Part shown: piece after piece, positions 1 to 64,000 of the stretch | How the letters are laid out: each line of letters opens with the position of its first letter | Position numbering within the stretch: the stretch's first letter is position 1 | Origin: Armatimonadota bacterium | GTDB taxonomy: Bacteria > Armatimonadota > Zipacnadia > JAUWAU01 | NCBI GenBank assembly: GCA_030601885.1 | Contig: JAUWAU010000014.1 | Coordinates: 68,774 to 132,773 of the forward strand | Reading direction: 5' to 3' | DNA length: 64,000 nt | Translations under genes and position numbers: made by a program | Notes under the pieces: generated by a model | Seen by the model: only the letters and a program-made list of their open reading frames with translations | Databases searched by the model: none | Told to the model about the DNA's origin: nothing

Positions 1-1
1 G

Positions 2-466
2 GACCCGGATTACGCACTTGCCCACTGGGGTGTCGGTCTCGCGTACGGGCAGCTGGAGCGCTACGAGGAGGCACTTGCGGCCTTTCAGACGGCGGTCCGC
101 CTCGACCCGGATATGGCGGGGGTGTATGGGAACTTGGGCATCGTATACGACGAGCTGGGCCGGCACGAGGAGGCGGCCCGGGCTTACGTGGAGCTGTTGC
201 TGCGGCAACCGCATGACCACAGAGCGCATCGGCGGCTGGGCGAGATCTACATGGAGCTGGGGCGCTTTGGCAAGGCGGTCGCTGCCTTCAACGAGGCACT
301 GCGGCTGGCACCATATGACGCCGAGGCGCGCTATGGGCTGGGGCGTGCCTACCTGCAGCGAGGAGACAGAGCAGCAGCGCAAAAGCAGTACGAGCGGCTG
401 AGAGAAATGTATCCACATCTTGCCGAGAAGCTGCAGGAGATGCTGGAGGCCCAGCAGTCCGAGTGA
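2..466 (+). CDS. Tetratricopeptide repeat protein, 5'-partial (runs off window start)
   Basis: Frame is open from position 2 (DPDYALAHWGVGLAYGQLERYEEALAAFQTAVRLDPD...) into ORF 113..466; canonical TPR consensus repeats. Confidence 0.9.
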   Translation, partial: DPDYALAHWGVGLAYGQLERYEEALAAFQTAVRLDPDMAGVYGNLGIVYDELGRHEEAARAYVELLLRQPHDHRAHRRLGEIYMELGRFGKAVAAFNEALRLAPYDAEARYGLGRAYLQRGDRAAAQKQYERLREMYPHLAEKLQEMLEAQQSE

Positions 467-505
467 GGCCGCAGCCGGGGGCACCCCGAGCGCGGCCGAA
501 GGGAG

Positions 506-1921
506 GTGGGCAGACTGGCCGAGGGCGGCTCTCGTCGGAGTGTGCAGCGGACGCGAGAGGTGGCGGAGCACTTGGACCGCGCAGCAGCAGCCGTGGAGCA
601 GGGCCGGCACGATGAGGCCCTCGAGCATCTGGAGCACGTCGATCGCTTGGGGCCGGACCATCCGGCCGGGCGCGTGCTGTTGACCGCGGCACGTATGCAT
701 CATGCCCAGCGATACGACGAGGCGGCTGAGGCGCTCCGCGAGGCCATCCGCCTGGAGCCGCGGCTGCGCGACTCGCGCACGGCACTGGGGGCGCTCTACA
801 ACAAGCTCGGGCGCGGCGAGCAGGCGATCGCCGTCCTGGAGGAGGCCACGCGCCTCGGCGTGGAAGACGCCGAAGCGTACAACATCCTTGGCGCCAACTA
901 CGGCAACATGGGGCGGTTCGAGGAGGCCAGGGCGGCCTTCGAGAAGGGCATCCAGCTCGATCCGGACTACCCCCACATACGCCAGAACTTCGCCCGTGCC
1001 CTCGCGCAGCGAGGCGAATACGAAGAGGCGCTCACCCATCTGAAGAAGGCCGACGCCGTGTCGCCGGACAACGCCGCCGTGCTGTCTCTGATGGGCCTTG
1101 CGTACACGAGGCTGGAGCGCGACGACGAGGCCATTGCGCTGCTGGAGCGCGCGACTCGTCTGGATCCCGACTACGCCTCGGCGCACGCCAACCTGGCGTG
1201 CGCGTACCGTTTGGTCGGGCGGCACGAGGATGCCGTCGCGTCGTTCCGGGAGGCCATCCGGACGGCGCCGGACGCTGCCGAGCCGCATTACGAGCTTGGG
1301 GCAGTCTACAGGGAGCTCGAGCGACACGAGGAGGCCGCCGCGGAGTACCGGGAGGCCATTCGACTTCGGCCCGACTACGCGGAGGCGCATTACGGGCTGG
1401 GCACGACGCACATCAGCGGGAAGCAGTACGCGGAGGCCGTCGACTGCTTCACTCGGGTGCTGGAGTTGGCGCCTGACCACGCGGACGCGCAGTACAGCCT
1501 CGGCTTCGCGTACATGGGGCTGGAGCAGCCTGATGCCGCGCTCGCGGCGCTCACGCGCGCGGTACGTCTGCAGCCGCATAGATCCCGGTTCCACGAGGCC
1601 CTTGGCGGAGCGTATGGCGGCCTCGGCGACAACGAGCGTGCGCTGACGTGCTTTCTGGAGGCGGTCCGCCTCGACCCCGGGAATGGCCACGCACAGATGA
1701 ACTTGGGAATAGCCTACAATGAGTTGGGCCGCCTGGACGAGGCCGTTGGGACGTTCCAGGAGGTGCTGCGGCGCCGGGCAGACCAGGCGCCGGCCCTCCT
1801 GTGGCTGGGATGCGCGTACCTCCAGCGCGGTGACGCCCTGGCCGCGCAAAAGCAGTATGAGCGCCTGAAGGAAGTGCATCCGGCTCTGGCGGAACAACTG
1901 CGGCGGCTGATGCAGCGCTGA
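506..1921 (+). CDS. Tetratricopeptide repeat protein (about 12 TPRs)
   Basis: Repeated 34-aa TPR units (e.g. AEAHYGLG..., ADAQYSLGFAY...); C-terminus paralogous to the upstream gene. Start may be GTG 560. Confidence 0.9.
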   Translation: MGRLAEGGSRRSVQRTREVAEHLDRAAAAVEQGRHDEALEHLEHVDRLGPDHPAGRVLLTAARMHHAQRYDEAAEALREAIRLEPRLRDSRTALGALYNKLGRGEQAIAVLEEATRLGVEDAEAYNILGANYGNMGRFEEARAAFEKGIQLDPDYPHIRQNFARALAQRGEYEEALTHLKKADAVSPDNAAVLSLMGLAYTRLERDDEAIALLERATRLDPDYASAHANLACAYRLVGRHEDAVASFREAIRTAPDAAEPHYELGAVYRELERHEEAAAEYREAIRLRPDYAEAHYGLGTTHISGKQYAEAVDCFTRVLELAPDHADAQYSLGFAYMGLEQPDAALAALTRAVRLQPHRSRFHEALGGAYGGLGDNERALTCFLEAVRLDPGNGHAQMNLGIAYNELGRLDEAVGTFQEVLRRRADQAPALLWLGCAYLQRGDALAAQKQYERLKEVHPALAEQLRRLMQR

Positions 1922-1985
1922 AGCCAGCGCGGAATGGCCAATCCGCCACTCACCACAACGACCGAATCGGAGGTGCCGCACTCAA

Positions 1986-2909
1986 ATGCGAAACGTTGTC
2001 ATCCTCGGCTCAGGCTGCGCTGGCCTGACGTCAGCCATATACACGGCGCGGGCGAACCTGGAGCCGCTCGTGATCTCGGGGGCCGAGCCGGGCGGGCAGC
2101 TCGCGCTCACAACCGATGTGGAGAACTACCCGGGCTTCAAGGAGGGCGTCCTTGGGCCGGCACTGATGCAGGAAATGAGGGAGCAGGCAGCTCGCTTTGG
2201 GGCGGAGTTCGTGTCCGATGACGCCCACGCCGTTGATCTGAGCCCGCGTCCCTTCGTCGTCGAAGCTGGCGACGGGCGGCACGAAGCCAAGGCGCTCATC
2301 ATCGCCACGGGCGCATCGGCCCGGTTTGTCGGGTTGGAGTCGGAGCGAAAGCTCATCGGCCACGGCGTCTCCACCTGCGCCACATGCGACGGCTTCTTCT
2401 TCCGCGACCAGGAGATCGTGGTCGTCGGCGGCGGCGATTCCGCCATGGAGGAGTCCAACTTCCTCACCAAATTCGCCAGCAAGGTGACCGTCATTCACCG
2501 GCGCGACGAGCTCCGGGCCTCCAAGATCATGCAAGGCCGCGCCTTCAGGAACGAGAAGATCGAGTTCATCTGGGATACGGTCGTCGAGGAGATCATGGAC
2601 GTCGAAAAGGGCGAGGTGACGGGAGTAAAGCTACGCAACGTAAAGACGGACGAGGTCTCCGAGTTCCCCTGCAGGGGGGTGTTCCTCGCCATCGGGCACA
2701 TCCCCAACACGCAGCTACTCGAGGGACAGCTAGAGCTGGATCAGGCCGGCTACATCGTCGTGCACGATCATACGAAGACGAGCGTCGAAGGCGTTTTCGC
2801 CGCCGGCGATGTGCAGGACTATGTGTATCGCCAGGCCGTCACGGCCGCCGGCAGCGGCTGCATGGCGGCGATAGATGTGGAGCGGTATCTCCAGGGGCTA
2901 GAGGGGTGA
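1986..2909 (+). CDS. trxB: Thioredoxin-disulfide reductase
   Basis: GSGCAG FAD motif, GGQL..T..VENYPG, redox CATCDG, GGGDSAMEE, HRR, GVFAAGDV..YRQAVTAAG.GC; RBS GGAGG upstream. Confidence 0.97.
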   Translation: MRNVVILGSGCAGLTSAIYTARANLEPLVISGAEPGGQLALTTDVENYPGFKEGVLGPALMQEMREQAARFGAEFVSDDAHAVDLSPRPFVVEAGDGRHEAKALIIATGASARFVGLESERKLIGHGVSTCATCDGFFFRDQEIVVVGGGDSAMEESNFLTKFASKVTVIHRRDELRASKIMQGRAFRNEKIEFIWDTVVEEIMDVEKGEVTGVKLRNVKTDEVSEFPCRGVFLAIGHIPNTQLLEGQLELDQAGYIVVHDHTKTSVEGVFAAGDVQDYVYRQAVTAAGSGCMAAIDVERYLQGLEG

Positions 2910-2916
2910 CGCTGCG

Positions 2917-3045
2917 TTGGCGTTTCTGGGGCCCATTGGATTGCAGGAGCTGCTGATTCTATTCCTGATACTTGTGCTTCTCGCGGGGCCGGCACTGGGC
3001 GTTGCGGTACTGCTGTACTTCCTACTGCGCAAGCCGCGCCGCTGA
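2917..3045 (+). CDS. Small membrane protein (42 aa) with TatA-like N-terminus; not in ORF track
   Basis: TTG start after GAGGGG; MAFLGPIGLQELLILFLILVLLAGPALGVAVLLYFLLRKPRR, hydrophobic with basic tail. Confidence 0.65.
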   Translation: MAFLGPIGLQELLILFLILVLLAGPALGVAVLLYFLLRKPRR

Positions 3046-3124
3046 ATTCTGGGTCCCGCAACTCCCTGCGAGGCTTCCCGCGGCGGGTGCACGCCTTCAT
3101 GCCGACTGAGCAGGAGTGCAAATC

Positions 3125-3229
3125 GTGGCAATCGGGCTTTTCGGCTCGGTGATCCTCGGAGTACTTGTCGTGCTGGTCGCCGCCGCAGGGCTAGTGGTGT
3201 ACTTGCTGTACCGCAAGCCGACACAGTAG
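3125..3229 (+). CDS. Small membrane protein (34 aa); not in ORF track
   Basis: AGGAG at 3112-3116, GTG start; MAIGLFGSVILGVLVVLVAAAGLVVYLLYRKPTQ. Confidence 0.65.
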   Translation: MAIGLFGSVILGVLVVLVAAAGLVVYLLYRKPTQ

Positions 3230-3252
3230 CGCGGGGCTGCGATGGCGGCGGC

Positions 3253-3894
3253 TCAGCGCCGGCCGGGGCGGTCCGCCTTGCGCGCCCGTTCTCTCGCGTC
3301 CTGGTCGCTATCGTCTTCGGCTTGCTCCTCGTCAGACTCCAGGTGCGGCGCCAGGATGCGCGCATAGTCGTTGATCATCTCGTAGTAATGCCCATGTCGG
3401 GAGAGCACGTAGAACTGATAGAGGACGCCGAGCACGATGAGCATCATGCCCTGTCCGAGAGTGCCGCCCAGGAGGACATCGCCGATGGCGGCCACACCGA
3501 TCCCAGCGCCCAGCACCGAGACCGCTGACGCCGTCTTCAGCACCCGCGCCCGAACGAATGCCCCGTGAGGGTTCTCCGGCGTCTCGAGGGCCCCCGTCGC
3601 CCTCTGTTCCTCCGCTGCCGCAGCCAGTCGCGCCGCTACCCGGGCGAGCCGCTCCGGGTTCAGCGCATAGCCGTCAATGGCGAAGCCCAGCAGGAAGAAG
3701 CCCGCAGCGATGGCGAGGAACAACTCCAGGACGTTCTCGACTTGGATCTCTGACAGCTCTCGGGGCGGAACGGAGCGGCCCGCGATGACGGTGAGCACCA
3801 GTGCGGCGACGATGGGGATGACGCCCCAGTAGAGCCACCGATGTACGATCAGTCGTTTTGCCGTGCCGGCATCAATAATGGCCTCTTCGGACAT
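3253..3894 (-). CDS. Hypothetical integral membrane protein (about 4 TM)
   Basis: Hydrophobic segments in ORF 3253..4236; the promoter at 3950-3978 means the real start is downstream of it (ATG 3894 or 3909). Confidence 0.75.
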   Translation of the reverse strand: MSEEAIIDAGTAKRLIVHRWLYWGVIPIVAALVLTVIAGRSVPPRELSEIQVENVLELFLAIAAGFFLLGFAIDGYALNPERLARVAARLAAAAEEQRATGALETPENPHGAFVRARVLKTASAVSVLGAGIGVAAIGDVLLGGTLGQGMMLIVLGVLYQFYVLSRHGHYYEMINDYARILAPHLESDEEQAEDDSDQDARERARKADRPGRR

Positions 3895-3949
3895 CACAGA
3901 GGCCACCATCCCGGACATTGATATTGTGTCATCGGCCTGAATCGGGGCG

Positions 3950-3978
3950 AGTATAACACCGGGGATATGCAGTGTCAA
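3950..3978 (-). promoter_or_regulatory. Sigma-70 promoter TTGACA-N17-TATACT
   Basis: Minus strand reads TTGACA ctgcatatccccggtgt TATACT, about 55 nt upstream of ATG 3894. Confidence 0.75.
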
Positions 3979-4030
3979 CGAGCCAGACAGGCATGGGTAC
4001 GTGTGTGAATTGTCGGCAAACTGGCCTTCG

Positions 4031-4219
4031 GGTGCCACGGCGCCTGACCCCCTTCGGGGTCGGCGTCCCGCCCGTAGGGTCAGGGACTTGCTTGTGCCTG
4101 TCTGACTCGTGCTACGTAGCGAGCTACTTCGCAGAGTAGCAAGCGGCATCCCGTATGGGATCAAGCCGTGCGTTCCCTGCAAGGCCAAAGGCACACGGGT
4201 AGCGAGCCACCCGTGCCAC
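4031..4219. repeat. Composite REP-like palindromic cluster with nested micro-insertions
   Basis: Multiple hairpins (GACCCCCTTCGGGGTC, GCTACTTCGCAGAGTAGC, TCCCGTATGGGA, CACGGGTAGCGAGCCACCCGTG); contains GCCTGTCTG[36 nt]AAGCGGCATCCCGTATGGGA shared with the purL insertion. Confidence 0.7.
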
Positions 4220-4272
4220 ACAGCGGGCTGGTGCATGTACGGAAGGGGCGTCTCAGGCTATCTCACGACGTC

Positions 4273-5325
4273 TCAGATGCGCGATAGCAGCGCAGCGAGG
4301 CGCGCATCCCAGACAGCGCCCCTGAGCGTATTGGTCAGTTGCCGCAGCGCCAGTTCCATTCTCACCCACGTGGCGGCGTCAATGCCGCGCTTGCCTTCTA
4401 TCTGTGCGCGATACTGGGCGACCTGCGGGCGGTAGGCCTCGATGCGCTTGCCGAGCTCCCTGGCCGCTGCCGCATCACGCTCCTGCCGACGAGCTTCCTC
4501 GAGCTGCGCCAGGAGCGCGTCCAGGTCCGCCAATGCCTGCTGTGCGAGCGCCCGATAGGGTGTCTCCGAGAAGCCTCCCGGGCCATAGATGCGCAGCGGG
4601 CCGGTGCGGTGGCCCTTCCGGAACTCTTCGCCGAGCTGCCCGAGTTGCTCCGCCGTCGGAGAGAGCACCAAGTGGGCGAATCGCATCGGATCGTGGAAGT
4701 TGGCCTTGGTCTGGGACCAGTTCGTCCATTGCCGAGGGCCGCCGACCTCGCGGTCGCGGCACACGTTGAAGCCGAGCACTGTCCCAGGCCGCGGACTCAC
4801 CTCCAGATCCGCCCAGGGGATGGCCAGCTCGAGCGACCACTCGGTATCGCCGATGCGCACCTTCGCCCTTGCGCCGCTGTTCCACGAGGCGTCTTTCACC
4901 CGCGAGTCGTAGAGCCCCCCGGCCGCGCTGACGGCGAACTGATAGTACAGCTCGTGGTCGTGCGCCGGGTCAAGGAAGAATTCCAGCGCCTCGTGATGGA
5001 ATACTTGGCCATCGTCCCGGGCGGTTCGCAGCGGCGCCAGCTCTTGCGCCAGCGGCTCATCGCACACCACGCCGAAGTACAGCCGCTGCTGGTCGTAAAC
5101 GGCGCGAAAGGAGGTCTGCACGGGCGCCAGTGTCGGCTCGTCGTAGAAGGTGAAGCCGCTGACGAGCGGGGCGTTCTTCCAGCAGGCATCATCCAGCACC
5201 CCGTCGAGCCTTGGCGCCGCCACGGCCTTGGCGCATGGATACACATGGACGGGATAGTCATCTTGCGCCGTGCAAACGGACGCGGCGAGTGCGAGAAGTG
5301 GTGCGACAAGACATCCTGTGCGCAT
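4273..5325 (-). CDS. Secreted CBM9/DOMON-like sugar-binding domain protein
   Basis: Signal peptide MRTGCLVAPLLALAASVCTAQ; P.LDG.LDD..W, YD...LYFGV.C.EP, E.F.DP, W..E.AIPW, GFNVCR motifs; RBS GGAGG. Confidence 0.8.
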   Translation of the reverse strand: MRTGCLVAPLLALAASVCTAQDDYPVHVYPCAKAVAAPRLDGVLDDACWKNAPLVSGFTFYDEPTLAPVQTSFRAVYDQQRLYFGVVCDEPLAQELAPLRTARDDGQVFHHEALEFFLDPAHDHELYYQFAVSAAGGLYDSRVKDASWNSGARAKVRIGDTEWSLELAIPWADLEVSPRPGTVLGFNVCRDREVGGPRQWTNWSQTKANFHDPMRFAHLVLSPTAEQLGQLGEEFRKGHRTGPLRIYGPGGFSETPYRALAQQALADLDALLAQLEEARRQERDAAAARELGKRIEAYRPQVAQYRAQIEGKRGIDAATWVRMELALRQLTNTLRGAVWDARLAALLSRI

Positions 5326-5394
5326 TGGCTTTCCACCTCCCCGTGCCAAGCCCGGCCCCACAAACGCCGTCCCGGCCAGGCGTGACGCGGACAG

Positions 5395-5409
5395 ATTGGT
5401 CCGATCACT
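5395..5409. promoter_or_regulatory. Possible GntR/FadR-family operator (ATTGGTCCGATCACT)
   Basis: Imperfect TGGT-N3-A(C/T)CA palindrome in the divergent intergenic region; resemblance only. Confidence 0.3.
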
Positions 5410-5633
5410 CGTCTACACCTTCGAACCGACAGGCATTCCGACCTGCCCGATGTCCCCGGTTCGCCGGCACCGCGCGCCATGGAGCTGGGCGAGACCCCGC
5501 GCCGGTTGGCGGCTCTTGCGCTAACGAGAAGGGAAAGAGCATGCCTCCGGCGCAAGAGAGCCGCGGGACAACCAAAGCTCGGCGGCATCGTCCGACGCAG
5601 GTGCCGTGAGCGACGCTGGGAAGTGGTGCAGCC

Positions 5634-6536
5634 ATGGTAAACTACACTCTACACCGCGACATCGTGTACAAGCATGCCGACGACGTGGACATCGCCCTGG
5701 ACGTCTACGAGCCGCCCGGCGAGGCGCCCCGCCCGGCGATGCTCTACTTCCACGGCGGAGCGTTGATGCGCGGCAGCAAACGGATGAACGACATGCACCG
5801 CGATAGGTTCATCAACTGGGGATATGCGCTTGTATCGGCCAACTACCGCCTCGCGCCGGAAGCGAAGTGGCCCGCTTTCCGGGACGACATGCTCGACGCT
5901 CACCGCTGGGTGCTGAATAACGGCGCCGAGTACAACATTGATCCGCAGCGGATCGGCGTTTTCGGCGATTCTGCCGGCGGCTACCTATCGCTGTTGCTCG
6001 GCGCGCTCGCCCGGCCTCGGCCGCGCGTCGTGGTACCGTTCTCCGGGTACGGCGACGTGGCCGGGCCCTGGTACAGTGAGCCGGATGCGTTCTATCTGAG
6101 CCGCAAGAGCGAAGATCCGGACAAGGTGCGCAAGTCCATCAGCGCGACGGTGCTCACCGAGTGCGCCGATGCGCTGAAGGGCGCCTTCTATCGCTACTGC
6201 CGGCAGCACGGCCTGTGGCCGAAAGAGGTCATAGGATTCCATCCGTCGGAGCGCCCCGACATCTTCGAGCAGGCCTGCCCCGAGCGCCTCGTCACGCCGG
6301 ACTACCCGCCCACCTTCCTGATGCACGGCACGAACGACACCGATGTGCCTTTTGCGCGCGCCGAGAGCATGTACGACGCGCTCCAGCGCAATGGCGTCGA
6401 ATCGGCCCTTGCTGCCATCGAGGGCGGCCCCCACGGCTGCATCCACAAGCAGGTGAACTGGCCGGGCCCGGACGAGCCGCAAGTCAGCGCCGCCCTCAAC
6501 GACCTCCGTGAATTCTTAGAAAGCCACCTGGCATAG
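5634..6536 (+). CDS. Alpha/beta hydrolase (esterase/lipase, HSL-like)
   Basis: HGG oxyanion motif, YRLAPE, nucleophile GDSAGG, HGTNDTDVP, GPHG. Confidence 0.9.
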   Translation: MVNYTLHRDIVYKHADDVDIALDVYEPPGEAPRPAMLYFHGGALMRGSKRMNDMHRDRFINWGYALVSANYRLAPEAKWPAFRDDMLDAHRWVLNNGAEYNIDPQRIGVFGDSAGGYLSLLLGALARPRPRVVVPFSGYGDVAGPWYSEPDAFYLSRKSEDPDKVRKSISATVLTECADALKGAFYRYCRQHGLWPKEVIGFHPSERPDIFEQACPERLVTPDYPPTFLMHGTNDTDVPFARAESMYDALQRNGVESALAAIEGGPHGCIHKQVNWPGPDEPQVSAALNDLREFLESHLA

Positions 6537-6585
6537 CTGCTCGCCTCGCGGGGCAGGCTGCCGTCTCGAAAGCTGGTGACGTTGC

Positions 6586-7851
6586 GTGGAGTTCGACCAG
6601 ATGATTGAATCGCTCGACCTGCGAGACCACGAGGAGGTGTTGCGCCCCGGATGGAAGGCCTCCCAGGAGTCGCTTCCTCCCGATGCGCTTCGGTTTCTCG
6701 ACGGCGATTTCTTCGCCGAAGCCTGTCGTATGGTCAGCCTCAGCGAGGACGCCCGGCCATCTCTGCAGACGACGGCGGACCAGATCGAGCAGAACCCGTC
6801 GCTTAGAAGTCTGGCGTGGCACTACCACCGCCTTCTGTTCACGAGCACTCCGGATACGCGCCCCGACGTGTTCTCGTGGCCCGCCCTGGAGAACGTGCTG
6901 GGCGATGCGGCGGGGACGTTCTATCTGATCGTTGCTCTATCGGGCTTGCCGGGGGCGCAGGCATTCCACACAGCCCGCGAGATCCCTGAGGACATATTGC
7001 GGGACACCTACGCGGACGCAGCTCTGTGGGCCAACGAATGGCACAAGGCGCACGGGGTTTGGGGGATGGAGAGGAGAATAGTACGCTGGGTCACCAATCA
7101 CTTCGTTGGCGATCTGTATCGGCTGAATCGGCTCCAGTTCATGCAACGGCCCTTCCGCGGGTCGCTGCAGGCGTTTCGTCACGTGGATACGGGCGAGGTG
7201 CTCGCCGTGGCCGAAGACGGCATCCGCTTTCGGTCAGACGGCCAAATGGACGGCGCGGGGGAGGTCTACGACCCGGAAGGAGCCTGGACGTCGCACCTGG
7301 AGGTCACCGAGGAGGGCGTCAGGGGCAATCCCCTCGATCCCGCCGGTAAGGCTGTCTCTTCGGAGGTGTTTCTGCCCGCTGATCGGTGGAAGCCGGCGCT
7401 GAGGCGCGGCGACCCCATGCTGGAGATGCACATCCCAGCGAACGGCCCCATGGCCTTCGATGCCTGTGGCGACTCGCTCCGCCGCGCGCTGGGGTTCTTC
7501 CCGCGCTACTTCCCCGATCGCCCCTTCCTGGGTTTCTGCTGCACGTCCTGGACGCTCGACACACAGCTCTGCGACCTGCTGCCGCCCTCGTCTAACCTGG
7601 TGCGCTTCATGCGGGAGTTCCACTGCTACCCGATCCTCACCAGTGGCCGGCAGACCTTCGAGCGCGCCTTCGGCGGCGTTCCCGACGACGTACGGGACCT
7701 GCCGCGCGATACCGCCCTGCGGCGGCTGCTGGTGGATCATCTGCTGGCCGGCGGGCACACGCGGTCCGGGGGGATATTCCTGCTGACCGAGGACCTCCAC
7801 TGGGGGACGCAGGTATACCTCACGCAGCAGCGAAGCCTGCCCATCGCATGA
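6586..7851 (+). CDS. Acyltransferase-domain protein (N-acyltransferase N-terminal plus GNAT-like C-terminal)
   Basis: LYRLNRLQF, L.MHIP..GP, F.C.SW.LD, LP..SN...F motifs typical of this family. Confidence 0.7.
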   Translation: MEFDQMIESLDLRDHEEVLRPGWKASQESLPPDALRFLDGDFFAEACRMVSLSEDARPSLQTTADQIEQNPSLRSLAWHYHRLLFTSTPDTRPDVFSWPALENVLGDAAGTFYLIVALSGLPGAQAFHTAREIPEDILRDTYADAALWANEWHKAHGVWGMERRIVRWVTNHFVGDLYRLNRLQFMQRPFRGSLQAFRHVDTGEVLAVAEDGIRFRSDGQMDGAGEVYDPEGAWTSHLEVTEEGVRGNPLDPAGKAVSSEVFLPADRWKPALRRGDPMLEMHIPANGPMAFDACGDSLRRALGFFPRYFPDRPFLGFCCTSWTLDTQLCDLLPPSSNLVRFMREFHCYPILTSGRQTFERAFGGVPDDVRDLPRDTALRRLLVDHLLAGGHTRSGGIFLLTEDLHWGTQVYLTQQRSLPIA

Positions 7852-8025
7852 CGTTCGGGAATTCCCCGAATTATGGGTATACCCCCACCAGACACGGGAC
7901 ACATGTCCCACATAGCACACGACGCCGGCCGTGGCGGAACCCGCCACCCGCGTCCAACGTTCCGCTCGACGAAGGGAGGCCGTCGCGCGGCCGCCACTAT
8001 GCGGGCCGCCTAACGGGATACGCCA

Positions 8026-8751
8026 ATGTCCGAGAACAAGCCCAGGCGTTCGTTCTTTGCGGCCATACGGAGCTACATCCTCGCCGGGGTCTTCACCGCC
8101 ATACCCATCTGGGTCACGTGGCTCATATTCGCGTTCCTCGTGCAGCTCCTGCGGGACGTGGGCGCTCCGCCCATTGCCCGCGTGGCCGAGGCGCTGCGCC
8201 CAGTGGCCCCGGCCATTTCGGCGCCGCTGGAGGACCCGTGGCTGCAGTCGGCCGTGGCCGTGGTGCTCGTCCTCGTGGGCTTCCTTCTGCTCGGCTGGTT
8301 CTCATCGCGAGTGATCGGCCAGCGCTTCGTGGCCGCCTTCGATTCCCTCATGGGCCGCATCCCGCTGGTGGAGTTGATCTATGGCGCCCTCAGAAAGCTC
8401 CTGACCACCGTGCAGCAGAAGCCCGAGGGAGTTCAGCGTGTCGTCCTCATCGATTTCCCTTCGCCCGAGATGAAAACGGTCGGGCTGGTCACCCGCACCC
8501 TCGTCGATCAGGACACCGGCCGCAAACTGGCCGCCGTCTACGTTCCGACGACCCCCAATCCCACCTCCGGCTACCTCGAGATCGTCCCGCTGGACCGGGT
8601 GACGTCCACGAACTGGACGGTTGACGAGGCCATGGAGTTCGTGGTCACCGGCGGCGCCGTCGCCCCGCCGACGATGAACTACGACAGGAGCGCCAACGCC
8701 GCGACGGAGCCCACCGCGGAAGGGACAGACGAATCAGCCAGCAACGAGTGA
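8026..8751 (+). CDS. DUF502 domain membrane protein
   Basis: Two TM segments, RIPLV..IY, VVLIDFP, VYVPTTPNPTSGYL, AMEFVVTGG. Confidence 0.9.
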   Translation: MSENKPRRSFFAAIRSYILAGVFTAIPIWVTWLIFAFLVQLLRDVGAPPIARVAEALRPVAPAISAPLEDPWLQSAVAVVLVLVGFLLLGWFSSRVIGQRFVAAFDSLMGRIPLVELIYGALRKLLTTVQQKPEGVQRVVLIDFPSPEMKTVGLVTRTLVDQDTGRKLAAVYVPTTPNPTSGYLEIVPLDRVTSTNWTVDEAMEFVVTGGAVAPPTMNYDRSANAATEPTAEGTDESASNE

Positions 8752-8824
8752 CCATGAAGATGAGGACACTCAATCCCCCTCAACGAACGGGGGGCCTCGC
8801 ACGCCCCACGCGAGGCGACGCCCA

Positions 8825-9967
8825 ATGGCCGCCATGACCTCCAAAGAACGCCTCGAGACAGCTTGGTCGTTCCAGGAACCCGATCGCGTCCCGATCGAAT
8901 TGAAGATCGGCAAAGAGGCCCAGGAGGACCCTCGCGCAGAGCGCCTCGTGCAACTCATCGAGGAACACGCCGACAACTTCTCCGGCGGACCCGCCTACGA
9001 CTGGGGCTTCCTCGGGTGGCCTGCTGAGTACGCCGAGCGGGTGCTCGAGCACTGCCCCGGGGAGTTCATCAGGCGGGAACGAGTGTATGAGACGCCCGTG
9101 GGGCCCTTTACTGCCATCGTCCGCGAGCCCGACACCGACGAGTCCGCGCCCGACTGCCACTGGGAGAAGCGCTTCATCACGTCGCCGCAGGACATCGAGC
9201 GGCTGCTTGAGGCGCCCCTTCGGATCGGCCCGCCGAAGTGGGCCGCCTTCGAGGGCGCCGTGGCGAAGGTCGGGAACAGGGGGCTGGTCACGACGGGGAT
9301 TCTGCACCCGCTGGGCAGGCTGGTCCGGAACGCCACCATGGAGGAAGTCTACATCTGGTTCATCGAGCACCGGGAGCTTATGCACCGTTTCCTGGAGGTC
9401 ACCAACGACCACGTCGCCCGCGTCGTCTCGGAGTTGATGCGCGGTGGCATCGGCCCGTACTTCAGCGTCACGGCGCACGAGATGCTCATCCCGCCCTGGG
9501 CCGGCATGAAGTTCTTCGATGAGTTCGTCTTCCCGTACGACAAGCAGGTGAACGACGTGGTCCATCGCAACGGGGGCAAACTCCGCATCCACTGCCACGG
9601 CAACGCCATGAACTACCTGGAGCGCTTCGCCGAAATGGGAGTTGACGCCATCGAGCCCCTCGAGGCCCCGCCCATGGGCGACGTGGATCTCGCCGAGGCC
9701 AAACGTCGCGTGGGCGACCGTATGCTGCTCTCGGGAAACATCGCCTCGCCCTATTTCCCCCTCTGGAGCCGACAGGAAGTCGAGGAGGCCGTGCGCGAGG
9801 CCATCCGCATCGCCGCACCGGGCGGTGGCTTCACTCTCCGCACCACCGGCGGCACCGCCGGCACTAATGCCTTCAGGAGCCGCGAGCAGCTCGGGAAGAT
9901 CATCGAGAATTGCGAAGCCTACATCCTCGCCGGCCTCGAATACGGTGCGTACCCGATCTCGACCTAA
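8825..9967 (+). CDS. Uroporphyrinogen decarboxylase / MtaA-CmuA-like family protein
   Basis: MTSKER....F.EPDRVP N-terminus, HCHG, EPLE.PPMGD.DLAEAK, L.GNI, GGGF.L. Confidence 0.85.
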   Translation: MAAMTSKERLETAWSFQEPDRVPIELKIGKEAQEDPRAERLVQLIEEHADNFSGGPAYDWGFLGWPAEYAERVLEHCPGEFIRRERVYETPVGPFTAIVREPDTDESAPDCHWEKRFITSPQDIERLLEAPLRIGPPKWAAFEGAVAKVGNRGLVTTGILHPLGRLVRNATMEEVYIWFIEHRELMHRFLEVTNDHVARVVSELMRGGIGPYFSVTAHEMLIPPWAGMKFFDEFVFPYDKQVNDVVHRNGGKLRIHCHGNAMNYLERFAEMGVDAIEPLEAPPMGDVDLAEAKRRVGDRMLLSGNIASPYFPLWSRQEVEEAVREAIRIAAPGGGFTLRTTGGTAGTNAFRSREQLGKIIENCEAYILAGLEYGAYPIST

Positions 9968-10092
9968 TTCGGGGACAGACTACGAAATTCTCCGATATCT
10001 TGCATCCACATAACACCGTTGTAAGGCTCTATTATGGGGGAAAACGAGTATCTGCGCGGATGCCGAATTTCGTAGTCTGTCCCCGAATTAGG
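9963..10092. mobile_element. MITE-like element, 130 bp, with perfect 28-bp terminal inverted repeats
   Basis: CCTAATTCGGGGACAGACTACGAAATTC (9963-9990) is the exact reverse complement of 10065-10092; AT-rich noncoding interior. Confidence 0.8.
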
Positions 10093-10100
10093 AGGCAGCC

Positions 10101-12419
10101 ATTATCTCACTCAACGACCACATCCGACCCATCCCTCCAGAAGGCGTACCCTCATCCCCCGCCTGGGACGCCTCCGGCGCCGCCCGCTGCGTCGCCTGGC
10201 GATCGTACCGCCCCGGCTCCGAATCCCTCATGGCGCAGGCCGGCGAAGAGCCCCGCGAGCTGGTCACCGCGGACGCCATCGGCGACCCAGCAGTCCTGAC
10301 GATCGCCCCGCAAACATGGTGGATCGCCGCCCCGATCTACGAGGGCGGCGCCTGGCATTTCCGCCGATTCCGGATTGGGCCTTCGGGCTTGGAGTCACTA
10401 CCCGATGCCCCCGTCGAGCGCCTCACCCCCGGATCGCCCGCCACACCTCCCCCCCCGCTTGCGGGGGAGATAGGGGGGGTAATCCTCCAGCGCAGCCGCG
10501 ACGGCATCGTTTACCTCGCTCTCACCCTCGCCCACGGGCAGACATCCCGCGCTCACCTCTTCCGCTGCGACGACGCCTCTGCCGAGCCGGTGCTGACCAC
10601 CCCGGAAGGCCTGCACGCGCGCCGCCCGGCGGTCGTCGTGCTCGGCGACCAGCCCATCCTCGCCTACGACGCCTGGGACGGTCAGGCCTACCATGTCTAC
10701 GTGCAATGCGGCGACCAGCGCGTCAAATTGTCGGAATCGCCCGGCTGGCACATTCGGCCCGACATAGTGGCGGATGGGCAGCGTACCGTATGGGTCACGT
10801 GGGTGCGGACGACGGACGTGATGAACCCCGAGGGCGTCGTGGACTCCCGCTGTGAGGTCATGGCGGGGTGCCTGCGACTGAACGGCGACCGGCCGCACCT
10901 CCAGCCCATCGGCGCGGTAGACGACATGTCTCACGGCCTCCTCGACCTCTCGCCCAACCCGCGCGGCGTCTGGGGCTACCTCGGACGCCGCCGGCATCCT
11001 ATGCTGCTCCGAACTCCGGCCGGCGTCCTGGTGCTCTGGGAGCAGAAGCGCGTCCACGACCGCAAGACCCGCGAGAACGTCGGCGTCTTGTGGGGTCGGC
11101 GACTTGCCGAGTCGGGCATCGGCGAGGCTCAGGCGCTCGCGGCAGGCGGCATGGCCTACACGGTACCTGGGTCTCGCGTAGCCGACGACGACCGCTTCGA
11201 GATCTGCTGCCTCGAGGGCTGGCACGTGGACGAGCGCCACATCACCTTCCAACAGGCCTCATCAACTCCCCTGGACGAGCGCCGCCTTCCGCGCGATGCC
11301 TGGCGCGGCTGGAAGTCCATCACCTTGCCCCGCGATCCCGTTGCTCCCCGCCTGCGGGGGGGAGACAGGGGGGGTACCGACCGCCCATCAATCACGCTCA
11401 ACGGCACGACCTACCACCTCTACTGGCTGGACCCGCACTGCCACACGTGCATTTCGGCCGACGCCGAGGGGGAGCTGGACAAGCTGTACCGATACGCGCG
11501 GCACAAGGCGGGGCTCGATGCCGTGGTCATGAGCGACAACGACTACTACCTGCTGCCGCTGACCCGCAGCGAGTGGCGCCAGGTCTGCGCGGCGGCCGAC
11601 GCCTTCAACGAGCCCGGCGCCTTCGTCGCCCTCCCCGGCTACGAGTGGACCTGCCGGCGCGAGTTCGAGAGCAAACTTCCGCCCGATCATCGCACCATCA
11701 TCCTCCCCGGCCCCACGGACGACATCGTCCGGTGGAACGAGATGGACGGCGACTACCGCGCGCTGTACGAGTTCACGCAGCGCCACGGCGGTATCGTCCA
11801 CGCTCATCATCAAGGCTGGCGGCTGCTCGGCAATCTGGTGGAAGCGAACATAGAGGCGACATCCTCGTGGGATTTCTATCTCGAGGCGGATGTCTCATGT
11901 TTCCACGAACATCTGCTCAAGGGGCACAAGATCGGGGTGTTCGGGGGCAGCGATTGCCATCGCCGCAACCCGGGCCTCGGCGGCGCCCTCACCGGCGTGT
12001 GGGCGGAGTCCCTGACGCGCGAGGGCATCCTCGAAGCCCTGCGCAGCCATCGGTGCTACGCAACCAGCGGTCAGCGGGTGATGATCGACTTCCGGGCAAA
12101 CGGCAAGCCCATGGGAGCCGTCGTGGAGGCCGGGGAGGTGGATCTGAGCGTCGATGTGGTCTCGCCGATTCCCATCCTGTCGGTGGAGCTCGTCCGCGAC
12201 GGCAAGGTCGCCAGGCGGTGGGATGCCAGGAGGCAGACGGAGTTCACGGCTGGGCCCCATGAGTCGCCTCCGAGGGGCGACCACTTCTACTACATCCGAG
12301 TCGTCCTCGAAGGCCCGATCTACCTGCGGCGCGAGGGGATGCCGGCCAATCTCATGCCCGCCTTCGGCCCCCGCGCCTGGTCGTCGCCGATCTGGGTGAC
12401 CCGAGCCAACGACGGTTGA
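10101..12419 (+). CDS. PHP/DUF3604-like (CehA/McbA-type) metallohydrolase with N-terminal beta-propeller-like region; probable ATT start
   Basis: DPHCHT..S.DA.G, SDND, GYEWT, G.SD.H, GALTGVWA, AWSSPIWV; frame open upstream of ATG 10230 to ATT 10101, 5 nt after AGGAGG. Confidence 0.8.
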   Translation: MISLNDHIRPIPPEGVPSSPAWDASGAARCVAWRSYRPGSESLMAQAGEEPRELVTADAIGDPAVLTIAPQTWWIAAPIYEGGAWHFRRFRIGPSGLESLPDAPVERLTPGSPATPPPPLAGEIGGVILQRSRDGIVYLALTLAHGQTSRAHLFRCDDASAEPVLTTPEGLHARRPAVVVLGDQPILAYDAWDGQAYHVYVQCGDQRVKLSESPGWHIRPDIVADGQRTVWVTWVRTTDVMNPEGVVDSRCEVMAGCLRLNGDRPHLQPIGAVDDMSHGLLDLSPNPRGVWGYLGRRRHPMLLRTPAGVLVLWEQKRVHDRKTRENVGVLWGRRLAESGIGEAQALAAGGMAYTVPGSRVADDDRFEICCLEGWHVDERHITFQQASSTPLDERRLPRDAWRGWKSITLPRDPVAPRLRGGDRGGTDRPSITLNGTTYHLYWLDPHCHTCISADAEGELDKLYRYARHKAGLDAVVMSDNDYYLLPLTRSEWRQVCAAADAFNEPGAFVALPGYEWTCRREFESKLPPDHRTIILPGPTDDIVRWNEMDGDYRALYEFTQRHGGIVHAHHQGWRLLGNLVEANIEATSSWDFYLEADVSCFHEHLLKGHKIGVFGGSDCHRRNPGLGGALTGVWAESLTREGILEALRSHRCYATSGQRVMIDFRANGKPMGAVVEAGEVDLSVDVVSPIPILSVELVRDGKVARRWDARRQTEFTAGPHESPPRGDHFYYIRVVLEGPIYLRREGMPANLMPAFGPRAWSSPIWVTRANDG
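10445..10480. repeat. Intragenic palindromic repeat, copy 1
   Basis: CCCCCCCCGCTTGCGGGGGAGATAGGGGGGGT; near-identical to 11344-11375. Confidence 0.75.
11344..11375. repeat. Intragenic palindromic repeat, copy 2
   Basis: CTCCCCGCCTGCGGGGGGGAGACAGGGGGGGT; in frame within the CDS. Confidence 0.75.
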
Positions 12420-12449
12420 CGGGGCAGTGTAGACAGTTGCCCACAGGCC

Positions 12450-12614
12450 TCATTGCCTCTTGCGCGAGACCTTCTCGCCCCGAACCCCCGACGCCGTCCG
12501 AGAATATCCGTTAACACTATCTCGCCACACCTCCGCATGCTCCACCTGCCTGTTCAGCCGATCCAGCACGTGCCGGTAGCGCTGCTCGTCGATCAGCCCC
12601 CGCAGCGACCGCCA
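12450..12614 (-). pseudogene. aguA: C-terminal remnant of GH67 alpha-glucuronidase
   Basis: Manual translation WRSLRGLIDEQRYRHVLDRLNRQVEHAEVWRDSVNGYSRTASGVRGEK matches the GH67 C-terminal consensus W.SL.G.IDE.RY..VL.RL..Q..HA..WRD..N.YF...SGI; no start codon. Confidence 0.8.
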
Positions 12615-12615
12615 G

Positions 12616-13470
12616 TCATCGCGCAATTGCTTCGCCCACAGGCTGCAACAGACAGAAAACGTTGTACTGGTTGAAGAAATACTCCATCTGAAAGTGAATC
12701 GTTCGCCCGTCCGGCAGTCTTGCCGCCTGCTTTGCGGTCACACTCTCGGCAATATCACGATCCGCCCTGGCAGCCTCGATGACATAGGGATTGTCCACGT
12801 TGCTTCTTAGCCGCGCAAAATAGAGACGTGAGAACGTCGGCGACGGCACGCTGTACCTGACATCCCATCGTGGCTCCTGGCCGATGTCGATCCGCTTGTC
12901 GTCGGCTACGGGGGTGTACACCACCAGCATGCATGGCCGGAGGTTCTTTTCCACGAACCGCCGCGCCGTCGCTTCATATGAGGCCAGATACTTGTGGGCC
13001 AGTTGCTTCACAGTCGCCGCGCAGATCGGTGAGCTGTTGGCCTCCAACAAGAACCGGACCCCGTGGAATAGCAGATCGGCGGCGAACGCGTTTGCCCCCT
13101 GCTCCCGAGCGCTGCGCGCAAAATGGCTTAGATCGCAGGCCGTGCAGAGCACGATGGACTCAACCTGATCCGGCAGCACGTAATGGGCGATTTCGTGAAA
13201 GGTGCTCAACCGAGCCCGGGGCGCGCTTAACTCCCGATCGGTAGCTATCACCCGCTCCGGAAAGGAAATGAGCGCCCGCGGGCGCTCGCCGCTGGCACTC
13301 ACTGCCTCGGGAAGATCAGCCGCGAAGTTCAGAGACAAGTGGGTAAGGCCCAACAGCTCGAGTATGGGGGCTGGGTTGACGGCGTCGCCTTCCTCCTGAC
13401 CACTAGCTCGGAGTAGGTAGGAGGCCAGTTCGTACGGGGGTATCTCACGGAAACTAGGCTGCACCTGCAT
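12616..13470 (-). CDS. ImmA/IrrE (COG2856) family zinc metallo-endopeptidase, IrrE/CapP-like architecture
   Basis: R.R.STFHEIAHY (HEXXH), EQGANAFAADLLF, HTH-like LAHKYLASYEATARR, and a C-terminal domain of about 110 aa where IrrE/CapP carry a GAF-like domain. Confidence 0.88.
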   Translation of the reverse strand: MQVQPSFREIPPYELASYLLRASGQEEGDAVNPAPILELLGLTHLSLNFAADLPEAVSASGERPRALISFPERVIATDRELSAPRARLSTFHEIAHYVLPDQVESIVLCTACDLSHFARSAREQGANAFAADLLFHGVRFLLEANSSPICAATVKQLAHKYLASYEATARRFVEKNLRPCMLVVYTPVADDKRIDIGQEPRWDVRYSVPSPTFSRLYFARLRSNVDNPYVIEAARADRDIAESVTAKQAARLPDGRTIHFQMEYFFNQYNVFCLLQPVGEAIAR

Positions 13471-14044
13471 CCTCGCTCTCTTCGCGCTCCCTTAGCAACG
13501 CCTGCAGCCGGCGGCGAATCTTCCGGACCGCGTCCGCCGACGGCAGCTCACCATGCGCCGCCATGGCTAGTTCGTCTTGCGCCTTCAACGTGGGGAGATG
13601 CTCGATGTACGCAGCCACCTGCTCTTCGCGATCAGGCTCTCGTTGCGCCTCTAGCTCGGCAAACAAGCCCGGGTGCTCTGCGGCTAGGCGGATGAGGTTG
13701 TCCATCGACTTGTTCTGCACCGAAAGGCCGACTTCCCACCGGGCGTAACTCTTGTCCCCCACTCCGAGGAGCCGCGCCATCTCTACCTGGCTCAGCCCCG
13801 TGCGCTCGCGGACGGCACGCACCTCAGCCGGACTGAGCAGTCCCTGTATCCTGTATTGCTCAGCCTCGATGCGATCGCTAAGCTCCGGAGACAGAATCTC
13901 CTCGCCGCAGGCATCGCAGGCCTCCCACACGGCATCAGCGAACCCCGACTGCTGGGCAGCGGAACCCTCTGGCCACTCAAAGATATACTCCCCTCGACGC
14001 TCCTCGAGCACTTTCGCGCCACAGATGGGACAAACGCGTGCCAT
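13454..14044 (-). CDS. MqsA-family antitoxin (Zn finger plus XRE HTH) with C-terminal extension
   Basis: CPICG...CDACGEEI Zn ribbon; LLSPAEVRAVRERTGLSQVEMARLLGVGDKSYARWEVG HTH; about 65 extra aa containing ELAMAAHG; RBS AAGGAGG. Confidence 0.9.
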   Translation of the reverse strand: MARVCPICGAKVLEERRGEYIFEWPEGSAAQQSGFADAVWEACDACGEEILSPELSDRIEAEQYRIQGLLSPAEVRAVRERTGLSQVEMARLLGVGDKSYARWEVGLSVQNKSMDNLIRLAAEHPGLFAELEAQREPDREEQVAAYIEHLPTLKAQDELAMAAHGELPSADAVRKIRRRLQALLREREESEDAGAA

Positions 14045-14060
14045 GGCTGCCTCCTTTTGC

Positions 14061-14396
14061 TTAGCTGGACGGCCGCCCCTGACGCTCGTGCACGGAGATG
14101 AGTATCAGGACCAGCCCCCAGCGCCGCTTGTCAATCCCTACCTTCACGAAAAGGTCTTCAGCGTCGATCGTTGGGTACACCTCGTACGCGGGCCTCCCAA
14201 TGTGTCCGCGCGCAGTGTCCGTGATGGTCTCCATGACAGCCGCGTCGCCGTCAATATAGTCGCAAATAGCCTCGCAAACACCAGCCATGGTTAGCCGGAG
14301 CCTCGTCATGTCCTGGCGCGCGGTGTTGGTCGGTCTGACGGCTTGGGGATCTCCTGCCAGCTTGCGAATGAGAGCGATGCGGCTCTTGTCCCGCAG
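14061..14396 (-). CDS. MqsR-like (RelE-fold) toxin; true start uncertain, upstream of ATG 14309
   Basis: In-frame extension IALIRKLAGDPQAVRPTNTARQDMTRLRLTMAGVCEAI aligns by eye with MqsR LSQVKKLVNAGQVRTTRSALLNADELGLDFDGMCNVI; YEVYP...DLFVKV...ILISVHE C-terminus; directly upstream of the mqsA-like gene. Confidence 0.75.
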   Translation of the reverse strand: MRDKSRIALIRKLAGDPQAVRPTNTARQDMTRLRLTMAGVCEAICDYIDGDAAVMETITDTARGHIGRPAYEVYPTIDAEDLFVKVGIDKRRWGLVLILISVHERQGRPSS

Positions 14397-14415
14397 TTCC
14401 CACCGCTTACGGATT

Positions 14416-14454
14416 TTGACAACCTCATTATACCATTGCAGGATGTTTTGTCAA
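14416..14454 (-). promoter_or_regulatory. Sigma-70 promoter TTGACA-N16-TATAAT (extended -10 TG) bracketed by TTGACAA/TTGTCAA inverted repeat
   Basis: -35 at 14449-14454, -10 at 14427-14432; palindromic arms 14416-14422 and 14448-14454 (likely antitoxin operator). Confidence 0.8.
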
Positions 14455-14482
14455 GAGGATTTAGTATCATTTGATACTCAAA

Positions 14483-14632
14483 TTAGCGACCCAGCAGCCC
14501 CGTCAGCCCCCGCACCAACTCCTCCGCGGCCGCATCGAGAACCGGGCTGTCCTCAGCCCACAGGCCAGGGCCGACATATGTTAAGGCTGCAGCAAGTATC
14601 AGTGTCGCTCTCAGCAAGTGCTTGTTCACCAC
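14483..14632 (-). pseudogene. aguA: N-terminal remnant of GH67 alpha-glucuronidase (signal peptide plus start of N-domain)
   Basis: MNKHLLRATLILAAALTYVGPGLWAED-SPVLDAAAEELVRGLTGLLGR*; resembles GH67 S..L.AA.EEL.RGL.GLLG with the usual GY.LWLRY segment after AED missing. Confidence 0.65.
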
Positions 14633-14705
14633 CCGGCAAGTACCTGTCACTGTCTCAGCAAGTGCCTGATGAGAGCAGAGGCCGCATGCTCCCGCAGCCC
14701 CGAGA

Positions 14706-15977
14706 TCAGCCTTCCAGCATGACCCTCTCCACCTTGAGCAGCGCCTTCGCCACGTCCCTCGCATCGGCCGCCCGCCAGAATTCGGTCACCCCGAGGCGGA
14801 AGTAGCGTTCCACCAATGCATCGATGTTGTCGTGCGGGTAGGACTCCGGATCCAGGTGCGGCAAATGCGGGAACTGGCTCCAGGGCCACTCGCTATCGGC
14901 GAAGGTCGCCCGCTCGGCGATCCAGTGCTGGCGGTAGATGATGTGCTCGTAGTCGAAGCCGAGCGGGATGCCCTCGGCTCGCACTGCCTCGTAGGCCTCT
15001 CGCTTTGTCCACGGTCCCTCGTAGCCAATGAAAACGAACCACCACGCGGGGCGGCAGTCGTACGACGGCCAGATTACCCTGAAGCACCGCGAGCCCGCCA
15101 GCGCCGTACGCAGCGAGCTCACCACCTGGTGACGCCGCATGGCGATCCGCCTCATCTTCTTGAGCTGCGCCCGGCCGATGGCCCCCTGGAGCTGGGTCAT
15201 GCGGTAGTTGTTGCCGAGCATCAAGATGCTTGGGCAGTCGGAGTTGAACGGCTTGCCGCGGTCGGCGAACCGCTTGGCGTTCCAGTACCACTCCTCGTTG
15301 TCGGTGAGCACCATCCCGCCCTGGCCGCCGGCGGTGGTGTGCTTGCCGCTCATGAGGCTGAAGGCGCTGATGTCGGCGAGGCTCCCCGCGATGCGTCCCT
15401 TGTAGAGTGCACCGTGGGCCTGGGCGGCGTCCTCGATCACCGGGATGCGATGCTTTCGCGCAAGCCGCATTATGCGGTCCATGTCGGCGGGGATGCCGGC
15501 GATGTGGCCGACGATGATGGCCCCCGTGTGCTCGCACATGAGCGGCTCGATGGTGTGGGCCGAGACCTGGAACGTGTCGAGCTCGTGGTCGGCGAACACC
15601 GGGATGCAGTTGTTCCAGAGGATCGGGGCGACGGCGCCGGGGTCGGTGATGGTGTTGCAGATGATCTCCCTCCCCGGCGGGAGCCGCAGGGCGCTGAGGG
15701 CTGTGTGCACGGCGGCGGTTCCCGAGCTGACCGCCGTGGCGAAGCGGACGCCGCAGACACGGGCGAACTCCTTTTCGTACAGATCAACGTCCTCGGTTCC
15801 ATAGCGATCGAAGCCGCCACCGCTCTTCATGGCCCCCTTGACAACCCTCTGAACGGCGGCCCATTCTTCTTTTCCGATGTGGCGGCGGGCGGGGAATGGC
15901 TTCGTTCGAACCGGCTTCCCGCCGGCGATCGCGAGCGAACTCGAAGAGGATTTCCTTCGCTTCATGCCGTGGAGCAT
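14706..15977 (-). CDS. DegT/DnrJ/EryC1/StrS family PLP-dependent aminotransferase
   Basis: LAI.GGKPVR, SSGTAAVH.AL, IEDAAQAHGA, FSL..GKH...G.GG, G.NYRM. Confidence 0.93.
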   Translation of the reverse strand: MLHGMKRRKSSSSSLAIAGGKPVRTKPFPARRHIGKEEWAAVQRVVKGAMKSGGGFDRYGTEDVDLYEKEFARVCGVRFATAVSSGTAAVHTALSALRLPPGREIICNTITDPGAVAPILWNNCIPVFADHELDTFQVSAHTIEPLMCEHTGAIIVGHIAGIPADMDRIMRLARKHRIPVIEDAAQAHGALYKGRIAGSLADISAFSLMSGKHTTAGGQGGMVLTDNEEWYWNAKRFADRGKPFNSDCPSILMLGNNYRMTQLQGAIGRAQLKKMRRIAMRRHQVVSSLRTALAGSRCFRVIWPSYDCRPAWWFVFIGYEGPWTKREAYEAVRAEGIPLGFDYEHIIYRQHWIAERATFADSEWPWSQFPHLPHLDPESYPHDNIDALVERYFRLGVTEFWRAADARDVAKALLKVERVMLEG

Positions 15978-16159
15978 CTCCCTTGCAGCGGGTGTGTCTA
16001 CACTGGCGTGCCTCTTGCCCGTCAGTGCGTTTCTCTCCTCCGAGGCGGCCTCAGGTGAGGAGAAGCTGCGTATCCGGCGAAGTGCTCAGAGCAGCCGTCA
16101 TGTGGCGGGGCCACACTCTGAAACCATGAAGATGGGCCCGGCGGGGGGGGCTGGGGGCC

Positions 16160-16183
16160 GCCGGAGCAAGCTGCTCCGGCTAC
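16160..16183 (-). repeat. GTAG-type REP-like palindrome
   Basis: Minus strand GTAGCCGGAGCAGCTTGCTCCGGC: 8-bp stem preceded by GTAG. Confidence 0.55.
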
Positions 16184-16258
16184 AACGGGTGGGCCTGCGG
16201 CCGAAATCTTCGGAGCAGTGAAGTTGTCGCGACACACAGGAATTCGGAGGCGAACGCC

Positions 16259-16861
16259 ATGGCAACGAGGATACTCGGCATTGCCGGCAGCCCGCGCGCC
16301 GGCGGCAACACGGAAATACTGGTGCGGACGACGCTCGATGCGGCGGCTGCGGAGGGTGCCGAAACGCGTGTGTTTTGCCTATCCAGCAACCACGTCGAGC
16401 CGTGCCGAGCCTGTCACGAGTGCGGCAAGGACGTCCAGTGGTGCATCATTGACGACGACATGACGAATGGCCTGTACGCCGACTTCATGTGGGCGGACGC
16501 TATCGTGTTCGGCACGCCGGTGTACATGGGTGGGTTGTCGGCGCAGCTTAAGGCGGTGATCGACCGGACGCGGCCGCTGTGGCGCCGAGACAATGCGCTG
16601 CAGAACAAGTTCGCATCGGCGATAGCCGTCGGCGATGGTCAGTGGGGCGGGCAGGAGCTGGCGCGGCAGAGCGTGCTGCACTTCTGCATGAACCACGGCA
16701 TGGTGCTGCTCGAGCCGGCGTGCCTGCCGTATGGGAGCTGGGAGGTATGTGGGCGCGCCGCGGAGCCGGGCGATGTGCGCGACGACGAGTTCGCGATGAG
16801 GGCCGCGCGAGGGCTTGGGCAGAGGCTGGCCAGGACCGAGCTCGTGGTCGCGAGTCGCTGA
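16259..16861 (+). CDS. Flavodoxin family / iron-sulfur flavoprotein
   Basis: GSPR..GNT, C..C..C...C.I.DDM, ADAIVFGTPVY, GGQE. Confidence 0.9.
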   Translation: MATRILGIAGSPRAGGNTEILVRTTLDAAAAEGAETRVFCLSSNHVEPCRACHECGKDVQWCIIDDDMTNGLYADFMWADAIVFGTPVYMGGLSAQLKAVIDRTRPLWRRDNALQNKFASAIAVGDGQWGGQELARQSVLHFCMNHGMVLLEPACLPYGSWEVCGRAAEPGDVRDDEFAMRAARGLGQRLARTELVVASR

Positions 16862-16864
16862 GCA

Positions 16865-17824
16865 CTAGGCGCCCACGGCACTGCGTGCGCGGTCAAGCGT
16901 CTCTCGTGCCTCGGCACGGGCCTTCTCGGCTCCCGCCTTCAGAACGTCGCGGACGTAGTCCGGGTCGGCCTCCAGCTCTGCCCGCCGTTGGCGCTGCGGG
17001 GCGAAGTACTCTATGATGGTCGCGAGCAGCTTCTGCTTGGCCTCGGCGTAGCCGATGTCACCCTTGCGATAGCGCTCCGCGACGGCCTCCCGGTCCTCGT
17101 CCGCCGCGAACAGCTTATACAGGTTGTACACGTTGCAGCTCTCCGGATCCTTCGGCTCCTCAACCCGCCGCGAATCTGTCTTGACGCTCATGACCTGGCG
17201 CTTGAGCTCGTCCGGCTCTTCGAAGATGAGTATCGCATTGCCGTAGCTCTTGGACATCTTGCGCCCATCGGTCCCGTTGACGACGGCCACGTCTGCCAGG
17301 ATATGGGCCTCCGGCAGCTTGAACACCTCACCAAACGTGCTGTTGAACTTAGTGGCGATGTCCCGGGTCACCTCGACGTGCTGTTTCTGGTCCTGGCCAA
17401 CGGGTACCAGATCCGAGTTGTAGATCAGAATGTCCGCTGCCTGGAGAACCGGATAGGCGAAGAGGCCGTGGTCGGCGGGGATGCCTTCGGCCACCTTCTC
17501 CTTGTACGCCACGCATCGCTCCAGAAGGCCCATGGGCGTCACGGCCGAGAGCAGCCAGGTCAGCTCGGTTACCTCGGGAATGTCGGACTGCATAAACAAG
17601 GTGGCGCGATCCGGATCGATGCCGAGCGCTAACAGGTCCGTAGCCAGATCGAGGCAGTACCTGCGCAGCGTCGCGGCGTCGCGGATGCTCGTGAGGGCGT
17701 GGTAGTTGGCGATGAAGTAGAAGCCCTCGTGCTCCTGCTGCAGCGCGACGTACTGCTTGATGGCGCCGAAGTAGTTCCCGATGTGCACGGCGCCGGACGG
17801 TTGAATGCCTGACAATGCTCTCAT
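16865..17824 (-). CDS. trpS: Tryptophan--tRNA ligase
   Basis: [41 protein letters not shown]; start ATG 17824. Confidence 0.97.
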
Positions 17825-18093
17825 GGCTTGGCACCGTTCCTCAAGAGATAGCGGTGATTTCGGCGATTGGGGCAGGGGGGCCTTCTGCAAGGATCATGGG
17901 GAACAGGATGGGGAGGCTGGGAATACGGCCGGAGGGGAAGGGTTGAGGGGACGGGGGCCGGTTGACAAGAAATGGGTATTATGTCCGCGGAATGACGGAA
18001 TCATGTCCCCGGAATTCAAAGATGCGCTAGTGCTATCCCCCGAATGCGGAATCTCTGGCGCCTCTTGCGCTCTCGCAGTCGCCCTGTTGACAC

Positions 18094-18573
18094 CTACCTC
18101 TTATACGTGGCCCAAGGATTCTGTTTCTTTCGTTTGCCTGCAAGTTCGGCTGCTTGCCCTATCCACCTCGCCAGACTGTCTTTGCTGGTATACTTGTATG
18201 CTTTGAAACCATTGGCTCTGATCTTCGGCGGAATCGCTCCCGGAGAACCAGTGTTCCCATTCTGGTCCTTTAGGTGATGAATCCGGACCGCCACAAGGCC
18301 GTTTCCTCGTTCCAAAGACTTGTCGATTTCGTAATTGATGTACTTCCTATCCGCAGTGCCGCGTGTAACACATACGACTGTAACGGATGTGTTCCGAAGC
18401 GCTTTGTCAATCATCGCTTTGATCTGCTTGTCTCCTTTCTTCTTGGCCTCTTCCCACAAGGAAGCATCTTGAAATCCCGCCGCGGCGGTGCCGATGATGT
18501 TGGGGATGCTTCGGACTTGGTTGACCTTCCACACATGCTTGTAATGGAAGCTGAAGAATACGCGTCGAGCCAT
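18094..18573 (-). CDS. TIR-domain protein, Thoeris ThsB/DUF1863-like
   Basis: MARRVFFSFHY..W.VNQVR, GF.DASLWEEAK, TSVTVV, T..RKYINYEI..S..RGNGL with catalytic Glu; RBS GGAGGAGG. Confidence 0.9.
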   Translation of the reverse strand: MARRVFFSFHYKHVWKVNQVRSIPNIIGTAAAGFQDASLWEEAKKKGDKQIKAMIDKALRNTSVTVVCVTRGTADRKYINYEIDKSLERGNGLVAVRIHHLKDQNGNTGSPGAIPPKIRANGFKAYKYTSKDSLARWIGQAAELAGKRKKQNPWATYKR

Positions 18574-18590
18574 CGTCCTCCTCCTTCCGA

Positions 18591-19001
18591 TTAGCGCCAC
18601 GCCGCTGCGACGAAGGCCGTCCCCACAATGATGGCAATGTAGAGCCAGGCAATCGTCGGGGACAAGCACGAGGCCAACCACCGCACCTGGCTCCGGTAGG
18701 GCGATGTGTCCATCGTGAAGGGGTCGGTCTCCATCTCAGACAGCGCGGCGAGACGCACAGCCTTATACAGCTTCCGAAAGAGGCGCTCCTGTCTCAGGTA
18801 GTAGCCGTCTAGCCCCCAGAACACCATCGTGGGGACAAGCGCCACCACCATGTACTGCGGGCATGCATCCCTGCCCCCCAGCGCAAGGATCGCGGCTGCC
18901 ACAGTAACAGCCCAGCCCTTGTACACGAAGGAGTTCTGTGCAAGGCGGCCGATCACGGTTTGGATGAGCTCCAGGTGCCGCATCCTTGCCTCGATCATCA
19001 T
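18591..19001 (-). CDS. Small multi-TM membrane protein, putative TIR-associated effector
   Basis: HLELIQ.VI.RLA.NSF..KGW, FW.LDGYYL.QERLFR.LY; three hydrophobic helices; ends 17 nt upstream of the TIR start. Confidence 0.8.
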   Translation of the reverse strand: MMIEARMRHLELIQTVIGRLAQNSFVYKGWAVTVAAAILALGGRDACPQYMVVALVPTMVFWGLDGYYLRQERLFRKLYKAVRLAALSEMETDPFTMDTSPYRSQVRWLASCLSPTIAWLYIAIIVGTAFVAAAWR

Positions 19002-19078
19002 ACCCCCGTGGGCATCCTTCATAGCCACCCAACCACCTGCGTGGAAATCGCGTGCGCCGCGCCGCCGCGGACACCAGG

Positions 19079-21310
19079 TCAGTCGGGTCTTGGGACCTGG
19101 TTCTGGTGGGCCGCGGGGAGGAACTCGGTCACAAGCCTGTCGCGCTCAGCGAGGAAGGCATTCAGGTCGTAGTCCTGGTACTCGTCCGGGTTGTCAGCGA
19201 CATTGCGATCCAGCAGTCGTTCGCACACGGCATAGGCCACGATCTCCGCAAGGAGCACGCGGAACTGGGTCTTCTCCTGGCCCGGGAACTTCTCGGACTC
19301 CTTGCCCAGATAGCGGCAGACGGAAGGATGAAACGCGGCGATTTCCAGTGTGTTGCCACGCCATCGGGAGCGCTGGTTGCCGAGGTCGACAGGCTGAATG
19401 CTGATTGTGATGGGCTCGCCGGCGGGTGGGCGGCTGACGAGTTGGGTTTCGGCTCGTTCCTCGCCGACTACGGCGATGAGGCGGGCTTTCATATCAGGAT
19501 CGGGCATCGTGACCCGGAGGTAGCAGTCTGCAATGCCAAGGTTCTCCCGAGGCCGTAGAGTCGGGTTGCGTGGGATACGCACGTGCGGCGTGTCGCAGGT
19601 GAGCTCGACCGGGCGAGGATCGGCCGGGGAGCCAGAGTAGGGCGCGAGCAAACGGACGCGTTTCGGGCGTCGTGGGACGACGTTGTAGACCTTGTGCTGA
19701 AAACAGAGCTGCGCGATGTCTGCGTAGCTGTCCCGCTCCGATTCGAGGACCTTGACGGAAGCGGTGGCAACGATGGGATCAGCGCGGCCGGTCACGGCCG
19801 TTGCACGCGTCACCCGTGTGCCGCGGACCTCCCAGCCCGCCCTCAGAGTGTTGTCCCGATCAGGGTGAGGCTGGAGCTGAACCGAGTTCTTGCTGGTGCT
19901 GATGTCGTCGGTGTCGCACTCGATCCGCACAGTGCTTCCCGCGGTGATCTGCGGGTAGGCCGTCTCGCTGATGTCGAGCCAGAACCTCTGCCTGTGGCCC
20001 AGCAGGATCTTGGAGTAGGGCGGGCTGAGACAGAATCCCTTGCGTCGAAGGGCGCCCTCGATCTTGGTGGTCACGGGCTGGGTAGTCTCGTCCTCCTGCT
20101 GGTGGAAGCGCTGCATGAACTCCGTCGCGAGCCTCTCCAGGGCGTTCAGACGTCGACGAGTCTGCTGGCTCTCAACCTGGATCCGCTCGGACTCCTCCCG
20201 CCTGTGTTCCTCTTCGACGACCCGGCGCAAGTGCCGCAGCGCTTGCTCGAACAACGCCTCCACGAAGGGGTGGTCCTTACGGAGTCCGGTCTGCCGATGC
20301 TGGTCTAGGATCCCCCAAGGGTTTCTTTCCGTGTCCGGTGGCTCGCGCCGCTCGAAGCGTTCGTCGTAATCGTTCCAGAGGTCGTCGATGTAATCGCACT
20401 TCAGTGTGCCGAAGAACCGCTGGGCATGCGAGTCGCGCTCGAGCTCCGGGGCGAAGAACGTCGACTCATGCACAGCGCGCTTGGACATGACGAGGATGCC
20501 GCTCTCGCGGAACTTAGGTCGGGCGCCGCCGTTGAGCGGCTGCTTGGCGCGCTTGATGATGAGCTTGGCCTGGGCCTCCGGGTAGCCGGGGATCCGCAGT
20601 TGCTCCTTGACGCGCTCTGTGCCCTTCGGGGGATGGTAGCGGATAGGGAGGTGCCGCTGCTTGTTGGAGTCGTGTAGCCACACATCCCTCTCCGGGTCGC
20701 TGAGGAGGCGGCGGAGAGGAACCAAAGTGCGGACTTTCTCGGCCATGGTGTCGTGTTGCTGTATCGTTGGCCGCCGCCGGGTCGTGGGGTCGATCTCCAG
20801 CGTCACGAGGGTACCTGTGCCTTCGGGGATGCCGAGGCGCTGCCGAACGTCCGCCGTGGCGGGCGCCGGTGCGGCGGGACTGGTGAAGTCGCCCTGAGGG
20901 GTGATTCGGCAGGACGCGTATGTGTCGCCGCTCGCGATTGACTCGAATGTGACCGTTCCGAGGATGGCCACGTCCTTGGCGCCGCGCGAGTTGGTGCCGC
21001 GCACCGGGGCGCCATTTGCAAACCCGGAGTGCCGCCGGCTGCCGAGCTTCGCGAGTTTCTCCTGCATATCCTCATGGCTCATTCCGGTCGCGAAGTCGCG
21101 GACGCGGAGGACTGGCGAGGTGGCTCCGTGGTGGCGCTCGATTTCTATGTCGATGCGGCCAGCACCGCCCAGACGCGTGTACGCATCATCGGCATTGGTC
21201 ACCAGTTCGGTGATCGCATCGTAGATGTCTCTGATGGCCCATTGGGCGTTCTGCCTCCAGTACCGCGGGTCGCTAACGTCAAGGCGTTTCTGGATCGCGT
21301 CCGCTCCCAT
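19079..21310 (-). CDS. GHKL (MORC/HSP90-like) ATP-binding protein with beta-rich C-terminal domains
   Basis: AITELVTNADDA, VRDFATGMS, RGTNSRGAK, GTLVTL GHKL motifs; S5-like FFGTLKCDYID; C-terminal LEIAAFHP; RBS GGAGG before ATG 21310. Confidence 0.82.
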   Translation of the reverse strand: MGADAIQKRLDVSDPRYWRQNAQWAIRDIYDAITELVTNADDAYTRLGGAGRIDIEIERHHGATSPVLRVRDFATGMSHEDMQEKLAKLGSRRHSGFANGAPVRGTNSRGAKDVAILGTVTFESIASGDTYASCRITPQGDFTSPAAPAPATADVRQRLGIPEGTGTLVTLEIDPTTRRRPTIQQHDTMAEKVRTLVPLRRLLSDPERDVWLHDSNKQRHLPIRYHPPKGTERVKEQLRIPGYPEAQAKLIIKRAKQPLNGGARPKFRESGILVMSKRAVHESTFFAPELERDSHAQRFFGTLKCDYIDDLWNDYDERFERREPPDTERNPWGILDQHRQTGLRKDHPFVEALFEQALRHLRRVVEEEHRREESERIQVESQQTRRRLNALERLATEFMQRFHQQEDETTQPVTTKIEGALRRKGFCLSPPYSKILLGHRQRFWLDISETAYPQITAGSTVRIECDTDDISTSKNSVQLQPHPDRDNTLRAGWEVRGTRVTRATAVTGRADPIVATASVKVLESERDSYADIAQLCFQHKVYNVVPRRPKRVRLLAPYSGSPADPRPVELTCDTPHVRIPRNPTLRPRENLGIADCYLRVTMPDPDMKARLIAVVGEERAETQLVSRPPAGEPITISIQPVDLGNQRSRWRGNTLEIAAFHPSVCRYLGKESEKFPGQEKTQFRVLLAEIVAYAVCERLLDRNVADNPDEYQDYDLNAFLAERDRLVTEFLPAAHQNQVPRPD

Positions 21311-21339
21311 TGGCACGTCCTCCTTCCAGGACTCGCGGC

Positions 21340-21972
21340 CTACTCCAAGGACGGCCGCAGCATCTCGCAACGCTCGGCAAATGCCAAGACATCCGCATCA
21401 TTCACCAGTTCAGCGAGGTTCCTAAGGACAGTGAAGCGCTTCTCCCATATGTGATCCTCTGCATCCACACGACACCGAAGCAGTGCCGCGAGTTGGCCGA
21501 TTGGTGGTACGAAGGCCTCGGGAGCACCCAGGAAGTCGCAGAAGAGCTGGTTGTCCCGCACACGCTGGACGTGCCTGAGGGCGTCCTGGCGGTGGGTGCG
21601 CGGTGCTCGGCGGGACAGGTGCTCCTCAAGGCGCCGCTCGTTTCCGGCAACCCAGCGTACACCTTCCTGAGTGAGTTGCCATCCATCAGTGCTCACGTGG
21701 CCCCGGCCGGCTCTGGTCTTGCCAGCGCGCCCTTGGACGAACACGGCCCCGAAATCCCCCATGCGCAGCCGGATCAGATCCCTGCGCACGACTTCCTTGT
21801 CGGCGTGCTCGCGATGCTTCACCCACGAGAAGGCATCCTGCGCCAAGGCGAAGCAGCGCAGGGCAACGTCCTCTGTGTGGACGCGTCTGCCGGCCCCTCC
21901 CTCTACGAAGAGGGCGTACAGCACGATCTCCCAATTTCTGAGCAGCGATTCCACACTGGGTACCTTCCTCAA
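21340..21972 (-). CDS. Hypothetical protein, probable winged-helix DNA-binding domain
   Basis: EIVLYAL..GG....VHTEDVA..CF.LA...FSW....DKE.VRR.L and wing GWQLTQEG; overlaps the upstream gene stop by 4 nt. Confidence 0.7.
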   Translation of the reverse strand: MRKVPSVESLLRNWEIVLYALFVEGGAGRRVHTEDVALRCFALAQDAFSWVKHREHADKEVVRRDLIRLRMGDFGAVFVQGRAGKTRAGRGHVSTDGWQLTQEGVRWVAGNERRLEEHLSRRAPRTHRQDALRHVQRVRDNQLFCDFLGAPEAFVPPIGQLAALLRCRVDAEDHIWEKRFTVLRNLAELVNDADVLAFAERCEMLRPSLE

Positions 21973-22601
21973 GATCGCGTCCGGCGCTGGACCGCGTCAG
22001 TAGTGCTAATCTGAAGTTCCGACCACGTGCTTGCCATTGCGTCTGTGATGCGTTCCGGATGTGGCGCCCTGTAGTATCCCCGGCGGGGCGAGGTGATTAT
22101 GCCCCGCTCCTTCATCAGGCCCAACACGATATACACCTCGTACGCGGGAATGCTTGTCGTGTCGATCACAGCATCGGCGCGGAATTCAGATGCTCCGCGT
22201 GCTGCTGCGACTATAGCCTCCCCGATGCGCTGGTAGTGAGACCTCGGTACGCCCTGCTCGTACTCTGTGCGCTTGTCGCGCCTGAGTCCTATCTTCCTGA
22301 GCACGTCCCCTTGGACGAGGTACTTGGGGTAGCCGCGTCGGCCCTTCGGCCGACGCCGGCCGGGTGACGTCTGCTTCTCCGGGAGTGGCGTCGGGCCCCC
22401 GTCGAGTAGCGCGGTCGCGCGACGCGCGAGTGCGTCGGTCTCGCGGGCAAGACTATAGCAGAGGTCGCCTGCGTCCCACTCTTCGCGGCCGCCGTCTTTG
22501 ACCCACTCGGTGCTTGCGGTGAGAAGCAGATCGCGCACCATGCCCAGGGCCTCGACCGCGTCCCGCAGTGCGCCAGGGATAGCTGAGGAACCCATTGCCA
22601 C
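21969..22601 (-). CDS. Hypothetical protein with basic linker and C-terminal wHTH-like domain
   Basis: YPKY...D.L.KIG....EYEQ..P; PAYEVYIVLGLMKERGII...RRGYY; RBS GAAGGAG. Confidence 0.72.
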   Translation of the reverse strand: MAMGSSAIPGALRDAVEALGMVRDLLLTASTEWVKDGGREEWDAGDLCYSLARETDALARRATALLDGGPTPLPEKQTSPGRRRPKGRRGYPKYLVQGDVLRKIGLRRDKRTEYEQGVPRSHYQRIGEAIVAAARGASEFRADAVIDTTSIPAYEVYIVLGLMKERGIITSPRRGYYRAPHPERITDAMASTWSELQISTTDAVQRRTRS

Positions 22602-22637
22602 GTCTCCTTCTTCTCTGTTATCCTCTGTGCATCCGAT

Positions 22638-22691
22638 AGATCACATTCACTCTACTCTCCTCTATTATACACTATTCTGTGATCTCGTCAA
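22638..22691 (-). promoter_or_regulatory. Sigma-70 promoter TTGACG-N16-TATAAT with AGATCACA/TGTGATCT inverted repeat
   Basis: -35 at 22686-22691, -10 at 22664-22669; 8-bp arms at 22638-22645 and 22678-22685 bracket the -10. Confidence 0.72.
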
Positions 22692-22695
22692 GTGG

Positions 22696-22860
22696 TCAGC
22701 GAAAAAAGTGGCGAGCGGCGCATCTGTAGGCGTCGATGAAGGGCTCGTGCGCCAGGTCCCCCGCATCGGTCGGGGGGAAGCTGTAGATGCGGTCGGCGTG
22801 GGGGTGCATCAGGTCGGCGAAGACGGTCGTGTGTCCAGCCTGGGTCGATTGGGTGAGCAA
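22696..22860 (-). pseudogene. Degenerate N-terminal remnant of an ECF sigma factor (region 2)
   Basis: Manual translation LLTQSTQAGHTTVFADLMHPHADRIYSF...DAGDLAHEPFIDAYR resembles ECF L...AQ.GD..AF..L...Y..RIY.F...DAEDL.QE.FI.AYR. Confidence 0.55.
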
Positions 22861-23007
22861 CGGCACCGCGCCACAGTGAGCACCTGTGGTCCTCTGGCGC
22901 TACAAAGACGGCCAAAGGCGAAGACGAAGGCAGGCTGCGGAGGCGTGGAAGTGGTTGTCGCGATGGGGGCGAGCGGGAGACGAGGGCCGGGTGGGAGGGC
23001 TGAGGTC

Positions 23008-23072
23008 AGATTCCTCGTGAGAATCGTTGCCGGTCCTTGTGGAACCCCCAGCGGTTCTCGCTCGGAATGACA
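23008..23072. repeat. REP-like element AGATTCCTCG...CGCTCGGAATGACA with internal insertion
   Basis: Complementary arms ATTCC/GGAAT and characteristic GGAATGACA end; intergenic. Confidence 0.45.
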
Positions 23073-23189
23073 AATGGGGAGGATCTCGGCCATGAAGATT
23101 GGGCGGGGAGAGGAAGCTGGCGGGCGGGGTGGAAGATCAGAGGTCAGGTCCTGAGGACGTGACTGCTGGCGTGTCGGAGTGAGTTCGGC

Positions 23190-23744
23190 TTGAGACGGAG
23201 GATAACGCTGGTTGATGTCGCGAAGGTCGGCTGCCTGGTGGTGCTCATCGGCTACTGCGTCTTCGGCGGCGCAACGCTGCTGAGGCACGCGGCCGAGACC
23301 CGCCGCGCCGGCACATGCCTGAGCAATATGATCCAGCTCTATCGCGGGATGCGCATGCACGCCCTCGGGCAGAAGGGCGCGCTGCCCGTCGCGGAGAGCT
23401 GGGCCGATGCGCTCGTCAAACACAAGCTAATCCCGAACGAGCAGGTCCTGCACTGCCCAAAGGCCACCGGCCGGTACGGCTACGCGATGAACTCGCAGCT
23501 CGGCGGCGCTAACCTCGAGCGCATTGCCGAGCCCACCCAACGGGTGCTCCTGTTCGAATCGACGACCGACACCCGGAACGCCCACGATCGACTGGAAAGC
23601 ATCCCCGACGCGCTGCGACATCCCCGAGGCAATCACTATATGTTCGTTGACGGGCACGGAGAGTGGCTCCAAGAGGTGCCAAGAGTTGACGGCGAGAATC
23701 AGGGCCCACAAGAGCCGGCAGCCGAAGCAGAGGAGGACGGGTGA
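23190..23744 (+). CDS. Prepilin-like / H-X9-DG domain protein (DUF1559-like)
   Basis: MRRRITLVDV prepilin-like N-terminus with TM, CLSN..QL, CP....YGYAMN, RHPRGNHYMFVDGH. Confidence 0.8.
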   Translation: MRRRITLVDVAKVGCLVVLIGYCVFGGATLLRHAAETRRAGTCLSNMIQLYRGMRMHALGQKGALPVAESWADALVKHKLIPNEQVLHCPKATGRYGYAMNSQLGGANLERIAEPTQRVLLFESTTDTRNAHDRLESIPDALRHPRGNHYMFVDGHGEWLQEVPRVDGENQGPQEPAAEAEEDG

Positions 23745-23812
23745 TGGTTAATGGTTGATGGTTGATGGGTTGCCGCCGCCCGAGGCCCATCATCCGTTAG
23801 CCATCGGCCATT
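23742..23812. repeat. Heptamer tandem repeat (GATGGTT, about 4 copies) with downstream degenerate inverted copies
   Basis: TGATGGTTAATGGTTGATGGTTGATGGG followed by CCCATCA...AGCCATCGGCCAT; intergenic hairpin potential. Confidence 0.55.
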
Positions 23813-23830
23813 TGTCCCCAGTCGCCAACC

Positions 23831-26308
23831 ATGAACTTGCCCCTGGATAGCCGCCGCCTGGCCGTCACCGAGCTGGACGATGCGACGCTGGCCGCGGAGC
23901 TGGAAAGGCTTGGCCTCGTGATGACGCCGTACGAGGCCCGCCGTATCGTCGAGCTGATCGGCCGCGATCCGACGCTCGTGGAGCTGCACATCTTCAACGT
24001 AGAGTGGAGCGAGCACTGCTCGTACCGCAGCAGCCGCGCGACGCTCGAGGAGTTCCTGCCCACGACGGGCCCCAACGTTATCATGGGCCCTCAGGAGGAC
24101 GCCGGCATCATCGAGCTGGGCGTCTTCGACGGGCGCCGCTACGGCGTTGTCATCGCTCACGAGAGCCACAATCATCCCTCGCAGATTCTCCCCAACGAGG
24201 GCGCGGCAACCGGCATCGGCGGGATCGTCCGCGATGTGGACTGCATGGGCGCCATCGTCGTGGGCACCGCTGATCCGCTGCGCTTCGGCAATCCACGCGG
24301 ACGCCACGCCGACCGAACATGCTGGATCGCCCGCGGTGTCGTTGACGGCATCTGGGAGTACGGCAACGCCCTCGGCGTACCCATTCTCGCCGGCGACCTC
24401 GTGTTCTCCGAGTCCTTCGACGACAACTGCGTGGTCAACGTCGTCGCCATCGGCATCGTGGCCGAGGAGGACATCATCCACAGCGCCGTGCCACCCGAGG
24501 CGGCCGACGAGCCGTACGACATCATCATCGTCGGCAAGCCGACGGACGACTCGGGCTTCGGCGGCTCGGCCTTCGCCAGCAAGATCCTCGGCGACGAAGA
24601 GGAGAAGCAAGAGGACCGCGCCGCCGTCCAGGTGCCCGACCCTTTCCTCAAGAACGTCCTGCTGATGCGCAAAGCGAACGAGGATGTCCGCCGCGCGGCC
24701 AAAGAGCAGGGGATCGTCATCGGCATCAAAGACTTCGGCGGCGGGGGCTTTGCCTGCGGTACGTCCGAGATAGCTGCCGCGGGCGGCTTTGGCGTGGATC
24801 TTGACTTGAACGCCGTACACGTCGCACTGGAGAACATGCTGCCCGAGGTCATCTGCTGCGCCGAGACGCAGGAGCGGTACGTGCTCGCCGTGCCCAGCCA
24901 TTTCACGCCCACGGTGCTGAAGATCTACAATGAGGACTGGGACCTGCCCAACATCTACGAGGGAGCGCAAGCTTCCTGCATCGGCCGGGCGACTACCGAC
25001 AAGCGCTACGTGCTGCGGCACGACGGCAAGATCGTGGCGGATGCTCCGGTGGACGTGATCACGGGGGGCATTCGGTACGACCGCGAAGAGCAGCCCAAGG
25101 AGCACGAGGGCCGGGAACCGGACTTCGAGCAACCCGACGACCTTGGCGAGTGCCTTCTCAAGGTCCTCAGCAGCGAGAACGTGGCCTCGCGAGAGTTCCT
25201 CTATCGCGCCTACGACACCGAAGTGCAGGGCAACGCCATCATCCGCCCGGGCGAGGCCGACGCCGGCCTCATCGCGCCGCTGCCAGAGGAGCGTGTCGGC
25301 GTGGCGCTGGCCACCGACGGGAACCCCTTCTACGGGGCCATTTCGCCCTTCTGGGGCGGCGCGACGGCTGTTGCCGAGGCGATGCGCAACGTGGCCGCCA
25401 TCGGCGCCGTCCCCAGCGGCCTGACGGACTGTCTCAACTTCGGCAACCCGGAGAAGCCCACCGCTTTCTGGGAGTTCCGCGAGTCGGTGCGCGGATTGGC
25501 CGAGGCGGCAAAGCAGCTCTGGCTCAAGGGTCACCAGAACACGCCGGTACCCATCATCTCGGGCAACGTGAGCTTCTACAACGAATCGACCACCGGCAGC
25601 GCCGTGCTCCCCTCGGCCATCATCACCTGCATCGGCATCATGCAGGACTACAGCAAGGCCCTCACCATGCAGCTCCGCCAGCCCGGCAATACGCTCGTGC
25701 TGCTCGGCGCGCGGTACGATGAGCTCGGCGGCTCCGAGTACTACCGCACCATCCTGGGCGAGACGGGCCGTAACGTCCCGCGGGTGCGCTGGGAGCACGA
25801 GCGCGCCAACATCTACGCCGTCATCGACGCCATAGATGCGGGCCTCGCGGAGTCCTGCCACGACATCTCCAATGGCGGGCTTATCGCCACCGTCGCCGAG
25901 ATGATGATGGGCGGCTACGCCCGTGGACCGTGGGGCGCGGAGCTGGACATCGAAGCCTTGTGTAGCGCAGCCTTCGGGAGCGCAGGCCCCTGTCTGAAGC
26001 GGGGCGCCTGTCTGAAGCGGCGTGCCGTACGGCATCCCGTACGGGACTGCCAGCCTGCAAACCACGCCCTCCGCGCCGACAAGCTCATCTTCTCCGAGTC
26101 CGGCGGATTCGTCCTCGAGGTGTCGCCAGGTAATCTTGACCGCCTGAATGACATCGCCGCCTCTCACAGCGCGGAGCCCGTGACGATCGGGAGCGTTACC
26201 GAGGCGCCCGCGCTCGTCGTGAGGGACTCCGACCGCCAGCTCATCTCCCTCCCCTCAGAGCGCCTGAAAGCCGCCTGGACGCGGGGGCTGAGCGAGGCGC
26301 TGGAGTAA
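23831..26308 (+). CDS. purL: Phosphoribosylformylglycinamidine synthase subunit PurL (FGAM synthase II) with a 36-aa in-frame insertion
   Basis: WSEHCSY.SS, ESHNHPS, GAATGIGGIVRD, QV.DPF, D.GGGG, ETQER, DCLNFGNPE, SGNVSFYNE, HDISNGG, FSES. Confidence 0.96.
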   Translation: MNLPLDSRRLAVTELDDATLAAELERLGLVMTPYEARRIVELIGRDPTLVELHIFNVEWSEHCSYRSSRATLEEFLPTTGPNVIMGPQEDAGIIELGVFDGRRYGVVIAHESHNHPSQILPNEGAATGIGGIVRDVDCMGAIVVGTADPLRFGNPRGRHADRTCWIARGVVDGIWEYGNALGVPILAGDLVFSESFDDNCVVNVVAIGIVAEEDIIHSAVPPEAADEPYDIIIVGKPTDDSGFGGSAFASKILGDEEEKQEDRAAVQVPDPFLKNVLLMRKANEDVRRAAKEQGIVIGIKDFGGGGFACGTSEIAAAGGFGVDLDLNAVHVALENMLPEVICCAETQERYVLAVPSHFTPTVLKIYNEDWDLPNIYEGAQASCIGRATTDKRYVLRHDGKIVADAPVDVITGGIRYDREEQPKEHEGREPDFEQPDDLGECLLKVLSSENVASREFLYRAYDTEVQGNAIIRPGEADAGLIAPLPEERVGVALATDGNPFYGAISPFWGGATAVAEAMRNVAAIGAVPSGLTDCLNFGNPEKPTAFWEFRESVRGLAEAAKQLWLKGHQNTPVPIISGNVSFYNESTTGSAVLPSAIITCIGIMQDYSKALTMQLRQPGNTLVLLGARYDELGGSEYYRTILGETGRNVPRVRWEHERANIYAVIDAIDAGLAESCHDISNGGLIATVAEMMMGGYARGPWGAELDIEALCSAAFGSAGPCLKRGACLKRRAVRHPVRDCQPANHALRADKLIFSESGGFVLEVSPGNLDRLNDIAASHSAEPVTIGSVTEAPALVVRDSDRQLISLPSERLKAAWTRGLSEALE
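25961..26068. repeat. Nested REP-like palindromic insertion inside purL
   Basis: CGGGAGCGCAGGC[60 nt]TGCCAGCCTGCAA matches the reverse complement of the intact REP at 49474-49499 with 1 mismatch; the insert holds CCTGTCTGAAGCGG twice and ATCCCGTACGGGA. Confidence 0.8.
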
Positions 26309-26517
26309 CCAGATGGAGGCACGGCCAATGCGCCGGGGGCGCACGGGCCCGTGCCACCCGGGTGCTCCGCATCGCGCCCGGCTCTGGCCGGAAGGGGCCG
26401 CAGGGTCCGTAGACGAATATGCTCTCCCTGGAAGCCAGGAATTCGCGATTGGAGAGGCTTTGTTCGGGGGACAGCCCGCCGGTGAATGTAACGCTTGGCA
26501 GCAACGGGAGGCGTCAG

Positions 26518-27966
26518 ATGCAGACAGATCGTCGTGGCTTTCTGAGGGCGATTGGCGCGGGCGCATCCCTGGCGGCCACGAGAGGTGTGTTGGCTGTGGA
26601 CTCGACCCACTCGGCAACACCTAACATCGTTCTATGCATGGCCGACGACCAGGGATGGGGCGACATGGCCTACAACGGTCATCCCGTGCTGAGGACCCCA
26701 AACTTCGACGCCATGGCCGCCTCCGCATTGCGCTTCGATCGCTTCTACGCCGCCGCCCCCGTCTGCTCTCCCACCCGCGGGAGCGTCATGACCGGGCGCC
26801 ACCCGAACCGCTTCGGCTGCTTCAAGTGGGGTCATACGCTTCGCCCACAGGAGATCACCATTGCCGAAGCCCTGAAGACCGCCGGATATGTGACCGGCCA
26901 TTTCGGAAAGTGGCATCTTGGCTCCGTCCGCCGGGGGAGCCCGGTGAATCCCGGCGCCAGCGGCTTCGATGAGTGGCTCTCGGCCCCCAACTTCTTCGAC
27001 AACGACCCCATTCTCAGCCGCGAGGGCGTGGCGGTGCAGACCGAGGGCGAGAGCTCCATGGTCACCGTTGACGCCGCACTCGAGTTCATCCGGAAGCACG
27101 CCGAGAGCCCGCGGCCGTTCCTGGCCGTCGTCTGGTTCGGCTCTCCGCACTCGCCGCACGTGGCGGTCGAGCAAGACCGCGCGCTCTACGCGGACCAGGA
27201 GGAGAAGCTGCAGCACTTCTACGGCGAGATCACCGGCATGGATCGCGCCTTTGGCAAGCTGCGACAGGAGCTCCGTGCCCTGGGCATCCACGAGAACACG
27301 ATCCTCTGGTATTGCAGCGACAACGGTGGCCTCCGTGGACTCGGCGCCACCGGCGGACGCGGTCACAAGGGCCAGGTCTACGAGGGCGGGCTGCGTGTTC
27401 CGGCGATCCTTGACTGGCCCGCACGCATCCCGGGGCCGCGGAACACCGACGTGCCCGGCAACACCTCCGACATCTATCCCACGCTCCTGGAGATCGTGGG
27501 CGTGCGAATGGCTGGCCAACCGCCGCTGGACGGGCTGAGCCTCGTTCCCCTGCTCCACGGGGAGATGACTGCGCGACCGGAGCCGATGGGGTTCTGGGAC
27601 CATCCGACTCCCGGCATCGGGACACCGAGCGTCGAGTGGATGTCCGAGCTTCTTGAGGCCCAGAGGGCAGGCAGTGAGCCCAGCGACACTTCTCGCCTGC
27701 GCCTGGATGCTGCGGACATCACCCAGCAGCATCCCGAGGACGCGTTTCCGGGGCACGCGGCGTGGCTCGATTGGCCGTGGAAATTGCACCGGATCCACGG
27801 GAAGACGGGCGACGTTGGGCTGGAGCTGTACAATCTCGCCGAGGACCCTGCCGAGGAACACGATGTTGTCCCGCAACACCCTGATCGGACGGGGGCCATG
27901 AAGTCCGAGCTCGAAGGCTGGCTGGCATCTGTCGTTCGCAGCCTCAACGGCGCGGACTACCGGTAG
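26518..27966 (+). CDS. Sulfatase (arylsulfatase A-like), Tat-exported
   Basis: DRRGFL Tat motif, PNIV..MADDQG, CSPTR, GKWHLG, SDNG; RBS GGGAGG before ATG 26518. Confidence 0.93.
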   Translation: MQTDRRGFLRAIGAGASLAATRGVLAVDSTHSATPNIVLCMADDQGWGDMAYNGHPVLRTPNFDAMAASALRFDRFYAAAPVCSPTRGSVMTGRHPNRFGCFKWGHTLRPQEITIAEALKTAGYVTGHFGKWHLGSVRRGSPVNPGASGFDEWLSAPNFFDNDPILSREGVAVQTEGESSMVTVDAALEFIRKHAESPRPFLAVVWFGSPHSPHVAVEQDRALYADQEEKLQHFYGEITGMDRAFGKLRQELRALGIHENTILWYCSDNGGLRGLGATGGRGHKGQVYEGGLRVPAILDWPARIPGPRNTDVPGNTSDIYPTLLEIVGVRMAGQPPLDGLSLVPLLHGEMTARPEPMGFWDHPTPGIGTPSVEWMSELLEAQRAGSEPSDTSRLRLDAADITQQHPEDAFPGHAAWLDWPWKLHRIHGKTGDVGLELYNLAEDPAEEHDVVPQHPDRTGAMKSELEGWLASVVRSLNGADYR

Positions 27967-28129
27967 GCGGCCAGAGCGCCACGCAACTCGGCCCACGCGT
28001 CCGGGCAAGGCCTGGCGAGATCCCGGTCCGCAGACCGCGACTACCAGGAGATGCGCCTTCGGCTGAAGGGCGCGTAACCCCTCGACCCATCGTCTCTACG
28101 TTGCCGGCGCAGCAAGAGAGCAACCTACT

Positions 28130-29413
28130 ATGGAGATCTCGTCACAAGACCGGGGCATGCTGAGGTCGCTGGCGGAGAGAGTCGCCGAGATTGCCGCATT
28201 GCCTGAACAGGAGGAGAAGCGGGAGCTGTGGCGGCGGCTCAACCAACTCGATGCCGTTCGGCCCATGGTGCACATCTACCAAGTCCCGTGGTCCGAGATC
28301 CGGCTGGCCGAAGATGAAAGCCTGTCCATCCGCTGCCAGGATGGCTTCTGCCGAAGCGTCGAATGGCAACTGCGTCAGACCATCCACCAATGGGAGAACT
28401 TCCCCGGCGACATGGTGGTCGAGCCCGTGTTCCGGCAGGAGCCCGTGTTGAGGGGGGACGACTTCGGCATCCAGGTCCAGGAAGACACGATCCCGCAGCG
28501 CGGCTTCAGGTCCGTCGAAAGCTCGATCCGGTCGCACGAGTATCACGCTCAGATCAAAGATGACAGCGACATCGAGAAGATCCGCATTCCGGACATCACC
28601 TGCGACGAAGCGCAGACCCGCGCGCAAACGCAGGTCCTCGAGGACGCGTTCGACGGTCTCCTGAGCGTGGTGCCTGGCGTCCGGTTCGGCCGGTACAACA
28701 TCGCGCCCTGGGACAGACTCGTACAGTGGACGGGCGTGGCGGAGATTCTGACGGATCTCGCGTTGCGCCCGGACTACGTCCACGCGCTGATGGACCGGCT
28801 CACGACGGCCCATGAAGCTCGTCTCGATCAGTATGCGGCTCTCGGTCTACTCGCCCTGAACAACACCAACGAAATCGTGGGCCAGGGAGGACTCGGCTAC
28901 ACGGACGAGCTGCCGGGCAATGACTTCGATCCCGAGCACGTCGGGTACCACGACCTCTGGGGCGGCGGCATGGCGCAGATCTTTTCCGCGGTCTCTCCGG
29001 ACATGCATCGGGAGTTTGCGTTGCAGTACGAAGCCCGGTGTCTCCGTCGCTTTGCGCGGGTGTACTACGGCTGCTGCGAGCCGCTCCACCTGAAGGTGGA
29101 CGTCGTGCGGGAGATGCTCCCGAACGTGCGGAAGGTCTCCATGAGCCCGACGGCCAACCATCAGATCGGCGCTCAGGCGGTCGGCAACACGCTGGTGTAC
29201 TCCGCCAAACCGAATCCCGCGTACATCGCCACCGACGATTGGCAGCCGGAGCTGGTGCGAGATGAGCTGCGGGGGATCCTCGAGGTCACGGCCCGACGGG
29301 GATGCCACGTGGAGCTGATCCTGAAGGACATCTCCACCATCCGCTGCGAGCCCAGGCGGCTGACGGAGTGGTCCGCCATCGCCGGGGAAGTGGCCGAAGC
29401 ATACAGCCGGTGA
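28130..29413 (+). CDS. URO-D/cobalamin-independent methyltransferase-like TIM-barrel protein
   Basis: LR.LA..VAEIA N-terminus, RPMV, VSPDMH.EF, YYGCCEPL, KPNPA, ELILKDISTI. Confidence 0.75.
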   Translation: MEISSQDRGMLRSLAERVAEIAALPEQEEKRELWRRLNQLDAVRPMVHIYQVPWSEIRLAEDESLSIRCQDGFCRSVEWQLRQTIHQWENFPGDMVVEPVFRQEPVLRGDDFGIQVQEDTIPQRGFRSVESSIRSHEYHAQIKDDSDIEKIRIPDITCDEAQTRAQTQVLEDAFDGLLSVVPGVRFGRYNIAPWDRLVQWTGVAEILTDLALRPDYVHALMDRLTTAHEARLDQYAALGLLALNNTNEIVGQGGLGYTDELPGNDFDPEHVGYHDLWGGGMAQIFSAVSPDMHREFALQYEARCLRRFARVYYGCCEPLHLKVDVVREMLPNVRKVSMSPTANHQIGAQAVGNTLVYSAKPNPAYIATDDWQPELVRDELRGILEVTARRGCHVELILKDISTIRCEPRRLTEWSAIAGEVAEAYSR

Positions 29414-29588
29414 CGCTTGTCTCGGCCATCTGCGCGCGTTGGGCGGCGAGCAAGAGCATCGAACCCGACCAGGCTCTGTAGCTCTGACCCGAGCGAAAGA
29501 GCGGAGGAGAACAAAGACGCCGCGGACAACGAAGTGGCGTCTCGAATGACTGACCGTTCAACCACTTCCGGCTCGGCAAGGAGAAGCG

Positions 29589-31604
29589 ATGAGCGAACTG
29601 CGCCTCGACCATTGGAGCATGCCGGGGGCTGAGCTGGGGCCCGAGAATCCTCTGCCGCCCCTGGCCCCGGCTGGAGATGTGCATGCCTCTGTGACGATGG
29701 CCGCCGACATCCCGGAGGAGGACCAGCGCTACCTGGGGTACGGGCGGGTGGCAAGCTGCCTGCCGTACCTCATGCAGGATGGCTACCGCCGCCACTTGCA
29801 GCCAATGACGTTCCGCACGGCCGTCCTGGAGAACGACATCCTGCGCGCCACCTTCCTGCTCGAGCTGGGCGGGCGGCTTTGGTCCCTGCTGCACAAACCC
29901 AGTGGCCGCGAGCTTCTGGAGGTCAACCCGGTCTTCCAGCCGGCGAACCTGGCCATCCGCAACGCCTGGTTCAGTGGCGGGGTCGAGTGGAACATCGGCA
30001 TACGCGGTCACTGCCCGTTTACCTGCTCCCCCCTCTTCGCTGCTCGCGTCGAGGGCGCCGACGGCAGCGCCGTCCTAAGGCTTTACGAGTGGGAGCGGGT
30101 GCGCCAGGTGCCGTTTCAGCTCGACGCCTATCTCCCCGACGGATCGCCGGTGCTCTTCGTCCGGGTGCGGATTGCGAATCCGCACGACCGGGAAGTGCCC
30201 ATGTACTGGTGGTCCAACATGGCCGTGCCCGAGACGCCGGAAACGCGGGTCCTGGTCCCGGCCGACCATGCCTATCGCTTCGCCTACGCTCGCGGGCTGA
30301 AGCGGGTGCCGATCCCTGAGCACGACGGGTTGGATGCCTCGTACCCGACCCGCGTGCCGCGCTCGATGGACTTCTTCTTCCGTATTCCCGATGATCAGCG
30401 GCCCTGGATCGCGGCGTTGGACGGGGAGGGTCGAGGCCTCGGGCAAACCTCGACACCGCTGCTCAAGGGTCGCAAGCTGTTCGTCTGGGGCAGCGGTCCC
30501 GGCGGGAGGCGCTGGCAGGAGTTCCTCGCGCAGCCCGGCAGTGCGTACATAGAGATCCAGGCGGGCCTGGCCCGCACGCAGGCCGAGCACCTGCCGATGC
30601 CCGCCGGCGCTGAGTGGGAGTGGCTGGAGGCGTACGGCCTCGTGGAGGCCGATGCGGAGGCGGTGCACGGCCCCGAGTGGGAACGGGCGCAGCGAGCGGT
30701 GGAGGAGCAGCTAGATGCTCTCATCCCCAGAGCCCGGCTCGATGCGGAGTTCGAGCGCGGAGCGAGGATCGCCCGCCGGGCGCCGGTGGAGCTCCTGCAC
30801 CGCGGCTCGGGGTGGGGGGCGCTGGAGCGGCTGCGGCGGGAGGCCGCCGGAGAGCCCCCGTTCTGCGGCGCTGAGCTGATCTTCGACGAGGCCTGCCTCG
30901 GGGAAGCGCAGGAGCCATGGCAGCGACTCCTGCACACCGGGGAGCTGCCGCGCGCAGATCCTGGCACACCTCCGCGGTCCTACCTGGTGCAGCCTGAGTG
31001 GCGTGAGCTGCTCGAGGAGAGCCTGCGACGCGAACGCAGCGCGCATTGGCTCGCCTGGCTGCACTTGGGCGTGATGCGCTACCACGCCGGTGACCGCGAC
31101 GGAGCGCGGGAGGCGTGGGACCGAGCCCAAGGCCTCGACGAGACCCCCTGGGCCTTGCGGAACCTCGCCGTGCTCGCCCGCGAGGACGAGCAGCACGACC
31201 GGGCAGCAGACCTGTTGCTCGCCGCCGCACGCCTGCAGCCGGACCTGCAGGCGCTGGTGGTCGAGTGCGGGAGAGTCTTGCTCGCCTCCGCGCGCGCCGG
31301 TGACTGGCTGGCCCTACTCCGTGGGGTGCCGGAGCCCGTGCGCTCCACCGGCCGCGTGGTGCTGCTTGAGGGGCAGGCGGCACTCTTGACCGGCGACCTG
31401 GCCACGGTCGAGCGGGTGCTCGATGAAACACGAGAGATCGACGACCTGCGCGAGGGCGAGCGTTCGCTCAGCGACCTCTGGTACGGCCTGCATGAGCAGC
31501 GCCTGAGCGCGGCTGAGGGCGTGCCGGTAGACGACGCACTGCGGGCCCGGGTGCGCCGCGAGTTCCCGCCGCCCTCCCGCCTCGACTTCCGCATGCGCAC
31601 CTGA
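29589..31604 (+). CDS. DUF5107 domain protein with C-terminal TPR-like helices
   Basis: VLEN..LRA.FL.ELGGRLWSL, ELL..NPVFQPANLAIRNAWFSGGVEWN, MYWWSN, YIEIQAG. Confidence 0.85.
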   Translation: MSELRLDHWSMPGAELGPENPLPPLAPAGDVHASVTMAADIPEEDQRYLGYGRVASCLPYLMQDGYRRHLQPMTFRTAVLENDILRATFLLELGGRLWSLLHKPSGRELLEVNPVFQPANLAIRNAWFSGGVEWNIGIRGHCPFTCSPLFAARVEGADGSAVLRLYEWERVRQVPFQLDAYLPDGSPVLFVRVRIANPHDREVPMYWWSNMAVPETPETRVLVPADHAYRFAYARGLKRVPIPEHDGLDASYPTRVPRSMDFFFRIPDDQRPWIAALDGEGRGLGQTSTPLLKGRKLFVWGSGPGGRRWQEFLAQPGSAYIEIQAGLARTQAEHLPMPAGAEWEWLEAYGLVEADAEAVHGPEWERAQRAVEEQLDALIPRARLDAEFERGARIARRAPVELLHRGSGWGALERLRREAAGEPPFCGAELIFDEACLGEAQEPWQRLLHTGELPRADPGTPPRSYLVQPEWRELLEESLRRERSAHWLAWLHLGVMRYHAGDRDGAREAWDRAQGLDETPWALRNLAVLAREDEQHDRAADLLLAAARLQPDLQALVVECGRVLLASARAGDWLALLRGVPEPVRSTGRVVLLEGQAALLTGDLATVERVLDETREIDDLREGERSLSDLWYGLHEQRLSAAEGVPVDDALRARVRREFPPPSRLDFRMRT

Positions 31605-31727
31605 GAGACCTCCGCCGCGCCGGCCGAAGGCGCCGCGTAGGGCGCCTGTTGCCCATGGAGAGATGCCGCCGCCGCCAGGATCTCGCCCCAAGCGTCGCTG
31701 ATGCCAGAGCACCAAGGAGAGTAGAGG

Positions 31728-34700
31728 ATGATCGCCGCCATGCTGATCTCGTTTCTCGCCGCGTCCGCACCTGCAAGCGCCGGGCCGAAGGCCCTGCTTG
31801 TCGCCCCGGAAGGCAACTATGTGGCACGCGCGCTGGCCGCCCTGGGGACGCCGCACGAGCGCATCGACCCCCGGCAGTACCGAACTGTCTCGCCGTTCGA
31901 CCACGATGTCATCGTCTGGGGCTTCGATCAGACGCGGGTGCCCCTCCGGGCCGAGCCGGAGGTCATCGACGCCTTCGTACGAAGCGGCGGCGTACTGCTG
32001 GCGTTCCGTGCCAACGAGGAGGACCCCTGGCTGCCGGCTCCTCTGGCTCGCGACAAGGCCTATGCGTTCGGGAAGATCCTCGAGCCCGAGCATCCCATCT
32101 TCACGACGCCCCACAAGTTCACCGACGGCCTCATGCGCGAGGTCCACGGCGGCAGCATCTATCGCGCCTTCTTCGACCTGGGGGAGGGCTGGCTGCCACT
32201 GGTGAGCGCCGGCGCCGAGCAGGCCTGGGACAAGACCGGAGCCCGCGACGACGGCGAGCACTACGGCATTGTGGAGCTGCCTCGCGGCGAGGGCCGGATC
32301 ATCCTGGTCCAGATGATCCCCAGCTATCACTGGTTCCACGACAGCGACGGCGACGCGAGCTGCGCCGGGGCCAGGTTCTTCGAGAACTTGGTTCACTACG
32401 CCCTCAGCAGCGCGCCGGCTCGTGCTGCGTCCCGCCCGCGGCGCAGGATGCCTGAGGGGTACCACACGGATATTGAAGGCTTCACGGCCCTGCCGCAGCG
32501 CGGCGACGGCCTCCCGCTGGACGATCGCGCGTGGCGCTTCACCTCCAAGGGCCCCTATACGATGAAGGTGGACCGCCGCGGCGTGCTCACCTTCACCCAC
32601 GCTGACACGCCGAGCAGAGCTGGAAGCTTCGCGCAGCTCGCCCGCGAGATCGAGATTCCCCAGCACGCGGGCACCGTGACGCTCCGGTGGTACGAGTCGG
32701 ACACATACTGCGGCGGGCGGGAGCGGATTCTTGGCGGGGAGCGCCATGGCGAGACGGCGCTGGAGAACTACAAGCGCGGCATGCGGTTTGCGCGAGTGCT
32801 CGTGAACGGCGAGCCCGTCTGGGAGCAGGACGTGCTGGGCCGCAACCCACAGCCGGCGAGCCAACGCGTTCGGACGGCGGACATCACCGACGCGATCCGC
32901 AAGGCGAAGGGGAAGTGCGAGCTTGCGCTTCGTGTTGAGGACAGGGAGGGATCGGCGGACGAGCCATTCGCCATCGACGTGTTCTTCGCGACGGTGGAGG
33001 TGATACTCGATCTCCGGCGAGCCCCGGCCGCGGAGATGTTCGAGGCCAAGGGCTTCACGGCCGCCGCGGACGGCCGGCTGAAGCTCACCGGGCCCAGGGG
33101 CTCTCTCGCCACTCGCCACTACGGCCCGGCCGGACCGTATGTTGTGGCGGTTCGCCTGCGCGACGGGCACGCCGGCCAGTCGCAGTTGCGCGTCCTGGCC
33201 GGTGACAGGCGCATCGCTATGTGGAAGCTGACGGCGGACGATCATCGGGTGTACTGGGCCGTCTCGGAGCCAGCGGAGCTGCCGGCGGGCGTGCCGGTGC
33301 GAATCGAGATCAACCGGGACGACGACGAGGAGGTCGAGATCCACGAGGCGGCAATCATCGCCGAACGACTGCTGGCCCAACCGACCGAGTTGGGTGAACC
33401 GCCCGCGGCTGGCGGCCGGGGCGCAGCGCACGTGCGCTTCCCGCTCACCCTCCGTGAGACCGCGGGCGCGGGGCGCGCTGACGAGGTCACGGCGCAGGGC
33501 ATCCCTTTCCCAGTGCGCTGCCTTCCGAAGGGCGAGCACCTGCGGGTGACCGGGCCCGACGGAGCGCCCGTGCCGGTTCAGACGCGCACGATCGCGCGCT
33601 GGCCGGACGGCAGCGCTAAGATGCTGTTGCTTGCATTTCCCGCGACGGTCGCAGCCGGCGAGACGGCGACGTACACGGTGGAGGCGGGTGAGGGCGTCGA
33701 GCCAGTCCCCGTGGTGGACGCCCTTACGCTGAGCGAGGAGGCGGGGCTGCTGCGGATCGACACGGGGGCCATCGCCGTCACCGTCAGCACGACGAACGGA
33801 CGCGTCGTGGACGATGTGCGGCGCGGCGGCCGGTTGCTTAAGCGAGCCGACGAGGTCTGGGAACTCGTGCTCGTTGACGAACATGGCCGAGCGGTCGCCA
33901 GCGGCGGACCGACGGTGACCGAGACGCAGATCGTCGATGCCGGGCCCCTTCGGGCGCTGGTCGTGCGGAAGGGGTCGCTGGCCGACGGTCAGGGCACGCT
34001 GGTAGACTACCGGATGACGCTGGAGGCCACCGCCGGATCGGATCACCTGCGGCTCGAGGCGACCATCATCAACCGCGAGGACACCGCAGAGGTCTATCTC
34101 AAGCGCTGGTCACTGCAGCTCGCCCGACCGGACGCGGCACGCGGACTGGTCCGGCTCGGGCTGGCTGAGACGCACGCCGCCAACGCCGGTGCGGTGTTGT
34201 ACCAGCATCGGGAGGATCTGCTGAGCTGGACGGGGGACGATGGCGCGCGGACCCGCGCGGAGGCAAAGGCGCCGGGCTTCGTGCGCCTTCCAGGCATGGC
34301 CGCGGGGACACGCTGGTTCTGGCAGCGCTACCCTCAGGCTATCCGGTTCGAGCAGGGCGCCGTTCGGTTCGACTTCATCCCGGAGCCTCTCGACGACGGC
34401 GACCTGCCGATGCGCTGGCGCGATCGAATGCTGGAGCAGACCGACCGGTACTCCGTCGGCGGCGTCGGCTATCCACAGTCGCCGGGCAAGATGGGACTGT
34501 TCCGGCTCGCGCAGGGCGAGGCGCTCAGCCAGGAGATGCTGTTCGTGCTCGACGGCAGGGACATCGACGAGCCGGGCGAGGCGATCTTCGCTCCGCTGGT
34601 CGCCCGGCTGCGTGCTGCGCCGGATCCGGCCTATGCCTGCTCCACGCGCGCCTTCGGAGAGCTGAGCCCCGCTGACCGGGCGAAGTACCCTCGCTACGAG

Positions 34701-35759
34701 ACGGGCATCGACGGGCTCTACGACAGCTACTTGGCCAAGCGCGAGAAGCGCCGCGAGTACGGCTTCGAGAACTTCGGCGACGATACGTTCGAGTGGGGGT
34801 ACGGCCCCAGCTACACGTACTGGAGCAACAGCGAGTACGACCGCCACCACGGCTTTGCACTGCAGTACGTACGAAGCGCCGACCCGAAGTGGTGGGAGCT
34901 GTGCGAGGAGACGGCTCGGCACTACCGCGATGTGGTGCTGTGCCACCATGCGCCGCCGGGGTCGCATCGCCTCGGCGGGCCACACCATCACAATGCGACG
35001 TCCATGTGGATGCCGCAGCACGACGAGCAATACTGGATCGCCGATCACACTATGTCCGGGGCGAGCGCCGGTCATAGCTGGGTGGAGGGGATGATCGACT
35101 ACTGGTTCCTGACGGGGGATCCGTGGGCGGAGGAGGTGCTCCACGAGCTGGCCGAGTGGTACTGCGACATCGTCGAGCACAATCGGTACGGCGCCGGAGG
35201 CCAGGAGCGCGGGCCAGGCTGGACGCTCATCGCCATCTCGGCGCTGACGAACGCCATCGACGGGGAGCGCATCCGGCAGGCGGGCTGGGCGGTCGCCGAT
35301 TGGATCCTCAAGTGGCAGGACCCCATCCGCGGCGTCGCGTCGATCCCCATCTCGGAGCAGCCCAGTTACGAGGGCGGCACCAGCTTCATGCACGGCATCG
35401 TAGGGCGCGGTCTGGGTCGGTGGTATGACGTCACGGGCGATCCTCGAGTGAAGGAGGCCGTAGTCGGCATCGCCGAGTGGATCACCACGGAGCCGATGGG
35501 CGAGATCGGGACCTTCTGGTACAAGCAGAGCCCCCACAACAGCAGGCGCTATGGGGCAACCGATCAGTGCCTCACCGCGCTGAGCTACGCGTACGACCTG
35601 ACGGATGACCCGTGGTTCGCGGAGGTAACGCGCGCGCTGATGGACCAAAGGGGCCCGGGCAGTCGCTCGATCAGTTGGTACCCGCAGACACTGGCGCACA
35701 TGGCGGCGATGTTGGATCCGGCCGAGCCGACGGCGCCGGGCGATCACCCGGCCAGGTAG
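31728..35759 (+). CDS. Large secreted exo-rhamnogalacturonan lyase-like (PcRGLX/YetA RIFT-barrel type) multidomain protein
   Basis: Signal peptide; GIPFP...G, VPVQTR..ARWPDGS.K..LL.F, YGFENFGD, W.NSEYD, H..DV, GHSWVEG..DY..LTGD, ERGPGW. Confidence 0.75.
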   Translation: MIAAMLISFLAASAPASAGPKALLVAPEGNYVARALAALGTPHERIDPRQYRTVSPFDHDVIVWGFDQTRVPLRAEPEVIDAFVRSGGVLLAFRANEEDPWLPAPLARDKAYAFGKILEPEHPIFTTPHKFTDGLMREVHGGSIYRAFFDLGEGWLPLVSAGAEQAWDKTGARDDGEHYGIVELPRGEGRIILVQMIPSYHWFHDSDGDASCAGARFFENLVHYALSSAPARAASRPRRRMPEGYHTDIEGFTALPQRGDGLPLDDRAWRFTSKGPYTMKVDRRGVLTFTHADTPSRAGSFAQLAREIEIPQHAGTVTLRWYESDTYCGGRERILGGERHGETALENYKRGMRFARVLVNGEPVWEQDVLGRNPQPASQRVRTADITDAIRKAKGKCELALRVEDREGSADEPFAIDVFFATVEVILDLRRAPAAEMFEAKGFTAAADGRLKLTGPRGSLATRHYGPAGPYVVAVRLRDGHAGQSQLRVLAGDRRIAMWKLTADDHRVYWAVSEPAELPAGVPVRIEINRDDDEEVEIHEAAIIAERLLAQPTELGEPPAAGGRGAAHVRFPLTLRETAGAGRADEVTAQGIPFPVRCLPKGEHLRVTGPDGAPVPVQTRTIARWPDGSAKMLLLAFPATVAAGETATYTVEAGEGVEPVPVVDALTLSEEAGLLRIDTGAIAVTVSTTNGRVVDDVRRGGRLLKRADEVWELVLVDEHGRAVASGGPTVTETQIVDAGPLRALVVRKGSLADGQGTLVDYRMTLEATAGSDHLRLEATIINREDTAEVYLKRWSLQLARPDAARGLVRLGLAETHAANAGAVLYQHREDLLSWTGDDGARTRAEAKAPGFVRLPGMAAGTRWFWQRYPQAIRFEQGAVRFDFIPEPLDDGDLPMRWRDRMLEQTDRYSVGGVGYPQSPGKMGLFRLAQGEALSQEMLFVLDGRDIDEPGEAIFAPLVARLRAAPDPAYACSTRAFGELSPADRAKYPRYETGIDGLYDSYLAKREKRREYGFENFGDDTFEWGYGPSYTYWSNSEYDRHHGFALQYVRSADPKWWELCEETARHYRDVVLCHHAPPGSHRLGGPHHHNATSMWMPQHDEQYWIADHTMSGASAGHSWVEGMIDYWFLTGDPWAEEVLHELAEWYCDIVEHNRYGAGGQERGPGWTLIAISALTNAIDGERIRQAGWAVADWILKWQDPIRGVASIPISEQPSYEGGTSFMHGIVGRGLGRWYDVTGDPRVKEAVVGIAEWITTEPMGEIGTFWYKQSPHNSRRYGATDQCLTALSYAYDLTDDPWFAEVTRALMDQRGPGSRSISWYPQTLAHMAAMLDPAEPTAPGDHPAR

Positions 35760-35799
35760 TGCCCGCCGTCCTCCGCGAACCCCGGGGCCGCGGTCCAGC

Positions 35800-37005
35800 T
35801 CACCGGCTACCGCGTCGCGCGATCAGGCGGGAGGCTGCCGCGAGCACGAGTACCTGCATGACCATCGAGCCGGGCAGGAGCAGGACGCCGCCGCGCAGGC
35901 CGAACGCATCGCCCAGTGTGCCTATTGCCCACGGGAAGATGACGCAGCCGGCGATGCCCGCTGCGGCCAGCAGCGCAAACAGGGATGCGGAGCCGGTGGC
36001 GATGTTGTCTGACGCCAGCGCCAGGATGGTTGGCCAAAAGCACGCCACAAACAGCCCGCTGAGAGCGAACAGCACCCATGCGCCCCACAGCCCCTCCACG
36101 AAGTACAGGCCGAGAGTGACAAGCGCGCACGCCGCGGCTGAGGCGGTCATCAGGCGCAGCGGAGTGACAAGCATCACCACACCGCTGCCGGTGAAGCGTC
36201 CGGCGGCCATGAATGCCCCGAACAGGACCATAGTCCACGCGCCGCCGCGTGCCGAGGCCCCGAGCTCATGCTCCACGAAGTTCGGTCCCCATGATGTCAG
36301 CCCCGCCTCGCATCCACCTCCCAGTACCATACCGATGAGCAGCGGCCAGAACAGCGGGTCCGTGAGGAAGCGTCGCGGACGACCGGCCTCCCGATGGGCG
36401 GCCTCGACCGCGGGGTAGCGGCGCGTGAGGAACAGTCCGGCGCACACGAGCGCGGGCGGCACCCACAGCCAGAATGGCAGCCGCCACGACCCGCCCGCCT
36501 GGAGGACCTCGCCCGTTGTCAGCGCTGCCAACACGAGGCCCACCGAGAACAGGCCGTTGATGATGTTGAGCACTCGCGCGGACGCGCGCGGGTTGAGCTG
36601 GGCTACCAGGGGATTGACGAGGGCCTCCATGACGCCCTTGCCCAGTCCGGAGACGGCGTTTGCACCGAGCAACGCGACATATCCGGCTGCCCGGGCGGTG
36701 GCCGCCTGGCCGGCCGCAATGAGCACCGCCCCCCAGAACAGAAAGTGTCTCTTGCCCAGGCGATCGCCCAGGTAGCCGACCACGAGGAGCGAGACCAGGA
36801 GCGCGCCCATGCGCGCGGTGGTCAGCAGCCCGCGCTGCTCGAAGTTGAGGTGCAGCTCCCTGCCGATGGCCTCCAGGCAGACGGACGGGATCGCCACGCT
36901 CGCTCCGAAGACGATCATCCCGACCGCCGAGGCAGCCATGAGGCGGGAGTACGCCACACTGGGGCGATGCTCGGCGCGGCTACTGGGAGGGGGGCTATCC
37001 GTCAT
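35800..37005 (-). CDS. MFS transporter
   Basis: About 12 hydrophobic helices; motif A GYLGDRLGKR; start uncertain (ATG 37005 or 37014). Confidence 0.9.
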   Translation of the reverse strand: MTDSPPPSSRAEHRPSVAYSRLMAASAVGMIVFGASVAIPSVCLEAIGRELHLNFEQRGLLTTARMGALLVSLLVVGYLGDRLGKRHFLFWGAVLIAAGQAATARAAGYVALLGANAVSGLGKGVMEALVNPLVAQLNPRASARVLNIINGLFSVGLVLAALTTGEVLQAGGSWRLPFWLWVPPALVCAGLFLTRRYPAVEAAHREAGRPRRFLTDPLFWPLLIGMVLGGGCEAGLTSWGPNFVEHELGASARGGAWTMVLFGAFMAAGRFTGSGVVMLVTPLRLMTASAAACALVTLGLYFVEGLWGAWVLFALSGLFVACFWPTILALASDNIATGSASLFALLAAAGIAGCVIFPWAIGTLGDAFGLRGGVLLLPGSMVMQVLVLAAASRLIARRGSR

Positions 37006-37329
37006 GGGCGGCATCCATCGTGCTGCGTCCGAGTTCCCGGTGCCCCATTGATTCCCTCCGCTGGTTGTGCCTATACTTGTGCGTTCAGCCTTCGAGGAGG
37101 CAGGCCGGTCCCAGGAAGCCCTGGTGTTTTCCGAGCCGCGCGAGATCTTCCTCACGCTGCCATCGCCGGCGGGCGGCAACGGACGGGTCGAGCTCGGGTT
37201 CGTGGCTCACTCACACTGGCGCCCAGGGATGGGATACTGCTGAAGCGAATGTAGCGGCGTGTTCCACAGAATCGAGGTCATTCCCCAGTGATCGCTTCAG
37301 CCATTGGCCGCATGTGGACGTCTCGGCAG

Positions 37330-39216
37330 ATGATGCCTCCCCTTTGCCTTGGCCTTGCCGCGGGCCTGGCCCTGGCTGGGCAATCTATGCCGGAGGGTGG
37401 CACTATTACCACACGAGGAGCTCACGCTGTGAGCCAACTGCCCGGGACCGCCGATTCATTCGAAGTGACCGTGGAGCGTCGCCAACGGGAGACGCTCCGC
37501 ACGCTCGCGGAGATCACGCCGCCGACCGAGAAGCCATGGCGTTCCGCCCTCAACAGACACGCCGCGTGCTTGCTTATCGGAACGCGAGTGGACGAAGCAG
37601 CCGCATGGTTTGGGGATCCCGCCACCCATCGTCACCGGACGGACAGCGAGCTCGAGTGGGGATCACTGCAGATGCTCCGCGCCTATCATGCGCTCAAGGC
37701 AAGCGAGCACTTCGTCGGAGCCGGGTGCGAGTCGCGTGTCAGGGAGTTCCTGCTCCGGACGTATCTTCCTCGGGTGCGGGACCCGGAGACATGGGGCGGG
37801 CGCTATATGAACCCGCGCGCGTGGGCCGGCAGCGAGAATCACGTCATCGTGCAGTTCTCGATTCGTCTGCTGATGGAGGAGCTTGCCGGCGACGACATGG
37901 ATCGCAAAGCGCATGACGCCGTCGCGGCGCAGATCCGAAAGTGGTGCTGGGAGAAAGCAGTGCGCGGACTGACCGAGTTCTCGTCGCCGCACTATACGGA
38001 GCGCAGCCTGTTGCCCTTGCTGAACGTGTTCGACTACTCCGCCGATGGCTCCCTTCGCGAGTGCGCGCGAATGGCCGTTGACCAGATGCTGGCCGAGTAC
38101 GCCCTCACCCAGATCAACGGCTTCCGCGGCGGCGCCATGCGGCGGTTCTACCAATACGGTGGGGAGTTCCCCTGCGCCGAGATCAGCGACGGACGACACG
38201 ACTGTCTGTACCCGCTCGGGCAGATCTTGTTCGGCGGTCTGTCCGATGACGACAAGCTGACGTACGCCAAGTGTGACCAGAAACTCGGCCACCTCTTCTA
38301 CGCCACGACCGCCTACCGAGCCTCCCCCGTGCACCTGGCGGTCGCCAGGGCGGCACGGACCACATCGTCGGTTTTCCGGAGCGCCAGACGCTGGGAGCAC
38401 GAGTACGCCGAGCCCGCGGCACCGGATACGTACATCTACGCCTACCTCACCCCCCACTATGTGCTCGGATCCATTCGCCTCCCACCGGGTGAGATCTGGG
38501 GCCGGAAACAGGACGCGCCGCGGTTCCATGCCACGACCAATCGAGGCGTGCCGTTTCGCCTCAGCTTCCATCGTCCGCGAGCGATGATCGGCCCGGCGTG
38601 CGCTCTCGGCGGCTCGCAGAGCGCGGGGCATGATTACCGGCTCGACCCGCCGGATGCGCGAGCCCTGTTCCAGCACGAGAACGTCCTGCTGTACAAGGGC
38701 CGCCTCGACACCTATCGGTCCCTGGAACCGGCCATGTCGGCGGAGCAGAGCATCGCGTGGGAGCAGCGGGACGGCGATCTGCGCTTCTTCGGTGAGCCCG
38801 GCGCTGACGGGGAGGCCGTGTACGTCGGCGTGTGCGAACGCAACGGACTGGGCGTGATGGAGGTGAGACTGGCGAGCGGGCATCCATCATGGACCGCGTT
38901 CAAGGACGACTTCGCCGCGAACGCGGCCAGTCTGGAGTCGGAGGCGCACATCGACTACAACACCATCGACGGCCGCCAGATTCAATATCGCGGAGCCGAC
39001 AGCGTGACAGTCAACACCGAGCGGCAGCGCATGTCTGGCTGGCCGCTCTATCAGTCGCCTTTTCTCAGCGCCCCCTGGCTCAACCAGAGCGACGAGGCAG
39101 GCAGAATCGTCATCGGCAACGAGCAGACGGGGCAGCTCATCCTCGACTTCCGCAATCCCGCCGACCCGCGACGGACCGAGCGACCGCTGCCACGTGGGGG
39201 CCCAGAGCTGCCCTGA
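37330..39216 (+). CDS. Secreted hypothetical protein, heparinase II/III-like architecture
   Basis: Signal peptide-like LCLGLAAGLALAG; GSENH, EFSSPHY....L.PLLN..D, Y.Y.TPHYVLGS; start uncertain (37288 or 37330). Confidence 0.6.
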   Translation: MMPPLCLGLAAGLALAGQSMPEGGTITTRGAHAVSQLPGTADSFEVTVERRQRETLRTLAEITPPTEKPWRSALNRHAACLLIGTRVDEAAAWFGDPATHRHRTDSELEWGSLQMLRAYHALKASEHFVGAGCESRVREFLLRTYLPRVRDPETWGGRYMNPRAWAGSENHVIVQFSIRLLMEELAGDDMDRKAHDAVAAQIRKWCWEKAVRGLTEFSSPHYTERSLLPLLNVFDYSADGSLRECARMAVDQMLAEYALTQINGFRGGAMRRFYQYGGEFPCAEISDGRHDCLYPLGQILFGGLSDDDKLTYAKCDQKLGHLFYATTAYRASPVHLAVARAARTTSSVFRSARRWEHEYAEPAAPDTYIYAYLTPHYVLGSIRLPPGEIWGRKQDAPRFHATTNRGVPFRLSFHRPRAMIGPACALGGSQSAGHDYRLDPPDARALFQHENVLLYKGRLDTYRSLEPAMSAEQSIAWEQRDGDLRFFGEPGADGEAVYVGVCERNGLGVMEVRLASGHPSWTAFKDDFAANAASLESEAHIDYNTIDGRQIQYRGADSVTVNTERQRMSGWPLYQSPFLSAPWLNQSDEAGRIVIGNEQTGQLILDFRNPADPRRTERPLPRGGPELP

Positions 39217-39288
39217 GCTGCCGAGGAGCCAGGGACTCCGGGCCGCACGGAGGGCCTTCAGTGTCGCTGAGAAAAGGGGCGAGCGGCG

Positions 39289-41319
39289 CTACTGGGGCAC
39301 GAACCGTATGCCCGTAATCGCATCGCCCTTCTTCTCGATCTCCAGCTCCCCGACGATCCTGTAGTTTCCCGTGCCCTGCAGGAGCACCCCGGGCGGCTTC
39401 TTCGTCTCCGGGTTCCACAGCCCGACCCGCACCTCGTACTTCCCCGTGCCGCAGTGCCCGGGCACCTCCACGCGCACCGGGCCCACGGTGTGTTCGTCGC
39501 CCTTGCGCCACTGTGTGGTAGGCGGCTCCGGCCAGGCGGTGAACTTGAAGGCGATGGTGCCGGTGGTTGCGTACCTGGCGTTGTGGAACTGGGTGAAGCT
39601 CCAATTCTTGTCCTCGCCCGGGATGGGGCCGTTCACGCGCCACACGCACGTCATCTCGAACTCGTTGCCGCCCAGGTACTTGAACTCACGCACCTCGGGT
39701 GAGGCATCGATGAGCCGTATCTCAACGGCCTGCTTCGCCTTCTCGGCGATCACATGCGCGTACGGGTGCCCCGTCTCTTCGAGCCACGTGAGCGCTCTGC
39801 CCCGCATCCGCTGCACCGTGCCCTTGTACTTCGGCTCCTGCGCCAGATTGTGCAGCTCCCCGGCGTCCTTCTCCATGTCGTACAGCTCGTCTATGTCTCG
39901 GTTCTTCCAGTTGAGCACGTACTTCCACTGCTCGGTGCGCACCATGACGCAGTTGTCGCCCGAGTTGCAGAACACGGCGTCGCGGAACTCCTTGCGCCGG
40001 CCGCTGAGCACCTCGGCGAAGCTCTCCCCCTGCACGCCGTCGGGGATCGCCACGTCCATGAGCCCCAGCAGCGTGGGCAACAGATCGACGTTGCTCGCCA
40101 GCGCATCGCTCGCGGAGCCTTCGGCGGCGACCCGCGGCACGCGCATGAGGAGCGGCACGCGCATCAGCTCGTCGTAGCCGCAATAGCCCAGCTTGAATAT
40201 CATGCCGTGGCCGGCGATCATGTCGCCATGATCCGCGGTGAAGAGAACGATGGTGTTATCGGCAAAGCCGGAGTCCGAAAGCGCCTGCAGCACCTTGCCG
40301 ATCTGCGCATCGAGGTAGCTGCAATAGCCCCAGTACCGGCGCGTGTAGTCGCGGAATTGCTCCTCGGTCCACTCGCGCAGCTTATAGCACCGCCTGTTGC
40401 GCCTCTGGGCGAACGGCTTGTCATCGAGCAGCTCCCGGTGGTTCGCCGGCAGATCCGCCTGCTCCAGGCTGTACATCTCGTCCCATGGCTTCGGCGGAGC
40501 CACCGGCAGGTGCGGCCCGTAAAAAGACAGCACGAGCCCGAAGGGCCGCCCGCTGCCCCGGCGCTGCCGGATGAACTCGGCCGCCTCCCTGGCGAAGAAC
40601 GCCGCCATGTGGTGCTCCTCGGGGAGCTTCGAGTACATGTGCTGGCCTTCCGGCGCGCTGGGCCAGTCGTTGTGATTGCCGAGGTTGGGGATGCGGTCCA
40701 CGATGTCGCCGAGGCCCACTTCCCGCAGATACGCCTTGTAGTGCTTCCAGCCGCCCGCCCACTTGTCAACGAACCCGTGCTGCGGCTCGTCCTCTCCAAA
40801 GCCGCCCTCGATCTGCTCGAACTTGAAGCCCTCGTCGCTCGCCACCCGCCGGTAGAACCACCGCCCGTCGTGGGGCTTGCGCCCCTTGATGTCCCGGTAC
40901 ATGGAACCGCCGAGATGCCACTTGCCCACGTAGCCGGTGTCGTAGCCGGCCTGCTTGAGGATCTGTCCCAGGGAGGGCACCTCGGGGGCGAAGAGGATGT
41001 CATTTCGGATGGTGCCGTGGCTGTGCGGGTAGCGCCCCGAGAGCATCGTGGCCCGCGACGGGCTGCAGGGGAAGCCGGCGATGTGGAAGTTGTCGAAGCG
41101 CATGCCCTCTGCCGCGAGCCGGTCCAGGTGCGGCGTTCGGACAACTCTGTTCCCGTAACAGCCCAGTGTGCTGGGGGGCTGCTGATCGGTCATGATGAAC
41201 AGGAGATTGGGCCTTTGCTGCGCCGGGCGCTGCGCTGTCGCCGCCGCGCCCGTACCGAGGGCCAACCCGCCCGTGACGGCCTTCAGGAATCGTCGCCGGG
41301 TCGTGCTCATTGCTGTCAC
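39289..41319 (-). CDS. Sulfatase, Tat-exported, with C-terminal beta-sandwich extension
   Basis: TRRRFL, PNLLFIMTDQQ, CSPSR, GKWHLG, ADHGD, ELYD...D..E..NLA. Confidence 0.93.
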   Translation of the reverse strand: MTAMSTTRRRFLKAVTGGLALGTGAAATAQRPAQQRPNLLFIMTDQQPPSTLGCYGNRVVRTPHLDRLAAEGMRFDNFHIAGFPCSPSRATMLSGRYPHSHGTIRNDILFAPEVPSLGQILKQAGYDTGYVGKWHLGGSMYRDIKGRKPHDGRWFYRRVASDEGFKFEQIEGGFGEDEPQHGFVDKWAGGWKHYKAYLREVGLGDIVDRIPNLGNHNDWPSAPEGQHMYSKLPEEHHMAAFFAREAAEFIRQRRGSGRPFGLVLSFYGPHLPVAPPKPWDEMYSLEQADLPANHRELLDDKPFAQRRNRRCYKLREWTEEQFRDYTRRYWGYCSYLDAQIGKVLQALSDSGFADNTIVLFTADHGDMIAGHGMIFKLGYCGYDELMRVPLLMRVPRVAAEGSASDALASNVDLLPTLLGLMDVAIPDGVQGESFAEVLSGRRKEFRDAVFCNSGDNCVMVRTEQWKYVLNWKNRDIDELYDMEKDAGELHNLAQEPKYKGTVQRMRGRALTWLEETGHPYAHVIAEKAKQAVEIRLIDASPEVREFKYLGGNEFEMTCVWRVNGPIPGEDKNWSFTQFHNARYATTGTIAFKFTAWPEPPTTQWRKGDEHTVGPVRVEVPGHCGTGKYEVRVGLWNPETKKPPGVLLQGTGNYRIVGELEIEKKGDAITGIRFVPQ

Positions 41320-41406
41320 GCTCCTCGCATGTGGGCCGCCGCCTATTTCGCGCCCGTCGCCCGGCTTCCTGCGCCACGACGCTTGACGTGCTGCCCCGGC
41401 ATACTG

Positions 41407-43059
41407 CTATGACCTCGCCGCCGTAGACCAAACGCGTGCCAGACGCTCTCCCTCGTGCCACGCCGCTCCGGTCTCAGGATCTACCGCCCAGCACGCGCCA
41501 TCGACGCACCGTGTGACGGCTCTCCCCGGCGCCACGCTGCTTCCGCAGAGATGAGGTGCGTCGAGAATCCCCAACTCGACCGCCCTTGCCAGGCAGTCGG
41601 GATTTGTCCACGGGTCATCGCAGGAGGGAGCACCGGGGACTTCGCGCAGCGCGTTCAGCAGGACCTCCGCCTCGCTCAGCAGCTCTTGCTTACGGCTCTG
41701 TATGCGCGCGCCGTCGAGCATTTCCGGAAAGTCGTCCAGGCTGCTCGCGAGCACTCCGTCAACGATCTTGCAGCTCTCGACAAGCTCCCCCGGCAGGATG
41801 GCGTGATCGGCCTCGCTGAAGCCGACGACGTGCAGAATGTGCGGCCGCAGAGCCAGCGATACGACAGCAGAGGCCGCCAACTGTCCCTTGGCCTGCGCGA
41901 AGTCGGCCGAGAAGCTCCTGAGCCCGGCCCGGACCTGTGTGAGGACGCGGAAGTCGTCGCTGGCGAGCGACTCGACCAGCTCCTTCTTGGCGAGCATCTT
42001 CGCCAGGTCCATCGCCGGAGAGGTCGCCGGCGGCGTGTTGAACATGTACTGTGACACGTAGACGCGCACGCCGAGCTGGCTGGCGTTGTAGGCCGCCAGG
42101 TATGCGTCTGCCACAGCGAGGGAGTCGTGAGCATCTCGGAGCGACCACTGGTGGGCGTCATTCACCTCCACGGGGATGCCCTGGGAGGCGTACCAGGCGA
42201 TGGCCTGCTGGTTCTCCCGTATGGCGTCGCGCAGGGGGCGCTGCGAGCGCCCGTCCAGTGCGCTGTACCAGAAGAGCGGCACCGCGCCCCAGGCGATGTC
42301 GATGGTCTCCTGCAGCATCTGCCCCCAGCGCACCAGGTCGTTCGTCCCGCTGTAGCAGCGCAGGAGGGGGAAATTGCCGCAGCGCGTGGCCTCGTATATC
42401 GCCCCGAGGTCCTCGGGGCTCCGCACCGGCACTCCGCCGGCGCCGTCCTGGGTCGGATCCATCCGAGCGGGCCGGAAGAAGTGCTCCTGGGCGTTCTGGT
42501 CCGGTCCCAGCGACAGGACATCGAGAACACGCGCCTCGGCTATATCGCGCGCGCCGTTGATCGTCTCGGCCACAGTCGGTCGGCCGAAATGATGCCTGAG
42601 TATGGGCCGGGGCAAGCACGCCTCGATGCGCTCAACGAGGCTCTGCGGATAGTCCTCCTGCCCTTGCGCCCTCAACTGGCCCTCGAGAAAAGCGACGATC
42701 TCCTCGGGCGTTTGGCTGCCGTCGAAGACCCGCTCGAACATCTCCGTCTCGGCGGCGACAGCGGCAACGGGCGGCGTTCCGCCGAGGATGAACCGAATCC
42801 CCTCCCGTTGATCCTCCGGAATGGCCTTCCGCACTGCATCAAGCACTCGCCGGGCCGACGCCGGGGTCAGCCGATAGCTCAGCGCCACGATATCTGGCTT
42901 TCGCCGCCGAATCTCGTCCGCCAGAGCCTCGGGCGACACGGCCGGCCCGAGAAAGCAGGTCCCATAGCCGGCGGACTCGGCCAGGCGCAGGAACGCGTGC
43001 ACGCCGGCGACGTGGACGCAGTCGCCGATGGCGGCGGCGAGGATGGTGCCCCGGGCCAT
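41407..43059 (-). CDS. Cobalamin-binding domain protein fused to a mutase-like TIM barrel
   Basis: N-terminal GDCVHVAG (DxHxxG-like), LG..V, LSYRLT, GGT B12 Rossmann motifs; about 420-aa C-terminal domain; TGATG overlap with the upstream gene. Confidence 0.82.
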   Translation of the reverse strand: MARGTILAAAIGDCVHVAGVHAFLRLAESAGYGTCFLGPAVSPEALADEIRRRKPDIVALSYRLTPASARRVLDAVRKAIPEDQREGIRFILGGTPPVAAVAAETEMFERVFDGSQTPEEIVAFLEGQLRAQGQEDYPQSLVERIEACLPRPILRHHFGRPTVAETINGARDIAEARVLDVLSLGPDQNAQEHFFRPARMDPTQDGAGGVPVRSPEDLGAIYEATRCGNFPLLRCYSGTNDLVRWGQMLQETIDIAWGAVPLFWYSALDGRSQRPLRDAIRENQQAIAWYASQGIPVEVNDAHQWSLRDAHDSLAVADAYLAAYNASQLGVRVYVSQYMFNTPPATSPAMDLAKMLAKKELVESLASDDFRVLTQVRAGLRSFSADFAQAKGQLAASAVVSLALRPHILHVVGFSEADHAILPGELVESCKIVDGVLASSLDDFPEMLDGARIQSRKQELLSEAEVLLNALREVPGAPSCDDPWTNPDCLARAVELGILDAPHLCGSSVAPGRAVTRCVDGACWAVDPETGAAWHEGERLARVWSTAARS

Positions 43060-44168
43060 CAACTTTCACCTCCGACGGCCACGGCCCGCAGCTCCCGCAA
43101 CGACATGTCGGCGATTCCCAGGCGCTCCACCGTGCGCCCGGTCTCCCAGTAGTCCTCCCCCATCATCGTCGAGGCCAGATGAATGATGCTGTCCATCGTC
43201 GGCGTCGGCTGGCCGAACTTGCGCCCCAGGGACGCGATGGGCACCAGACTCATCGGCACGTCCTCAGTGATGTACCGATGCCTGATCGCCTTGGGCGCCA
43301 GCAGCCCACTGTAGCCGGGGTTCGCCGTCATGGCCTCCCGCAAGTCGCTGCCGTGCACGCCGTAGGCGAAGTACAGCCAGTTGCGCGCCGTCATGACGCT
43401 GATGCCAAGCGCCTCAGCGACGCCGACACGCTCCTTGTCCAGGACCTCCAGCACACTGGCAACGGACGGCGAAACTCCCTGGCGGTAGAACTCGAAGTCG
43501 CTCCCATCCTCGATCCAGCCCGTGTTCAGTATCGCCTGTGCCGGGTGAAACACCGCCCCGATGTTGTCCAAGCTCGTGTTGAGCACGTCGGTCCCCGGGA
43601 CGAACTGCGGAAAGGCCGGTCGCAGGCGCTGCAGCACGTCCGGGATCAGGTGCGCTCGGATGGAGGCAACCGGGATGGCGTTCTTGATGCGGAAGATCCT
43701 CGCTTCGCCGGGGCCGATGACGCGGGACGCGTAGATGAAAGTCTGCGCCTCGGCGATGATTACCTTTGCCCTGCAGCCGCAGGACTGCAGGACCTGGTGG
43801 AACTCAATGGCTCCGAAGGTGCGCCCGGGGTTCAATACGACGATCTGGCCGTCGGCGAGATGGGGCGCGCACGTCCTGGCGATGTCCCGGTGCCCGGTGG
43901 CCGGCACGACCACCATAATCACATCGCACGCGGGCAGCGCCTCCGCGGCGTCGGTCGTCGCCAGCGCGACGCGCCCAAAGCCGGTCACCTGCCCATGGAG
44001 CTCTACGCCCCCGCGCATGCGCACCGGCCGGATTCGCCCTTCGGATCGATTGTAGAGGTTGACTTCAAATCCCATCAGGCCCAGATGCCCTGCCATCGCC
44101 AGGCCGCCGTTGCCCGCGCCCATCACGCAGAACCGCGGGCGCTCCGACGGGTCGTCGCCCGATGCCAT
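43059..44168 (-). CDS. NAD(P)-dependent opine (octopine/nopaline) dehydrogenase family protein
   Basis: GAGNGG, LNPGRTFGA, E.QT..YASR, N.GAVFHP, FY..G, D.ER, HRYITEDVP..L, GRT...LG; RBS GAGGTG. Confidence 0.92.
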   Translation of the reverse strand: MASGDDPSERPRFCVMGAGNGGLAMAGHLGLMGFEVNLYNRSEGRIRPVRMRGGVELHGQVTGFGRVALATTDAAEALPACDVIMVVVPATGHRDIARTCAPHLADGQIVVLNPGRTFGAIEFHQVLQSCGCRAKVIIAEAQTFIYASRVIGPGEARIFRIKNAIPVASIRAHLIPDVLQRLRPAFPQFVPGTDVLNTSLDNIGAVFHPAQAILNTGWIEDGSDFEFYRQGVSPSVASVLEVLDKERVGVAEALGISVMTARNWLYFAYGVHGSDLREAMTANPGYSGLLAPKAIRHRYITEDVPMSLVPIASLGRKFGQPTPTMDSIIHLASTMMGEDYWETGRTVERLGIADMSLRELRAVAVGGES

Positions 44169-44340
44169 ACGAACCACCTCTGATGTAGCTGTACCCAGGC
44201 ACGCTTGCGCTACACGCGTGTGCCACTGTGACGACGCGCACAAGCGCAACAAAAGTTTCGAGGAAAAGCCTTCGTTCCCTGCCCCCCTGGGCAACGGGGC
44301 CGTTCGACGCGGGAGGGATGCCGGTTACGGACACGAATAC

Positions 44341-45624
44341 TAAGTACACATATTCTCAAATACGATGACGTATTATGACTTGCCAGGTAGGTAGGCACTA
44401 TGGTATAGTCTCCTCCGTCAAGGAGGAGATTATGCCACGAAAGAGCCCATATGCCATTGTCCTGGCGCCTGCTGAAGAGGCGCAACTGACAGCCTTGGCC
44501 CGTAAGTATACGTCGCCGTACTATGTGGTGCTGCGAGCCAAGATCGTTCTCCTTGCTGCCCAGGGACACACCAATACCCAGATCGCGGCACGACTGGATG
44601 TGCCCCGGCAGGTCGCGAGCAAATGGCGAAAGCGATTCTTCGAGCATCGGCTCCACGGACTGGCGGATCGAGCGCGGGCAGGACGCCCGCGCACCTTTTC
44701 CCCCTCAGGTGCTGGTGCAGGTGAAAGCGCTGGCCGGTGAATTGCCGTGGCACAGCGGCCTACCCCTGTCCCGCTTCAGCAGCAGCGACATCGCCACCGA
44801 GGCCGTCCACCGGGGAATCGTGGCCCACATCAGCGGAGCCACCGTATGGCGCTGGCTGCACGAAGACGCCATCCGTCCGTGGCAGTACCGCAGTTGGATC
44901 TTTCCTCGGGATCCGGACTTTGAGCACAAGGCTGGGCGCGTCCTGGATTTGTACCACGGCCTCTGGTGCTCCACGGCTCTGGAGGCGGACGAGTACGTGA
45001 TCTGTGCCGACGAAAAGACCAGCATCCAGGCGCGGATTCGCACCCACGAAACCCAACCGCCACAGCCCGGGCAGCCCATGCGGGTGGAACACGAGTACGA
45101 GCGGGGCGGCGCCCTGGCCTATCTGGCGGCATGGGACGTGAGACGCGCCAAGCTCTTTGGGCGCTGTGAAGCCAAATGTGGAATCGAGCCGTTTGACCGG
45201 CTCGTCTCTCAGGTCATGAGCCAAGCCCCATATTGCTCGGCCAAGAGGGTCTTTTGGATTATGGATAACGGGTCGTCTCACCGAGGCCAAGCCTGTGTCA
45301 AGCGACTGCGCAAAGCTCATCCCACTATCGTTCCTGTCCATCTGCCCATCCATGCCAGTTGGCTGAATCAGATCGAGATCTACTTCTCCATCGTGCAACG
45401 CAAAGTCCTCACCCCCAACGACTTCTCCTGCCTGGAGGCAGTCGCCCATCGACTGCTCCAATTCCAGACGCATTACGAGGAAGCGGCTCAGCCCTTTGAG
45501 TGGAAGTTCACCCGGCAGGACCTGGCAAGCCTCCTGGCCAAACTCGCCGCGCAGTCCCACTCGCTGCCGCGGGCGGCATGAATCCGCAACAATACGTCAC
45601 CGAATTTACGAGCCAGAGTACTAA
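44341..45624 (+). mobile_element. IS630-family insertion sequence
   Basis: Imperfect 34-bp terminal IRs (44341-44374 and 45591-45624), CTAA/TA at both ends, two-ORF transposase. Confidence 0.92.
44432..45581 (+). CDS. IS630 transposase split by a +1 frameshift at TTTTCCCCC (44696-44704)
   Basis: ORF A 44432-44740 HTH (RAKIVLL, KWRKRF, GL.DR.R.GRP); ORF B DDE motifs ADEKT, MDN.S.H, WLNQIE.YF; RBS AAGGAGG. Confidence 0.9.
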
Positions 45625-45670
45625 GGCCAACGACGATAATCAGACAGGCGAACGCTGTTCGCTTGCTCAT
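45624..45670 (-). pseudogene. 5' stub (signal peptide) of a gene truncated by IS630
   Basis: Strong RBS GAGGAGGTG, then MSKRTAFACLIIVVGL running into the IS end. Confidence 0.55.
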
Positions 45671-45792
45671 TGATCTCACCTCCTCGACGAAGATCACGGC
45701 GTCATAGGCCAGCGCAACAGCGCCCCGGTGGAGCAGCGTCCTCTGCCTCCATAGCTAGATGCTCCCCTGTCTGTCGGTCGCTGAGGCAGAGC

Positions 45793-46488
45793 TCATCGCC
45801 GCAGCGCAAACTCAACAGCAGCTACCGCGTGGATCTTCGTGGTATCAAACAATGGAACTCGGCTGTCTTTCGCTCCAACCAGGAGCCCGATCTCAGTGCA
45901 TCCCAAGACGATCCCTTCAGCCCCGTTTTCGACAAGATGGTCCATTACCCTCACATACTGCTCTCTCGAGGACGGTTTCACTTGGCCAGCACACAACTCG
46001 TCGTAAATCACGCGGTGAACGACCCCTCTTTCTTCCGCACTTGGGATGAGGACCTGGAGTCCGTGCTTTCCCATTAGCCTGCCGCTGTAGAAATCGTCTT
46101 CCATTGTAAACCTGGTTCCCAGAAGGCCAATCGTTTTCAACTGCTGGCCTTTGATCTCTCGCGCAGTTGCGTCTGCGATGTGCAATAGGGGTATTCGAAC
46201 ATGCTTCTGGACTTCATCGGCCACCTTATGCATCGTATTGGAGCAAAGGATGAAGAAGTCAGCCCCGGCGCGCTCGAGGCTTTGCGCCGCGCCAATCATC
46301 ACTGCTGCCGCCTCATTCCATTCTCCTTGGTGTTGTAGAGCTTCCATTTCAGCAAAATCAACTGAGTACATAATGCTCTTGGCGGAGTGGAGAGCACCCA
46401 ACTGCGCTCTGACCGCCTCGTTTATCATCCTGTAGTACTCGATCGAGGACTCCCAGCTCATACCACCAACAAGACCTATCGTCTTCAT
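45793..46488 (-). CDS. Aspartate/glutamate racemase family protein (YgeA/RacX-like)
   Basis: MKTIGLVGGMSWESS..YYR, CSNTMH, LLGTRFTME, LGCTEI. Confidence 0.95.
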   Translation of the reverse strand: MKTIGLVGGMSWESSIEYYRMINEAVRAQLGALHSAKSIMYSVDFAEMEALQHQGEWNEAAAVMIGAAQSLERAGADFFILCSNTMHKVADEVQKHVRIPLLHIADATAREIKGQQLKTIGLLGTRFTMEDDFYSGRLMGKHGLQVLIPSAEERGVVHRVIYDELCAGQVKPSSREQYVRVMDHLVENGAEGIVLGCTEIGLLVGAKDSRVPLFDTTKIHAVAAVEFALRR

Positions 46489-46630
46489 GGCTTGCTCCTC
46501 GGATTGGCCGCTCTCTGAGCGCGTTATCACCAGCTTGCTGCCGGGTAACGCGAAAGAGAAGGAGAGGATCCCGTCGGATCCGGGCTAGGCTGTGGTCTTG
46601 GCAAGGCCAGCATGGAAGGCGGCCGAGTTC

Positions 46631-46915
46631 TCATTGCAGCTCATCGAGGTGCTCGCCCAGTTTCTCTATGGCTCGCACGACGTCGCGCATGTCCTCGCGA
46701 GTGCCCAACAGGCACTGCTGGCTGATGCTCACCTTCTCTTGACAGAGTCGCTCGCAATTCGGACACTGAACACTGCGGTAGTCAGGGAAGTGAACGAGCT
46801 CTGCGATGCGGCCGAAGCGGCGTTCGGTCAAAAGCCGGTTGTTGCAGAGTGGATGCGAGTAACCGCCGCCCGCGGGTATGCCTTCTGCGTTGAGTGCCTG
46901 AATGAACCTACCCCG
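46631..46915 (-). pseudogene. C-terminal remnant of a DegT/AHBA-synthase-like aminotransferase
   Basis: Manual translation RGRFIQALNAEGIPAGGGYSHPL...DY..V.CPN.E.LC...LLG..EDM.DVV.AI.K; no N-terminal part. Confidence 0.7.
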
Positions 46916-47126
46916 CCGCGGGCGGACGGGCGGCGTGATATTCAGCTTGGCGCTGCTCTGGTTACATTCTCCTCAACGGCTGTCGCCTGTCCGGCTCTCC
47001 ACCATTCGCCAGTATGTGCGCAACCTCGATGGGCCGAACACGATCGTAGTACGCATACCCAGCGCTCTTGGCCAAGTCGTCCGCGCCAAGATAGTCTCTG
47101 AATTGAGCGTATCTGCTTCTGTCGCG

Positions 47127-47907
47127 GGGCTTCCGTCAATAGGTGTGTAAACGTAGGTTAGGCGGCGAGCCCGTCTGGCTGGTTTGCTTGTCGAACTCCG
47201 TTGATGTAGACGGCCCCCTCGAAGAGCTCCTTCATCAACTCGGGAGCGTTCAAGCGTCGGAACCGGCTCTGGGCGATGAGCAGCATCTTCCAGATCACCG
47301 CCGTCGCATTCTCCACCTTCTTGAACCGCTTCGCCGCGTCTGTGCGAAGCCGCAACGCCGCGAACGGCGATTCCACCGGGTTCGTCGTCCGTAGATGTGT
47401 CCAATGCTCCTGGGGAAACGCGTAGAACGCCGTCATGCGATCCCAGTCCTGGTCGATCAGCTCCGCTGCGTCGCCGTAGGCGTGCGCGCGGCACCAACGC
47501 TGGAACGTCGCCTTCTCACGCTCCGCCTGTTGCACCGTGTCGGCATAGACGATCTTGCGCAGCAACTCCTTGGCCGGCGGCTGATCCTTCTTCCCGATCC
47601 GATCCAGCATGTTCAGCATGCGGTGGTTCCAGCACCGCTGCTCCGCCGCCTCCGGATAGATCTCACGCAGGCCACCCCAGATACCCAGATGCCCGTCCCC
47701 GATGACCAATCGCGGCGCTCGCAAACCCCGTGACCGCAGATCCCGCAGCACGCTCGCCCAACTTGCGGTCGATTCCCGATGCCCGCACTGCAGCGCCACC
47801 AGCACCGCCGCCTTGCGGTCCTCCAAGCCCGCCTTCAGGTACACCCCATCCACCCATAAATACACCACCTCCACGTCGTCTAACCGACGCTGCTTCCACG
47901 CCTCCAT
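47127..47907 (-). mobile_element. Truncated IS256-family element (3' part of transposase plus one terminal IR)
   Basis: W..R.L...YLWVDGVYLK, RES..SW...LRDL..RGL..P.L.IGDG, QRCWNH, LRTTNPVES.F; end motif TTTACACACCTATTGACGGAAGCCC at 47127-47151; N-terminal half missing, apparent short in-frame deletion after AVLVAL. Confidence 0.88.
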
Positions 47908-47978
47908 CCCCGCGTGACGGGCCGGTCCGTGTTCCCTCGTTGGTAGTCGTCGCAGCGGACGATGGCTACTTTCGGCAA
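47908..47978 (-). pseudogene. 5' stub of a DUF362-like Fe-S protein gene fused to the IS256 remnant
   Basis: RBS GGAGGA then TTG: MPKVAIVRCDDYQRGNTDRPV, resembling the DUF362 N-terminus M.KVAIV.C..Y. Confidence 0.5.
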
Positions 47979-48055
47979 GTTCTCCTCCATCTGGGGCGGG
48001 CGTTGCCAAATAGCACATACACGACGTATACTTACCGCAGTCGCAACTGGCATCC

Positions 48056-48106
48056 CGGGGACATGAGTGGTGCTTCCCGGGGTTGCCCATAGTATTCATG
48101 TCCCCG
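48056..48106. repeat. GGGGACA-family inverted repeat
   Basis: CGGGGACATGA (48056-48066) and TCATGTCCCCG (48096-48106), 11-bp perfect arms. Confidence 0.65.
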
Positions 48107-48129
48107 CAAGTCAGGTAGACACCTGCTCT

Positions 48130-49383
48130 TCAGTCTGATACGTTTGTGAACAAGAGACCGTCAGGGTTCGACGGTTGTCCTCTACTGTGCCCCATTCCCG
48201 GTGCGATCAGGTCCAGATCGCCATCGTTGTCCACATCGCCAATAGAACAACCGAATCCCAGGTTGAAATCGTTCGCAAGCTGGTGTTTGACCCAACGGAC
48301 ACCCGTGCCGAAGCGGACCAACTCAAGCCAGAATATGTCAGGGGGATCCTGTTCGCCCGGATCGTGATGCTGGTAATTACAGTGGCCGGCAAGAATGTCA
48401 ATATCGCCATCCCCATCGATATCGGCGTAGGTCGGCCAATGGATGGTGCACGGCAGCTCGCCCGGCAAGATCTCGTGTAGCGTGAAGGTGGGATTCAAGC
48501 CCCCTGAGGACTCTGACCAGTAGATTCCGTAGTTGTGTGCCCTCGGCCAGATAATATCGTTGTCGCCATCGTTGTCCACATCGTACACCAACGCATCCGC
48601 CACCTGCAGCCCTCGACGCTCCGTAGATGGGCGATCCGGGATCTCGTGCTCAATGTACTTGCCGGACGGGGTTCGCTCCAGCCAGACATAATCGGCCACG
48701 ATGTCTGGCCTATTGTCGCTATTCACATAACCGACGGTGGCCGCATGGGTCAGTATCTCGCTGACTTGTTCTCCGACCCACTCCTTCGTGGGATCAGCGG
48801 GAATTTCATACATCCATATGCCATCAACCGTTGTATTCCTACCGCCGGCCCTGAGCAACTCGATTTGTCCGTCACCGTCAACATCCACAAATCTTAGTTC
48901 TTCCAGCCAACCGAAATTGGAGTCCAGCATAACGTAATCGTTCCACGTGTCTGTGTACGGTGGACCGGGATTCCTGAACCAAACGACCCAGTCTTCCGAA
49001 TACCTTTTCTTGGAGCGCCAACCAACTATATCCAGCTCCCCATCACGGTCAATGTCGTGAATAGCCCCTCTCCAGAGAGTTGACTCAGTATGGTGGCTTG
49101 GATCCAGCAACGAGTAAGTGTGCGCAACCCAATCCGGCCCTTCATACCACTTGCCATTGTCGAGCACGATATCCGCCTTGCCATCGCGGTTGACATCCAC
49201 AACGGCTGAGTTCCCAAACTGGGTCTGCGTAAGGACATTGCGAAATAGCGTGCTCCTAGAGAATGTGACGTCATCAGCAAGAACTTCGGTCGAGAGACCT
49301 GTGCCGGTAAGCCACAAGGCGACAATGATCTTGACCAGGTGAGCATCCAGTAACCCATTCGCGTTCCTCTTTGCTCGGATCAT
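48130..49383 (-). CDS. Secreted FG-GAP/VCBS repeat beta-propeller protein
   Basis: Signal peptide; repeated D.D.DG..DI motifs (DVNRDGKADI, DIDRDGELDI, DVDNDGDNDI, DIDGDGDIDI, DVDNDGDLDL). Confidence 0.9.
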   Translation of the reverse strand: MIRAKRNANGLLDAHLVKIIVALWLTGTGLSTEVLADDVTFSRSTLFRNVLTQTQFGNSAVVDVNRDGKADIVLDNGKWYEGPDWVAHTYSLLDPSHHTESTLWRGAIHDIDRDGELDIVGWRSKKRYSEDWVVWFRNPGPPYTDTWNDYVMLDSNFGWLEELRFVDVDGDGQIELLRAGGRNTTVDGIWMYEIPADPTKEWVGEQVSEILTHAATVGYVNSDNRPDIVADYVWLERTPSGKYIEHEIPDRPSTERRGLQVADALVYDVDNDGDNDIIWPRAHNYGIYWSESSGGLNPTFTLHEILPGELPCTIHWPTYADIDGDGDIDILAGHCNYQHHDPGEQDPPDIFWLELVRFGTGVRWVKHQLANDFNLGFGCSIGDVDNDGDLDLIAPGMGHSRGQPSNPDGLLFTNVSD

Positions 49384-49473
49384 TTCATTACCTGCTCACT
49401 ATACGACAACTCGCCGATTCCTGACGGTGGCAATGCCATACTCGTTCCCATACCTATAGGAAAACATACGGAC

Positions 49474-49523
49474 TTGCAGGCTGGGAGCCTGCGCTCCCGG
49501 GAACGCACGCATCCCTGCCTGCT
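49474..49523. repeat. REP-like doublet (intact parent form of the element inside purL)
   Basis: TTGCAGGCTGGGAGCCTGCGCTCCCG followed by the degenerate inverted copy GGAACGCACGCATCCCTGCCTGC. Confidence 0.7.
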
Positions 49524-49542
49524 GACGCGATCTTCTTCAGTG

Positions 49543-52434
49543 TCACTCGGGACGCGCAGCCCTGCTCTGGTAGTCTGCTTCGATCTCGTGAGCGCTCAAT
49601 GCCCTCGCATAGATCCTCGCTTCGTCAATGACACCATTGAAGTAGTGGCCGGACCATCCAGAGCCGCCTCCGATATACACGTCCGTAGAGTTGCGCAGGT
49701 GTATTGGTTTTCTTGGTATGGTATTGCTTACAGCATGACCATTGAGATAGAACACTACCTCACTATCACTTGCAGTAAACGCTATGTGAGAGTACTTGTT
49801 CAAGTGCTCCCCGAGCGATAGGCCAAGTATCAGGGCTGACCTATCTGGGTATCCCATTATCAGATTCAGCGTCTTGTATTTAGGGTTGATGTCCAGGTGA
49901 TAGCCGGTCCGGTGTCCCCAGTCCCATTTCTTCACTATGCATCCATCGGCCTTGAATGGCTTCACCCACGCGACGAACGTCATCTCGTCAAGGATGCCGT
50001 CCAAGCTCGCGCTATTCGGACATCTCACAGCATCATCGACACCATCGAACTCCAGAGCCTTCCCGCTTCTCCCCTCGACCCAGCGGGGCCCCCCAAACAG
50101 AACCCCGTTGTTCCCGTGGCCGGACGTGTCCTGAGCACTCGCCCCGCGTCCCTCATCAAAGCGCCACAGGCCAACAAGATCCAGAGCCACGAGCGCCGTG
50201 AACTCGCTCTCCGCAGAGGTAGCTGAGTTGCCACCCTCGTCCGTGCTGCTCACGGTGAAGTAGTAGGCCCTGCCCGGGGACAACCCGTGCATGTCCACGC
50301 TGTGCGAGGTTGCATGGGACAAACCCCTCGCTGTGTGTCTGTACGCGCCTGGGGACGTGCCATATCTGACCAAGCTGTTGCTTGGCTCATCGGTGCTCCA
50401 GGTAATGGTTGCCTTGGCTGAGCTTATCCTCTCGACCTGCACACCTGAGATCACAGGTGGCGCCGTATCCCGTGTGAGCTGAAGATCCAGACTCGTCCTC
50501 TGGTTCTCAGTCACCATTACGCCTCTCTGAACTGCATCGTTGTATCCAGTCGCTGAGGTAGTGACTGTGCGAGTGCCGGGCAGTACATCCATGGCGTATG
50601 TCCCCGTGGCGCCAGTAGTGTCCTCTCCGATGCCATCCGTGACTCTTGCTTTCGGTATGGGCTTGCCAGTCGCCGCATCTATTACCACACCTCCAATGGT
50701 GCCGACGTTCCGGGCAATGAGATCTGCGAGTTGTCGTCGATAGAGCTCAAAGCCGTGTCCACGGGTTGGCCAACCGATGTCCTGTTTTGGGGCTGCTTCA
50801 CTGAGCGCACTCGGGACACAGCTCTTGACTATGGCATCAGCCTCAGAGCCCAAACCTGCCTGCTTGGCCAGCCACAGATACTCATAATCCTGCATACCTC
50901 TTCGCCAGTTCTTCATCCTTATCGAAGAAAGGGGACCTGGCAGTCGCCTGCTTGAACTTGGGATAACCTTGTCCTCTCCGGGATAGAAGAAAGTCCCGCT
51001 TCCGTTTCGATGGCCACGCCCAAACAGATCCTGTGGCGCCGGCCACTTCGTGGTTGACCAATAGAAGTATTGGTCAACGTTGTACCGCCAGCAGATCCAT
51101 GGCTGCACGCGGAAGTCAATGGCATCTGTGTCAATGGAGGTCTCACCATAGAAAGGTCGATCCCCATTGTAGAAGCTGCATTTTCTACCTTGCGCCTGCT
51201 CATGTACTGCGTCTGGAAGGTAATAGCCGTTCCCTTGCATACTCCAGAAGTCACAGTGCCCCTGCAACTCAGAGATAATCGGGCAGGCAACGTAAGTCGC
51301 AAGAGCACTTCCAGGGCCAGGATTGTTGTGAATCCACTGACATCTCTCAATGATGTCGTCATAGACTGGTCCGTGTGAATAGGGCTCGTCTCTCAGATAC
51401 TTGTGTATCTCAACATGAGGAGCATTGGCCCTGAACCAGTTCACCCAGGCATCTGAGCCGGCCCGCCAGCCTGCCTCCGTATCAGGAGAGAACTCCTCAG
51501 GGCGAGCATTATATGGGCCTACTGAGAAAGTGCCGTTTCCCGTGTTCTCCCCCGGCCCTTCATAGCCGTGTGCTGGCGTGTAGTACCTGCCGTCCATGTA
51601 TCCCCTGTAACGGTCAGTCATCACTGCAAGGTTCTGGACATGCTTGACAATGTCAAATCGGTGGCGATAGGCCATCTGGAAGTATCTGCGTTCTATCTCA
51701 TGATATGCTGCGGTGCCGGCCGCAACGCCGTGCCTGCCCACTATTCCAGAACCCGCAGGCCAGTCCCCCTGGACAAACATGTTCTTGAGATGACACTCGT
51801 CCGGCAGGATCAAGTCACACACCTGCAGAGACGCTGGTATGGTGTGGGTCACGACCGACTCCACACTCACCCGCACGTTACCGGTGTACGTCCCTGGCAC
51901 TGCATCTCGCGGGACCCAGATATCAACCCAGACTGCCTGATTGCTGTTGGCTGCTATGTCGAATGGGGCTCCTCCCAGACCCCTCGGAGCAGCAAAGGGT
52001 ATCAGGCAGTCAGGCACCCAGCCCGAGTAGTAGCCGGAGCCCTTGGTCACTTCCACGTAGTGCTCTGTAAGGAACTCGATCCTCTTTCCTCGGTAATCGA
52101 ACGGGTCCGAGGAGCCAGTGTTCTCGATCACGTATGGACCATTGGTGAGACTGTCCAGACTCACGTCTACGCCTTTCACGGCTGAGCCATTTGCTTCGAT
52201 GATCAGTTGGAACGCAACGACTTCGTTCCTTGCAGCGAACAGACTGATGCGACGGCCGTCCCAGACAGGATTGTCCGGACTCACTGCTAAGGGATGATCA
52301 TTGTCTGTCTTCTTCACTTTCTCGCCATCGTCAACTGCCCAGATCCTCGATATGCCTGCACTTGCAGGGCCCACAGCAACAACTAAGAGCATAAGACAGA
52401 ATAGGCTTGTTGCTCCCAGTGTCATTCGTTTCAT
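49543..52434 (-). CDS. Secreted DUF4091/GH123-like glycoside hydrolase with carboxypeptidase-regulatory-like, FN3 and LamG domains
   Basis: AARNE.VAFQL, VWVDIWVP, RDEP, G.G.FFYPG, SSIR...RRG.QDYEY; ATITWSTDEPS..V.YG FN3; W.FDEG.G..A.D.SG...GVIDEARIY.RALS LamG. Confidence 0.85.
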   Translation of the reverse strand: MKRMTLGATSLFCLMLLVVAVGPASAGISRIWAVDDGEKVKKTDNDHPLAVSPDNPVWDGRRISLFAARNEVVAFQLIIEANGSAVKGVDVSLDSLTNGPYVIENTGSSDPFDYRGKRIEFLTEHYVEVTKGSGYYSGWVPDCLIPFAAPRGLGGAPFDIAANSNQAVWVDIWVPRDAVPGTYTGNVRVSVESVVTHTIPASLQVCDLILPDECHLKNMFVQGDWPAGSGIVGRHGVAAGTAAYHEIERRYFQMAYRHRFDIVKHVQNLAVMTDRYRGYMDGRYYTPAHGYEGPGENTGNGTFSVGPYNARPEEFSPDTEAGWRAGSDAWVNWFRANAPHVEIHKYLRDEPYSHGPVYDDIIERCQWIHNNPGPGSALATYVACPIISELQGHCDFWSMQGNGYYLPDAVHEQAQGRKCSFYNGDRPFYGETSIDTDAIDFRVQPWICWRYNVDQYFYWSTTKWPAPQDLFGRGHRNGSGTFFYPGEDKVIPSSSRRLPGPLSSIRMKNWRRGMQDYEYLWLAKQAGLGSEADAIVKSCVPSALSEAAPKQDIGWPTRGHGFELYRRQLADLIARNVGTIGGVVIDAATGKPIPKARVTDGIGEDTTGATGTYAMDVLPGTRTVTTSATGYNDAVQRGVMVTENQRTSLDLQLTRDTAPPVISGVQVERISSAKATITWSTDEPSNSLVRYGTSPGAYRHTARGLSHATSHSVDMHGLSPGRAYYFTVSSTDEGGNSATSAESEFTALVALDLVGLWRFDEGRGASAQDTSGHGNNGVLFGGPRWVEGRSGKALEFDGVDDAVRCPNSASLDGILDEMTFVAWVKPFKADGCIVKKWDWGHRTGYHLDINPKYKTLNLIMGYPDRSALILGLSLGEHLNKYSHIAFTASDSEVVFYLNGHAVSNTIPRKPIHLRNSTDVYIGGGSGWSGHYFNGVIDEARIYARALSAHEIEADYQSRAARPE

Positions 52435-52593
52435 TGTTTCTTCTGCCTTTGGTAACGTCACCGACATGTGCTTCCCGAGATAGCGACCCTCTTGCTCCGC
52501 TCACGCAAGTCGCCGGCATCTCCACGCGTTCGGCGTTTCTTGTGACTCCCTGCTTACCTCGCGGAACCAGTCAGGGCTGGAACAAGCTCGCCA

Positions 52594-54387
52594 TCAGCGA
52601 TGGGTGGCGCGGCCCACGCGAACGATGAGGTCCGCCAGCTCCTCCCGAGCCGCTAGCAGCGCCTCTGGCTCGTGACACCATTCGGTGAAGCTCCTGACCA
52701 CTGACTGACCTTCGAGCCACTGCCTGGCCTCCGTGACCAGTTCTGGCCTCCTGCCCATTTTCTCGAGCCTCTCGACACCCTTCTCAATGAGCCAGACGTA
52801 CTCGTAGTCCTCCATTCCATCGCGGAGCGCCTCCAGCCGGATGGAGGAAAGGGCAGTGCCATTCGGGCCGGGATAGATGAGATGACCGTCACCATTGTAT
52901 TGGTGTCCCCAGCGGCTGACGAAGTTGGCCGCCACCCAGGGACGGTTGGGCCACTTCTCCTCTGGACGATCGCCCTTCAGGTTTTCCTCACCCCAGTGGA
53001 TCGCCGTCCAGTAGGCGAACCCCTCGACGTCACACTCCCAGCAGAGCCAGGGCAGGATGCGGCAATCCATTAGGGGGTAGTCGATGAAGATATTGGGGTA
53101 GGGATGGCGAACATCACAGGCCACGTACATCCAAAGCACCTTGTTCTCCCGCCGCCAGCGGTCCATGTTGGCTTGGGCCGGCGCACCGCCGCGGGCGATG
53201 TTCAGCATGTGGAGAACGCAGATGTCCACCTCGTTTTCACACAACTCCACGAGAGGACCAGTCACGGGGCCACAGAGCCCGGCCCGCAGACGCGGGTTCG
53301 CACGATGCACCGTCTTTAGCTCTTTCAGCACCTCAGGCGCTTTGTCGTCGGGCGGCTCATCCCGAACGTACACAAACGCGTGGTCGAGCCAGCCGCGGGC
53401 GTCGAGGTGTTTCGCAAAGTCACTGAGGTAGGCGATGAGGCGTTCTTGCTGCTCCTCGGTGAGGTCGGGACCGCCTGGAAGGAGGGCGAGCCGGAAGGCT
53501 GTCATGCCGCGTGGAAAGCAGTATTCCAGCCCTTCGTCGATCGCGCGGTAGTAATCGGAGGGGTCTGTCTCAGGCCCATCCAAGACCGCGCGCATGTTTC
53601 GCTCGCGGATGATATCGCTGCTCAGCCGATGAGTGAAGAGCATATCCCAATAGTTGCGGAGCATTGACTGTGGAATCGGCCAGCGGTTGTAGAAGTGCGA
53701 CAGCGTGCTTTGGTAGATGGGGATGGCGGAGGCTAACGGAGGGGTGGCTGCGAGCGTGAAATCCCAGACCGTGAGCTCGAGCCCCACCTCGCGGTCGGCG
53801 AGGCCCTCTGCGGAAACGCTGATGGCGCCCATGTAGCGCCCCGGCGCGGCCGAGTCAGGGACATGCACGGTGATCCAGAACGGCTGCCGCCCTCCCGCCT
53901 CCACGGCCACTGGTCCAGAAGGCATCAAGGGATCCGGCCACCAGCCCACCCGGTCCACCGGATACCTGGGCCGGTTGGTCTTCACATAGCCCACCGGGTT
54001 AGCCAACGTCCTGGCGGATGGAATCACGGCCCCCCCAGCTTCATGACGTAGATCGGAGACCTCGACCCTAACCTGGCTCAGCGGCTGCTCGCCAGCGCCG
54101 ACGACAACTTGCAGCGACTCTCTCTCATTCCGGCAGGCACTGATCCGCGCAGGCCCTTGCCGGAGCGGGCTCTCGCCTTCCTCCAGCTCGCGCAGCACCT
54201 TGGTGAGGCTATCCGCCACGAAGACCCGCATCGCCTTTATCCTTTCTCGCTGGGGGAAGCTGCTGCCCTCGGCCCAGCAGTCTCCGGACGGCAGAAGCAT
54301 GAGCACTGTCACCCCGGCAGCGAGATGCGCAGCAGTTCGCAACGCTGATCGCTTCGCTACGCGCGGGCCGCCATCGCGAGATCGCAT
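52594..54387 (-). CDS. Secreted DUF4091/GH123-like glycoside hydrolase
   Basis: A.RNERES.Q, WPDPL.P, QPFWITVHVP, L.VWDF.L, RDEP, NGDG.LIYPG, SSIRLE..RDGMEDYEY; start uncertain. Confidence 0.88.
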   Translation of the reverse strand: MRSRDGGPRVAKRSALRTAAHLAAGVTVLMLLPSGDCWAEGSSFPQRERIKAMRVFVADSLTKVLRELEEGESPLRQGPARISACRNERESLQVVVGAGEQPLSQVRVEVSDLRHEAGGAVIPSARTLANPVGYVKTNRPRYPVDRVGWWPDPLMPSGPVAVEAGGRQPFWITVHVPDSAAPGRYMGAISVSAEGLADREVGLELTVWDFTLAATPPLASAIPIYQSTLSHFYNRWPIPQSMLRNYWDMLFTHRLSSDIIRERNMRAVLDGPETDPSDYYRAIDEGLEYCFPRGMTAFRLALLPGGPDLTEEQQERLIAYLSDFAKHLDARGWLDHAFVYVRDEPPDDKAPEVLKELKTVHRANPRLRAGLCGPVTGPLVELCENEVDICVLHMLNIARGGAPAQANMDRWRRENKVLWMYVACDVRHPYPNIFIDYPLMDCRILPWLCWECDVEGFAYWTAIHWGEENLKGDRPEEKWPNRPWVAANFVSRWGHQYNGDGHLIYPGPNGTALSSIRLEALRDGMEDYEYVWLIEKGVERLEKMGRRPELVTEARQWLEGQSVVRSFTEWCHEPEALLAAREELADLIVRVGRATHR

Positions 54388-54706
54388 TGGCTTGCCTATC
54401 ACGATCTGCTCCATTAGGGCACTTCCGTTTTGCAAACACCCGGTGCTTTGGGAATTCGGCCTTGGAACTACTCACCTGATCCAATTCCCGAACCGAGCCG
54501 GCTCCTATCCGCCCATCTGCACAGTCACTCCGAACGACTGCGCCAGCTCACGGATGGATTCAAGCCCGTCGCCCCACACTGCGGCTTCCCCGCTGCTGCC
54601 GTTCCGTCGGCCCACGCAACCGTCAAAACCAAGCCATACAGCAGTAGACAACACGGCAGGATACTGTGGCCTCCGAAGGGCCTGCGTGTTCCTCAAGTGG
54701 AATGCC

Positions 54707-57700
54707 TCAGTCGTGCCCGGAAATGGCGATCCGCCACACCCCGAAACGGAGCTGCAGAACCACTTGCTGCCTCGCATTATCGTAGGAGAATCCTTCCGCA
54801 GTATCGTCAACGCGAACACTCGCCGGTTCGTGCGGACAATGCACTCTCACCGTGCCGGAGTGCGAGAGTTGCAGAGTGCCTCTGAACGTCCGCCCATTCG
54901 TACCCAAGGCCGCAGTCGCCACGGTTGTGCAGCCAAACAACTCGGTGCCCCTCACTGTGAGCCGCTTTGCGTTGTGGACAGCGAACCGTTCTACGAAGCC
55001 CTTGCCGTTTCGCGTTAGCGCGCACTTGGTCGCGTCCGTTTCGATTCCCTCATACGATATGCCGTCCTCGCCTAAAGCGAAGAGGACAGTGTCCGTGGTC
55101 CCGTTTCTCTTGAGAGTGAGGCCAATCGCGCCTTCACTGTCGATTCTCCGTATCGGCGGAATGGGCGCGGTCTCGCCGGCAATACGAGGGTACAGCACGG
55201 TCAGGAAGTTGACTCGGGAGAGTGTCTCTGCGGGATGTAGTTTGAGCATAGGATTCTTGTTCCGGTAGCCTTCGGGCGATGCCGTGTCACACGCGACGTG
55301 TTGGGGGGAAAGCATTCGCACGGCGAGACGAGCCCCGTCGTTGTGCAAGGTTATCGAGCCAGCTTCGACCTCGGCCTCGGCAACGTCAGGGTGCAGAAGC
55401 CAGTCGAATCGGCTCGGCTTTGGTGCTACCAGTTCGTCGAAGATCACGAAGTAGTCTGGCTTCATGAATACAACGTGTCGCAGGAACTTGGTCAGAAGCT
55501 TCGGGTAGGCCGTCGAGGCATCGCCGACCACACAGTCGTAGTACGGGGACTCGATGAACTCGGCCAGGAAGCTGTCCGCCCCTCTGTTAGAGCCTTTGCC
55601 GTCCACGAGAATGGTATTGTGCTTCCAGGTTTCGTGCTCGCCCCAGCGCGTCTCGCGTGCCATGACCTTGTCGCCGACGTAAAGAGCGAACGCGTTGTCA
55701 TCGTTATTCGTGTGGCCGCCAACATAGGGGCCGCAGACGAACGACATCAGCATGTTATTGTCGCCCCAGCCGCTCCTGAGCATGGCCCAGCCGATGTCTC
55801 GGAACTGGCAGGACGCGGATGGAAGGTCACCTGGGAACTTGGGCTTGACTGCCGGGTCGTACCAGATGAACCCATACGATGCGCCGCACCAAAACGGGTA
55901 CGACGGCGGGCCATACCACTGCAAGTGTGAGTTCCTGTACTCCGATGCGAGTCTCAATGCAATATGATGGCCGCCGCTGTTGCTTCCGCCACTGGCGTCG
56001 TCGCCGAATACCGCGTGGGTCTTGCCGCCCGGACAGAGCGTGTACAACATGAAATGCCCGAGCTTGCGCAGACCGGGGTGATCGTACATGTCTATGCCCG
56101 TGACTCTCCTGAGCGCCTCGATGAAGTAGAGGCAGTGCGTCATCTCGTACTGACAGTACTCGACGCTTTCGCCCCAGCCGCCGTCGCGTCGTGTGGCGTC
56201 CAGGACGCCTTGCACGGCTTCGATGGCTTCGAGAAGCCAATGCTCGGCCTCGGGCACCTCGCCCAGCAGAGCTAACGCCGCCGCGCCCATGCTCCCAACG
56301 AGAATGGAGACGTTGTTCACCTGGAGGGTGCAAAGCCCGAGGCGATCCCACTCGTCGGTGAGAACGAGTTGTCCATACAGGAGGCGTGCCTCTCTGGCGA
56401 GGCGGTCGCGGACGATTTCGCGGTCCTCAGGCGAGAGATAATCGTGTAGGCAGTCGTAGCCAAACGAAGCCGCTGCCATGAATTCGCCTCTGCCCAAGCC
56501 GGCGCCGTGGTCTGTTCCGAGCGGCCCCCACTTGCACATAGCGAGAAGCCATTCTTTCGCCAAGTTCCCCGTCGCCTCGTCTTTCGACAGCGCGTAGGCG
56601 ACGCTGAGTACCTCAATCGGCCTTCTGGCTTGCCGCACTGAGCGATGGGTGGCGCCTCGGTGTTCCATCACGGAGCCCGGTATGAAAAGCGGCTCCGCGG
56701 GCAACTTCGCTTTTGGCCACGACAGGATGCTTTCCCAGAGCCGCGCGTGGGTGCCCTTCGCCTGTGCGCGCAGGCGCGGGATGTCCTTTTTGGTGAACAG
56801 GAGACGCGGGTGTCCCTTGACCAAGCATCGTATCTTGGGGGCTCGTTGCTCCATCAGGCGCCGCGCTTCGCGCTCCGGTATCTCGACGACGCTGACATCG
56901 TCCCACCAGGCTGTCCCGCGCTTGCCATCGGTGAGAAGCAGGCTTACCGACAACGTCTCAGCCGGCCTCTCGCTGGTGTCCTCGGCCTGTATCAGCTTTT
57001 CCAGAAGCGCCCACTGGCCATTTGGCGCACGGTGGTAGACCTTTTTGTATCTCTTGTAGTCGATGTACGAGCCTTTTTTGGGAAAGGTCTGGACGAGCAA
57101 TTGGGCGCTCATGGGCTTCAAGCCCGATGTCTTACAGTATGCGGTGACCTTGTAGAAGCTGCCGGGCTCCACGTTTATCTTCTGACTGACTGCGGCGAAG
57201 TCGTTTCCCCACATCTTCAGCGACTTGTCTCCGCTGTGGGCCGCGTCAGCGGCGAGGCCCACTCCTTCCTGGCTTCGAAGAATGCCCCAGTCCCATCTCT
57301 CAGGTTTGCGCATAATAGTCCAACCATCAGGGAAGTTGTCGTTATCAGCGTCGCGCTCGAAGCCGCCGTTTGCGACGAGGTTGTGGTTTCGGTTGGCCGA
57401 AAGCGGCATTTCGGATTCGTGCGCCTGGCGCGGTGACGCTGCGGCGATCCTTTCGAGGCCTTCGGCAGCGTTCTTCCGCACGGCAGGATCAGAGTGCGCT
57501 TGTATGGCCTTTAGTGGCACAATTGCACGCGCACTGCCTATGCGCCCGAGGGCCCAAGCGGCGGTCTTGCGCACCGGTGCTTCCGCATCCTTGAGCAGGG
57601 GTACCAGGATCGTCGCCGCCCGTTCATCGCCGACCCAGCCCAGCACCCAGGCCGCTCGCTCCCGCGCGAAGGCGTTTTCGTCCTTCGACATCCTCGCCAT

Positions 57701-59314
57701 CGGCCTGACGGCATCCGCGCCGATGCGGATCAGGGCCCAGGCAGCGCTCACTCGGACGCTGACGTCCTCGTTCTTAAGGGCAGAAAGTAACAGCGGCGTG
57801 ATGCCATCCTTGCCGAGCTTCGAGATGGCTCTTGCGGCCTCAATCCGCGTGTTCCAGACGTAGCTTCGCCAGCCTGGGTTATCAACTACCGTCTTTGCCA
57901 GACGGATGGCCGCTCTGCTGTCGCCGAGCCGGCCCAGCGAGCGAACGCAGTACGTCCAGAGATAGGAATTCCTGCGGCCGTCAGTGCCCGCGTTTTTCTG
58001 GTCAGCGAGCGCGGCGATGAGCGGCTCGACGGCACGTCTGTCGCCCATCACCCCAAGTGCTCGCGCAGCGTCCGCTCGAACGTCAATGTCGGCATCCTCT
58101 AGCAGAACAGCAATCAGGGCTTGGACTGACACTTTTTGCTTCATTCTGCCGAGCGAAAGCACAGCTTCGCGTCGCACATCTCTGTCGGGGTCCTTCAGCA
58201 AACCTCGCAGGGCTTGGCCAGCCTTCTTGCCACCCACCAGCCCAAGCGCCCAGGCGGCGTTCTCGCGCACCATTGCACGCTCGTCGCTGAGACAGCGACA
58301 GAGGAGCTCGACAGTACTTGTGTCGGGCAGCTTCCCGAGCGCCAGAGCGGCGTGTCTGGATAGATCCGTGTCCTCATCTTTGAGAGCACGGATGAGCGCG
58401 GATACGATTGCCGACGTCGTGAGATCGCCTTTCGGCAGAGAGGCAAGTTCTTGGGCGAGGGACGGAAGTCCCCGTTGCACTACATCCAGGAACATGGTAG
58501 GACGTGCCGCGAGCCTCGTGTCCCATTCGTCGGGAGCTGCGGATGGGGACACGACAGGCGCACGGCCCGGCTTGATCCGCCAGAGCACATCGGCTGCGAC
58601 CTGAGCATACCTCACCATCACGCCCCGCTGCCCCTCCAACAGCCCTGTCACCATGTTGTCGCGGTTGTCGTCCTTGAGGTAGTCTGGCCAGGATGTGATT
58701 CGACGCGCTTGCGGCTCGAGCTGTTGAAGCTTGTCAAATCCCCATTCTCCGGGGAAAAACAGGACGCGGTCGAGCATGCCACAGCGCTTCACTTCCGCGA
58801 GCAGTTCAGTCTCGATGCCACTGGCCTTTACGTCGAGCTCGAACTGCAAATCGTTTGCTTTCCCAAATCGCAGCGCTTCGGAAAGCAGCGGCACACGCTC
58901 GCCTTTGAAGCTCTCGTCGAACCACGACCCCGCATCGTAGAGCTTGAGCTCCTCGTACGCAATCTCATCGACACGTCCTTTCCCGTCAGTGGTCCGGTCG
59001 ATCGTGTCGTCGTGCAGCAGGACCAGCTTGTTGTCCTTCGTCGCCCGTATATCCACCTCGGCGGTGTTTGCACCAAGCTCGATCGCCTTCTTGAGCGCGG
59101 CCATAGTGTTTTCGGGCGCGTCAAGCTCAGCGCCCCGGTGGACGACAAACGGTGCGCCGGCTCCCTGCACGGGGCCTGCGGCGAATAGTAAGAAGCATAT
59201 CGTCACTACCCCCAGCTTCGCCCATGCGAGCCGCTTTTTCTCGTCGGCAACCGCGGCACGCATCCAACCCAAAAGCACACCAGAGAACCTTGGACTGGCA
59301 GCACAAGCTCGCAT
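54707..59314 (-). CDS. 1535-aa fusion: glycerophosphodiester phosphodiesterase, HEAT repeats, CBM4/9-like domain, DUF4962/heparinase II/III-like lyase
   Basis: HRGA...PENT, EVDI..TKD..LV..HD...DRTT; about 9 VR..AA.ALG HEAT units; NLV.NGGFE; HPRLLF, DGGW.E...Y, FGD, GWA.LRSGW, H...D.N.F..Y, HNTILVDG; RBS AAGGAG. Confidence 0.85.
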   Translation of the reverse strand: MRACAASPRFSGVLLGWMRAAVADEKKRLAWAKLGVVTICFLLFAAGPVQGAGAPFVVHRGAELDAPENTMAALKKAIELGANTAEVDIRATKDNKLVLLHDDTIDRTTDGKGRVDEIAYEELKLYDAGSWFDESFKGERVPLLSEALRFGKANDLQFELDVKASGIETELLAEVKRCGMLDRVLFFPGEWGFDKLQQLEPQARRITSWPDYLKDDNRDNMVTGLLEGQRGVMVRYAQVAADVLWRIKPGRAPVVSPSAAPDEWDTRLAARPTMFLDVVQRGLPSLAQELASLPKGDLTTSAIVSALIRALKDEDTDLSRHAALALGKLPDTSTVELLCRCLSDERAMVRENAAWALGLVGGKKAGQALRGLLKDPDRDVRREAVLSLGRMKQKVSVQALIAVLLEDADIDVRADAARALGVMGDRRAVEPLIAALADQKNAGTDGRRNSYLWTYCVRSLGRLGDSRAAIRLAKTVVDNPGWRSYVWNTRIEAARAISKLGKDGITPLLLSALKNEDVSVRVSAAWALIRIGADAVRPMARMSKDENAFARERAAWVLGWVGDERAATILVPLLKDAEAPVRKTAAWALGRIGSARAIVPLKAIQAHSDPAVRKNAAEGLERIAAASPRQAHESEMPLSANRNHNLVANGGFERDADNDNFPDGWTIMRKPERWDWGILRSQEGVGLAADAAHSGDKSLKMWGNDFAAVSQKINVEPGSFYKVTAYCKTSGLKPMSAQLLVQTFPKKGSYIDYKRYKKVYHRAPNGQWALLEKLIQAEDTSERPAETLSVSLLLTDGKRGTAWWDDVSVVEIPEREARRLMEQRAPKIRCLVKGHPRLLFTKKDIPRLRAQAKGTHARLWESILSWPKAKLPAEPLFIPGSVMEHRGATHRSVRQARRPIEVLSVAYALSKDEATGNLAKEWLLAMCKWGPLGTDHGAGLGRGEFMAAASFGYDCLHDYLSPEDREIVRDRLAREARLLYGQLVLTDEWDRLGLCTLQVNNVSILVGSMGAAALALLGEVPEAEHWLLEAIEAVQGVLDATRRDGGWGESVEYCQYEMTHCLYFIEALRRVTGIDMYDHPGLRKLGHFMLYTLCPGGKTHAVFGDDASGGSNSGGHHIALRLASEYRNSHLQWYGPPSYPFWCGASYGFIWYDPAVKPKFPGDLPSASCQFRDIGWAMLRSGWGDNNMLMSFVCGPYVGGHTNNDDNAFALYVGDKVMARETRWGEHETWKHNTILVDGKGSNRGADSFLAEFIESPYYDCVVGDASTAYPKLLTKFLRHVVFMKPDYFVIFDELVAPKPSRFDWLLHPDVAEAEVEAGSITLHNDGARLAVRMLSPQHVACDTASPEGYRNKNPMLKLHPAETLSRVNFLTVLYPRIAGETAPIPPIRRIDSEGAIGLTLKRNGTTDTVLFALGEDGISYEGIETDATKCALTRNGKGFVERFAVHNAKRLTVRGTELFGCTTVATAALGTNGRTFRGTLQLSHSGTVRVHCPHEPASVRVDDTAEGFSYDNARQQVVLQLRFGVWRIAISGHD

Positions 59315-59333
59315 GTCTGATTGCTCCTTGCAG

Positions 59334-59477
59334 CGTTAGCCTCCCACTCCTCTGCCAGTTTCCGGCCAAACTCACCGACCTTCGCGAACGCTTCCGGCCT
59401 TTTCAAGACATCGCCTTTGCTGCGTGAGCCATGCGACAGTGAAGTCAGTCATGTCCCTCAAGCCCTTGCCCCTCAGC
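59334..59477 (-). pseudogene. Degenerate duplicate of the 3' end of the flavodoxin gene at 60350-60910
   Basis: GCTGAGGGGCA.GGGCTTGA.GGAC...TTCACTGTCGCA...GGCGAT...CCGGAAGCGTT.GCGAA...TGGCCGGAA.CT.GCAGAGGA aligns with about 60340-60482; frameshifted. Confidence 0.75.
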
Positions 59478-59618
59478 CCTCCATCAGCGAAACCGATGGT
59501 TTGCCAATCCATGATGTAAAGTACGCCCTCTTTGCCCGTAGGGTGGCCGCCGCCGGGGCTCAGGACACTCGTCTCGCCCACGAGGTCACCACTGGGCAGG
59601 GCTCTCGTTGCGATGGTG

Positions 59619-60292
59619 CTATGGCCGATACTTCATCGTCACCTCGTTCGTGGTTGGGAGTATCCCGTAAAGCTCCGGACGTCGGCGGGCGAATATCATG
59701 TCGCGCCAACCAGGCCGCTGCTCCGGGATGTCCTCCGTGAAGTACGACGCAACGTCGTTCTCGCCACGCTTCGGCTGCTTGGGCTTTCGGTCAGCGTAGT
59801 ACACCTTCTCCTGGTTGAAGTCGATGTCTACGAAGACCGCGCCTTCCTGCTGAAAGTGCGACGCAGCCATGACATAGCCGTAGGGGTCGATAATCAGGCT
59901 GCGCAGACCCGGATCTGAGCTATTCCGGTGCGCGCAGCATCAGCTCGATGTTGTGGCCGCCCGGCCCCCACATTGCACTGGGATCAAGAATGATCTCCGC
60001 CCCCTTCAACTCCAGCACGCGGTCGATCTCGCCAATGTGGAGGTCACCGCAGACGTGGATGCCGATGCGAGCGAAGTCCGTATCATAGACCTGAATCTCG
60101 TCAAAGCCCTGGGTCCAGTAGACTGGTACCTTGAACACTATCTGGCCCTCTCGGTTCCAGAGCCACGCATGGCAGCAGGCAGAGCGTCGAAATCGTCACG
60201 ACGCGGCGCTGCTTTCCTTCACCAGCCCGGGCAGGCAAACACATCAGATGAACACAGGCCAAAACAATCAGGATGAGTAGGCACAGTTCCAC
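59619..60292 (-). pseudogene. Fragmented carbon-nitrogen hydrolase (nitrilase family) gene
   Basis: Three fragments in different frames: signal peptide (60292-); VYDTDFARIGIHVCGD....E..RVL.LKGAEII; RSLIIDPYG...RRRPELYG. Confidence 0.8.
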
Positions 60293-60349
60293 TCGATTCC
60301 TCCTTTCCCGTTTCCCCTCCCTTACTTGCAGGAATGCGGCGTCGGCGTC

Positions 60350-60910
60350 TCAGTCCTCTGCGAGCTTCCGGCCAGACTCAGCAGCTTTCGCCAACGCTTC
60401 CGGTTTGCTCAGGATATCGCCCTTGTGCCTGACGCCTGCGACAGTGAACCCGGTTACGTCCGTCAAGCCCATGCCCCTCAGCAGGCCAATATGGCGCTCC
60501 AGCAGACCGTCGTACATAGTCTCCCTTCCGGCCTCGTAGGGGAGAATGATCAGCCCCCTTTTGCCGGGCTCAAGGCGTTTCTGATACTCCGCGTCCCAGA
60601 AGGCATACCACCTGTCGAGAAAGCACTTCATCTGCCCGCTCACATCGTTGAAGTAAATGGGACTGGCGAAGATCACGGCGTCCGCCCCATGGATCTTGTC
60701 GTAGATGGGCGTGAGGTCGTCTTCAAGGACGCAGGCATCCCCTCTCTTGCAGCCCAGACAGCCCTGGCATCCCCGGTAATCCATTTCATTGAGATAGCAG
60801 ACTTCCACGGTTGCGCCCGCCTCTTTCGCTGCCTCGGCCGCGTGTTGCACCAGGATGTCAGAGTTCCCGCCTCGGCGCGGACTGCCGACGAATGCGAGGA
60901 TGCTTCTCAT
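60350..60910 (-). CDS. Flavodoxin family / iron-sulfur flavoprotein
   Basis: GSPR.GGNS, CQGCLGC...C...DD, ADAVIFASPIYF, K.FLDR; RBS GAAGGAGG. Confidence 0.9.
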   Translation of the reverse strand: MRSILAFVGSPRRGGNSDILVQHAAEAAKEAGATVEVCYLNEMDYRGCQGCLGCKRGDACVLEDDLTPIYDKIHGADAVIFASPIYFNDVSGQMKCFLDRWYAFWDAEYQKRLEPGKRGLIILPYEAGRETMYDGLLERHIGLLRGMGLTDVTGFTVAGVRHKGDILSKPEALAKAAESGRKLAED

Positions 60911-61079
60911 AGTCGCCCTCCTTCGCTTGAGGCAGTACTCTCAATGCCAGTTTGCGTCGCTTTAAGCCGGTGACAACGCAGTTCTCGCCCGATCCACACT
61001 GGCCCGGGTAGCAAGATGCTTTGGACACGCCGCTTGGCAAGTCGCGCAGTGGTGATCGGCCATCATAGGGGGCCTGCTT

Positions 61080-63311
61080 TCACTTCAGGGCCGCCTGCGC
61101 CTTCTCTATCTGCTCAGCCAGCAGCCGGCGGCTGTCGTAGATGAAGTTCGGTTTGATGTGCGGGCAGTTGTCGTAGGCCAGGATGAACGCGTCGGCGCGC
61201 TTGATGGTTTCCTCGCACTCAGCGGCGAGGTCGGCTTTGCCGGCGGCCCGGAGCCTCTCGGCCACCTGCGCCAGCAACCAGTGATACTCGTAGTCCTCGA
61301 GCCCATCGCGCATCATACAGATACGGATCGAGGGGCTTACCGTGCCATCGGGGTTGGGATACAGCAAGAAGTGGTCGCCAAGCGGGGCTCCCTTGCTCGG
61401 TCTCGGCTCCTTCCAGGGATTGTTCAGCCACCGGTTAACGGTCCAGATGAGATAGCCGTCAATCCCGTACTTGTACGTGATCCAGAACAGTGCCCGGTGA
61501 TCAACTCCACGCGCATCAATCCGCGTGCCCGGCCGCGGATCGCGATAGCCGTTGTACCACAACACCTGGTTGCCCAGAGCGTGCTGCTCGTCCAACACAT
61601 CGGTGTCAAAGCAGCCGACGTTGATGCACCAGATGTTCATGCCGCGCAGCAGGGGTGAGGGCGTCTCGGCGCCGAACAGCTTGATCTTCGGATGAGCGGC
61701 GTGGATCGCGTCGAACACCCGGTTTAGCAGGCCAAAGTCGTGATCCCACTTCCCCGAGTGCTTGTGCACGACCACTTCGTCCACACAGTACACATAGCTG
61801 CCCTCGAGCCAACCCTTCTCTTCGAGGTATTCGGCGGCCACCCGGTAAGCTTCTGTGATCCGCTGCAGGTACTCCTCGCTGCCCTTCTTGGCGCCCAGGA
61901 AACTCTTGCGGTCGTAGAAGTAGGGCACTGGCATGCTGTCGAAGCGATGGCCCATATCCACGTACGATTGGGCGAACCGCTCGAACTCACTCGTGTCCCC
62001 GAGGACCACCTTCTTGTTCTTCTCATCCCACACGAGCGGCAGGTGCCGCAGGTGCGACGGGCAGAGGCGATACTTCGCCAGCATCTCCACGATCACCGGG
62101 CGCCACTCGTTGATGAACTGCCCATAGTCCATGTCCCCATACCACTTGTTGATATCGTCCCGCCAACCCCAGGGACCGTAGATGGTCGTGCTGGTGCGTA
62201 GGTGCTGCTTGACAGGCACCTCGAAGTCCCACACATGCAGGTGCAGCTCGGCTCGTAGCTCGCCGCGGCCGGTGTGTACGATCACCGGGGCCCCGTAGTC
62301 GCCGGCCGGGGTGCCGGGCGGCACGTACACCTCCAGCCAGATGGGATAGTGCCACTGCTGGTCGGCAGTGAAGGGCTTCGGGCCGGGCAATCCGTCGGGA
62401 AGACCCTCGGGCGGGCCTTCCTTCGCCGGCACATAGTAGACCGGGCTCCAGAACACGTTCTCGGGCGAGATCCCGGCGCCGTCACGAGCTTGCAGCTCGC
62501 CCACTTCCACTGAAACATCGCCGACGCCGCCTTCGACCAGCGGGCGTACCACAAGCTGCACGGCTTCCGTCTCATTGCGCGCGGCCCACATCTTCACCAC
62601 CGGGTCGGGTTTCGCGGAGAGATCGACCTCTTCCGTGCGCATGATCTTGCGTGCCGGGCCTTCCATCCACAGAACCGCCGCCTCCGACCTGACCACCGGG
62701 TGGCGGACCGCCGCCGCTTGGGGCGCCTCGTAGTCGGTGGCCTTGGTCGCCCGCAGGTTATCAATGAAGAAGTCAATGACATCCCCGTGGTCGTACACGC
62801 TCTCACTGAGGAAGAAGTGCAGGTACGCGAAGTCCGCGGCGGCGGGCACGTCGCGAATGCACAGCTTCTCGTGGGCCCACTTGTGGTCGCGCAGATCAAT
62901 GAAGGGGGCGCTGTAGATGCCCTTGCGCTTGCTGTCCTTGACGATGATGTTTATGGCGAAGTCGGGGTCTCGTCGGCGCTCGCTCTCGAAGTAGATGTCG
63001 AACTCCAGGAAGTCATACTCCGACAGGTCAATCCCCGGCTCGTACAGCTTCGTGACCGAAGGCCAGCCCATCGGGTATTTGACCTCTTCGATGGCCTCGG
63101 CATGCTGGTGGTCAATCTCCACGTGAAGGTGCAGCGAGTGCTTGCCCTCCTTCACGTGCGCATCACTCAGCTCGAAGCTGATCTCCTTCTGCCCGCCCGT
63201 GCTCCAGCCGTCGAGCGTCTCGAACCCCTCGACCAGTATCGAATCCTGTGCGGACAGCGACGAAACGCAGAGCAGATACATCATGCCAACCGACATGCTC
63301 ACGGTACGCAC
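61080..63311 (-). CDS. Secreted DUF4091/GH123-like glycoside hydrolase with N-terminal CBM-like domain
   Basis: Signal peptide; AARNETEAVQL, PDGLP, IWLEVYVP, L.VWDF, VDE, GD..LLYP, PSIR...RDGLEDYEY. Confidence 0.88.
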   Translation of the reverse strand: MRTVSMSVGMMYLLCVSSLSAQDSILVEGFETLDGWSTGGQKEISFELSDAHVKEGKHSLHLHVEIDHQHAEAIEEVKYPMGWPSVTKLYEPGIDLSEYDFLEFDIYFESERRRDPDFAINIIVKDSKRKGIYSAPFIDLRDHKWAHEKLCIRDVPAAADFAYLHFFLSESVYDHGDVIDFFIDNLRATKATDYEAPQAAAVRHPVVRSEAAVLWMEGPARKIMRTEEVDLSAKPDPVVKMWAARNETEAVQLVVRPLVEGGVGDVSVEVGELQARDGAGISPENVFWSPVYYVPAKEGPPEGLPDGLPGPKPFTADQQWHYPIWLEVYVPPGTPAGDYGAPVIVHTGRGELRAELHLHVWDFEVPVKQHLRTSTTIYGPWGWRDDINKWYGDMDYGQFINEWRPVIVEMLAKYRLCPSHLRHLPLVWDEKNKKVVLGDTSEFERFAQSYVDMGHRFDSMPVPYFYDRKSFLGAKKGSEEYLQRITEAYRVAAEYLEEKGWLEGSYVYCVDEVVVHKHSGKWDHDFGLLNRVFDAIHAAHPKIKLFGAETPSPLLRGMNIWCINVGCFDTDVLDEQHALGNQVLWYNGYRDPRPGTRIDARGVDHRALFWITYKYGIDGYLIWTVNRWLNNPWKEPRPSKGAPLGDHFLLYPNPDGTVSPSIRICMMRDGLEDYEYHWLLAQVAERLRAAGKADLAAECEETIKRADAFILAYDNCPHIKPNFIYDSRRLLAEQIEKAQAALK

Positions 63312-63373
63312 GGCATTGACCCCCTCGGCGGATGTCTGCCGCCAGGCCCCAGTTCCGGGCGCTTACGCTGCGG

Positions 63374-64000
63374 CTACAGCTTGAGCACGCTCTCCGCATT
63401 CTTCCGCGCTATCTTGTCGAAGACCGCCTGGCTGATCTTCCCTCTGGCCAGCGCGTCTGTGAGGAACTCCAGCAGCCAGATCAGCCTATCGTCTCGCTGA
63501 CCGACTGCCCAGACGTCCGTGCCAAAGCAGAGCTGGTCCTGGAACTCGTTGAGGAACCAATAGCCGAACTCCGGATCGCGGCTCACGGCGTTGTAGCCGC
63601 TGCCGGCTGACAGGTCGCCATAAAGATTGGGGTATCTGCGCATCAGTTCGACGACGCGGCCGCCTTCGACCACCGGGCCCTTCGGATATCCACCCCACTC
63701 GTCCTCAGTAACGTCCCCGCTGATGAACGCCCACCATGCTTGCGAATGGCACAGCCAGATGATGCCGGGGAACGCCTGGACGGACTTCTCGAAGCGAGGC
63801 AGACCGAAGTCGTCTATTAGCCCGTAGGTGTCGTGTTCTCTGGTGGCGACATGGAATAGCAGGGGCATCTCGCACTGCTGGGCATGGTGGAAGAGGTTCT
63901 GGACGCGCGGGTCATCGAAGTACAGGTTGGATGTCAGTTCTCCGATACCCCTGCAACCCTTGTCCTTGTAATGATTGATGACGAAGGACAGGTCGGTGTC
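63374..64000 (-). CDS. Amidohydrolase family protein (amidohydro_2-like), 5'-partial
   Basis: Frame open to the window end; G..GIGE, FDDP, PLLFH, H, NLYGDLSAGSG, FGTD. Confidence 0.88.
   Translation of the reverse strand, partial: DTDLSFVINHYKDKGCRGIGELTSNLYFDDPRVQNLFHHAQQCEMPLLFHVATREHDTYGLIDDFGLPRFEKSVQAFPGIIWLCHSQAWWAFISGDVTEDEWGGYPKGPVVEGGRVVELMRRYPNLYGDLSAGSGYNAVSRDPEFGYWFLNEFQDQLCFGTDVWAVGQRDDRLIWLLEFLTDALARGKISQAVFDKIARKNAESVLKL

Follow-up and report, generated by a model that had tools for sequence, protein, structure and literature searches.

We propose that a GH67 alpha-glucuronidase gene in the genome of this Armatimonadota bacterium has very probably become a pseudogene, its middle occupied by a self-contained toxin-antitoxin (TA)-peptidase module and its remains subsequently eroded by deletions. 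The locus lies within the window (the whole stretch of 64,000 nucleotides analysed here), and its parts are as follows:

12450..12614, reverse strand: GH67 alpha-glucuronidase C-terminal remnant, 54 codons and stop (PF07477, GH67 ORF alignments)
12614..12625, reverse strand: right junction zone, from the end of cassette homology to the start of GH67C homology (protease and GH67 alignments)
12616..13470, reverse strand: M78 (ImmA/IrrE/CapP-like) metallopeptidase gene, 284 aa, HEIAH motif (PF06114)
13454..14044, reverse strand: MqsA-family antitoxin/repressor gene, 196 aa, CxxC...CxxC zinc ribbon and HTH (TIGR03830, PF15731)
14061..14414, reverse strand: predicted MqsR-fold toxin gene, full-length frame of 117 codons (AF2 model, structure match)
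14427..14454, reverse strand: cassette promoter TTGACA, 16 nt, TGgTATAAT (12/12 consensus positions plus TG extension)
14464..14477, reverse strand: palindrome GTATCAAATGATAC, presumed operator and left end of the conserved unit (cross-locus comparison)
14483..14632, reverse strand: GH67 N-terminal remnant, made up of a signal-peptide-like start, AED, SPVLDAAAEELVRGLTGLLGR and a stop (GH67 ORF alignments, L058 allele)
14486..14495, reverse strand: 10-nt direct repeat GCTGGGTCGC, now in one copy, the scar of a 351-nt deletion (L058 comparison)
14592..14668, no strand assigned: imperfect 22-nt repeat in three copies, located at the N-terminal remnant's 5' end, an indel hot spot between strains (repeat search)

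The block formed by the GH67 remnants (hereafter the N-stub and C-stub) and the cassette is bordered by a DegT-family aminotransferase gene and by a convergent DUF3604/CehA-McbA-type metallohydrolase gene. The N-stub begins directly downstream of the DegT gene's stop codon; at the other side, 30 nt separate the end of the C-stub from the stop of the hydrolase gene. Several features described in an earlier note on this DNA are borne out by the layout: the two stubs lie on one strand in the correct, collinear order with solely the three cassette genes between them; the N-stub stop codon (14485-14483) lies 29 nt upstream of the cassette promoter, where about 30 nt had been claimed; and there is neither an integrase or transposase gene between the stubs nor any inverted or direct repeat at the ends of the cassette. 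The cassette itself measures about 1.85 kb and consists of the palindrome, its own consensus sigma-70 promoter, and the genes for the predicted MqsR-fold RNase toxin, the MqsA-family antitoxin, and the M78 peptidase.

The C-stub is a fragment of a GH67 gene, as had been supposed: PF07477 (Glyco_hydro_67C, cut-off 27 bits) recognises positions 12450-12626 with 47.4 bits and an E of 2.2e-12. Its residues 1-52 correspond to model positions 169-220 of 223, the rest of the domain being absent, and it aligns, at 31-47% identity, with the C-termini of all seven GH67-length ORFs (719-909 aa) retrieved elsewhere in the phylum. Of 400 other phylum members, 15 have C-stub-like matches (E<=0.01) in their genomes. 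The GH67 alignments begin between L (12626) and W (12614), and the first clearly aligned codon is this W, two bases off the protease stop (12618-12616). On the cassette side of the junction, the protease ends in ...GEAIAR* in the window and shares ...GEA(V/I) with its closest homologue; the idea that joining had cost the protease its native stop codon was dropped, as C-terminal tails in the family vary from 0 to 25 aa. In one sequencing run from another study (X14), the C-stub carries a 3-nt deletion at 12557.

The N-stub required a longer allele for its identification. Taken alone, it matches no Pfam family at E<=1 and gives noise only against NCBIfam; neither stub found a match as a query against a collection of 5.8 billion proteins, which is weak evidence in both cases. 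A search of the 400 other genomes of the phylum returned six weak N-stub matches (E 0.0067-0.085), all in frames of 326-478 aa. The last ~20 residues, AAAEELVRGLTGLLGR, align by blastp at the equivalent N-terminal place in six of the seven GH67 ORFs, the best match being 67% over 18 aa at an E of about 0.01 in what is a tiny database. A JGI metagenome contig, L058, whose DegT protein is 99% identical, carries the same N-stub extended by 351 bases. In this longer allele, PF03648 (Glyco_hydro_67N) is recognised at L058:643-882 with an E of 6.9e-6 and a score of 26.7 bits, the cut-off being 24.3; the match spans positions 28-73 of the 120 in the model. Blastx detects a second collinear GH67 piece in a different frame. 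Thus the reading of the N-stub as GH67 stands by way of the L058 allele, which passes the PF03648 threshold, whereas the 49 codons in the window alone do not. Model positions 1-27 have been lost from the N-stub, between AED and SPVL, and with them the GYxLWLRY stretch that is present in all seven GH67 ORFs.

Between the stubs, the N domain lacks its end, the C domain lacks three quarters of its length, and nothing is left of the catalytic domain. The GH67 catalytic domain (PF07488) has no match in the window's own genome (6.8 Mb in 90 contigs, 95% complete, estimated contamination 6.2%), which agrees with the earlier claim that the gene body is gone: about 1.7 kb of the gene has been lost, and the locus is a pseudogene remnant, not an enzyme. 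It resembles a true alpha-glucuronidase gene (AguA) in that its stubs match PF03648 (via L058) and PF07477 in order and on one strand, and differs in lacking PF07488 and in bearing several independent lesions. An intact aguA between the DegT and hydrolase genes, which the earlier note proposed to look for in relatives, was found in none of the genomes searched, PF07488 having no match in 41 of them (the window's own and 40 same-class relatives). The only same-genus genome compared at the locus, G001 (760 contigs, 83% complete), has a DegT orthologue at 79% followed by a different ORF, within which its contig ends about 240 nt past the DegT orthologue. No close orthologue of the hydrolase was found in G001 or in two further genomes (G002, G004), the best same-genus match being 37%. 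As none of the relatives searched was found to carry an intact GH67 gene at this site, the pre-insertion state is one that we infer rather than see.

Comparison between strains drew on four of 16 listed runs, these four coming from four studies (X1 being possibly the source sample), together with L058. The gene order is common to contigs from three other studies and to L058, at ~95-99% identity: a contig of 13,343 nt from run X2 covers the hydrolase gene, C-stub, cassette, N-stub, and DegT gene, and the contigs of runs X14 and X3 tile the identical order. With the order shared across studies, an assembly artefact is ruled out, and so is an event of very recent date. A proposal that lower divergence marks the cassette as younger than the flanking DNA was dropped: the cassette diverges by 1.1% from L058, and the TrpRS region differs by 1.4% from a further contig (L062). 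DegT alone diverges more between strains, by about 3%.

These strains bear directly on the left junction. The repeat GCTGGGTCGC is found twice in L058 (L058:780-789 and 1141-1150), with the 351 extra nucleotides starting after the first copy. The extra DNA continues the GH67N homology and is GH67-derived at least up to L058:1012; the final ~140 nt (L058:1013-1150) have no Pfam match, and their collinear blastx similarity to GH67 reaches just E~9. Within the L058 remnant there is also a dispersed repeat of ~50 nt that the window's own genome contains 15 times at E<=1e-6. The X3 contigs split at 14486/14495, leaving 258 and 100 letters unaligned, which fits an L058-type allele, and this strain is probably likewise without the 351-nt deletion. 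At the 5' end of the N-stub three alleles are distinguished by indels: 14609-14652 is absent from X2 and X14, with a 13-nt overlap, and 14603-14677 is absent from X3 and L058. These alleles show that the pseudogene shrank further after the insertion through deletions between short direct repeats, and that the window's left junction is secondary, the product of a 351-nt deletion between the two GCTGGGTCGC copies. Hence the earlier suggestion of a clean one-step replacement recorded by the present junctions does not hold, given that the left junction formed later.

The first gene of the cassette encodes a toxin recognised through its predicted structure. The AF2 model has a pLDDT of 92.7, and its top-ranked Foldseek match is 3hi2_B (probability 1.00, E 0.013); a structural alignment (VIA-align) with E. 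coli MqsR (3hi2) gives Z 10.2 and an rmsd of 2.6 over 91/91 residues, with the next match at Z 6.7. At the sequence level, no Pfam or NCBIfam family is matched at E<=10, and a profile built from alignment A1 (40 sequences of the toxin family) finds the PDB MqsR at E 0.094. On the model, the toxin is therefore a predicted MqsR by fold that lies outside MqsR membership at the level of sequence. The family has 48 representatives, mostly of 107-121 aa, and M1, S107, and H109 are each conserved in at least 90% of A1. In the window, codon 1 is ATC and the first ATG (14309) gives 82 aa, though the ATC codon might still initiate translation. The L058 toxin has ATG at codon 1 but carries H109P, and the X2 toxin lacks 14069-14119, a 51-nt in-frame deletion that removes residues ~99-115 including S107 and H109. 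With three different lesions in three strains (window, L058, and X2), the toxin gene appears to be decaying.

The other two genes are more readily classified. The antitoxin matches the MqsA-family model TIGR03830 (E 1.4e-25, 89.5 bits, cut-off 61.8) and PF15731 (E 4.2e-14, 53.2 bits, cut-off 30), as well as PF01381 (HTH_3), and has a C-terminal extension of ~65 residues beyond the MqsA-family model. The peptidase matches PF06114 (E 2.5e-9, 37.4 bits, cut-off 22), and PADLOC labels it capP at E 1.5e-18; PADLOC additionally reports capH, at E 1.1e-4. The peptidase gene is a single-copy gene in the window's own genome and has 201 homologues at E<=1e-20, of which the named ones are all from Planctomycetes MAGs; the closest, P0050, P0051, and P0052, are 78%, 72%, and 66% identical. 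A promoter scan found two promoter-like sites, where shuffled sequence would be expected to give 0.4 +/- 0.7.

How does this module relate to known systems? With the E. coli MqsR/MqsA pair (YgiU/YgiT, PDB 3hi2) it shares the toxin-first order, the upstream palindrome, a toxin predicted to have the MqsR fold, and a zinc ribbon-HTH antitoxin above the TIGR03830 cut-off. It differs in its extra third gene, the M78 peptidase gene that overlaps the antitoxin gene, and in a toxin that is just 20% identical to E. coli MqsR in the structural alignment and without a Pfam or NCBIfam match. The part of Makarova, Wolf and Koonin (2009; PMC2701414) concerned with such operons predicts a three-component TA system of a COG2856 Zn-protease, an Xre HTH protein, and a RelE or PIN toxin, and gives the protease as fused to the HTH in more than half of cases. 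The likeness to the systems described there lies in a RelE-superfamily toxin, an HTH antitoxin, and a COG2856/M78 protease in one operon, the difference in the separate 284-aa protease, the MqsA-type zinc-ribbon HTH protein, and the MqsR-like toxin found here. The protease/repressor pairs CapH/CapP, ImmR/ImmA, and DdrO/IrrE are treated in a portion of Lau et al. (bioRxiv 10.1101/2022.04.27.489752). As outlined there, ImmA/ImmR (ICEBs1), IrrE/DdrO (Deinococcus), and CapP/CapH (CBASS) likewise place an M78 HExxH peptidase beside an HTH repressor gene, and regulate other genes (excision, repair, CBASS), whereas the sole visible target here is the module's own TA operon. The locus thus defines a rarely noted three-gene form of MqsRA with a separate M78 peptidase.

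That the three genes form one unit, as first suggested from the window, is upheld by other genomes: the trio and its upstream palindrome recur at unrelated sites in five of them (L063, L064, L081, L082, and L083), no two of which share a context, with the palindrome or a near variant preceding the trio in L064, L081, and L083 and a degenerate version in L063 and L082. Between L081 and L082 the shared DNA is limited to 1,834 nt at 84.6% identity and ends at the protease stop, and in L063, compared with the empty site in a relative (G412), 41 nt have been replaced by 2,049 nt. The trio is carried by four of 99 genomes of one order; a search of 400 further genomes sampled from the phylum of the window yielded no close relative of the module. 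Composition also sets the cassette apart, third-position GC (GC3) being 0.71-0.75 in its genes and 0.83-0.88 in neighbouring genes.

TA modules are frequent in integron cassettes and as IS- or MITE-borne cargo. The module shares with these elements the form of a compact unit in many contexts. It differs from integron gene cassettes in its lack of an attC-like palindrome and an integrase and in having its own 12/12 promoter; no attC-like palindrome is reported after the last cassette gene, where GH67C codons begin within ~10 nt of the protease stop. It differs from transposons, IS, and MITEs in having no transposase, terminal inverted repeats, or target duplication, and such repeats and duplications are also absent in four of the five other instances. 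No recombinase turned up, nor were there terminal repeats of a consistent kind or a duplicated target. At the window's junctions, no target duplication, att-like site, or meaningful microhomology favours any particular mechanism of joining. An inspection for junction microhomology, proposed in the earlier note, proved uninformative: the 7-mer GGTCGCT occurs at both junctions, and sharing of a 7-mer or longer is seen in 57% of random 101-nt pairs 1.9 kb apart in this genome. The 12-mer TGCGGGGGCTGA is common to both stubs (empirical p about 0.002) and was rejected as junction microhomology; because both copies lie within native GH67 codons (V/L-R-G-L), away from the junctions, we read it as a codon-level coincidence. 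Terminal inverted repeats were likewise rejected as a general feature, since they occur in L063 only, with none above shuffles in L064, L081, L082, L083, or the window.

The reading we favour would begin with a resident GH67 gene between the DegT and hydrolase genes and a module acquired by horizontal transfer, joined by recombinase-independent (illegitimate or short-homology) recombination. The gene body may have been replaced at once, or the module may have been inserted first and later deletions have removed the remainder. The module would have been retained as addictive or useful, with flanking dead DNA lost up to its functional edges. By analogy with known systems, the antitoxin would bind the palindrome and neutralise the toxin, and the peptidase would cleave the HTH protein upon a stress signal, as ImmA, IrrE, and CapP do.

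Other histories must be weighed against this one. The module may have entered the GH67 gene as cargo of a larger mobile element (an IS-bounded composite, ICE, or prophage), with subsequent deletions stripping away the vehicle and most of the gene so that the addictive module alone remained, which we think unlikely, albeit with a real chance of being correct. The L064 trio does sit between two transposase-like ORFs, and the 2,049-nt insert of L063 is flanked by an imperfect inverted repeat of 54 nt (score 22 vs 7.9 +/- 1.3 in shuffles, reached by 0/2,000 of them) belonging to a dispersed family with five other copies in its own genome; in addition, the deletions at the window's locus have cut away DNA until just a few bases were left beside the palindrome. 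However, no remnant of a vehicle is visible and the extra L058 bases are GH67-derived at least to L058:1012, a flanking inverted repeat above shuffles is lacking in the window and in L064, L081, L082, and L083, and the DNA shared by L081 and L082 ends right at the protease stop codon. There is also a slim chance that the operator-to-stop unit is itself mobile by an undescribed mechanism. If so, the module would integrate at unrelated sites without a recombinase gene, terminal repeat, or target duplication, for example through the DNA-binding protein and peptidase that it encodes or through DNA repair by the host, and what is seen at GH67 would be its footprint. In a milder form of this reading, the antitoxin-peptidase pair would be retained to regulate stress responses, with the toxin inactivated again and again.

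The remaining alternatives concern the stubs and the assembly. GH67 may never have been functional in this lineage, with stub, cassette, and stub imported as a single foreign fragment, a history we judge decidedly improbable. It would fit the absence of the catalytic domain from all 40 same-class relatives, the different gene after the DegT orthologue in the same-genus genome, and GC3, which at 0.70 and 0.78 in the stubs is closer to the cassette genes (0.71-0.75) than to the neighbouring genes (0.83-0.88). The stubs are, however, pseudogenic and only ~50 codons each, which makes their GC3 a poor guide, and their positions beside the DegT and hydrolase stops fit a resident gene. The one same-genus genome compared is fragmentary, and the C-stub-like matches in the phylum include seven examined loci that hold GH67-like ORFs of 719-909 aa, so the GH67 family is not foreign to the phylum. 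Finally, a chimera in the metagenome-assembled genome, or an N-stub that is a chance look-alike, can hardly be the explanation. Such a view could cite the 90 contigs, the estimated contamination, and the lack of a significant match to the N-stub alone, yet contigs from three other studies and the JGI contig show the identical gene order, and the longer L058 allele scores above the Pfam GH67N threshold.

Movement of TA modules without recombinases is an old question, and this locus offers no mechanistic footprint for it. What the locus does record, on the resident-gene reading, is the clear yet ordinary destruction of a gene by an acquired selfish module. It is a clean, strain-dated example of a small selfish module becoming embedded in a chromosome, with the destroyed gene then eroding around it: alleles from different samples show successive short-repeat deletions that appear to stop at the functional edges of the module, and the toxin gene has been independently damaged in three strains.

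The cassette of toxin, MqsA-family antitoxin and M78 peptidase genes does lie within a broken GH67 alpha-glucuronidase gene, as the earlier note had observed. Its interpretation, destruction of the gene by an acquired unit, was largely right as to the stubs, the gene loss and the unit, but the present junctions are eroded and not original. The locus is laid out as follows.

15977-14706, minus strand: DegT-family aminotransferase gene (PF01041, E 3e-66)
14632-14483, minus strand: 49-codon ORF with a signal-peptide-like start (N-stub)
14477-14464, minus strand: palindrome GTATCAAATGATAC, five bases past the N-stub ORF
14454-14427, minus strand: promoter TTGACA-16-TGgTATAAT, perfect (12/12 consensus positions)
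14309-14061, minus strand: small ORF (toxin gene), called at 82 aa
14044-13454, minus strand: MqsA-family antitoxin gene (TIGR03830, 89.5 bits; cut-off 61.8)
13470-12616, minus strand: M78 peptidase gene, overlapping the antitoxin gene (PF06114, 37.4 bits; cut-off 22; PADLOC capP, E 1.5e-18)
12614-12450, minus strand: GH67 C-terminus, 54 codons (C-stub), two bases past the peptidase gene
10230-12419, convergent: DUF3604/CehA-McbA-type metallohydrolase gene, 729 aa, its stop 30 nt beyond the C-stub

Promoter-like sites numbered two, against 0.4 +/- 0.7 in shuffles. DegT proteins form a large set of paralogues in this lineage: the query matches 17 times within the window's own genome, and the relatives searched give 3-28 matches apiece. 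The interval from the DegT start to an FMN-reductase gene includes about 115 nt (16095-16209) that are absent from metagenome contig L062, which aligns on either side; this is a strain-level indel. Some 3.5 kb from the cassette, a ThsB-type TIR-domain gene (18094-18681, minus strand; PF08937, E 1.3e-21) has a GC3 of 0.61, far below its neighbours, and looks like another acquired defence-type gene.

That the C-stub is a GH67 C-terminus adjoining the protease stop is borne out by its match to PF07477 (GH67C; E 2.2e-12, model positions 169-220 of 223), and it aligns with the C-termini of all seven GH67-length ORFs taken from other genomes of the phylum. The N-stub, by itself, matches no family in Pfam or NCBIfam and nothing in a large protein collection, and among 400 phylum genomes it gives weak matches only, in frames not of GH67 size; the alignment of its last ~20 residues at the equivalent place in six of the seven ORFs is a lead to GH67 origin and no more. 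Proof comes through L058, a 2,075-nt metagenome contig retrieved with the DegT protein and 97-99% identical to the window, which holds 351 additional bases, with a copy of GCTGGGTCGC on either side, where the window runs from 14486 to 14495. We identify the N-stub as a GH67 remnant because its frame continues in L058 (…GLLGRTPRRTDSVTRAGSIVIGT…) and there passes the cut-off of PF03648 (Glyco_hydro_67N; E 6.9e-6, 26.7 bits against 24.3, model positions 28-73 of 120), and because a second, collinear GH67N piece, RRIGDEGYVIRSVELDG, follows downstream in another frame.

For the stretch 11800-15300, 16 public sequencing runs were listed, of which 14 held some of it; four, from four studies, were compared (one may be the source sample), and each covers all of that stretch with a likeness of at least 85%. 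The stub-cassette-stub arrangement is common to strains whose divergence amounts to roughly 1-5% of bases: a single 13,343-nt contig in run X2 reads from hydrolase through C-stub, cassette and N-stub to DegT, contigs of X14 tile the same order, and those of X3 end precisely at 14486/14495, leaving 100 and 258 letters unaligned, which fits the longer L058 allele.

Compared with L058, the window allele has evidently lost the 351 nt by deletion between 10-nt direct repeats, so that its left junction is not the original one. In every allele seen, PF03648 model positions 1-27 are absent between AED and SPVL, including the GYxLWLRY stretch present in 7/7 comparison ORFs. The 5' end of the N-stub falls within three imperfect 22-nt repeats and occurs in three forms (the window's, one 44 nt shorter in X2 and X14, and one 75 nt shorter in X3 and L058), and X14 has 3 nt missing from the C-stub. 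In L058 a dispersed repeat of ~50 nt (865-919, inside the GH67N remnant) separates the two GH67N pieces; the window's own genome holds 15 copies at E<=1e-6, none within the window (for example C58:34680-34727, C55:10384-10431 and C69:83747-83789). The repeat has internal hairpins and the core GCGAGCCACAGGTGCTCTGAGGACCT.CGGTCCTTGCTCGCCTACAG, and groups of copies have longer flanks in common. The present junctions of the cassette are the product of this continued erosion. A search of the window's own genome (6.8 Mb, 95% complete) for the catalytic domain (PF07488, GH67M) gave nothing, so the body of the gene has been lost, not rearranged.

An intact aguA between DegT and hydrolase, which the earlier note proposed to look for in relatives, was not found, GH67M giving no match in any of the 41 genomes searched, the window's own included. 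In the only genome of the same genus, which is 83% complete and in 760 contigs, the DegT orthologue (79%) is followed by another ORF before the contig ends, and the hydrolase has no close orthologue; matches resembling the C-stub (E<=0.01) turn up in 15 of the 400 other genomes of the phylum. A minor rival is that the GH67 block was imported already broken, slightly favoured by the GC3 of the stubs (0.70 and 0.78, against 0.83-0.88 in neighbours) but disfavoured by their tight fit to both neighbouring genes.

That the three genes constitute one acquired unit, as had been proposed, is supported by the recurrence of trio and palindrome beside differing neighbours, by the limits of the shared DNA and by the GC3 of the cassette genes (0.71-0.75). 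All five other loci (two from a scan of a species-genome contig collection, L063 and L064; three, L081, L082 and L083, from 99 searched genomes in a single order) carry a toxin-family ORF of 110-113 aa together with the MqsA-like and peptidase genes, with the upstream palindrome GTATCA(A/T)ATGATAC or a degenerate form, and their neighbouring genes all differ; a frameshift breaks the peptidase gene of L064. L081 and L082 have 1,834 nt in common, at 84.6% identity, and this shared DNA stops with the protease stop codon. A relative, G412, shows the empty site of L063, with dprA and pheS convergent and overlapping, and here L063 has 2,049 nt in place of 41 nt. The window's own genome has a single copy of the peptidase gene, which occurs in four of the 99 genomes of that order (G405 among them); the 400 further genomes sampled from the phylum hold no close relative, only five weak matches (26-31% identical), and the large protein collection holds 201 homologues at E<=1e-20, the named ones from Planctomycetes MAGs.

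How did the cassette move? Neither the window, in agreement with the earlier note, nor four of the five other loci shows a recombinase gene, terminal repeat or target duplication at the cassette. In L063 alone an imperfect inverted repeat of 54 nt flanks the cassette on both sides (3887-3941 and 5848-5902; score reached in 0/2,000 shuffles), and this repeat belongs to a dispersed family of its host genome with five further copies and is thus not a property of the module. In L064 (3128-3946, 5004-5840, 6714-8069) the cassette, with its frameshifted peptidase gene, lies between transposase-like ORFs. The suggested check for junction microhomology was uninformative: a 7-mer at both junctions is at chance level, and an identical 12-mer, TGCGGGGGCTGA, in both stubs (14503-14514 and 12593-12604) is not at the junctions. 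The 12-mer has an empirical chance of ~0.002 for two 101-nt windows and lies in the same reading frame (V/L-R-G-L); its copies sit inside native codons, and we read it as coincidence. Were the two copies to recombine, the cassette would be cut out and the stubs joined in frame. The best reading is that the cassette was acquired by horizontal transfer and joined without a recombinase, the main alternative being that a larger vehicle, since deleted, carried it in.

The toxin gene, 117 codons at full length, appears to be decaying, with three different lesions in three strains. Codon 1 is ATC in the window (ATG in L058), and the product from the first ATG, 82 aa long, would be without the helix and strand that open the modelled fold; in L058 residue 109 is proline, against histidine in at least 90% of 40 family members; and X2 lacks 51 nt in frame (residues ~99-115, S107 and H109 included). 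The indel tables of the four compared runs hold no indel in the antitoxin or peptidase genes.

The toxin family (48 representatives, mostly 107-121 aa) has no model in Pfam or NCBIfam. Modelled with AlphaFold from an alignment of 40 sequences (pLDDT 92.7), the toxin is structurally closest to E. coli MqsR (by Foldseek, probability 1.00 and E 0.013; by VIA-align, Z 10.2, rmsd 2.6, 91/91 residues), the next match, at Z 6.7, being among RelE/ParE toxins. Taken with the MqsA-family partner, this makes the module an MqsRA-like pair to which an M78 peptidase is added, which matches the three-component type predicted by Makarova et al. 2009 (PMC2701414). The relation of peptidase to HTH protein parallels that in ImmA/ImmR, IrrE/DdrO and CapP/CapH, as these are described in bioRxiv 10.1101/2022.04.27.489752 and the NetFlax paper (PMC10440598), and we infer the putative function of the module from such homologies only. 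The event is of an ordinary kind, involving a known class of module.

Follow-up and report, generated by a model that had tools for sequence, protein, structure and literature searches.

The locus analyzed here lies within a 64,000-nt stretch of DNA from an Armatimonadota bacterium (the window) and consists of five genes, all on the minus strand, which we designate g1 to g5. The first of these, g1 (21969-22601), codes for a protein of 210 aa that belongs to an unnamed family and may have a winged helix at its C-terminus. It is followed by g2 (21340-21972), whose product, likewise of 210 aa, combines an N-terminal winged helix with a C-terminal helical bundle, and by g3 (19079-21310), which encodes a 743-aa GHL-type ATPase and was assigned the ATG start that has a GGAAGGAGGA site; the frame is also open from a TTG at 21370. 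The two remaining genes encode a 145-aa membrane (TM) protein (g4, 18591-19028) and a 159-aa ThsB-type TIR protein (g5, 18094-18573), the latter starting at an ATG behind GGAGGAGG. Genes g1 and g2 overlap by 4 nt, and the gaps that follow measure 29, 50, and 17 nt; together with the list of open reading frames, this bears out an earlier note on this DNA, which had described the genes as co-oriented and tightly spaced. The same note held the block to be more AT-rich than its flanks. We could confirm this for g5 (GC 0.51, GC3 0.60) and the 99-nt leader (GC 0.43) only; by GC and GC3 it does not apply to g1–g4 (GC3 of 0.80 for g3 and g4 and 0.73 for g1/g2, vs. 0.80–0.88 for the flanks). One neighbor of the block is a 341-aa ORF read as trpS, for which all of 21 related genomes have a homologue. 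The other, a 56-aa ORF (22696-22866), had been taken for an ECF sigma remnant, a reading that found no support, since a Pfam search with this ORF (E ≤ 0.1) and a search of the source genome for paralogues (E ≤ 0.01) both came back empty. The island DNA was absent from genomes G401 and G402 as searched. In G401, which belongs to the same genus and is 83% complete, trpS and the right flank are found on two contigs, each ending at the junction, and the genes beyond are different. Five short near-identical pieces were found in one other DNA run, none of them spanning the junction between the ATPase and TM genes. Two RNA runs from the same study gave nothing on this stretch.

Upstream of g1 we identified a promoter-like site of the sigma-70 type (TTGACG-16 nt-TATAAT; 22664..22691, minus strand). 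With 11 of 12 positions matching, the near-consensus promoter reported previously holds as a predicted site. Among the four promoter-like sites found in the 17500-23500 region it is the only one on the minus strand (0.7 expected per shuffle). The same scan revealed no promoter-like site belonging to g4 and g5 themselves, and neither an internal promoter nor a predicted terminator was found between the genes. As to the 8-bp operator palindrome described in the earlier note, a perfect 8-nt inverted repeat (AGATCACA/TGTGATCT) does exist, but its arms (22638-22645 and 22678-22685) are split by 32 nt and do not form a contiguous palindrome. The arms bracket the -10 element, one falling between -35 and -10 and the other after -10, and we regard the repeat as a candidate operator to which g1 or g2 may bind. 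Because about 0.15 such pairs would be expected by chance in 141 nt, by a rough estimate, this assignment is only suggestive. From the one promoter-like site and the repeat we infer that the five genes may be under shared autoregulation.

The g3 protein is composed of a Bergerat ATPase and an S5-like transducer (approximately residues 12-375). After these come coiled-coil helices and a pair of beta-sandwiches of Ig-like fold (about 424-629), and the protein ends in a helical domain that is conserved. Pfam HATPase_c scored 24.4 bits, below its cut-off of 26.4. The ATP-site residues E35, N39, D41, D42, D72, and G76 are invariant in 32 homologues; we take the Glu/Asn to represent GHL motif I and the Asp/Gly motif II. 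A Foldseek search with the g3 model returned Hsp90, GyrB, MORC2, and MutL at E of about 1e-11, and fold comparison of model residues 12-375 matched MORC3 (Z 20.4, 299 residues aligned, rmsd 3.6), GRP94 (Z 20.3), MORC2 (20.1), SMCHD1 (19.4), and MutL (18.2). These matches are tied, and therefore no GHL subfamily can be named. The matches to MORC3, GRP94, MORC2, and SMCHD1 at Z 19–20 do uphold the initial reading of a GHKL/MORC-like ATPase and, judged by the model, which displays both the Bergerat fold and the S5-like transducer, g3 belongs to the GHL type of GHKL ATPases. Its family is large, uniform in length, and unnamed, with 660 cluster representatives at E ≤ 1e-30; longer, fused forms did not turn up, though this counts as weak evidence. 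A PDB sequence search with the ATPase profile gave at best a coiled-coil match (E 0.81), and no PADLOC model matched g3 at E ≤ 0.1. Neither in g3 nor in the products of g1 and g2 was a nuclease or other killing domain recognized by Pfam or PADLOC, or by fold search of g2 and g3, which covered residues 630-743 of g3 only within the whole protein. The distribution of the family is patchy: among 401 genomes of the same phylum a close homologue was present in the source genome only. A single-protein scan of genome contigs gave two real loci; a third match, of 29 residues, was rejected as chance. No ATPase match was obtained in 72,556 plasmid or 50,697 phage records (E ≤ 1e-10), collections that are poor in environmental taxa.

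The AF2 model of g2 (pLDDT 90.5, pTM 0.86) matched winged-helix folds over residues 1-120 with Z of 8–9.6, and all 50 matches listed were winged-helix domains; the wHTH assigned to this protein previously is thus confirmed for its N-terminal 120 residues. No Pfam or PDB sequence match was found for g2 (best PDB profile E 1), and Foldseek against PDB gave nothing at E ≤ 0.001. The gene is located directly upstream of the ATPase gene in 59 of the 72 other loci with at least 700 bp of upstream DNA, at a median distance of 48 nt (64 loci). Those of the 13 g2-negative loci that could be placed on the tree all belong to one ATPase clade. For g1, which had also been read as a wHTH protein, there was no match in Pfam, PHROG, or NCBIfam, and the one indication of a possible winged helix is a weak AbiEi match of residues 133-183 (PADLOC, E 0.05). 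In Atlas, g1 falls into unnamed clusters, the nearest named one being DUF4007 at 0.77, a lead only. Of 55 loci in which the upstream DNA is long enough, 19 have a g1 homologue as first gene by HMM, and unrelated small genes take its place in others. The first gene of the cassette varies accordingly: the g1 family occupies the position in 20 loci, a small helical protein and RHH+Mrr_N in 5 loci each, and other genes in further loci.

ORF clustering within 3.5 kb of the ATPase in 82 other loci revealed the families of g2 and of the g1 position as the only conserved partners, while no conserved gene family was found downstream. The 82 loci include five sets of identical ATPase proteins (12 loci), therefore independent counts are lower. 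Neither g4 nor g5 was found in any of them (0/82); in 35 of the 82 the ATPase is complete and followed by 1100 bp of DNA or more. Downstream, the ORF next to the ATPase runs in the opposite direction in 17 of 37 loci. PADLOC defence genes flank the ATPase in 9 of 28 long loci, a raw count uncorrected for background. The defence neighbors comprise type IIG and type IV restriction, Thoeris II, CBASS, Iet, Ppl, PDC-M21, PDC-S32, and HEC-09, restriction genes being present in 2 of the 28 long loci. Defence genes downstream on the same strand occur in the source window and in loci L012, L019, L045, and L063; in L019 this is a type II Thoeris 2.5 kb from the ATPase. Some loci also have integrase, transposase, or toxin-antitoxin genes nearby (integrase/transposases in L039, L008, and L083), and purely housekeeping flanks were seen in L017, L018, L021, and L067, with rhomboid and RNase R genes downstream in L018 and those of GMP synthase and DnaE in L067.

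Among the five proteins, g4 is the only one with TM-like segments; hydropathy indicates two clear and one probable, in agreement with its initial description as a TM protein. Its alignment contains the invariant motif W-x-L-D-x-x-Y-L-x-x-E-R-L-x-R. The protein matched PDC-M50A of PADLOC (PDLC04686; 3.8e-40, residues 11-140 on profile positions 1-128 of 134) and PHROG 19896 (4.6e-30). No Pfam hit was obtained at E ≤ 0.1, and no Pfam family was seen among the 120 listed of its 285 homologues. The nearest named Atlas cluster is RipA/8xMP (PF24838) at 0.86, a lead only, and a literature search on RipA yielded nothing relevant. The TIR assignment of g5 was correct and can be narrowed to the ThsB type: Pfam ThsB_TIR matched at 1.3e-21 (77.3 bits vs. 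a cut-off of 21.2), and PADLOC ThsB (PDLC00431; 4.3e-49) scored higher than PDC-M50B (PDLC04688; 9.2e-41). The Y-E-I glutamate E82, which we take to be the catalytic Glu, is shared by all 14 TIRs aligned, as are S8, H10, and R21. In 13 of 26 other loci of the TM gene (9 of 20 viral and 4 of 6 genome loci) a g5-like TIR adjoins it, and in viral loci L092, L093, L103, and L106 TIRs of other families, above the Pfam cut-off, do so; both gene orders occur. None of g1, g2, and g3 was found in these loci (0/26). The TM gene is present in 123 plasmid records, the family being common on those of Klebsiella and Escherichia. Two of the plasmid records were inspected (conjugative, Klebsiella and E. coli); in both an annotated TIR adjoins the TM gene and the pair stands alone. 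Validated E. coli TIR systems include one termed ‘TM’ (PMC11350192); the RefSeq ids of the E. coli plasmid pair are absent from the supplements of that paper, which use GenBank ids.

Genes g4 and g5, 17 nt apart, resemble the PADLOC entry PDC-M50 in being adjacent and matching its proteins A and B; in contrast, the pair here follows an unrelated cassette and has no promoter-like site of its own. The PADLOC PDCs are described as 145 untested candidates from ‘guilt by embedding’ (10.1101/2024.01.29.577857), and the name PDC-M50 was absent from the literature searched. The view that the combination corresponds to no named system therefore stands for the five genes together, but not for the TM+TIR half, which matches this catalogued candidate. 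The pair also resembles Thoeris, as it joins a ThsB-type TIR with an invariant Glu to an adjacent conserved small multi-TM partner, and as members of the g4 family are found with TIRs of more than one family, either gene coming first. Thoeris is reported to comprise 29 putative types, with small membrane effectors in types II (TM+Macro), V (ThsF/DUF2270, 3 TM), and VII (ThsH/SLATT) (10.64898/2025.12.03.692087); g4-g5 were compared with types I, II, V, and VII. Type V was rejected for g4, given the lack of a Pfam hit at E ≤ 0.1 and an hhalign probability of 0.7% (36 g4 homologues vs. 7 DUF2270 proteins); PF10028 (DUF2270) was not found in the source genome. Types I, II, and VII were rejected because Pfam shows no SIR2-SLOG, Macro, or SLATT in g4 or in its 120 listed homologues.

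A literature search for a GHKL/MORC defence cassette returned Tiamat, Shedu, paraMORC, and CapK/CapS, and nothing that matches g2 plus the ATPase. With the prokaryotic MORC/paraMORC proteins g3 shares a GHKL and S5-like module with intact ATP-site residues, a sporadic occurrence across phyla, and restriction-modification genes in some neighborhoods of its family. Its partner, however, is a winged-helix protein, and no SFII helicase, nuclease, or methylase is a conserved neighbor in the 82 loci. Going by the published descriptions, paraMORC3 and paraMORC4 end in a restriction-endonuclease-fold nuclease and a TIR, respectively, whereas the C-terminus of g3 has two Ig-like domains and a helical domain. 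GHKL-TIR partnerships do exist, since paraMORC4 is described as a GHKL family fused to or adjoining TIR domains (Iyer et al., 2008; PMC2292703). We nevertheless rejected paraMORC4 because a TIR is adjacent in none of the 82 other ATPase loci, fused forms were not found (weak evidence), and the TIR motif differs: paraMORC4-linked TIRs are reported with Hx[ST]xD, while relatives of g5 read H-Y-x-x-D and g5 itself H-Y-K-H-V. Tiamat and GHKL-Shedu (VcSduA/paraMORC3), GHL ATPases reported as anti-phage (10.64898/2026.09.30.754977; PMC12137116), share with g3 the GHL ATPase head, a presumed dimeric clamp in what for g3 is a putative defence context, but they are single-gene systems, whereas g3 comes with an obligate small partner. 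Tiamat, an Hsp90-like ATPase with DUF3684 and a DUF3883 nuclease, was rejected for g3 for want of either domain at Pfam E ≤ 0.1 and of a PADLOC model, and Shedu type I-D/VcSduA, which ends in a DUF4263 nuclease of the PD-(D/E)xK class, because Pfam gave no DUF4263 and residues 424-629 are Ig-like (630-743 were compared only within the whole protein). The arrangement of CapK/CapS is alike in that genes for a GHKL-fold and a DNA-binding protein precede an immune gene pair. CapK/CapS is described as a small anti-sigma-type GHKL-fold kinase with a STAS-domain repressor, regulating downstream immune operons (PMC13373217). It was rejected here, as g3 has 743 aa with a transducer, g2 is a winged-helix protein, and the downstream genes are inconsistently immune.

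In the light of these data, we consider it quite probable that the block is a small accessory island with two autonomous modules arranged head to tail, namely g1-g2-g3 (module A) and g4-g5 (module B). Two adjacent modules had been one of the alternatives raised in the earlier note, and the co-occurrence data support it: g2 with the ATPase and TM with TIR each recur elsewhere, and never together (0/82 and 0/26). By analogy with MORC, MutL, and Hsp90, binding of ATP would cause g3 to dimerize via the ATPase domains at its N-terminus and to close like a clamp. The g2 protein could recruit or load g3 on DNA, an association that we read solely from the linkage of the two genes. The first gene of the cassette, here g1, would be an interchangeable DNA-binding protein that may act as an autoregulator or specificity factor at the inverted repeat of the promoter. 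Since no nuclease or killing domain was recognized, the output of module A would most likely be ATP-driven clamping or compaction of target DNA. From sequence comparisons, module A appears to be an undescribed candidate cassette that somewhat likely serves defence, and module B is of a known kind. The latter could function as a Thoeris-like signaling pair, in which the ThsB-type TIR g5 would sense infection and produce an ADP-ribose-derived signal. The small 3-TM protein g4, by analogy with Thoeris II, V, and VII, would bind this signal at its conserved basic cytoplasmic motif, oligomerize, and breach the membrane. Here module B would ride on the promoter of module A, probably as an accident of island assembly with no functional coupling. 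Still, the modules may be coupled in this one genome, as the 50-nt gap, the shared strand, and the lack of a terminator or internal promoter fit a single operon equally well.

If all five genes formed one integrated pathway, the wHTH/ATPase part would sense phage DNA and activate or license the TIR, whose signal would then open the TM effector. The shared strand, gaps of 17–50 nt, and the single promoter-like site with no internal promoter or terminator found would suit this scheme, the GHKL-TIR linkage of paraMORC4 offers a reported precedent (PMC2292703), and the L019 cassette also lies near a Thoeris system. Yet TM and TIR are missing from all 82 other ATPase loci, as are the ATPase, g1, and g2 from the 26 other TM loci, and TM+TIR stands alone on the two inspected conjugative plasmids (Klebsiella, E. 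coli). In addition, the composition differs (GC3 of 0.60 for the TIR vs. 0.80 for the ATPase), and g5 lacks the Hx[ST]xD of paraMORC4-linked TIRs. The single sensor-signal-effector pathway raised at the outset is thus unsupported, and of all readings we give it the least credence. Barely less improbable is that g1, g2, and the ATPase constitute a regulatory or sensor module for the downstream immune operon, like CapK/CapS, CapW, or CapH/CapP. Such a role would agree with two DNA-binding proteins (g1 weakly supported) next to an inverted repeat at the promoter, with same-strand defence genes downstream in the window, L012, L019, L045, and L063, and with the concept as reported for the GHKL-fold kinase CapK and its repressor CapS (PMC13373217). 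It fits poorly with the opposite-strand ORF that comes first downstream in 17 of 37 loci, with housekeeping genes among those downstream in some loci (L018, L067), and with the proteins themselves: g3, at 743 aa and with an S5 transducer and Ig-like domains, is a GHL protein and not a small anti-sigma-type kinase, and g2 has a winged helix and no STAS domain.

The role of module A can also be viewed as non-immune, module B alone being defensive; g1-g2-g3 would then serve DNA topology, silencing, or maintenance of mobile islands, for instance by MORC-like compaction with a DNA adaptor. We regard this as unlikely, though less so than the two preceding schemes. The lack of a recognized nuclease or effector domain and of a PADLOC match, the 19 of 28 long loci with no PADLOC neighbor, and the integrase/transposases near L039, L008, and L083 speak for it. 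Against it are the patchy cross-phylum distribution, which is of the horizontal-transfer type, and the repeated presence of restriction, CBASS, Thoeris, Iet, and Ppl as neighbors. The absence of the ATPase from the plasmid and phage records, poor as these are in environmental taxa, likewise makes a housekeeping function on plasmids or phages less probable. Building on the two-module reading, we tentatively put forward, as a possibility we hold to be rather doubtful, that g2, the GHL ATPase, and an interchangeable DNA-binding gene make up a new nuclease-free anti-phage ATP-driven DNA clamp or compactor. It would be widespread in uncultivated bacteria of many phyla, as a counterpart of MORC/SMCHD1-type silencing, and in this genome the TM+TIR pair would owe its promoter to it, and perhaps also a control that responds to infection.

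GHL ATPases with a demonstrated anti-phage role are few, and both Tiamat and GHKL-Shedu carry nucleases. The ATPase of module A represents a GHL family that is large and unnamed; its winged-helix partner is obligate, and no effector domain could be recognized. The g4-g5 pair adds to the Thoeris-like pairs one in which the small effector falls outside all named families. The locus as a whole presents two modules probably under one promoter in a small island and cautions against reading tight operons as single systems. If module A defends its host, it would do so through DNA clamping or silencing, and it would provide a simple bacterial model for MORC/SMCHD1-type ATPases.

Five genes were found on the minus strand of the window: g1 (21969-22601) and g2 (21340-21972), each encoding 210 aa; g3 (19079-21310), for a GHL-type ATPase of 743 aa counted from the ATG behind the GGAAGGAGGA site; g4 (18591-19028), for a 145-aa transmembrane (TM) protein; and g5 (18094-18573), for a TIR protein of 159 aa counted from the ATG behind GGAGGAGG. 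The first two genes overlap by 4 nt and the remaining intergenic gaps are 29, 50, and 17 nt, which bears out the earlier description of five co-oriented, tightly spaced genes. The single near-consensus promoter claimed in the earlier note was also recovered as a promoter-like site: TTGACG-16-TATAAT (22691..22664, minus strand) matched at 11 of 12 positions and was the only one on this strand among four promoter-like sites detected in 6 kb (0.7 expected). The same scan revealed no terminator-like site between the five genes. The 8-bp operator palindrome proposed there stands as a perfect 8-nt inverted repeat (AGATCACA/TGTGATCT) on either side of the -10 hexamer, but its arms lie 32 nt apart, and since by a rough estimate about 0.15 such pairs are expected by chance in 141 nt, the repeat is suggestive only. 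An AT-rich composition relative to the flanks held for g5 (GC 0.51, GC3 0.60) and the leader (GC 0.43), the only clearly AT-rich parts, but not for the ATPase and TM genes, whose GC3 of 0.80 is flank-like (flanks 0.80-0.88); g1 and g2 had a GC3 of 0.73. The label of ECF sigma remnant given to the 56-aa minus-strand ORF (22696-22866) is unconfirmed, because the ORF matched no Pfam family at E<=0.1 and has no paralogue in its own genome. This ORF terminates 5 nt ahead of the -35 hexamer.

The block carrying the five genes (the island, 17891-22900) was not found in a same-genus genome, G401 (83% complete), or in a same-order genome, G402. Sequences matching its flanks were recovered, with trpS sharing 86% amino-acid identity and the right flank, from window position 23213, 77% nucleotide identity; in G401 they sit on different contigs. 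The two G401 contigs that bear these flanks, C305 at its end and C333 at its start (L127 and L124), stop near the island site with different genes beyond, and this stretch appears to be either variable or difficult to assemble. A DNA run of a different sediment study contained five short contig pieces within window positions 18915-21508, all falling inside the genes for g2, the ATPase, and the TM protein, and four of them at >=99% identity, indicating that this strain, or one very close to it, is present in another sample as well.

The earlier note had left two alternatives, one sensor-signal-effector pathway or two adjacent modules. To decide between them we compared 82 other loci with ATPase relatives (two from genomes and 80 kept of 390 metagenome finds) with 26 loci of the TM family (20 on viral contigs and six from genomes of the window's phylum). 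Relatives of g4 and g5 were found in none of the 82 ATPase loci, 35 of which contain a complete ATPase followed by 1100 bp or more, and g1, g2, and the ATPase were absent from all 26 TM-family loci. ORF clustering of the ATPase loci detected no family conserved downstream of the ATPase, and in 17 of 37 loci the first ORF past the ATPase was oppositely oriented. Five sets of identical ATPases cover 12 loci, so that independent counts are somewhat lower. The g3-g4 junction was absent from every other locus examined. Mutual absence together with separate recurrence therefore indicates, at the level of gene neighborhoods, that g1-g2-g3 (module A) and g4-g5 (module B) are separate, recurrent units; it is the two-module alternative, not the single pathway, that the comparative data support. 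On the whole, the earlier observation was largely right.

Module B recurs in various settings. A g5-like TIR adjoins the TM gene in 9 of the 20 viral and 4 of the 6 genome loci, and a Pfam-supported TIR does so in other viral loci (L092, L093, L103, and L106); in L094 and L102 the neighbor matched TIR_2 below the threshold, and in L090 and L100 it has no assignment. Both TM-first and TIR-first orders were seen. The TM family occurs in 7 of 401 genomes of the window's phylum, its own genome included, and the protein matched in 123 plasmid records (40 Klebsiella, 36 Escherichia; 81 conjugative). An annotated TIR gene adjoined the TM gene in both plasmid records inspected, L128 (Klebsiella, MOBF/MPF_F) and L129 (E. 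coli IncI); the pair in L128 has a DNA methylase gene beside it.

The g5 protein is a ThsB-type TIR (Pfam ThsB_TIR, 1.3e-21; PADLOC ThsB, 4.3e-49, and PDC-M50B, 9.2e-41), and aligning it with 13 TIRs of related loci showed E82 (within Y-E-I), S8, H10, and R21 to be invariant. Among the five proteins, TM-like segments were seen in g4 alone: two are clear and one is weaker, and after the second comes a basic motif strongly conserved among g4 homologues. The g4 protein matched PADLOC PDC-M50A (3.8e-40) and PHROG 19896 (4.6e-30); no Pfam family was assigned to it, and none was recorded among those of its 285 homologues that were listed. The PADLOC search, proposed earlier as a check, thus identified the g4-g5 pair as PDC-M50, but gave no model for g3 at E<=0.1. 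PDC-M50 belongs to 145 PADLOC candidates that their authors call untested (10.1101/2024.01.29.577857); the name derives from the PADLOC match and was not found in the literature searched. With a TIR sensor/synthase and a small membrane effector, the pair resembles Thoeris, for which 11 named and 29 putative types were distinguished by Yirmiya et al. (10.64898/2025.12.03.692087); small TM effectors among them include ThsF/DUF2270, which has three TM helices, and ThsH/SLATT. Assignment of g4 to DUF2270 was ruled out by an hhalign probability of 0.7% (36 g4 homologues vs. 7 DUF2270 proteins), and neither g4 nor its listed homologues had a Pfam match to SLATT or Macro effectors. In E. coli, several TIR systems of two genes have been validated, among them one that includes a TM component (PMC11350192). 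Module B is already catalogued, as an untested candidate resembling Thoeris. By analogy, g5 triggered by infection would make an ADPR-derived signal that may bind the conserved basic cytoplasmic face of an oligomeric g4, with membrane damage and abortive infection as the expected outcome.

In module A, the HATPase_c match of g3 remained below the cut-off (24.4 vs. 26.4 bits). Its AF2 model (pLDDT 87.3) shows a Bergerat ATPase and transducer at residues 12-375, which fit MORC3, GRP94, MORC2, SMCHD1, and MutL equally well (Z 18-20; Foldseek E about 1e-11), followed by coiled-coil helices and two Ig-like sandwiches (~424-629, Z ~10); the protein ends in a conserved helical tail. Residues E35, N39, D41, D42, D72, and G76 are invariant among 32 homologues. 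The g2 model (pLDDT 90.5) has an N-terminal winged helix, and all 50 structural neighbors listed are winged-helix DNA binders (Z 7.9-9.6); structure and sequence searches gave no clear relative for its C-terminal helical bundle. For g1 there was only a weak AbiEi-type match (PADLOC, E 0.05), and its Atlas neighbors are unnamed.

In 72 loci the sequence reaches 700 bp or more upstream of the ATPase; in 59 of these, tblastn and HMM searches placed g2 immediately before it, and g2 ends a median of 48 nt ahead of the ATPase. The 13 loci without g2 include near-identical copies, and all those placed in the tree form a single ATPase clade (L001, L002, L027/L029/L030, L039/L040/L042/L043, L058, and L061, and L024). 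No replacement partner was recognized in these loci, and hence this sub-family may be a stand-alone protein. The first position of the cassette is occupied by a g1 relative in 19 of 55 loci. In other loci it holds small genes that are unrelated, coding for a helical protein of 77-106 aa in five loci, an RHH+Mrr_N protein in five (both members tested exceed the Pfam cut-off), and, among others, a DndB-like protein. The DndB-like protein (L038:2265-3503; Pfam DndB, 2.8e-11) sits directly upstream of g2. Two Planctomycetota loci, L005 (G016) and L006 (G156), carry distant ATPase relatives, 29-33% identical over the N-terminal part, in which the frame is open for 623 and 653 aa; as a weak g2-like ORF (E 1e-4) lies just upstream in L005, the g2-ATPase pairing may be older than the main ATPase family.

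A word-indexed search returned 268 ATPase relatives, every one named hypothetical or ATP-binding, from sources including Planctomycetota, Zixibacteria, Acidobacteria, Gemmatimonadota, Rhodothermales, and Bacteroidota. Cluster representatives numbered 1498 at E<=1e-3, 1175 at E<=1e-10, and 660 at E<=1e-30, and full-length matches were uniform (~720-780 aa). Within a phylum the ATPase is rare and patchy: among 401 genomes of the window's phylum, a close relative occurred in its own genome only and distant ones in two more. There was no match in the plasmid or phage collections.

PADLOC models (E<=1e-12) matched ATPase-flanking genes in 9 of 28 long loci (140 ORFs), namely type IIG and type IV restriction, type II Thoeris, CBASS with CapP, IetAS, Ppl, PDC-M21, PDC-S32, and HEC-09. 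Pfam matches, among 150 of 183 ORFs, also included HEPN/MNT, PIN, Panacea, integrase, and transposases, with purely housekeeping flanks at several loci. This enrichment in defence genes was counted without a background control and is consequently only suggestive. In L019, a complete type II Thoeris (5957-7399; ThsB PDLC00421, 3.4e-74, and ThsA-Macro, 9.5e-99) lies 2.5 kb downstream of the cassette on the same strand, making a second TIR system near it. PDC-M21A/B is downstream on the same strand in L063 (8920-10123), IetA/IetS and HEC-09 occur in L045, and CBASS with CapP adjoins the cassette in L049.

In the favored reading of module A, g3 would act as an ATP-gated dimeric clamp that g2 carries to DNA, or for which g2 serves as client adaptor, and the interchangeable first gene would set regulation or specificity; the output would be clamping or compaction, not cleavage. 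Two rival readings would make the cassette a controller of the immune genes that lie downstream of it, in the CapK/CapS sense (PMC13373217), or give it a non-immune function of the island. Among known GHL defence proteins, Tiamat (10.64898/2026.09.30.754977) and GHKL-Shedu/paraMORC3 (PMC12137116) are equipped with nucleases, and MORC and paraMORC operons contain helicases, nucleases, and methylases (PMC2292703); none of these is conserved in or around module A. As far as searches of PADLOC and the literature show, this cassette of a winged-helix protein and a GHL ATPase is undescribed, and it is the part of the island that deserves experiment.

Follow-up and report, generated by a model that had tools for sequence, protein, structure and literature searches.

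The closest known systems to the repeats analyzed here are REP/RAYT, the Rickettsia palindromic elements and the cyanobacterial SDRs. REPs are extragenic by definition, and the REPs of E. coli carry a conserved GTAG-type head beside the hairpin. BIMEs of enterobacteria are side-by-side REP mosaics in intergenic DNA. IS200/IS605 "peel and paste" elements and their miniatures have a hairpin at each end, lack inverted terminal repeats and do not duplicate their target. The SDRs of Nostocaceae, on which Elhai and colleagues worked in 2008, are reportedly 21–27 nt long and share a common predicted secondary structure with compensatory changes. They are said to be nested in their own copies and in other repeats, and to have been proposed as the smallest mobile elements.

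Passages of PMC5861425 place SDR5 insertions in HIP1 and restrict SDRs to Nostocaceae. Passages of PMC10969869 describe the Rickettsia palindromic elements as palindromic, about 150 bp long and inserted in frame in unrelated housekeeping genes, where the extra peptides are tolerated. REPINs inserting into or beside other REPINs are reported in sections of PMC3116915, and its discussion treats single-strand "peel and paste" transposition. Among the papers listed by our literature search, none linked Armatimonadota to REP/RAYT.

We analyzed a window of 64,000 nt from an Armatimonadota MAG, whose host is an uncultured, free-living, GC-rich sediment bacterium. The purL gene in this window carries an insert made of two kinds of repeat, a 24-nt REP (R1) and a 30-nt double-hairpin unit (AB). 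As in known REP/RAYT systems, R1 is a short GC-rich hairpin found in tens of copies, frequently as inverted doublets. Its copies lie on both sides of a RAYT gene, and it is restricted to one genus. In contrast to those systems, a REP here lies in frame inside essential genes, and REP loops are landing sites for a smaller element. R1 also differs from the E. coli REPs in lacking a constant GTAG head, since no constant GTAG was present beside the unit in the R1 copies inspected.

The Rickettsia palindromic elements had been named in the preliminary description as a parallel. The comparison is apt as a functional analogy, with in-frame insertion in housekeeping genes (purL and four other genes here). 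It does not extend to family membership, as the units measure 24–30 nt against ~150 bp; the two are set apart by size and host phylum, and a relation in sequence is not expected. Moreover, the Rickettsia elements are described as single insertions, whereas the units here are stacked three deep. In-frame palindromic insertion, so far known mainly from Rickettsia, is thus extended to a free-living, GC-rich, uncultured phylum.

Like the SDRs, AB is tiny, keeps its stems by compensatory changes and is nested in itself and in other repeats. Unlike them, it has 30 nt (slightly above the range attributed to SDRs) and two hairpins, occurs in another phylum and uses RAYT-linked REP loops as landing sites. 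For AB, the present data also document orthologous sites with and without the unit, as well as a staged series in one essential gene. Because the phylum is different, AB is unlikely to belong to the described SDR1–8 families.

Layers of the purL insert

The purL gene (FGAM synthase II, small type; 23831..26308, + strand) is an ORF of 825 aa and is single copy, with one full-length PurL match in its own genome. Pfam assigned it the domains AIRS, AIRS_C and FGAR-AT_linker only. The closest solved structure is T. thermophilus PurL 3viu (E 1.5e-120), and comparison of the AF2 model with 3viu gave a target-normalised TM of 0.92. As first noted from the sequence, 36 codons (loop plus insert; 25961..26068, + strand) reading CSAAFGSAGPCLKRGACLKRRAVRHPVRDCQPANHA lie between GAELDIEAL and LRADKLIFSES. 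By protein and DNA comparison with the sister species G001, the net insertion is ~87 nt (29 codons; 25973..26059, + strand). Divergence of the native loop leaves the outer edge of this insertion uncertain by a few nt.

The outer layer is R1, whose hairpin arms are GCAGGCT/AGCCTGC. On the + strand, its 5′ half, GGGAGCGCAGG, occupies 25976..25986, where the intact R1 allele of metagenome contig L081 reads through, and its 3′ half, CTGCCAGCCTGCA, occupies 26047..26059. The REP-like unit described earlier as split by exactly 60 nt was recovered, with its halves at 25975–25987 and 26048–26060. So was the intact inverted copy with 1 mismatch. This empty R1 (49474..49499, − strand; listed as C64 118260) lies within a ~130-nt composite repeat that is present elsewhere in the genome too.

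Between the R1 halves lie two AB units, AB1 and AB2. AB has the consensus N2-CCTGTCTGAAGCGG-N4-CCGTACGG-N2, which is 30 nt long and comprises hairpins A and B. Hairpin A of AB1, with a 4-bp stem and the conserved 10-nt loop TGTCTGAAGC, spans 25987..26004 on the + strand. AB2, a complete double-hairpin unit of subtype CG..CGTG..CA, follows at 26005..26034 (+ strand), between the two hairpins of AB1. Hairpin B of AB1, the 12-nt palindrome TCCCGTACGGGA, is found at 26035..26046 (+ strand). The boundary of AB1 hairpin A is ambiguous by 1 nt, so that the 60 nt can equally be placed at 25988–26047. The R1[AB1[AB2]] arrangement has no second copy in this genome.

The idea of nested REP-like repeats inserted in frame is upheld by these data, and its inner parse is corrected here. 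A duplicated CCTGTCTGAAGCGG and the GTGCCGTACGGC and TCCCGTACGGGA palindromes are present in the 60 nt, and the sub-elements recur genome-wide: CTGTCTGAAGCGG occurs 60 times (reversed control 1) and GGGAGCGCAGGCWTCC 47 times (reversed control 0). Reading the 60 nt as a 14-mer duplicate together with a 29-nt element that a 12-nt palindrome divides was set aside, as the 12-mer is never free in the genome, all 10 units of the inner subtype lie at one position inside another unit, and AB1 with its R1 junctions recurs at other R1 sites. The 60 nt are better read as two copies of one 30-nt unit.

Lengths divisible by 3 had been taken as a sign of selection. This still applies to the outer layer, where R1 gave a net gain of 27 nt, in frame. 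It does not apply to the inner units: AB measures 30 nt everywhere, intergenic DNA included, so its length is intrinsic. Selection is visible instead in two other places. AB is mostly extragenic and strongly depleted from genes, with 4 of 63 units within coding-like ORFs against 979 of 2000 random sites under the identical test. In addition, comparison of purL with L081 gave a dN/dS of 0.26, which indicates purifying selection on this gene.

Our preferred explanation, to which we assign a probability of roughly three in four, is that the insert consists of three layers of mobile DNA, each tiny, non-autonomous and able to form hairpins, acquired stepwise in a length-tolerant PurL loop and translated as a disordered loop. 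R1, from a genus-specific 24-nt REP family, would have landed in frame in purL. An AB unit would then have entered the R1 hairpin loop, and a second AB would have entered exactly at the hairpin A/B junction of the first, presumably in this order. A RAYT-type HUH/Y1 enzyme, working in trans on single-stranded DNA and recognising hairpins, would paste the unit into unpaired DNA beside a stem, with a purine on one side and a pyrimidine on the other. The mover is probably a RAYT, with single-stranded hairpins as its substrate.

The insert is presumably translated. In the AF2 model, residues 714–745 have pLDDT <50 and are flanked by blocks of 93 and 94. Loop length at this position varies among relatives, three of which (L006, L010 and L016) have longer loops of their own. 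For the insert, the prediction is a disordered loop at a position of variable length.

A Cys/Arg/Lys-rich loop, or strong mRNA hairpins, might have given PurL or its expression a new property that was kept by selection. The insert does contribute 4 Cys and is strongly positive in net charge, and the whole-insert RNA fold has −48.7 kcal/mol with z −2.85 (z only −2.5 to −2.9 across folds). Repeat-derived loops in a CofH/MqnC-like and a sugar-transferase gene also persist in both species of the genus. However, the peptide is what the repeats encode in that frame, and identical peptides occur in unrelated genes. R1 is empty in close strains, and the sister species lacks an insert altogether. Together with the predicted disorder and the depletion of the units from genes, this makes co-option quite improbable.

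Whole-insert MFE folding was discarded as structure evidence. The repeated units pair with each other and the folds fail to reproduce four modular hairpins, so covariation was used. No Rfam family reached its gathering score in the window, and around the insert there were only chance-level matches (E 0.28–4.5). Two RNA runs of the source study contained next to none of the searched words, and no inference on expression was drawn from them.

It is also conceivable that the insert inactivates purL, or that it is removed from RNA or protein before the enzyme works. Nothing direct points this way. PurS (PF02700), a small protein, had no match in the genome, which is 95% complete, and no inference on the pathway was drawn from this; purL lies outside any pur operon here, next to a sulfatase. 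Against this, the ORF is intact and single copy, its dN/dS is low at the value given above, and purQ was detected in the genome. The loop involved differs in length from one relative to another, and no signature of an intein or intron was present: Pfam reported PurL domains only and Rfam nothing. We therefore consider inactivation or removal very unlikely.

Empty and filled sites in relatives and strains

The insert was absent from PurL of all 29 relatives aligned, the sister species included, in line with its description as an insertion. G001, of the same genus, has 7 codons at this place against 36 in the window, which therefore shows a net gain of 87 nt. Metagenome contig L081 carries purL with an intact R1 and without exactly the 60 nt; it is identical to the window purL at 1166 of 1215 nt (405 codons). 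A 2670-nt contig from run X3, which belongs to another study, has the identical join, skipping 25988–26049 with TT between. Judged from these sequences, the empty R1 in purL of ~96%-identical strains is an intermediate stage. A purL stage with R1 and AB1 only was not seen in the runs searched: in X2 the contigs are interrupted within the repeat, and the unseen letters in X5 number 81 versus 93. The 60 nt could have come in one event.

The comparisons with L081 and at the sugar-transferase site below were made by protein-anchored pairwise alignment. A three-way MAFFT DNA alignment misplaced the gap and was not used. An orthologous AB site was found in a sugar-transferase gene, where G000 (this genome) and G001 have an R2 repeat in common. 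G000 is longer by exactly 30 nt, with one AB in the R2 loop.

The purL locus thus provides a natural time series of selfish hairpin DNA in an essential gene: nothing in the sister species, a lone REP in close strains, and in this genome a REP that holds two nested units. Because related strains retain earlier stages, the build-up of selfish DNA in a working enzyme can be traced stepwise.

We also considered that the assembly had joined two purL halves across the repeated 30-mer and that the true locus is different. Independent contigs of the probable source run span 25500–26034 and 26005–26500 with 0 differences. They end in the repeat, their overlap is the 30-nt AB2 only, which is found at 10 loci, and the MAG that supplied the window has 6.2% contamination. 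However, both contigs join AB2 directly to purL-specific sequence on their own side, again with 0 differences. In related strains from two other data sets, purL is continuous across the site and R1 is present. The reading frame, the GC3 pattern and the C-terminal domain carry on normally. An assembly artefact is hard to credit on these grounds. Such repeats interrupt short-read assemblies within genes and can be mistaken for errors.

The AB unit and its host repeats

We found 63 AB units in this genome. All four variable stem pairs are Watson-Crick in 55 of them. Counted by cell, 242 of 252 are paired, against a mean of 141 and a maximum of 162 in 1000 shuffles, a control that ignores relatedness among copies; slid controls gave 26–142 of 252. 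When each of the 28 distinct 30-mers is counted once, 102 of 112 cells are paired. Both-sided stem changes were observed at all four variable pairs (C-G 37 / G-C 24, T-A 33 / C-G 27, etc.) and across several host repeats.

A purine precedes the unit in 60 of 63 cases and a pyrimidine follows it in 62 of 63. AB insertions show no target duplication and no terminal inverted repeats and have a single orientation, and their boundaries are ambiguous by 1–3 nt at most. In these respects, and in its two unlike hairpins and precise empty sites (exact 30 or 60 nt), AB resembles the IS200/IS605 elements. It differs in having no conserved 4–5-nt upstream target, only purine^pyrimidine across the 63 units. 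No full-length parent with a transposase between its hairpins A and B turned up in this analysis, which was not a systematic search for one. As in BIMEs, composites are built from a few hairpin modules, but AB and R1 units nest at exact positions and empty states are observed. AB is a compact unit that follows clear rules. Its length and orientation are fixed, its stems covary, the target is not duplicated, a purine and a pyrimidine flank it, and it lands in the loops of hairpins. These rules bear on how REP-type elements move.

AB units are hosted by R1, R2, R3 and other frames, and 10 loci have AB in AB. Paralogous copies of the ~130-nt composite repeat include 6 that are empty and 2 that are filled with AB. 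The AB motif was confined to this genus among the species representatives searched. The number of independent AB insertions is far lower than 63, because many copies may descend from one insertion copied with its host repeat.

Such copying raises the question of whether AB moves at all. R1 in purL may have been filled from filled repeats by gene conversion or by template switching at hairpins during replication, with AB as a structural module carried along by its host repeats and not mobile itself. The subtype of AB1 is that of other filled R1 copies: AB1 with its R1 junctions recurs at 7 further R1 sites, and 10 units of the AB1 stem type lie in R1-type frames. The CG..CGTG..CA subtype (AB2) is at the identical position inside another AB in 10 of 10 units. 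A contig of run X2 has the A1-AB2 junction in a different host repeat (loose end at 25985), so ready-made composites do exist that could have acted as donors. On the other hand, the flanking homology available for conversion is just 11–13 nt per side, and a donor with the complete R1[AB1[AB2]] structure does not occur elsewhere in this genome. One AB subtype, TG..CATC..GA, is found in the unrelated R3 and R2 frames, and the unit in a BNR-domain gene has no host repeat. The R2 loop position is filled by different AB subtypes in constant orientation, and the purine/pyrimidine flank rule is valid across hosts. We regard copying without mobility as unlikely, although less so than the alternatives discussed above.

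Beyond stepwise insertion of mobile units, a bolder reading is possible, which we put forward tentatively and hold to be well short of an even chance. AB would be a 30-nt element that moves independently, ranks among the smallest known and acts as a hyperparasite of REP/RAYT. It would land in extruded REP hairpin loops and in its own A/B junction, and borrow RAYT for cutting and joining. This would make three tiers: host, REP/RAYT and AB. AB lacks stop codons in 5 of its 6 frames, and R1 lacks them in all 6. Because both kinds of unit are almost stop-free, their stacks could build up within essential enzymes and form new disordered loops. Only one AB-bearing repeat adjoins a RAYT gene (contig C7, ~80 nt upstream). 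This would be expected anyway if AB rides in REPs.

R1, RAYT genes and repeats within other genes

R1 has 47 copies in this genome, 4 in same-genus G001 and none in 19 other relatives (reversed control 0). R1 doublets at 36395/36448 and 37102/37155 of contig C51 bracket a RAYT (REP-associated tyrosine transposase) gene. Its product matched NCBIfam NF047646 with 93.2 bits, above the cut-off of 80. Two further RAYTs are located at C7:183176 and C7:50617. The genome has 12 Y1_Tnp (Y1-transposase) matches, none of them linked to AB, and many REP families too. Other repeat families of this genome start with TGTAG. By inspection, exact R1 copies appear to lie mostly between genes. With 1 mismatch allowed in the R1 12-mer, 60 of 203 matches were in genes, many chance matches among them.

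In-frame repeat insertions were confirmed against orthologs in thymidylate-synthase-like, CofH/MqnC-like, sugar-transferase and MFS-transporter genes. Since the repeat-derived loops of the CofH/MqnC-like and sugar-transferase genes are common to both species of the genus, such inserts can persist. Repeat insertion is thus a route to new protein loops.

The screen for motifs in ORFs gave 119 coding-like matches from 778 clusters. Most were single 10–12-nt chance matches, and we inspected 10 cases with several motifs or with the A motif. Masking by 12-mer frequency at a threshold of 12 produced 86,046 segments and was too noisy to use. The R2 motif found inside purQ matched by chance, and purQ has no insertion there. 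A repeat was also seen in an HGD-D-type gene, where the sister-species contig stops at the site. The BNR-domain gene with a free-standing AB unit had no close ortholog among our matches. Sites with the A motif only were observed in two large secreted proteins (C60 and C82:93702).

The purL insert and the encoded protein

In the window, purL (23831-26308, plus strand) encodes an 825-aa PurL of the small type with AIRS, AIRS_C and FGAR-AT linker domains. Its closest solved structure is Thermus thermophilus PurL 3viu (E 1.5e-120). No second full-length purL was found in the genome, G000, a metagenome-assembled genome of 6.8 Mb in 90 contigs with 95% completeness and 6% contamination. purQ is present on a separate contig (C36:42293-42994), and PurS (PF02700) had no match anywhere in G000. 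The 3' neighbour of purL is a sulfatase gene (26419-27963), with no pur genes.

The 36 foreign codons reported at 25961-26068 in the preliminary description matched the translation of the window ORF letter for letter. We aligned PurL with the orthologs of 29 relatives, drawn from a search with matches in 41 of 41 genomes, and the insert was present in none of them. The same-genus sister species (G001) has 7 codons where the window has 36, a net window gain of 87 nt. The site accommodates length change, since three relatives in the alignment (loci L006, L010 and L016) have longer loops of their own there. These loci, the PurL of G035, G018 and G008, belong to one family; their insertion of about 6-14 aa in the same loop, of the LLPADPTEP type, has no sequence relation to the G000 repeats.

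An AF2 model built from a 30-sequence alignment had a mean pLDDT of 83, a pTM of 0.88 and a target-normalised TM of 0.92 against 3viu. Residues 714-745 scored below 50 (block means 44, 26 and 27) between neighbouring blocks of 93 and 94, and are flanked by helices 708-713 and 749-754. The prediction is therefore a fold that stays intact, with the insert looping out of it as a disordered segment. Between window purL and L081, a metagenome purL contig, dN/dS was 0.26 (405 codons).

The outer REP and the nested 30-nt unit

R1, the outer layer of the insert, is a 24-nt hairpin repeat consisting of GGGAGCGCAGGC and then TTCCAGCCTGCA or a close variant. An unbroken copy at 49474-49499 shows a single-base difference from the two purL halves, just as first described. 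GGGAGCGCAGGCWTCC occurs in 47 copies in G000, 4 in G001 and 0 in 19 other relatives searched (control, 0). Inverted doublets are frequent among R1 copies, and two of them flank, one on each side, a C51 gene that passes the NCBIfam model for RAYT, the REP-associated tyrosine transposase (93.2 bits; cut-off 80). As a hairpin repeat with inverted doublets and copies on both sides of a RAYT gene, R1 is a REP of the usual kind, accompanied by its cognate RAYT. It resembles known REP/RAYT systems in hairpin form, high copy number and copies that flank a RAYT gene, and differs from them in having no GTAG head.

Among the 12 Y1-transposase (PF01797) matches in G000, at least 3 pass the RAYT model, each with its own flanking repeat family, and several families flanking Y1 transposases start with TGTAG. 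RAYT or repeat-flanked loci include C51:36395-37166, C7:50617-51129, C7:183176-183766 and others (L048-L057). REP/RAYT systems are unusually numerous in G000 for one genome. A full-text literature search linked Armatimonadetes or Armatimonadota to REP, RAYT or REPIN in none of the matches listed.

The R1-associated RAYT frame (L057, C51:35073-38303, minus strand) is open for 735 aa, running through the R1 doublet that lies downstream and into the adjoining gene; the product of that gene starts MPNIKIVLVGGGSYSW. This probably reflects a mere stop-free repeat and no fusion. The commonest 12-mers of G000, of the GGAAACGATGAAGATG type (~120 copies), CACTGACCACTG (~100) and the TTGTAGCCGGAGCAGCTTGCTCCGGC type (~95), come from other repeat families.

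Counts of 12-mers were 1-15 in the purL background, and peaks of 24-64 were confined to the insert. The expectation that sub-elements recur was borne out: CTGTCTGAAGCGG was found 60 times in G000 (reversed control, 1) and 2 times in G001; none of 39 other relatives had more than one copy. The inner motif belongs to a double-hairpin unit, AB, of constant length (30 nt), N2-CCTGTCTGAAGCGG-N4-CCGTACGG-N2, in which hairpin A, whose 10-nt loop is conserved, is immediately followed by the palindromic hairpin B. In a one-genome-per-species set, a scan that may omit the window's own genome, the AB core appeared only in the G001 contig. The earlier argument that nested inserts in multiples of three imply selection for a functional PurL is in need of correction.

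Allowing at most one mismatch per core, we counted 63 AB units in G000, with 28 distinct 30-mers. Over four variable positions per side, 242 of 252 cells were paired (102 of 112 among distinct sequences). In 1000 column shuffles, a control that ignores relatedness of the units, the mean was 141 and the maximum 162; slid partners gave 26-142 of 252. Both-sided stem changes are plain at all four pairs, each seen in both complementary forms (C-G 37/G-C 24, T-A 33/C-G 27, C-G 51/G-C 10, T-A 36/C-G 24). The hairpins have been kept by compensatory change.

On the plus strand, the purL insert reads as the R1 5' half (25976-25986), hairpin A of the outer unit AB1 (25987-26004), a complete inner unit AB2 (26005-26034), hairpin B of AB1 (26035-26046) and the R1 3' half (26047-26059). 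Other filled R1 copies contain this AB1 subtype with the same junctions to R1; of the 73 GGAGCGCAGGC matches, 8, purL among them, have the unit directly after. Every unit of the AB2 subtype (10 of 10) is lodged between the A and B hairpins of a further unit. The preliminary description had divided the interior into a duplicated 14-mer and a 29-nt element that a 12-nt palindrome interrupts. That division fits the letters but requires three kinds of event, and 12-mer counts and the unit listing gave no free-standing occurrence of its 12-mer in G000. We prefer AB within AB because a single kind of unit then occurs twice, both times at positions known elsewhere. The outline of nested insertion stands, with natural intermediates; the observed insert is real and no artefact.

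Filled and empty repeats

L081, a JGI metagenome contig, holds the C-terminal 405 codons of PurL at 96% DNA identity (1166/1215 nt). It reads ...CSAASGSAGFQPANHALRADK... at the site; aligned with window purL, its R1 is intact and the gap is exactly 60 nt. In sequencing run X3, from a different study, a 2670-nt contig spans 25500-25987 and 26050-26500 with TT between them, an empty R1. In run X5, a 31-kb contig from a related strain bridges 25973-26067 and carries a different stretch of 81 letters where 93 stand in the window (25974-26066); by its length this would be a third filling state of purL. Contigs of run X2 end within the repeat, at 26004 and 26035. Run X1, the probable source of the window, covers both sides of the insert with 0 differences, and its two contigs share only the AB2 overlap.

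Single steps were seen at other loci. A sugar-transferase gene on C87 carries an insert derived from R2, another host repeat, in both G000 and G001, and the G000 copy is longer by exactly 30 nt, one AB in the R2 loop. A MITE-like composite repeat of ~130 nt combines an AT-richer CTATAGGAAAACATA head, an inverted R1 pair and a GCCCCGAAGGGGCGC hairpin; its R1 is empty in 6 copies and filled with the same 30 nt in 2. At least 8 close copies of the composite occur in G000 (C21:7909, C87:202023, C10:78690, C35:72822, C18:102552, C11:49217, C70:262731 and C81:58756), and window 49440-49530 is a diverged relative. Together these empty and filled states support a stepwise build-up of the layers. We infer that AB1 entered purL before AB2; a single 60-nt event filling R1 is still conceivable.

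The differences are exact presence or absence of discrete, fixed-length units without target duplication, none being found at the 63 AB units. Their flanks are a purine on the 5' side (60/63) and a pyrimidine on the 3' side (62/63). AB units land in unpaired DNA beside stems in a specific orientation: the hosts are loops of differing repeats (R1, R2, R3 and others), and a single orientation is used throughout. One R2 loop position holds differing AB stem subtypes, and one subtype is common to R2 and R3. Copying from filled to empty repeats could account for part of this pattern.

The units would travel as single-stranded DNA, with a RAYT-type HUH/Y1 enzyme acting in trans as the putative mover. 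Against such a mover, no conserved 4-5-nt target was found at AB units, no parent element came to light, and none of the 12 Y1 matches is tied to AB. This manner of movement is discussed in PMC3116915, as a proposal in the case of REPINs and as demonstrated in the case of IS200/IS605 elements. A full-text literature search on nested insertion in REP hairpin loops with RAYT turned up a single, unrelated paper. Nostocaceae reportedly carry very small, nested structured repeats, the small dispersed repeats of Elhai et al. 2008. AB units nest in a similar way, a comparison supported by passages in the citing papers PMC5861425 and PMC3116915.

In-frame repeats in other genes

Coding-like ORFs, judged by GC3 on both sides, hold 4 of 63 AB units, compared with 979 of 2000 random sites in the identical test, so AB units are strongly kept out of genes. 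Those surviving inside genes are in frame. In-frame copies seldom truncate the protein because R1 and AB are nearly stop-free (6/6 and 5/6 frames, respectively). Rickettsia palindromic elements share the in-frame habit, according to passages of PMC10969869, but differ in size and lineage from the G000 repeats.

Of ten inspected ORFs that span repeat clusters, eight went through Pfam, and six were set against their orthologs from five relatives. Four further conserved genes have in-frame repeat inserts confirmed by orthologs, and two of these inserts are partly common to the sister species. A thymidylate-synthase-like gene (C10:275054-276148) has gained 25 aa, two R2 copies, which all 5 relatives lack. 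A CofH/MqnC-like radical SAM gene (C82:340554-341786) contains R1 copies; the G001 version is shorter and lacks one R1, R1 is missing from the 4 other aligned loci (3 genomes), and G038 had no match. The sugar transferase (C87:281584-283092) shares its R2 insert with G001, and its one AB unit is found in G000 only. About 58 aa of an MFS transporter (C84:3984-5369) are missing from G001 and G038. R1 is read in the identical frame (GSAG..QPA) in purL and the CofH/MqnC-like gene. In-frame repeat clusters also occur in an HGD-D-family gene (C87:230141-231634) and a BNR-domain gene (C82:247474-248688).
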